Below are positions 1 to 5,720 of a stretch of 5,720 nt of DNA, one piece after another (the first letter of the stretch is position 1; each line of letters opens with the position of its first letter). The notes beneath the pieces are model-generated. The model worked only from the letters and a program-made list of their open reading frames with translations. It was not told the DNA's origin and made no database searches. Source of the stretch: a virus. Both the position numbers and the translations under genes were made by a program. The stretch is from positions 1 through 5,720 of the IMG/VR virus record IMGVR_UViG_3300031933_000269. One strand, written 5' to 3'.

Positions 1-55
1 TGGCTTCTTGATCTCCTGATTGGTCTTCTTGAGGATATGCCTGTTCCTGCCTTTT
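1..55. repeat. Terminal direct repeat, copy 1 (circular-closure overlap)
   Basis: tggcttcttgatctcctgattggtcttcttgaggatatgcctgttcctgcctttt is identical, base by base, to 5666-5720. Confidence 0.95.
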
Positions 56-201
56 TTACTCAGGCAAAAAGTGCTTTTTCGTCTGTTCCGCCTGACGTGG
101 TTTATTTTATTTCGCCATTCGAAGTTACGTACGGTATTTCGGTCCTGCTTTCCGCGTATGTTATTCGTTTCATTATTCGTAGAATTCCTATTATTGGGTG
201 A
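1..201 (+). CDS. pVI/Ace-like minor coat protein, 3' part of a junction-spanning gene (88 aa when circularised)
   Basis: Frame 1 is open from base 1 to TGA 199-201 and continues the ORF that starts at ATG 5600: ...WLLDLLIGLLEDMPVPAFFTQAKSAFSSVPPDVVYFISPFEVTYGISVLLSAYVIRFIIRRIPIIG*. The protein is small and hydrophobic and sits directly upstream of the Zot/pI gene, as pVI does in Ff and Ace in CTXphi. Its stop lies 3 nt before the pI ATG, suggesting translational coupling. Confidence 0.7.
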   Translation, partial: WLLDLLIGLLEDMPVPAFFTQAKSAFSSVPPDVVYFISPFEVTYGISVLLSAYVIRFIIRRIPIIG

Positions 202-204
202 TTT

Positions 205-1341
205 ATGTCTATCGTTGCTTATACTGGCCTGCCGGGTTCCGGTAAATCATATGGCGTTGTAGAAAATGTTATATTGCCCTGCTTGAAAGAGGGGAGGCCG
301 ATTGTAACTAACCTGCCTCTTAAGCTCGGCGAATTGCAGGAATGGTGCAGGGTGAATAACTCGCCTCAACCCAGAATTGATATAGTCGATCTTGAAAATG
401 TTGCTCAATCAGAAGATGAAGGTTTCCTTTCGATGAGGTACGGCGCTGTTCATGTGTTTGATGAGGTGTGGCGCGTTTGGCCGTCTGGTCAAAAGGTAAC
501 TCAAGCTCCTCCAGGGCATCGGGAATATTTTGCAGAGCATAGGCATCAGGTTGATGCCTCTGGCCGTTCGACTGAGATCGTTCTTATAACTCAGGACTTG
601 GCGCAGTTGGCAAGTTGGGTGCGTCAACTGATTGATGAGACATTTAGAGCGCAGAAACTTAATCACGTTGGTCAAGATAAGCGCTACCGTGTTGACGTGT
701 TTCAAGGGGCTGTCACGGGTCAAAAGCCGCCAGAGTCTCGCCGTCTGCGTCAATTTTATGGCTCATACTCCCCAAAAGTATATTCCCTGTATCAGTCTGC
801 AACAAAGGCCCAGAAAAGCGGAATGCACGGGGCAGGTAAGGAACAAAAGGCGGATAAGCGCGCGAATATACTTCGGTCCCCAAAAATTCTGTTCTCTCTC
901 ATCGGTGCGCCTGTTCTCGGTGTTTCGGCCTTGGTTGCTGTTTTTAGTATGCTGCAAAGTGGTTTTGTTACTGGTGGTGAGCCTCCATTAAAGGCTGAGA
1001 CAAAGTCTTCTGTCTCTGCTTCTGTTGCTGCTCCTGCTGTTCATGTTGTGGATCATCCTGAGCCTGCCTCTGTTGCTCCTGAGCCTGTCTATTCTGATCC
1101 TGATGATGCTCTTCCCTCTGTTTCGCGTGATTGGAAGCTTGTGGGTTCCGTTCGCATTCCTGACGGCTTTTTCTATGTCGTCAATAACAATGTTGGTTAC
1201 CGTTATGTTGATCCTTCCGCCTGTCACGAGTATCCCGGCGGTTTTCAAATGTGGTGCCACGTTGATGGTAAACGTGTTGACCAAACAACGGGTTATCAAA
1301 CTGCTACCATGGTTCGGACTCCTGCAAAAAATGCAATGTGA
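205..1341 (+). CDS. Zot/pI-like phage assembly P-loop NTPase (378 aa)
   Basis: N-terminal Walker A GLPGSGKS (nt 226-249). Walker B-like HVFDEVW. A basic amphipathic stretch then a TM segment ILFSLIGAPVLGVSALVAVFSML at about aa 228-250. A periplasmic C-terminal domain of about 125 aa with a Pro/Ser/Ala/Val-rich linker. This is the typical Zot (pI) architecture and position. Confidence 0.9.
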   Translation: MSIVAYTGLPGSGKSYGVVENVILPCLKEGRPIVTNLPLKLGELQEWCRVNNSPQPRIDIVDLENVAQSEDEGFLSMRYGAVHVFDEVWRVWPSGQKVTQAPPGHREYFAEHRHQVDASGRSTEIVLITQDLAQLASWVRQLIDETFRAQKLNHVGQDKRYRVDVFQGAVTGQKPPESRRLRQFYGSYSPKVYSLYQSATKAQKSGMHGAGKEQKADKRANILRSPKILFSLIGAPVLGVSALVAVFSMLQSGFVTGGEPPLKAETKSSVSASVAAPAVHVVDHPEPASVAPEPVYSDPDDALPSVSRDWKLVGSVRIPDGFFYVVNNNVGYRYVDPSACHEYPGGFQMWCHVDGKRVDQTTGYQTATMVRTPAKNAM

Positions 1342-1389
1342 ACCCGCATCCGTGAGCGTAGCGACTCGGGGCGGGTCATATTGCATTTT
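1328..1389 (+). repeat. Long imperfect inverted repeat (hairpin) straddling the pI stop codon
   Basis: The left arm aaaatgcaatgtgaacccgc (1328-1347) pairs with the right arm gcgggtcatattgcatttt (1371-1389). That gives about 19 bp with one bulged A (1341) and one G-T pair. The 23-nt loop can form a further GAG/CTC plus CG/CG stem. Confidence 0.8.
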
Positions 1390-1450
1390 GTGACGGGTCT
1401 ACATGGCTGCATTAGATTTTTCTGATTTTCGTTTCCAGCTATGCCATTGC

Positions 1451-1479
1451 TTGACATGTCATTATGCCGGTGCCATAAT
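1451..1479 (+). promoter_or_regulatory. Near-consensus sigma70 promoter for the 162-aa regulator gene, with an embedded inverted repeat
   Basis: -35 TTGACA (1451-1456), exact 17-nt spacer, -10 CATAAT (1474-1479). SD AAGGTGA (1501-1507) lies 6 nt before ATG 1514. A 7-bp perfect inverted repeat, CATTATG (1460-1466) N7 CATAATG (1474-1480), overlaps the spacer and -10. Confidence 0.65.
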
Positions 1480-1513
1480 GTGTCATACCAACTGAGAGAA
1501 AAGGTGATGCATC

Positions 1514-2002
1514 ATGGAACCGCTGCACAATGCTCTAGAAATTCTTCATCAGATTGTTAATCACGAATATGTTTCTTCTGTGACTGATGATTATTATTTT
1601 TTTCCTGCCGGTTACTTTGCTAATCAGTACGGTATTTCTGACCGGACGTTCAAGCGCTACATTGGCGATATGAGGTTACTCGGTGCTGCGCTTTACTCTG
1701 AGCGCTCATCGTCTGGTGGGTATGTCTGGAGATGTCGTAACTGGCGATCGCTAGTTCAGTCTGCTACATACAGAAATTGGCTGCTGTGTGAGCGTGAAAA
1801 AGCGTCCGGATTTCTACTCGTTCGTCTCCATGACGATATCCCGGCTCAAAGGGTCTGTGTTATGAACTGCGGTCCTGTTGAGGGTGATACCCGTACCCGT
1901 GCTGAACGCATGGCTTCATGCTCTGACTGTGAGCCAGTTCGCGCATCTAATCGTGAGGAGTCAAAATACCATTTTGATGACGAGGGATTCAACAAGCCGT
2001 AA
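1514..2002 (+). CDS. Winged-helix (HTH_11/DeoR-type) putative transcriptional regulator with a Cys-rich C-terminal region (162 aa)
   Basis: ALEILHQIV...FANQYGISDRTFKRYIGDMRLLGAALYSERSSSGGYVWR follows the pattern of the N-terminal wHTH of YafY/BrxR/CapW-type regulators (xxxgVSxRTxxRDIxxLrxxGxPIxxxxGxxGGYxL). The C-terminal half has CVMNC (C115, C119) and CSDC (C136, C139) spaced 16 aa apart. A good SD and its own promoter are present. Confidence 0.65.
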   Translation: MEPLHNALEILHQIVNHEYVSSVTDDYYFFPAGYFANQYGISDRTFKRYIGDMRLLGAALYSERSSSGGYVWRCRNWRSLVQSATYRNWLLCEREKASGFLLVRLHDDIPAQRVCVMNCGPVEGDTRTRAERMASCSDCEPVRASNREESKYHFDDEGFNKP

Positions 2003-2020
2003 GGCGCGTTAGGCTTTGAG

Positions 2021-2046
2021 TCCCCCCGTCTAGTAATACGGGGGGA
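2021..2046 (+). repeat. GC-rich hairpin with AT-rich loop; candidate plus-strand origin or nick-site hairpin
   Basis: tCCCCCCGT (2021-2029), loop ctagtaat (2030-2037), ACGGGGGGa (2038-2046): a perfect 9-bp stem. No T-run follows on either strand, so it is not a canonical intrinsic terminator. AGTCCCC recurs at 2019-2025 and 2048-2054, which allows an alternative GGGG/CCCC pairing (2042-2045 with 2051-2054). Confidence 0.6.
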
Positions 2047-2122
2047 AAGTCCCCAGGGCACCAAACTATGACGTTGCTTGCTTTTCCGGTTTTGGGGTGT
2101 TACAAATTACGCGCAATAAAAA

Positions 2123-2158
2123 ACCCGGGATCGCTGAGGTTGCCGCCTCTACCCGGGT
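2123..2158 (+). repeat. Pair of ACCCGGG elements 28 nt apart (7-bp stem possible in ssDNA) immediately upstream of rep
   Basis: aCCCGGG occurs at 2123-2129 and 2151-2157, followed by t2158. CCCGGG is self-complementary, so the two copies can pair. The intervening 21 nt contain GAGG (2136-2139) and CCTC (2146-2149). Confidence 0.5.
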
Positions 2159-2185
2159 CTGTCTAAACAACGGGGAAATTTTATC

Positions 2186-3268
2186 ATGTCTGCCACTATC
2201 TGCGATACGCTTTCGCTGTCTTTTCCTATTGATTACCTTCGTTCCTTTTTCTGCTCGAACCCTGCGCGGTACTGGGCGTCTTTCGGTCGTCCTGATCTTC
2301 ACAATGACCAGCTCCGGGGGTCTGCATATGATCTGGTATCCGGGGATTTCGCAGACTGGGGCGGCTTGTCTGAGTCCCTGCCTGCTGACTTTTGGGCTGA
2401 GCTTTTGTCTGACTGGCTGCATGATGTGACCGGCGTTGCTTTCCGTGTTCAGGCGCTTGGCGGTGGCCGTAACAACTTTCAAAACTCTGCCCGTTTTGAT
2501 GGTGGTTTCATCGCTTGGGGCGGCAATAACGTCATCCGGCAGTCTGACGGACTCATGCATAAGACACCTGAGCGGGTGCAGGTGTACTTCGATTCTACCG
2601 GCTGTGAGCGGCTCCGCTCTGCGCTCGTACATATCGCTGATCGGCTGGATTTACACGCTGGTCGGGTCACTCGCTTGGATGTGGCGTTTGACCTTATGGA
2701 TGGTCAAATTTCGATTGATGATGGCGAAAAAGCATACCATCTGGGGAAATTTACCGGCAATGGTCGCCCACCTAAAGCCCTTAGGATCAAGGAGTTGTCT
2801 GATACCGGTTGCGGTGAAACTCTGTACATTGGCAACCGGAAAAACGGCAAAATGCTGCGTATTTATGAAAAGGGCAAACAGTTGGGTGATTCCCAGTCGA
2901 CTTGGGTTCGGGCTGAGGTTGAGATCGGTCGAAAGGACCGCGAAATACCCTCTGACGCTCTTCGTGATCTGGACAGGGTTTTCTCCGAGTCGTACCCCTA
3001 CTGCGCTCAAATCCTTTCCGAATATGGTGCTCACGTCTGCGAGCACGAGGATTCGCTTATAAAAACAGCCCGAAAAAAGGCTCAAATTAGCCTGTTACAT
3101 CTCGTTCGTCATGCCCAGGTTGCTTATGGTAAGTTGGTTGATACCATGCTCAATCTGGGTCACTCTGCATCTGAAGTCGTTGAAGCGCTGCGTGTTGAGG
3201 GTCGCCCTTCTCGGCTGTCCACCTGCGAACTTGGTCTGCGCCAAAGTCCTCAACTAGTGCCTGCTTAA
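2186..3268 (+). CDS. Rolling-circle replication initiation protein, Rep_trans family (RstA/pT181 RepC-like), 360 aa
   Basis: Motifs VTRLDVAFDL and GETLYIGNRKNGKMLRIYEKGKQLG....WVRAEVEI fit the Rep_trans (Pfam PF02486-type) signatures RxDxAxD and YxGxRxSxxxxRxYDKxxE....WxRxE. SD-like GGGGAA lies 9-10 nt before the ATG. The position upstream of the ssDNA-binding and coat module is typical of inoviruses. Confidence 0.85.
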   Translation: MSATICDTLSLSFPIDYLRSFFCSNPARYWASFGRPDLHNDQLRGSAYDLVSGDFADWGGLSESLPADFWAELLSDWLHDVTGVAFRVQALGGGRNNFQNSARFDGGFIAWGGNNVIRQSDGLMHKTPERVQVYFDSTGCERLRSALVHIADRLDLHAGRVTRLDVAFDLMDGQISIDDGEKAYHLGKFTGNGRPPKALRIKELSDTGCGETLYIGNRKNGKMLRIYEKGKQLGDSQSTWVRAEVEIGRKDREIPSDALRDLDRVFSESYPYCAQILSEYGAHVCEHEDSLIKTARKKAQISLLHLVRHAQVAYGKLVDTMLNLGHSASEVVEALRVEGRPSRLSTCELGLRQSPQLVPA

Positions 3269-3386
3269 CCACTGCTGTCACATAGTCTTGAATGCTGATA
3301 TGATTTTCTGCGCTCATGCGTTTCAGTGCTTGCTGTAACTGGGGTGCAATCCTTACAACCCCGGCAGGCGTCCTGCTCTTGCTCAT
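3150..3386 (-). CDS. Ribbon-helix-helix (Arc/MetJ/CopG-like) putative phage repressor, 78 aa
   Basis: On the minus strand, MSKSRTPAGVVRIAPQLQQALKRMSAENHISIQDYVTAVVKQALVE... has a beta-strand (VVRIAP), helix (QLQQALKRMSAE), turn (NHIS), helix (IQDYVTAVVKQAL) pattern. A strong SD, AGGAGA (complement of 3394-3399), lies 7 nt upstream of ATG 3386, so I prefer this start to the track start at 3419. It is the only minus-strand gene and is divergent from the structural operon, as rstR-type repressors are. Confidence 0.6.
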   Translation of the reverse strand: MSKSRTPAGVVRIAPQLQQALKRMSAENHISIQDYVTAVVKQALVEDFGADQVRRWTAEKGDPQHAALQRLQMQSDPD

Positions 3387-3501
3387 GGGTTGATCTCCTG
3401 TTTTTTGTAATTGTGGCACAAATAACTCTTGACGTATGCAGGTGCTCTATGTAACTTGTCATTAGTTCTTTGTAACCCGTAACCATCATGAGGTTTATAT
3501 C
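3387..3501. promoter_or_regulatory. Divergent control region between the RHH repressor gene and the structural operon
   Basis: Plus-strand candidate promoter: TTGACG (3429-3434), 17 nt, TAACTT (3452-3457). Minus-strand candidate: extended -10 TGcCACAAT (complement of about 3410-3418). Palindrome TTGTGgCACAA (3411-3421). TGTAA(T/C) repeats at 3406-3411, 3450-3455 and 3471-3476, plus GTAAC at 3479-3483. SD GAGG lies 8 nt before ATG 3502. Confidence 0.45.
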
Positions 3502-3792
3502 ATGCAAGTCCTCTTTACTGGCTCAGAATTTATCCAGGGCAAAAAGCGCGATACCGGCGCTTCATACGGCCCTTTCTACAAACTGCATTACCTTGTCCCG
3601 TTTTCCGGCTTTATGTCCGATAGTCGTCAAGTTTCCGGCAATGGCTACATCCCGAAAGAGATTTCAGTTTCTGCTGACGTTTTCGCTCAGCTTCAGGACT
3701 GCAAGCCTATGACGAAAATTGAAATTATCACAGAAACTGACCCTTCTAATCTTAATCGCTCTATCGTTGCCGGCGTGCGGGCTGCTCAGTAA
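3502..3792 (+). CDS. gpV-like ssDNA-binding protein candidate (96 aa)
   Basis: A small soluble protein with no TM segment that is the first gene of the structural operon, directly upstream of the coat module. The N-terminal pattern LFTGSEFIQGKKRDTGASYGPFYKLHYL resembles, from memory, the Pf3 SSB N-terminus (ITFTDSVRQGTSAKGNPYTFQEGFLHL). The stop overlaps the next start (TAATG). Confidence 0.55.
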   Translation: MQVLFTGSEFIQGKKRDTGASYGPFYKLHYLVPFSGFMSDSRQVSGNGYIPKEISVSADVFAQLQDCKPMTKIEIITETDPSNLNRSIVAGVRAAQ

Positions 3793-4028
3793 TGTCTTTT
3801 TTGCCTATTTGTCAGGGTGAGATTATTACGTCATCTGACGGTTTGATCTCGTGCTCTGCTCAATGGCAAATCATCCCGGTGGATCAACTGATAACAAAGT
3901 TTGATCCTCTGAGCATGGACCCGACTGTTCTAGCTGCGGCATTCGGGGCCGGTTTCATAGCAGTTGCAACGTTCCAGTGCGCCGGTCTTGCTGCCGGTGC
4001 AGTACTTAAATCAATCAAAAAACTTTGA
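3792..4028 (+). CDS. Small membrane protein, possible minor virion (pVII/pIX-role) or morphogenesis protein, 78 aa
   Basis: Start is coupled to the upstream stop (TAATG at 3790-3794). The C-terminal hydrophobic segment VLAAAFGAGFIAVATFQCAGLAAGAVL is followed by the basic tail KSIKKL. It sits immediately upstream of the major coat gene. Confidence 0.6.
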   Translation: MSFLPICQGEIITSSDGLISCSAQWQIIPVDQLITKFDPLSMDPTVLAAAFGAGFIAVATFQCAGLAAGAVLKSIKKL

Positions 4029-4037
4029 GGTGATCCC

Positions 4038-4172
4038 ATGGATTATTCAGTAATTACAGGTTCCATCGACTTTGCTACTGCCCTGACTGCTGTCGGTGCT
4101 GTCGCGGCCGCTCTGGGTGCTCTTTATATTGGCATGAAAGGTGCCAAAGCTGTTTTGAACTTCCTGAAGTAA
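4038..4172 (+). CDS. Major coat protein, leaderless Pf3-type, 44 aa (not in the supplied ORF track)
   Basis: My translation is MDYSVITGSIDFATALTAVGAVAAALGALYIGMKGAKAVLNFLK*. SD GAGGTGA (4027-4033) lies 4 nt before the ATG. The layout is acidic N-terminus (D2, D11), Ala/Gly/Val-rich hydrophobic core, basic C-terminus (K34, K37, K44). No signal peptide. Same length as the Pf3 coat (MQSVITDVTGQLTAVQADITTIGGAIIVLAAVVLGIRWIKAQFF) and shares its SVIT and LTAV strings. Confidence 0.8.
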   Translation: MDYSVITGSIDFATALTAVGAVAAALGALYIGMKGAKAVLNFLK

Positions 4173-4189
4173 CCAAGCCGTAAACCTTT

Positions 4190-4213
4190 GGGGGGGCTGC
4201 GGTCCCCTTTTTT
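4190..4213 (+). terminator. Candidate intrinsic terminator after the major coat gene
   Basis: A G-run (4190-4196) pairs with CCCC (4204-4207), giving a 4-5 bp all-GC stem, and is followed by T6 (4208-4213). The position matches the strong terminator after gene VIII in Ff phages. The stem is short, so confidence is modest. Confidence 0.45.
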
Positions 4214-4240
4214 CATTGTGGGGGTGTATGTGGGGGATTT

Positions 4241-5584
4241 GTGGATATGGACTTTTTTCGTTCTTGGCTGCGCCTGCGCGTATGCTGCCTTGAGAAGTTT
4301 TTAAAACTGTCAAAACCTCGTAATAGGCTTTTGCCCTTATTGTGCTCGCTGCCGCTCTTTTTGTCGCATCAAGTTAACGCGATTGACTGGGCAGCGGTTG
4401 ATGGCGATGCAAACTATTGTCCCTCCGGTAATGATACATATAGCGCCTGCGCGAATTTTTTACCATACCAATATGGGCGCGCTGGCCCAGCTGTAGTTGT
4501 TAATAACTGCACTGCAAACCCGCCTTCTGTTGTAATAGATGATTATCTTGAGAACGGCGTACGCATGCGCAAACGGCGGACGATAACATTTGGCCCCAAT
4601 TCTGAAGGCGAGTGTTTAACTGATCCAGAACCTGAAGAGCCTCCAGAGTGCCCTAGTCAGGGCGATCAAAAGTTTTTCTCCGGTTATACAAATACAGTTG
4701 CCGAATGCACCGCTTCTTCTGGCACATTTTCATCTGATGGTTGCGGTTATGAGGTCGGCATTGCTGTCGTATCTCCTGAGCCTGTCGTTTGTGCAAATGG
4801 TCCGGGCACCTGTTTTTTCGAGGGCATGTATTCTTGCACCTTTTCTGCATCTGCTACCGGTGACCCATTAGGAGGTCAACCATTCGAGTGGCCTCAGCCT
4901 GCGTCCCCTGATGAGGGTGGCGAGGATCCGCCCGAAGATCCTGATCTTCCTGTTGATCCTGATCCGACTGATCCAACCGATCCAACCGATCCAACCGATC
5001 CAACCGATCCGACTGATCCGACTGATCCGACTGATCCGACTGATCCGACTGATTCGACTGATCCAGCTTATCCGACTGATCCAACTGATCCGACTGATCC
5101 AACTGATCCCACTGATCCGACTGATCCTGACGCCGGGCCAAATGATGGCGGTACATCTGGACCAGGTGGCGCGGGTTCTGATCCCTCAACGGGTACTGGC
5201 GGCGATTCGGATTCAAATGGCGATGGTACTACTGGTGACGGTACTGGAGATTTGAATGGTGACGGTGAAGGTGGCGACTGTGACCCTGCAACTGAGGTTT
5301 GTGGTTCTGGTGAAGGTTATCCCGAACTGGAAGAGACCGACGGCGGTATTGAGGACTATTGGGCAAGGCTTAAGGCAGTTCCGATATTGGAAGCTGCTTC
5401 TGATATTGGTTCCGGTTTAGGCTCTGGCGGTTCGTGTTCTCAAATATCGGTCAATACTGGCTATTTCGGAAGCTGGTCTACAACTATGCACTGTGATTTA
5501 TTTTCACAAATATCAGGAATGCTTTCCGCTATTATGATCGGCTTATGGTCGTTGATGGCTGTTCGTGTTGTCCTGTCCGCTTAA
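4241..5584 (+). CDS. pIII-like adsorption/minor coat protein (447 aa from GTG 4241; ATG 4247 is the more likely start)
   Basis: Signal-peptide-like KPRNRLLPLLCSLPLFLSHQVNA|IDW. A Cys-rich N-terminal region in two parts. A (DPT)n repeat and a Gly/Asp/Ser/Thr-rich linker. A C-terminal TM anchor MLSAIMIGLWSLMAVRVVLSA. This is the g3p-type modular layout and sits between coat and pVI. GGGGGA (4232-4237) is 9 nt from ATG 4247 but only 3 nt from GTG 4241. Confidence 0.8.
   Translation: MDMDFFRSWLRLRVCCLEKFLKLSKPRNRLLPLLCSLPLFLSHQVNAIDWAAVDGDANYCPSGNDTYSACANFLPYQYGRAGPAVVVNNCTANPPSVVIDDYLENGVRMRKRRTITFGPNSEGECLTDPEPEEPPECPSQGDQKFFSGYTNTVAECTASSGTFSSDGCGYEVGIAVVSPEPVVCANGPGTCFFEGMYSCTFSASATGDPLGGQPFEWPQPASPDEGGEDPPEDPDLPVDPDPTDPTDPTDPTDPTDPTDPTDPTDPTDPTDSTDPAYPTDPTDPTDPTDPTDPTDPDAGPNDGGTSGPGGAGSDPSTGTGGDSDSNGDGTTGDGTGDLNGDGEGGDCDPATEVCGSGEGYPELEETDGGIEDYWARLKAVPILEAASDIGSGLGSGGSCSQISVNTGYFGSWSTTMHCDLFSQISGMLSAIMIGLWSLMAVRVVLSA
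4955..5131 (+). repeat. About 20 tandem copies of a 9-nt unit (GATCCGACT / GATCCAACC) encoding (Asp-Pro-Thr)n
   Basis: Units read in order: gatcct; gatccgact x1; gatccaacc x4; gatccgact x5; gattcgact; gatccagct; tatccgact; then gatccaact, gatccgact, gatccaact, gatcccact, gatccgact; gatcctgac. All are in frame within the pIII-like CDS. Confidence 0.95.
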
Positions 5585-5599
5585 TATTGGGGGTTAAAA

Positions 5600-5720
5600 A
5601 TGTTGGAAGCATTTGCCAATTTTATTAAGGACGTTCTTCTCTGGGCGCCTCTGAAGTTTATGGAGTGGCTTCTTGATCTCCTGATTGGTCTTCTTGAGGA
5701 TATGCCTGTTCCTGCCTTTT
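5600..5720 (+). CDS. pVI/Ace-like minor coat protein, 5' part (continues at base 56 of the window after the overlap)
   Basis: ATG 5600 is preceded by GGGGG (5589-5593) at 6-nt spacing, 16 nt after the pIII-like stop. MLEAFANFIKDVLLWAPLKFMEWLLDLLIGLLEDMPVPAF... runs off the window end in frame. Confidence 0.7.
   Translation, partial: MLEAFANFIKDVLLWAPLKFMEWLLDLLIGLLEDMPVPAF
5666..5720. repeat. Terminal direct repeat, copy 2 (circular-closure overlap)
   Basis: Identical to 1-55. It lies inside the ORF that starts at 5600, and the reading frame is kept across the junction. Confidence 0.95.

What the first reader, a model, noticed from the sequence alone, without database searches (positions are those of the whole stretch)
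1451..2002. A cargo-slot gene between zot and rep encodes a truncated BrxR/CapW-like wHTH fused to a CxxxC...CxxC tail, behind a near-perfect promoter
CTXphi carries ctxAB downstream of zot. In that position this phage has a self-contained unit: TTGACA, 17 nt, CATAAT, a good SD, and a 162-aa ORF. The N-terminus matches by eye the HTH_11/DeoR-type winged helix of YafY/BrxR/CapW-type regulators (GISDRTFKRYIGDMRLLGAAL...GGYVW). The protein is far too short to hold the usual WYL and WCX domains. Instead it has a Cys cluster (C115-x3-C119-x16-C136-x2-C139) that looks like a zinc-binding knuckle pair. The promoter contains a perfect CATTATG-N7-CATAATG inverted repeat across the spacer and -10, which suggests autoregulation. 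A second regulator in a 5.7-kb genome, in addition to the RHH repressor, is unexpected. Its role might be superinfection immunity, control of rep (immediately downstream), or reprogramming of host defence or stress regulons that use related wHTH regulators. Which of these applies cannot be determined from sequence alone.
Basis: partly seen in the sequence, partly recalled or inferred. Interest (0 to 1): 0.65.

Follow-up and report, generated by a model that had tools for sequence, protein, structure and literature searches.

The report
Filamentous-phage winged-helix regulator with zinc-type tail
A small filamentous phage carries a real, selected gene that joins a phage-type DNA-binding regulator to an undescribed four-cysteine module otherwise found alone on plasmids and other phages; it looks like a self-controlled phage regulator, not imported cargo or a BrxR/CapW relative.

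Summary
The described sequence features are all present. ORF 1514-2002 (162 aa) lies between zot and rep. It sits behind the only near-consensus sigma-70 promoter in this 5,665-nt circular inovirus. It is under purifying selection (dN/dS 0.18 against its only full-length homologue, in a sister phage).

The protein is a fusion of two modules that each exist alone.
- Residues 1-100 belong to a rare family of ~90-aa winged-helix proteins of HTH_11 type. I found these on eight other contigs with inovirus hallmark genes. Each gene has its own TTGACA-17-nt-extended -10 promoter.
- Residues ~108-141 carry the invariant core C-x-MNCGP-x3-D-x-R-x3-ER-x3-C-x2-C. This core defines an unannotated family of more than 534 clusters on IncQ-type plasmids, conjugative elements and tailed phages.

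There is no WYL or WCX domain, so it is not a BrxR/CapW member.

Only the -10/+1 pair is conserved in relatives, and it co-varies with the recognition helix.

Best reading: an autoregulated phage transcription factor that has gained a probable zinc module. Target genes, metal binding and host remain untested. Interest is moderate.

The parts
1442..1486 (+). Array of four TGYCAT repeats starting at 1442, 1457, 1471 and 1481. It flanks the -35, overlaps the -10 and covers the region just downstream of the -10. Candidate operator.
   Evidence: Only 5 TGYCAT copies occur on the + strand of the whole genome, and 4 of them are here. None of 1,000 Markov genomes reaches a 4-copy cluster within 45 nt. 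The pair TGCCATAATGTGTCATACC is conserved in L001 and L038.
1451..1456 (+). -35 hexamer TTGACA
   Evidence: A perfect TTGACA is kept in 10 of 12 family promoters.
1471..1479 (+). Extended -10, TGC-CATAAT, 17 nt after the -35
   Evidence: A TGYCATAMT-type -10 is shared by most relatives with the S(D/E/Q/W)R recognition helix.
1460..1480 (.). It equals the tails of TGYCAT copies 2 and 3.
   Evidence: Local P = 0.03. The left arm is not conserved in L001 or L038.
1501..1507 (+). Shine-Dalgarno AAGGTGA
   Evidence: Read from the sequence. Conserved in L001.
1514..2002 (+). ORF162, a two-module protein (stop codon 2000-2002)
   Evidence: dN/dS 0.18 against L001. The only full-length homologue is P0002, at 69% identity.
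1514..1813 (+). N-terminal domain, residues 1-100: long helix, winged helix-turn-helix (H32-38, H43-55, hairpin 60-74), C-terminal helix 84-98
   Evidence: AlphaFold pLDDT about 82-95. Foldseek finds MarR, ArsR/SmtB and TFE winged helices with probability 0.97-1.0. HTH_11 at family level. Stand-alone homologues exist.
1814..1849 (+). Variable linker, residues 101-112
   Evidence: pLDDT about 51. Region 81-113, which includes this linker, is the most diverged part against L001, with an indel and dN 0.62.
1850..1936 (+). Cys4 module, residues 113-141: C115, C119, C136, C139 within VCVMNCGP...D.R...ER...C..C
   Evidence: Profile hit to the family at E 1.7e-18. hhalign 98%, E 1.8e-13. Invariant columns. 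pLDDT 69-82.
1937..1999 (+). C-terminal tail, residues 142-162, with the acidic-aromatic end KYHFDDEGFNK
   Evidence: Nearly identical to L001 at both protein and DNA level, with low dS. Low pLDDT. Other family members have unrelated tails.
2021..2046 (.). Perfect 9-bp G+C stem (TCCCCCCGT / ACGGGGGGA) 19 nt after the stop, with no T run
   Evidence: I3. Not listed as terminator-like. It lies in a block (about 1900-2200) that is 89-93% identical to L001.
3457..3462 (+). Fifth TGYCAT copy, in the intergenic region between the RHH gene and the structural operon
   Evidence: Not conserved in L001, so its relevance is doubtful.

Best explanation
ORF162 is a phage-encoded transcription factor made of two modules.

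- The N-terminal 100 residues are a winged-helix DNA-binding domain. It belongs to a small family specific to filamentous phages. In this family the gene always travels with its own strong sigma-70 promoter.
- The protein most likely binds the TGYCAT repeats that overlap its own -10 and the region just downstream of it, and so limits its own synthesis.
- No good promoter and no canonical terminator lie between this gene and rep. The same promoter may therefore also feed transcription into rep.
- The C-terminal 55 residues come from a different family, one that is widespread on mobile elements. Their four invariant cysteines probably hold a zinc ion. This module would add a protein contact or a second nucleic-acid contact, or make the regulator sensitive to metal or redox state.

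Shown here: the gene is real and selected; the fold; the two-module origin; the conserved promoter; the repeat array.
Inferred: DNA binding to TGYCAT, autoregulation, coupling to rep, zinc binding.
For: Gene reality:
- dN/dS is 0.18 at dS 1.1.
- The -35, the spacing, the -10, the 5' leader and the SD are conserved in L001, while the spacer and the upstream DNA diverge.

Fold:
- The AlphaFold model from a 96-row alignment has mean pLDDT 80, and about 90 for residues 1-100.
- Foldseek matches winged-helix repressors of MarR, ArsR/SmtB and TFE type, probability 0.97-1.0, and small phage regulators.
- 10 of 12 relatives hit HTH_11.

Module origin:
- An exhaustive phmmer search splits the hits. Proteins of 80-109 aa match residues 1-100. 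Proteins of 66-119 aa match residues 105-149.

Phage regulator rather than cargo:
- wHTH homologues lie in contigs with Zot, G2P/Phage_CRI, REP_ORF2-G2P, coat B or DUF2523 genes.
- They are often next to rep and to an RHH or XRE-like gene.

Promoter as a family trait:
- 10 of 12 promoters have a perfect TTGACA, and most have a 17-nt spacer and a TG-extended -10.

Operator inference:
- Four TGYCAT copies lie within 45 nt, a cluster seen in 0 of 1,000 random genomes.
- The block TGCCAYAATGTGTCATACCAACTGAGAGAAA is almost identical in L038. That protein is only 55% identical and its Rep is a different family.
- TGYCAT sits at the -10 in 8 of 9 members with the S(D/E/Q/W)R helix; L038 has TGCCAC there, with TGTCAT either side. 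It is absent in 3 of 3 members with the S-x-ATLKRYL helix, which share another conserved block.
- Promoter cores are enriched in inverted repeats across the family: mean best arm 6.0 against 4.27 expected.

Possible coupling to rep:
- Between 1480 and 2185 there is no promoter of at least 9/12, and the only terminator-like site listed is a weak 5-bp stem inside the ORF (1843-1855).

Cys4 module:
- The four Cys plus M, N, G, D, R, E and R are invariant in 68 aligned homologues.
Against: - No DNA-binding or expression data exist.
- TGYCAT at the -10 could be an inherited extended -10 rather than an operator.
- The inverted repeats in family promoters share no common half-site. They could be operators for each phage's other repressor.
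- The position of the wHTH gene relative to rep varies among relatives: same strand, divergent or convergent. An operon with rep is therefore not a family rule.
- The function of the Cys4 module is unknown. Its fold could not be searched on its own.
Confidence: 0.55

Rival explanations
1. Replication or DNA-processing accessory protein. ORF162 would bind the conserved hairpin-rich region between its stop codon and rep (the likely origin) and help or gate Rep. The Cys4 module would be the part that works with replication or transfer machinery.
For: - The gene lies directly upstream of rep and of a DNA block that is 89-93% identical in the sister phage (about 1900-2200) and contains a perfect 9-bp G+C hairpin.
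- Stand-alone Cys4 genes sit inside replication and mobilisation modules. One lies between a 309-aa gene and the RepA-like helicase and RepC of a 6.7-kb IncQ-like plasmid.
- Others lie just downstream of mobC in the IncQ1 plasmids pCHE-A and pE15-4, or next to KfrA_N and a TrwB-type coupling protein.
- wHTH relatives usually neighbour rep.
Against: - The wHTH module occurs with three different Rep families: Rep_trans, Phage_CRI/G2P and REP_ORF2-G2P. That argues against a specific Rep partner.
- Its orientation and distance to rep vary.
- The Cys4 module also occurs in tailed-phage contigs, in places with no identified replication gene next to it.
- The conserved cis element that tracks the protein is at its own promoter, not at the origin.
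Confidence: 0.2
2. Host-directed moron. The gene would be a constitutively expressed cargo gene that rewires host defence or stress regulons controlled by related wHTH regulators (BrxR/CapW/YafY type), or that gives superinfection exclusion through host genes.
For: - It has a strong stand-alone promoter.
- It sits in the position that ctxAB holds in CTXphi (established knowledge of CTXphi).
- It is one of three divergence hot spots between the sister phages. The others are the repressor region and the N-terminal part of the putative pIII adsorption protein.
- Stand-alone Cys4 genes lie in arrays of small accessory genes of conjugative plasmids, beside an orphan cytosine methyltransferase, DUF932, DUF3560 and SprT-like genes.
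- One Cys4 protein is fused to a Lar restriction-alleviation domain (P0116, PF14354).
Against: - Nothing links it specifically to BrxR or CapW beyond the general HTH_11 class.
- The wHTH module with its promoter is a recurrent inovirus component.
- There is no compositional anomaly.
- The conserved cis element is on the phage itself.
- The host is unknown, so no host target could be examined.
Confidence: 0.12
3. Chance ORF or decaying gene with no function.
For: - It is the least conserved gene between the two sister phages, at 67% amino-acid identity against 86-97% for the others.
- Only two full-length members exist in 5.8 billion clusters.
Against: - dN/dS is 0.18.
- The reading frame, the start, the SD and the promoter are all conserved.
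- Both modules have independent homologues that keep the same invariant residues.
- The predicted fold is confident.
Confidence: 0.02

Closest known systems
HTH_11 (PF08279) / DeoR-type winged helices, as in the N-termini of BirA, NiaR and YafY/BrxR/CapW
   Same: The helix-turn-helix plus wing has the same sequence class. 10 of 12 family members hit HTH_11. The family profile weakly matches BirA, NiaR and biotin-repressor chains in the PDB.
   Different: ORF162 itself scores below the Pfam cut-off. It has no ligand-binding, WYL or WCX domain. It adds a long N-terminal helix and a C-terminal helix instead. It is encoded by a filamentous phage.
MarR and ArsR/SmtB family repressors (e.g. MepR, ZitR, AdcR, SmtB, CzrA)
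   Same: They are the best structural matches to the model. They share helix, wHTH, wing and C-terminal helix, an architecture that in those families forms dimers on palindromic or repeated operators (the dimer mode is established knowledge).
   Different: The similarity is at fold level only: Foldseek E 0.017-0.1, 6-22% identity, TM 0.3-0.54. There is no sequence-level membership. The Cys4 tail has no counterpart.
Filamentous-phage repressors such as CTXphi RstR and Pf4 repressor Pf4r (own knowledge)
   Same: They are small DNA-binding proteins encoded beside rep that set phage gene expression and immunity. They evolve fast between related phages, as ORF162 does.
   Different: They have different folds (XRE/cI-type HTH, by my knowledge). 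This phage also has a separate RHH protein on the opposite strand that fits the classical repressor position. No function has been tested for ORF162.
Orphan family of small Cys4 proteins, WPRADPxxLAxFDPxTKVC[TV]MNCGPxxxDPR[ST]xxERxxLCxDC (no Pfam, PHROG or PDB entry found)
   Same: ORF162 residues 108-141 keep every invariant residue of the core.
   Different: Family members are stand-alone proteins of 53-200 aa on plasmids, conjugative elements and tailed phages. ORF162 lacks the WPRADP...LA.F leader and is fused to a DNA-binding domain. The fusion occurs only in this phage and its sister.

Membership tests
BrxR/CapW (YafY-type wHTH-WYL-WCX defence regulators) | N-terminal HTH_11-type winged helix | tested here: met
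   HTH_11 E 7e-4, below threshold. The PADLOC WYL model matches only its positions 24-59 of 229, E 1e-3. The fold is confirmed. This feature is shared with many unrelated regulators.
BrxR/CapW (YafY-type wHTH-WYL-WCX defence regulators) | Central WYL domain | tested here: not met
   No WYL hit in Pfam at E up to 1. After the wing, the model shows only two short helices, a disordered linker and the Cys4 module.
BrxR/CapW (YafY-type wHTH-WYL-WCX defence regulators) | C-terminal WCX dimerisation domain | tested here: not met
   No Pfam hit. The protein ends at residue 162. No BrxR or CapW chain appears among the top 50 structural matches or in the PDB profile hits.
BrxR/CapW (YafY-type wHTH-WYL-WCX defence regulators) | Encoded next to the defence system it controls (BREX, CBASS and others) | tested here: not met
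   The neighbours are zot and rep of an inovirus. No other PADLOC hit was found for the protein.
HTH_11 / winged-helix transcription regulators | Profile match above the curated threshold | tested here: inconclusive
   ORF162 scores 19.8-21.2 bits against a cut-off of 25. Homologues reach E 5.2e-9, and four clusters carry precomputed PF08279.
HTH_11 / winged-helix transcription regulators | Three-helix bundle followed by a beta-hairpin wing | tested here: met
   H32-38, H43-55, E60-64 and E70-74 at pLDDT above 90. Foldseek probability is 0.97-1.0 to solved wHTH repressors.
HTH_11 / winged-helix transcription regulators | Sequence-specific DNA binding | not testable with these tools
   Only indirect evidence: promoter-proximal DNA co-varies with the recognition-helix subtype.
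Inovirus stand-alone wHTH cassette (family defined here) | Homology over residues ~1-100, including W72-x-C74-x-N76 and the RW..LE helix | tested here: met
   phmmer E 1.7e-24 to 7e-4. Profile E 2.6e-30. Alignment.
Inovirus stand-alone wHTH cassette (family defined here) | Own promoter with TTGACA, a 17-nt spacer and a TG-extended -10 | tested here: met
   Window 1451-1479. 10 of 12 family promoters have a perfect TTGACA.
Inovirus stand-alone wHTH cassette (family defined here) | Single-domain protein of about 80-110 aa | tested here: not met
   ORF162 and P0002 carry an extra C-terminal module of about 60 aa.
Orphan Cys4 family (CxMNCGP...CxxC) of mobile elements | Invariant core C-x-M-N-C-G-P-x3-D-x-R-x3-E-R-x3-C-x2-C | tested here: met
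   Profile E 1.7e-18. hhalign 98%, E 1.8e-13.
Orphan Cys4 family (CxMNCGP...CxxC) of mobile elements | Preceding WPRADPxxLAxFDP segment | tested here: not met
   Only D-IPAQR-VC remains in ORF162. The segment is replaced by the end of the wHTH domain and a linker.
Orphan Cys4 family (CxMNCGP...CxxC) of mobile elements | Metal (zinc) binding by the four Cys | not testable with these tools
   Inferred from the invariance of the four Cys.
CTXphi-type cargo (moron) downstream of zot | Foreign composition, patchy presence, and no counterpart in other inoviruses | tested here: not met
   GC is 0.44-0.51, within the genome range of 0.435-0.56. It is present in the sister phage. wHTH homologues occur in eight other contigs with inovirus hallmark genes.

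The most novel reading that the evidence does not exclude
The Cys4 module would be the DNA- or partner-binding core of an undescribed class of establishment proteins. Mobile elements (IncQ plasmids, conjugative elements, tailed phages) would express these on entering a new cell, possibly to counter host defence or to control replication start-up. ORF162 would then be a Rosetta-stone fusion. By tethering this module to a sequence-specific winged helix at the phage's own promoter and origin region, it would show that the orphan family acts on DNA-bound regulatory complexes. The regulator's output would respond to zinc or redox state through the four cysteines.
Probability: 0.2. Interest if true: 0.65.

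Novelty: new variant of a known kind. Interest (0 to 1): 0.45.

Why it matters
Filamentous phages shape virulence and biofilm behaviour of their hosts, yet the control circuits of most lineages are unknown. This work defines three things:
- a recurrent regulator cassette (gene plus promoter) that is absent from Pfam, PHROGs and NCBIfam as a family;
- a concrete, testable operator candidate;
- a widespread mobile-element Cys4 domain, with more than 534 clusters and present in clinical IncQ1 resistance plasmids such as pCHE-A, that is often not even annotated as a gene.

The fusion gives the first functional hint for that domain.

Tried and rejected
- Near-identity DNA searches of the whole window against GenBank phages and E. 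coli genomes found nothing.
- tblastn of ORF162 and of a typical Cys4 protein against GenBank phages found nothing meaningful.
- IMG/VR scans with ORF162 and with Rep found nothing.
- The wHTH alignment was too diverse for pattern scanning.
- Zot found no prophage in 185,579 representative genomes, so the host remains unknown.
- The first AlphaFold run, with two sequences, was unusable at pLDDT 40.
- Two giant proteins in the exhaustive search (P0007, P0011) are repeat proteins, not relatives.
- L040 is a weak hit in a non-phage contig and was ignored.
- PHROGs, NCBIfam and Rfam gave no family.
- I considered whether GGTGCCATAATGTGTC is a dif-like XerCD site. The XerC-like arm needs a gap and there is no XerD arm (2 of 11 by eye), so I rejected it.
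- A shared 8-mer TGTCATTA links the promoter to the RHH intergenic region. It is not conserved in L001, so I did not build on it.
- Two full-text literature searches surfaced no description of either family.
Full report
**What the window is.** The 5,720 bases are one circular filamentous-phage genome of 5,665 nt with a 55-nt terminal overlap.
- All genes but one are on the + strand.
- They are Zot/pI (205-1341), ORF162 (1514-2002), a Rep_trans initiator (2186-3268), an RstB-like protein, two small virion proteins, and a large ORF (4241-5584) that I take to be the pIII-like adsorption protein from its position and its PHROG hits.
- A 78-aa ribbon-helix-helix-like protein lies on the - strand at 3150-3386.
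- No GenBank phage or E. coli genome is similar at DNA level.
- The Rep is only about 29% identical to those of Ralstonia RSS-type and CTX-type phages.

**Checking the observation.**
- The promoter TTGACA-17 nt-CATAAT (1451-1479) has a TG extension. It is the only site of at least 10/12 on either strand. A site of at least 11/12 is expected 0.07 times per genome.
- The SD, the ORF and the Cys spacing are as described.
- The 7-nt inverted repeat is perfect but only modestly unusual. P is 0.03 in local shuffles, and ten such repeats occur genome-wide against 3.3 expected.

**The gene is real.**
- Its only full-length homologue, P0002 (164 aa, 69% identity), sits in the same zot-X-rep slot of a 5,655-nt sister phage recovered from two NCBI assemblies.
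- dN/dS is 0.18 at dS 1.1.
- The -35, the 17-nt spacing, the -10, the leader and the SD are conserved, while the spacer and the upstream DNA have diverged.
- ORF162 is still the most diverged gene of the pair, at 67% identity against 86-97% for the others.
- Its region (1401-1900) is one of three divergence hot spots. The others are the rep-3'/RHH region (3001-3400) and the N-terminal part of the putative pIII (4301-4700).
- Residues 41-68, which include the recognition helix, are identical in both phages.

**Two modules, each found alone elsewhere.** An exhaustive phmmer scan of 1.84 billion representatives found no other full-length relative. It did return two disjoint sets of small proteins.
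- Set N (80-109 aa) aligns to residues 1-100. Ten of twelve members hit HTH_11, best E 5.2e-9. ORF162 alone is below threshold.
- Set C (66-119 aa) aligns to residues 105-149 and shares the invariant core C-x-MNCGP-x3-D-x-R-x3-ER-x3-C-x2-C.
- A profile search found only 16 clusters of set N in 5.8 billion.
- The same kind of search found more than 534 clusters of set C. Where a source names them, the name is 'hypothetical protein'.
- Set C has no match in Pfam, PHROGs or the PDB sequences.
- A profile-profile comparison ties ORF162 to set C at 98% probability, E 1.8e-13.

**Structure.**
- With a 96-row alignment, AlphaFold gives mean pLDDT 80. The N-domain is about 90, the Cys4 module 69-82, and the linker (101-112) and the tail are about 50.
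- The N-domain is a long helix, a winged helix-turn-helix and a C-terminal helix.
- Foldseek's best solved matches are MarR, ArsR/SmtB and TFE winged helices. Probability is 0.97-1.0, E 0.017-0.1 and identity 6-22%.
- The viral library returns small phage regulators.
- No BrxR or CapW structure appears. No WYL or WCX domain is detected.
- 'BrxR/CapW-like' therefore reduces to sharing the very broad HTH_11 class. The protein is not a truncated member of that family.

**Where the wHTH module lives.** Every relative whose contig carries a recognisable marker gene is in a filamentous phage.
- In L021 it lies directly after zot. In L006 it follows a 211-aa partial ORF that is probably the zot C-terminus.
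- It lies after a REP_ORF2-G2P rep in L022 and convergent with one in L034.
- It is convergent on TraX-zot in L023/L024.
- It is divergent from an operon of a small protein plus a Phage_CRI rep in L025, and near a Phage_CRI rep in L035. It is divergent from an RHH-like gene plus Phage_CRI rep in L038, which encodes the closest N-only relative at 55% identity.
- L006 and L021 also have a putative XRE-type gene (HTH_3 below threshold) just downstream on the other strand.
- A second regulator is therefore normal for these phages. The gene is a recurrent part of the regulatory and replication neighbourhood, not a one-off cargo.
- Its GC content is unremarkable.

**The promoter and the repeat array.**
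- All twelve family genes examined carry their own promoter. Ten have a perfect TTGACA, and most have a 17-nt spacer and a TG-extended -10.
- In the window, TGYCAT occurs five times on the + strand of the whole genome. Four copies lie at 1442, 1457, 1471 and 1481. None of 1,000 Markov genomes has such a cluster.
These are equally a direct repeat.
- Only the tandem pair at -10/+1 is conserved in relatives. TGCCATAATGTGTCATACC is identical in L001.
- The wider block TGCCAYAATGTGTCATACCAACTGAGAGAAA is nearly identical in L038, although that phage has a different Rep family and a protein only 55% identical.
- TGYCAT sits at the -10 in eight of the nine relatives with an S(D/E/Q/W)R-type recognition helix. 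In L038 the -10 reads TGCCAC, with TGTCAT on either side. It is absent in all three relatives with an S-x-ATLKRYL helix, which share a different conserved block.
- This co-variation is my main reason to infer that the protein binds its own promoter.
- Family promoter cores are also enriched in inverted repeats (mean best arm 6.0 against 4.27 expected). L001 has none, and the arms share no common half-site.
- The specific CATTATG/CATAATG operator idea is therefore not established.

**Possible coupling to rep.** Between this promoter and rep the scan lists no promoter of at least 9/12, and the only terminator-like site is a weak 5-bp stem inside the ORF. The G+C hairpin at 2021-2046 has no T run. 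Read-through into rep is possible, but this is inference only, and relatives show no fixed arrangement with rep.

**Where the Cys4 module lives.**
- Inside the replication operon of a 6.7-kb IncQ-like plasmid, just upstream of a RepA-like AAA_25 gene and RepC.
- Just downstream of mobC in the IncQ1 plasmids pCHE-A and pE15-4, where no separate gene is annotated for it.
- Next to KfrA_N and a TrwB-type coupling protein, or next to DUF3560 and SprT-like genes, in bacterial contigs.
- In a long array of small unknown genes of a conjugative Pseudomonas syringae plasmid. The array begins with a cytosine methyltransferase and ends near DUF932.
- In 14 IMG/VR contigs of 13-60 kb, which are too long to be inoviruses.
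- One member is fused to a Lar restriction-alleviation domain.
- The module is thus a general mobile-element accessory domain of unknown role.
- ORF162 has lost the family's WPRADP...FDP leader.
- Its acidic-aromatic tail is specific to this lineage. The tail is conserved at DNA level with the adjoining origin-like block.

**Verdict.**
- It is wrong on family (not BrxR/CapW), on 'cargo', and on the second regulator being unexpected.
- The best-supported model is an autoregulated phage transcription factor from an inovirus-specific wHTH cassette that has acquired a mobile-element Cys4 module (confidence 0.55).
- The rivals are a replication or DNA-processing accessory (0.2), a host-directed moron (0.12) and a non-functional ORF (0.02).
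- This is a new variant of a known kind. It carries a useful by-product: an undescribed, widespread Cys4 domain now linked by fusion to DNA-bound regulation.

Noticed in passing
window 1-55 and 5666-5720: The first and last 55 bases are identical. The window is a circularly closed genome of 5,665 nt. The sister contigs L001 and L002 have overlaps of 19 and 22 nt.
   Followed up: yes
window about 1900-2200, especially 2019-2054: This DNA block is 89-93% identical to the sister phage. It spans the last ~60 nt of ORF162 and the whole gap up to rep. It holds a perfect 9-bp G+C hairpin (2021-2046) and AGTCCCC direct repeats. L001 carries a 23-nt tandem duplication of the hairpin's right half. It is probably the origin or packaging region.
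   Followed up: partly
window 1325-1392: A 20-nt inverted repeat, 85% complementary, spans the zot stop codon. It lies in a stretch that is almost identical in L001. Its role is unknown.
   Followed up: no
window 3387-3501: The intergenic region between the RHH gene and the structural operon holds several TTGTAAC/TTGTAAT repeats. They are conserved in L001 and are likely the RHH operator. The RHH gene overlaps the 3' end of rep on the opposite strand (3150-3268).
   Followed up: partly
window 4241-5584: The putative pIII-like adsorption protein has a hypervariable N-terminal part (4301-4700, 41-72% identical to L001). It also has a long run of (P/S)TD repeats encoded at about 4960-5110, whose copy number or sequence differs in L001.
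   Followed up: no
window 4190-4210: A strong intrinsic-terminator-like hairpin with a T run lies just after the 44-aa virion protein gene. It is the clearest terminator in the genome.
   Followed up: no
ORF162 residue C74 (window 1733-1735): A fifth cysteine, in the wing strand (W72-x-C74-x-N76), is nearly invariant across the stand-alone wHTH family. It is unrelated to the Cys4 tail. It might be structural or redox-sensitive.
   Followed up: no
L006, L021 and L036, about 45 nt upstream of the -35 of the wHTH gene: These three share a conserved palindrome ATGCACC-N5-GGTGCA(T). They are the same three relatives that lack TGYCAT.
   Followed up: no
L031 (pCHE-A) 2848-2979; L032 (pE15-4) 4001-4153: In these IncQ1 plasmids no separate gene is annotated for the Cys4 ORF just downstream of mobC. 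pCHE-A also carries the carbapenemase gene blaGES-5.
   Followed up: partly
protein P0116 (147 aa): This Cys4-family member carries a C-terminal Lar restriction-alleviation domain (PF14354). It is a second, independent fusion of the module.
   Followed up: no
proteins P0017 and P0033-P0035: Several stand-alone Cys4 proteins end in long acidic-aromatic tails, for example EDGEGFDNDDFDDFDG. These resemble the FDDEGF end of ORF162 in character but not in alignment.
   Followed up: no

What the first reader, a model, noticed from the sequence alone, without database searches (positions are those of the whole stretch)
4955..5131. A hyper-repetitive (Asp-Pro-Thr)n linker in the adsorption protein is built from a 9-nt unit that carries GATC in almost every copy
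About 20 in-frame 9-nt units replace the Gly-rich linkers of Ff g3p with a rigid, acidic, proline-containing DPT repeat: 10 perfect DPT, then DST-DPA-YPT, then 5 DPT. A Gly/Asp/Ser/Thr-rich tract follows (about 5132-5280). The array holds homogeneous sub-blocks (4x gatccaacc, then 5x gatccgact), the signature of recent slippage or unequal recombination. Because the unit is a multiple of 3, copy-number change would vary linker length without breaking the frame, giving possible host-range or tip-length variability. Eighteen of the units contain GATC, and three more GATC lie just upstream (about 4925, 4937, 4943). That is about 21 Dam/MboI-type sites in about 210 nt, an extreme local density. It could create a heavily methylated patch, a mismatch-repair or SeqA-binding hotspot, or a restriction liability. 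All three frames and the opposite strand stay open here, which explains the spurious track ORFs.
Basis: partly seen in the sequence, partly recalled or inferred. Interest (0 to 1): 0.7.

Follow-up and report, generated by a model that had tools for sequence, protein, structure and literature searches.

The report
Expanded Asp-Pro-Thr spacer in phage adsorption protein
A small filamentous phage carries an unusually long (18-unit) version of an Asp-Pro-Thr spacer that many filamentous phages have in their host-attachment protein, and its dense GATC sites appear to be a side effect of how Asp-Pro is encoded, so the finding is real but ordinary.

Summary
There are 18 in-frame 9-nt units (4964-5125) with the stated sub-blocks, and 21 GATC sites in 4925-5126.

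The window is a complete circular inovirus genome of 5665 bp. The gene is the g3p-position adsorption protein, lying between the major coat gene and the g6p/Zot genes.

The array is not unique:
- Pseudomonas Pf attachment proteins have (PTD)3 followed by a Gly/Asp tract.
- 39 IMG/VR inovirus loci (33 unique g3p ORFs) carry (DPT)5-19 followed by "DPG + Gly/Asp/Ser".
- At 18 units the window is the second longest found.

Copy number does vary. The closest relative (84-90% nt identity) has 15 units in a different block order. Three other clusters of close relatives differ by one unit.

GATC is a by-product of GAT·CCN. In 33 homologous arrays Asp is GAT in 56% of codons, against 57% elsewhere in the same genes. 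The rest of this genome has 23 GATC against 21 expected.

The part of g3p that really differs between relatives is the N1 domain, which is swapped outright.

Verdict: a new, expanded member of a known kind, of low to moderate interest.

The parts
4241..5584 (+). g3p-position adsorption / minor coat protein gene. It is 447 aa from GTG 4241; JGI aa from ATG 4247.
   Evidence: ORF list. Gene call on the source contig. It lies between the 44-aa major coat gene and the DUF2523/g6p-like and Zot genes. The C-terminal domain matches proteins named 'attachment protein' and 128 family representatives.
4241..4381 (+). N-terminal leader / signal peptide, ...LLPLLCSLPLFLSHQVNA | IDW
   Evidence: Read directly from the sequence. 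Conserved in L002. AF2 predicts helices at 2-21 and 28-42. No signal-peptide predictor was run.
4382..4645 (+). N1, a variable and presumably receptor-binding domain that is swapped relative to the closest relative
   Evidence: Window 4378-4642 does not align to L002 at DNA level although both flanks do. The protein alignment shows about 15% identity here against about 95% elsewhere. No homologues were found and AF2 pLDDT is below 50.
4646..4891 (+). N2, a conserved Cys-containing beta-rich domain preceded by the short DPEPEEPPECP hinge
   Evidence: About 90-97% identical to L002. AF2 pLDDT is 71-88 with beta strands at 141-207. Weak alignment to the equivalent region of P0003.
4892..5128 (+). 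Pro-rich acidic spacer: 79 aa with 26 Pro, 23 Asp, 17 Thr, no Lys or Arg, net charge -26
   Evidence: Composition. AF2 predicts no secondary structure, with pLDDT about 42-46.
4964..5125 (+). Core array of 18 units of 9 nt (CCN-ACN-GAT = Pro-Thr-Asp), including one STD and one PAY unit
   Evidence: TRF; unit tables. L002 has 15 units.
4925..5126 (.). Cluster of 21 GATC sites, each formed by Asp GAT followed by Pro CCN (one by GAT-CTT)
   Evidence: GATC positions. Codon reading.
5129..5278 (+). Gly/Asp/Ser/Thr-rich flexible tract (50 aa, 19 Gly, 10 Asp)
   Evidence: Composition. The same tract follows (DPT)n in Pf attachment proteins and in 39 IMG/VR inovirus g3p loci.
5279..5584 (+). C-terminal domain: the CDPATEVC motif, a conserved core and a C-terminal hydrophobic anchor (...LWSLMAVRVVLSA; anchor about 5495-5578)
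   Evidence: phmmer on 1.84 billion representatives gave 128 hits, nearly all at the C-terminus of 400-600 aa proteins. Alignment to P0003. AF2 helix 417-444 with pLDDT 73-85.
4190..4209 (+). Terminator-like hairpin with a T-run between the major coat gene and g3p
   Evidence: Pattern scan.
4038..4172 (+). Major coat protein gene (44 aa), synteny anchor upstream of g3p
   Evidence: ORF list. The same 44-aa gene precedes g3p in all relatives.
5600..5720 (+). Start of the g6p-like gene (DUF2523, 88 aa), which continues across the circular junction to window 201
   Evidence: Pfam DUF2523, E 3.4e-5. 55-nt terminal redundancy and 5665-bp unit.
205..1341 (+). Zot / pI assembly ATPase gene, synteny anchor downstream of g3p and g6p
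   Evidence: Pfam Zot, E 2.8e-26.

Best explanation
**What it is.** The array encodes an expanded Pro-Thr-Asp spacer in the adsorption protein (g3p type) of a small temperate-type inovirus. The host is probably Marinobacterium-like.

**Layout of the protein.** The order is signal peptide, a swappable N1 domain, a conserved N2 domain, a proline-rich strongly acidic segment (79 aa, 18 PTD units), a flexible Gly/Asp tract (50 aa), and a conserved C-terminal domain with the membrane/virion anchor.

**Likely role (inferred).** The two-part linker tethers the receptor-binding domains to the virion tip and sets how far they can reach. The Pro-rich part is probably an extended, non-collapsing, negatively charged rod, about 24 nm long if polyproline-II-like. 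The Gly-rich part is a flexible joint.

**How it arose.** The (PTD)n + Gly/Asp design is ancestral and common in this g3p family, usually with 2-8 units. In this lineage one GAT-carrying 9-nt unit was amplified to 15-18 copies by slipped-strand mispairing or unequal recombination. It has since gained or lost units at two or more places.

**GATC.** The dense GATC sites are a passive consequence of Asp(GAT)-Pro(CCN) being copied 18 times.

**Shown:** anatomy, homology, copy-number difference, and codon statistics.
**Inferred:** stiffness, reach, and the slippage mechanism.
For: **Gene identity**
- Synteny is g8p - this gene - DUF2523/g6p - Zot.
- The C-terminal domain aligns to P0003 (pairwise E 2e-12 over a span that includes the linker). 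P0003's near-identical relative P0009 is named 'attachment protein'. The same domain matches 128 family representatives.
- AF2 gives a confident beta N2 domain and C-terminal helix, with an unstructured low-confidence linker.

**Ancestral design**
- Pf attachment proteins read ...TPTDPTDPTDPTTPGGDGG(G/D/N-rich)...TCDPAKENC.
- The Marinobacterium sp. AK62 prophage has (PTD)2 + (STGDG)n + CDPTK. L010 has DTDPTDP + (GGGDT)4(GGTD)6 + ECDPAKEEC.
- 39 of 72 IMG/VR stretches with (DPT)>=5 are g3p-position genes. Zot lies 0.9-1.25 kb downstream and 'DPG + Gly/Asp/Ser' follows the array.
- Among 35 unique ORFs, including the window and L002, the unit counts are 5 (20 ORFs), 6 (7), 8 (3), 14, 15, 15, 18 (window) and 19.

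**Turnover**
- L002 and L005 have 15 units against 18 in the window. Relative to the shared Ala-containing unit there are 9+5 units against 11+6, so there were at least two separate events.
- Three other clusters of close relatives differ by one unit.

**GATC as a by-product**
- Arrays have GAT 119 / GAC 95 (56%). The rest of the same ORFs has 625/466 (57%).
- The Vibrio g3p linker is all GAC and has no GATC.
- This genome outside the array has 23 GATC against 21.2 expected.
- GAT-coded DPT arrays occur in at least 120 genome stretches across many phyla, including Streptomyces, Planctomycetota and Paenibacillus.
- The array has no special ssDNA fold (z = -0.33).

**Literature.** g3p domains are joined by low-complexity linkers, and linker-prone residues include G, E, N, T, D, S and P (PMC12477597; PMC10424213).
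Against: - Stiffness and polyproline-II geometry are inferred from composition only. AF2 simply returns low confidence for this stretch.
- No reads were available, so variation within a population is unknown. Identical arrays in two samples of the L002 type, and in two assemblies of this genome, argue against very fast change.
- All 17 Asp codons in the window's array and all 15 in L002's are GAT. Pro and Thr third positions vary in the same arrays. That is compatible with weak constraint on GATC, but the number of independent mutations is too small to test it.
- Pure-GAT arrays outnumber pure-GAC arrays 29 to 2 in IMG/VR. The codon-neutral scan removes the asymmetry for the inovirus set. I did not analyse the non-inovirus arrays in the same way.
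- The N1 and N2 roles (pilus and TolA binding) are assumed by analogy. The fold search found nothing.
Confidence: 0.8

Rival explanations
1. The GATC cluster is itself functional. It would be a heavily Dam-methylated patch that binds SeqA, directs MutH, times replication or expression of the replicative form, or interacts with GATC-specific restriction.
For: - 21 GATC in about 200 nt is a density I recall (own knowledge, not checked) as exceeding that of E. coli oriC.
- Every Asp codon in the arrays of both the window and L002 is GAT, although Pro and Thr third positions vary.
- Pure-GAT arrays outnumber pure-GAC arrays 29 to 2 in IMG/VR.
Against: - Across 33 unique inovirus g3p genes, homologous arrays use GAT at the background rate, 56% against 57%.
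- An inovirus g3p from Vibrio, a genus with Dam (own knowledge), uses only GAC in its linker and has no GATC there.
- Close relatives with other linker types (L008, L010, L012) have only 1-3 GATC in the linker.
- The rest of this genome shows neither enrichment nor avoidance of GATC. With 23 sites already present, the extra sites do not change restriction susceptibility in kind.
- GAT-coded DPT arrays are common in phyla that lack Dam/SeqA/MutH, which is my own knowledge for those phyla.
- The sites are spaced 9 bp apart, so they are not in helical phase.
- The candidate host, Marinobacterium, lies outside the classical Dam clade. This is own knowledge; PMC7174414 notes only that GATC oriC motifs are confined to taxa with a dam gene.
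Confidence: 0.04
2. The array length, or the array itself, is an assembly artefact caused by collapse or expansion of a short tandem repeat.
For: - Short-read assemblies break in the linker repeats of relatives. L003 ends inside the array. L004 starts and ends inside it and carries a 1-nt error. L006 has both ends inside a 54-nt repeat. L009 starts inside a (GE)n run.
Against: - The longest exact internal repeat in the window's array is 39 nt, shorter than the 55-nt terminal overlap of the contig. That overlap suggests k = 55.
- Two independent contigs of this genome (the window and L001, with different overlaps) have identical arrays and differ only at 1603 and 1689.
- L002 and L005, from different samples, have identical 15-unit arrays.
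- The array is in frame and interrupted by unique variant units (STD, PAY, CCC).
- Comparable arrays of 14-19 units occur in unrelated inovirus contigs.
Confidence: 0.06
3. The array is an adaptive, rapidly length-variable 'ruler' (a contingency-type locus). Changes in copy number would tune the reach of the receptor-binding domains to the host envelope or pilus, and so affect host range.
For: - Copy number differs between relatives, with at least two independent events.
- The sub-blocks are homogeneous.
- The unit length keeps the frame.
- Linker composition is strikingly labile among phages with near-identical C-domains: DPT x18, DPT x15, an 18-aa NNGGGSGTPTAPTDPTDP unit repeated at least 4 times, and (GE)n.
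- For Ff, the distal g3p linker is reported to matter for infection (Nilsson et al. 2000). I know this from the title cited and from memory; the paper is not held.
Against: - Arrays are identical across samples of the same strain.
- Most family members manage with 5-6 units, or with none.
- The obvious host-range determinant that differs between the window and L002 is the N1 domain.
- No read-level or phenotypic data are available.
Confidence: 0.15
4. The triplet repeat forms a defined structure or modification site. It could be a collagen-like helix that joins the g3p copies at the tip, or a run of O-glycosylated threonines.
For: - The only PDB sequence hits are collagen-like BclA (GPT)n and the (Asp-Hyp-Gly)10 peptide.
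- Thr/Pro-rich repeats are O-glycosylation targets in some bacteria. A DPTDPTDP stretch in S. mutans SpaP is listed among predicted sites (PMC5856776).
Against: - A collagen helix needs Gly at every third residue. The 79-aa segment has 2 Gly, and neither lies in the repeat.
- The PDB hits are low-complexity matches.
- No glycosylation machinery is encoded in the 5.7-kb genome.
- AF2 predicts no structure here.
Confidence: 0.03

Closest known systems
Pf-type (Pseudomonas aeruginosa Pf1/Pf4-like) attachment protein g3p (CoaB)
   Same: - Same gene position: coat B gene, then g3p, then DUF2523, then Zot.
- Same linker layout: (PTD)n, then a Gly/Asp(/Asn)-rich tract, then a CDPAxExC motif, then the C-terminal anchor.
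- Length variants of 397-439 aa exist among strains.
   Different: - Pf has 3 PTD units and uses both GAT and GAC. The window has 18 units, all GAT.
- The N-terminal domains are unrelated.
- Most Pf proteins have a different C-terminal subtype (…YVGRxxGG / …LILLKD). Only the P0003/P0009 variant shares the window's …VRVxLSA type.
Ff (M13/fd/f1) g3p with its Gly-rich linkers G1 and G2
   Same: - Modular layout: N1, linker, N2, linker, C-terminal anchor.
- The linkers are low-complexity and built from short in-frame repeats. They are flexible enough to be invisible in virion structures (PMC10424213; PMC12477597).
   Different: - Ff linkers are Gly/Ser/Glu. Here a Pro/Thr/Asp segment with 2 Gly in 79 aa precedes a Gly/Asp tract.
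- There is no detectable sequence or fold similarity of the N domains.
IMG/VR inovirus g3p genes with (DPT)5-19 linkers (for example L047 with 19 units, L024 with 15, L194 with 14) and the Vibrio prophage g3p P0021
   Same: - g3p position upstream of Zot.
- The (DPT)n run passes directly into 'DPG + Gly/Asp/Ser'.
- Several share the window's C-terminal type (…VR[IV]xLS[AS]).
   Different: - Zot is at most about 25% identical to the window's where it was measured.
- Most have only 5-6 units and mixed GAT/GAC codons.
- P0021 uses PT(D/E/N)P units encoded entirely with GAC.
Pro/Thr-rich and Pro-acidic extended linkers of secreted bacterial proteins (glycoside hydrolase PT linkers, the TonB (EP)n(KP)n rod)
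   Same: - Pro recurs every second or third residue, with no hydrophobic residues and an extended, spacer-like character.
- Many unrelated secreted enzymes matched the window's array: chitinase, S8 protease and NlpC/P60 domains, and large proteins in marine Gammaproteobacteria.
   Different: These are cellular enzymes or energy transducers, not virion proteins. The resemblance is compositional, and the statement about their stiffness comes from my own knowledge.
Bacillus anthracis BclA collagen-like region (GPT)n
   Same: A triplet amino-acid repeat encoded by a 9-nt-compatible tandem array. As far as I recall, its copy number differs between strains and sets the length of a surface filament. 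It was the best PDB sequence hit.
   Different: BclA has Gly at every third position and forms a trimeric collagen helix. (DPT)n has no Gly and cannot form one.
GATC clusters bound by SeqA or methylated by Dam (for example E. coli oriC)
   Same: High local GATC density.
   Different: - Here GATC is explained by the codon pair GAT·CCN.
- It is not conserved in homologous arrays.
- It lies inside a coding repeat with 9-bp spacing.
- The Dam status of the host is unknown.

Membership tests
Inovirus g3p-type adsorption / minor coat protein | The gene lies between the major coat gene (g8p) and the g6p-like gene and pI/Zot gene | tested here: met
   The 44-aa coat gene is at 4038-4172 and this ORF at 4241-5584. 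DUF2523 runs from 5600 to 201 across the junction, and Zot is at 205-1341. All relatives have the same order.
Inovirus g3p-type adsorption / minor coat protein | An N-terminal signal peptide and a C-terminal hydrophobic anchor | tested here: met
   The leader ...LLPLLCSLPLFLSHQVNA|IDW was read from the sequence; no predictor was run. AF2 predicts a C-terminal helix at 417-444 with pLDDT 73-85, ending ...LWSLMAVRVVLSA.
Inovirus g3p-type adsorption / minor coat protein | A low-complexity linker separates the N-terminal receptor-binding region from the C-terminal domain | tested here: met
   129 aa (nt 4892-5278) with 33 Asp, 29 Pro, 23 Thr, 21 Gly and no Lys or Arg. The criterion is described in PMC12477597.
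Inovirus g3p-type adsorption / minor coat protein | Sequence homology to proteins annotated or shown to be attachment proteins | tested here: met
   The C-terminal 103 aa gave 128 hits at the C-termini of 400-600 aa proteins. Pairwise alignment to P0003 gave E 2e-12, partly driven by the linker. Its near-identical relative P0009 is named 'attachment protein [Pseudomonas aeruginosa]'. There is no Pfam family.
Inovirus g3p-type adsorption / minor coat protein | Binds a primary receptor (pilus) and TolA, and is required for infection | not testable with these tools
   The fold search of the AF2 model gave no match with E below 1. The N1 domain has no homologues.
Ff-type glycine-rich g3p linker | Gly-dominated composition ((E)GGGS-type repeats) | tested here: not met
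   The repeat segment has 2 Gly in 79 aa. Only the following 50-aa tract is Gly-rich, with 19 Gly.
(PTD)n + Gly/Asp linker type of Pf-like inovirus g3p | A run of Pro-Thr-Asp units followed directly by a Gly/Asp-rich tract, upstream of a Cys-x-x-x-x-x-x-Cys motif and the C-domain | tested here: met
   The window reads ...(PTD)18-PDAGPNDGG...GDGEGGD-CDPATEVC. The same order occurs in Pf proteins, in L008 and L010, and in 39 IMG/VR loci.
Collagen-like triple-helix repeat | Gly at every third residue | tested here: not met
   The units are Asp-Pro-Thr, and there is no Gly in the array.
Dam/SeqA-type functional GATC cluster | Local GATC density far above background | tested here: met
   21 sites in about 200 nt, against 23 in the other 5449 nt.
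Dam/SeqA-type functional GATC cluster | GATC is conserved beyond what the coding sequence requires | tested here: not met
   Homologous arrays use GAT in 56% of Asp codons, against 57% in the rest of the same genes. The Vibrio linker has 0 GATC. Linkers of L008, L010 and L012 have 1-3 GATC.
Dam/SeqA-type functional GATC cluster | The host encodes Dam (and SeqA/MutH), and the sites carry 6mA | not testable with these tools
   The host is only inferred, from 77% Zot identity to a Marinobacterium sp. AK62 prophage. No way to query that genome for dam was available.
Slippage-prone simple-sequence contingency locus | Tandem identical units whose copy number differs between close relatives | tested here: met
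   18 units against 15 with a different block order. 6 against 5 in three other clusters.
Slippage-prone simple-sequence contingency locus | Copy-number change switches expression on and off by frameshift, and variation is seen within populations | tested here: not met
   The unit is 9 nt, so the frame is always kept. Arrays are identical in different samples of the same strain. Read-level variation could not be examined.

The most novel reading that the evidence does not exclude
The (DPT)n segment may be an evolvable molecular ruler. Its copy number would change quickly through slippage during rolling-circle replication. It would be selected to match the distance that the receptor-binding domains must span in a given host envelope, so that length changes accompany N1 swaps when the phage shifts host. 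In this lineage the co-amplified GATC sites could then matter secondarily, for methylation or mismatch repair, if the host has Dam.
Probability: 0.1. Interest if true: 0.5.

Novelty: new member of a known kind. Interest (0 to 1): 0.22.

Why it matters
The finding has three modest uses.

1. It documents that a Pro-Thr-Asp spacer followed by a Gly/Asp joint is a recurrent linker design in inovirus adsorption proteins. It is not a peculiarity of one contig. Unit number ranges from 2 to 19.
2. That is useful for annotating g3p genes, which have no Pfam family. It is also useful for choosing domain boundaries when receptor-binding domains are transplanted into M13.
3. It is a clean worked example of an apparently striking DNA-motif density being a hitch-hiking effect of codon-pair amplification.

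It does not open a new mechanism.

Tried and rejected
**Searches that found nothing**
- Whole-genome megablast and g3p tblastn against 50,697 GenBank phage records: no match.
- The search for related loci in IMG/VR with g3p and with Zot: nothing.
- The search for related loci in GTDB genomes with Zot: nothing.
- The word-indexed protein search with the repeat and Gly tract deleted found no homologue. So N1 is an orphan, and the first search was dominated by low-complexity hits.
- Rfam: no family in the window.

**Structure**
- AF2 with a 14-sequence alignment gave a low-confidence model (pTM 0.27).
- The Foldseek PDB search on that model was uninformative.
- The PDB sequence search returned only low-complexity collagen-like hits.
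- Folding the array as ssDNA gave z = -0.33, so a structured-DNA role was dropped.

**Literature**
- The Nilsson et al. 2000 paper on the distal g3p linker is not held.
- No paper in the library contains the PTDPTDPT, DPTDPTDP or TDPTDPTD strings in a phage context.

**Unusable or untestable**
- L004's array was set aside as unreliable. The contig starts and ends inside it and has a 1-nt error.
- The Dam status of the host could not be tested.

**An argument I discarded**
- I first read the 29:2 excess of pure-GAT over pure-GAC arrays as possible GATC selection. The codon-neutral GAY scan removed it for the inovirus set.
Full report
**1. What the window is**

The first 55 nt recur at the end of the window, so it is a circular genome with a 5665-bp unit. 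The same genome is contig Ga0168647_101965 of JGI metagenome 3300029199 (L001). That contig differs from the window only at positions 1603 and 1689.

The gene content is that of a small CTX/Pf-like inovirus without its own secretin:
- Zot/pI at 205-1341
- an HTH protein
- a Rep_trans initiator at 2186-3268
- a small ORF on the minus strand with weak ribbon-helix-helix similarity
- an RstB-like ssDNA-binding protein
- a 78-aa ORF
- a 44-aa major coat protein at 4038-4172
- the 447-aa ORF at 4241-5584
- a DUF2523 (g6p-like) gene that runs across the junction

A terminator-like hairpin at 4190-4209 separates the coat gene from the long ORF. No record in the GenBank phage collection is close.

**2. 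Checking the observation**

Tandem Repeats Finder reports a 9-nt array at 4959-5127 with 18.8 copies. The 4x GATCCAACC and 5x GATCCGACT blocks are also present.

There are 21 GATC sites in 4925-5126. The rest of the genome has 23, against 21.2 expected. A Gly/Asp/Ser/Thr tract follows at 5129-5278.

Two details are wrong.
- One forward frame is closed 16 times by TGA at the ACT|GAT junctions.
- The array does not replace a Gly-rich linker. It precedes one.

**3. What the protein is**

Position, leader, C-terminal anchor and low-complexity middle all fit the g3p adsorption protein.

The C-terminal 103 aa were searched exhaustively against 1.84 billion representatives. This gave 128 proteins, almost all matching at their extreme C-terminus and mostly 400-600 aa long. 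The closest named relative is a Pseudomonas aeruginosa 'attachment protein' (P0009), which is nearly identical to P0003. P0003 aligns to the window's g3p from N2 to the C-terminus.

AF2 with a shallow alignment gives four regions:
- a confident beta-rich N2 domain (residues about 131-210)
- a confident C-terminal helix (417-444)
- no structure in the linker (pLDDT about 40-46)
- no confidence for N1

The fold and PDB searches added nothing.

**4. The linker design is ancestral and widespread**

- Pf-type attachment proteins read ...TPTDPTDPTDPTTPGGDGG...(about 70 aa of Gly/Asp/Asn)...TCDPAKENC.
- The window reads ...(PTD)18 PDAGPNDGG...(50 aa of Gly/Asp)...DCDPATEVC.

The closer relatives were found through Zot at 71-96% identity. 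Their linkers are:
- Marinobacterium sp. AK62 prophage (L008): (PTD)2, then (STGDG)n
- L010: DTDPTDP, then (GGGDT)4 and (GGTD)6
- L012-L016: Gly/Asp/Ser/Thr only
- L006: at least four copies of an 18-aa unit, NNGGGSGTPTAPTDPTDP
- L009: a (GE)n run, with a C-domain almost identical to the window's

A codon-neutral DNA scan of IMG/VR for (GAY-CCN-ACN)>=5 found 72 stretches. Thirty-nine of them are g3p-position genes. In these, Zot lies 0.9-1.25 kb downstream and 'DPG + Gly/Asp/Ser' follows the array directly. Several have the window's C-terminal type.

Among 35 unique ORFs the unit counts are 5 (20 ORFs), 6 (7), 8 (3), 14, 15, 15, 18 and 19. The window's array is therefore the second longest.

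In contrast, none of 105 full-length representatives retrieved through the C-domain has three or more such units. So long arrays are lineage-specific expansions of a short common motif.

An unrelated Vibrio inovirus prophage also has a PT(D/E/N)P linker of about 25 units in its g3p.

**5. Copy-number variation**

One metagenome scan found L002 (NPIG01002899.1), which is 84-90% identical to the window in DNA. Its array has 15 units with a different block order.

Using the single Ala-containing unit as a landmark, L002 has 9+5 units and the window has 11+6. At least two separate gains or losses have therefore occurred.

Three other clusters of near-identical g3p genes differ by one unit.

Within a strain the arrays are stable. 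L002 equals L005, from another sample. The window's array equals that of L001.

Assemblies often break in these repeats (L003, L004, L006, L009). The window's array, however, has no exact internal repeat longer than 39 nt, which is below the 55-nt contig overlap. Collapse is therefore unlikely.

**6. GATC**

GATC arises wherever Asp is GAT and the next codon is Pro CCN.

Outside the array this genome uses GAT and GAC at 65:34. For Asp-Pro pairs the ratio is 5:4.

In the 33 unique inovirus g3p genes with homologous arrays (window and L002 excluded), Asp in the array is GAT 119 times and GAC 95 times, which is 56%. In the rest of the same genes the figures are 625 and 466, which is 57%.

Other evidence points the same way:
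- The Vibrio linker is GAC 9 times out of 9 and has no GATC.
- Pf uses GAT, GAT, GAC.
- Linkers of L008, L010 and L012 hold 1-3 GATC.
- GAT-coded DPT arrays occur in at least 120 genome stretches from many phyla.
- In one Clostridia MAG (L071) the array is 34 GAT to 1 GAC, while the rest of the gene is 6 to 36. That shows amplification from a single unit regardless of codon preference.
- The array has no unusual ssDNA fold.

GATC density is therefore best read as a hitch-hiker.

Two caveats remain. Both the window's and L002's arrays have no GAC at all. The Dam status of the host could not be tested.

**7. Mechanism**

Shown:
- a two-part linker
- a 79-aa segment with 26 Pro, 23 Asp and 17 Thr, net charge -26, and no basic or large hydrophobic residues
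- a 50-aa Gly/Asp tract after it

Inferred from the known behaviour of Pro-rich linkers (own knowledge):
- The first part is extended and stiff. It would be about 24 nm long if polyproline-II-like.
- The second part is a flexible joint.

Together they would hold N1-N2 away from the virion tip and give them reach toward the receptor and co-receptor. This is the role given to the Ff linkers (PMC10424213; PMC12477597).

The array grew by slippage or unequal recombination of a 9-nt unit.

The host-range difference between the window and L002 is far more likely to lie in N1. N1 is unrelated between the two, whereas the signal peptide, N2, the linker and the C-domain are about 95% identical.

**8. 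Novelty and verdict**

The kind is known: a g3p with a repetitive low-complexity linker. The specific (PTD)n + Gly/Asp layout is already present in annotated Pf attachment proteins.

I found no paper that describes the motif in a phage context.

The window adds an unusually long member, and with the survey above it gives a picture of how common this linker type is.

The GATC, Dam and restriction ideas are not supported. Length variability is supported on an evolutionary scale only. Interest is low to moderate.

Noticed in passing
window 4378-4642 (g3p aa about 49-135) against L002 2330-2607: The N1 domain of the adsorption protein is completely different between the window and its closest relative. 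The signal peptide, N2, linker and C-domain are about 95% identical. This looks like a cassette-like swap of the receptor-binding domain. The window's N1 has no detectable homologue in 5.8 billion proteins.
   Followed up: partly
window 1-55 and 5666-5720: An exact 55-nt terminal redundancy. The window is a complete circular genome with a 5665-bp unit, cut inside the g6p-like gene.
   Followed up: yes
L006 5287-6033 and 1-475 (JGI 3300042283): A relative (Zot 84% identical) has a higher-order linker repeat. At least four copies of a 54-nt / 18-aa unit, NNGGGSGTPTAPTDPTDP, each contain the same CCGACTGATCCGACTGATCC core. Both contig ends lie inside this repeat, so its true copy number is unknown.
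   Followed up: partly
L009 1-368 (Logan SRR25400202): A prophage next to smpB and an integrase has a g3p C-domain nearly identical to the window's, but a (Gly-Glu)n linker in place of the DPT and Gly/Asp parts. Linker composition turns over faster than the flanking domains.
   Followed up: no
L017 3085-4857 (Vibrio sp. V33_P6A3T137, WXWK01000077.1): An unrelated Vibrio inovirus prophage has a 590-aa g3p-position protein with a PT(D/E/N)P linker of about 25 units. The linker is encoded entirely with GAC, so it has no GATC. A PF00145 DNA methylase gene lies just downstream of the prophage's secretin gene.
   Followed up: partly
L071 (uncultured Clostridia MAG, CAMUYE010000003.1), array near 939-988: An 897-aa ORF has a 35-unit DPT-type array with Asp codons GAT 34 and GAC 1. 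The rest of the ORF has GAT 6 and GAC 36. This is a clear case of a rare-codon unit being amplified. L099 (Stenotrophomonas), L120 and L059 show the same trend.
   Followed up: no
L051, L073, L094, L096, L118, L050, L101, L086: GAT-coded DPT arrays, some repeated several times within one gene, occur in large proteins of marine Gammaproteobacteria. The genera are Oleispira, Thalassolituus, Bermanella, Reinekea, Microbulbifer and Halopseudomonas. This is the same broad group as the inferred host, so the spacer type is common in that environment.
   Followed up: no
window 1007-1103 (C-terminal half of Zot): Two short in-frame tandem repeats (12-nt and 21-nt periods) encode a Pro/Ala/Val/Ser-rich segment, ...SVSASVAAPAVHVVDHPEPASVAPEPVYSDPDD, just after the predicted transmembrane stretch of pI. 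This is another low-complexity linker in the same genome.
   Followed up: no
window 2023-2062; L003 2115-2160: A G/C-rich inverted repeat (CCCCCCGTCTAGTAATACGGGGGG) lies in the intergenic region upstream of rep. In L003, a 23-nt unit from this region (AATACGGGGGGAAAGTCCCCAGG) is exactly duplicated in tandem. It could belong to the origin, the packaging signal or the attachment region.
   Followed up: no
window 3150-3419, minus strand: An 89-aa ORF is antisense to the 3' end of rep. It has weak ribbon-helix-helix similarity (FitA-like RHH, E 0.046), and JGI calls a 78-aa gene here. It is probably the repressor of this temperate-type inovirus.
   Followed up: partly
L004 (NPID01002183.1), both contig ends: This contig of the L002-type genome starts and ends inside the DPT array and carries a 1-nt deletion there (CCACTGATC). 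It shows how short-read assemblers mishandle this region. Its apparent 13-unit array should not be trusted.
   Followed up: yes
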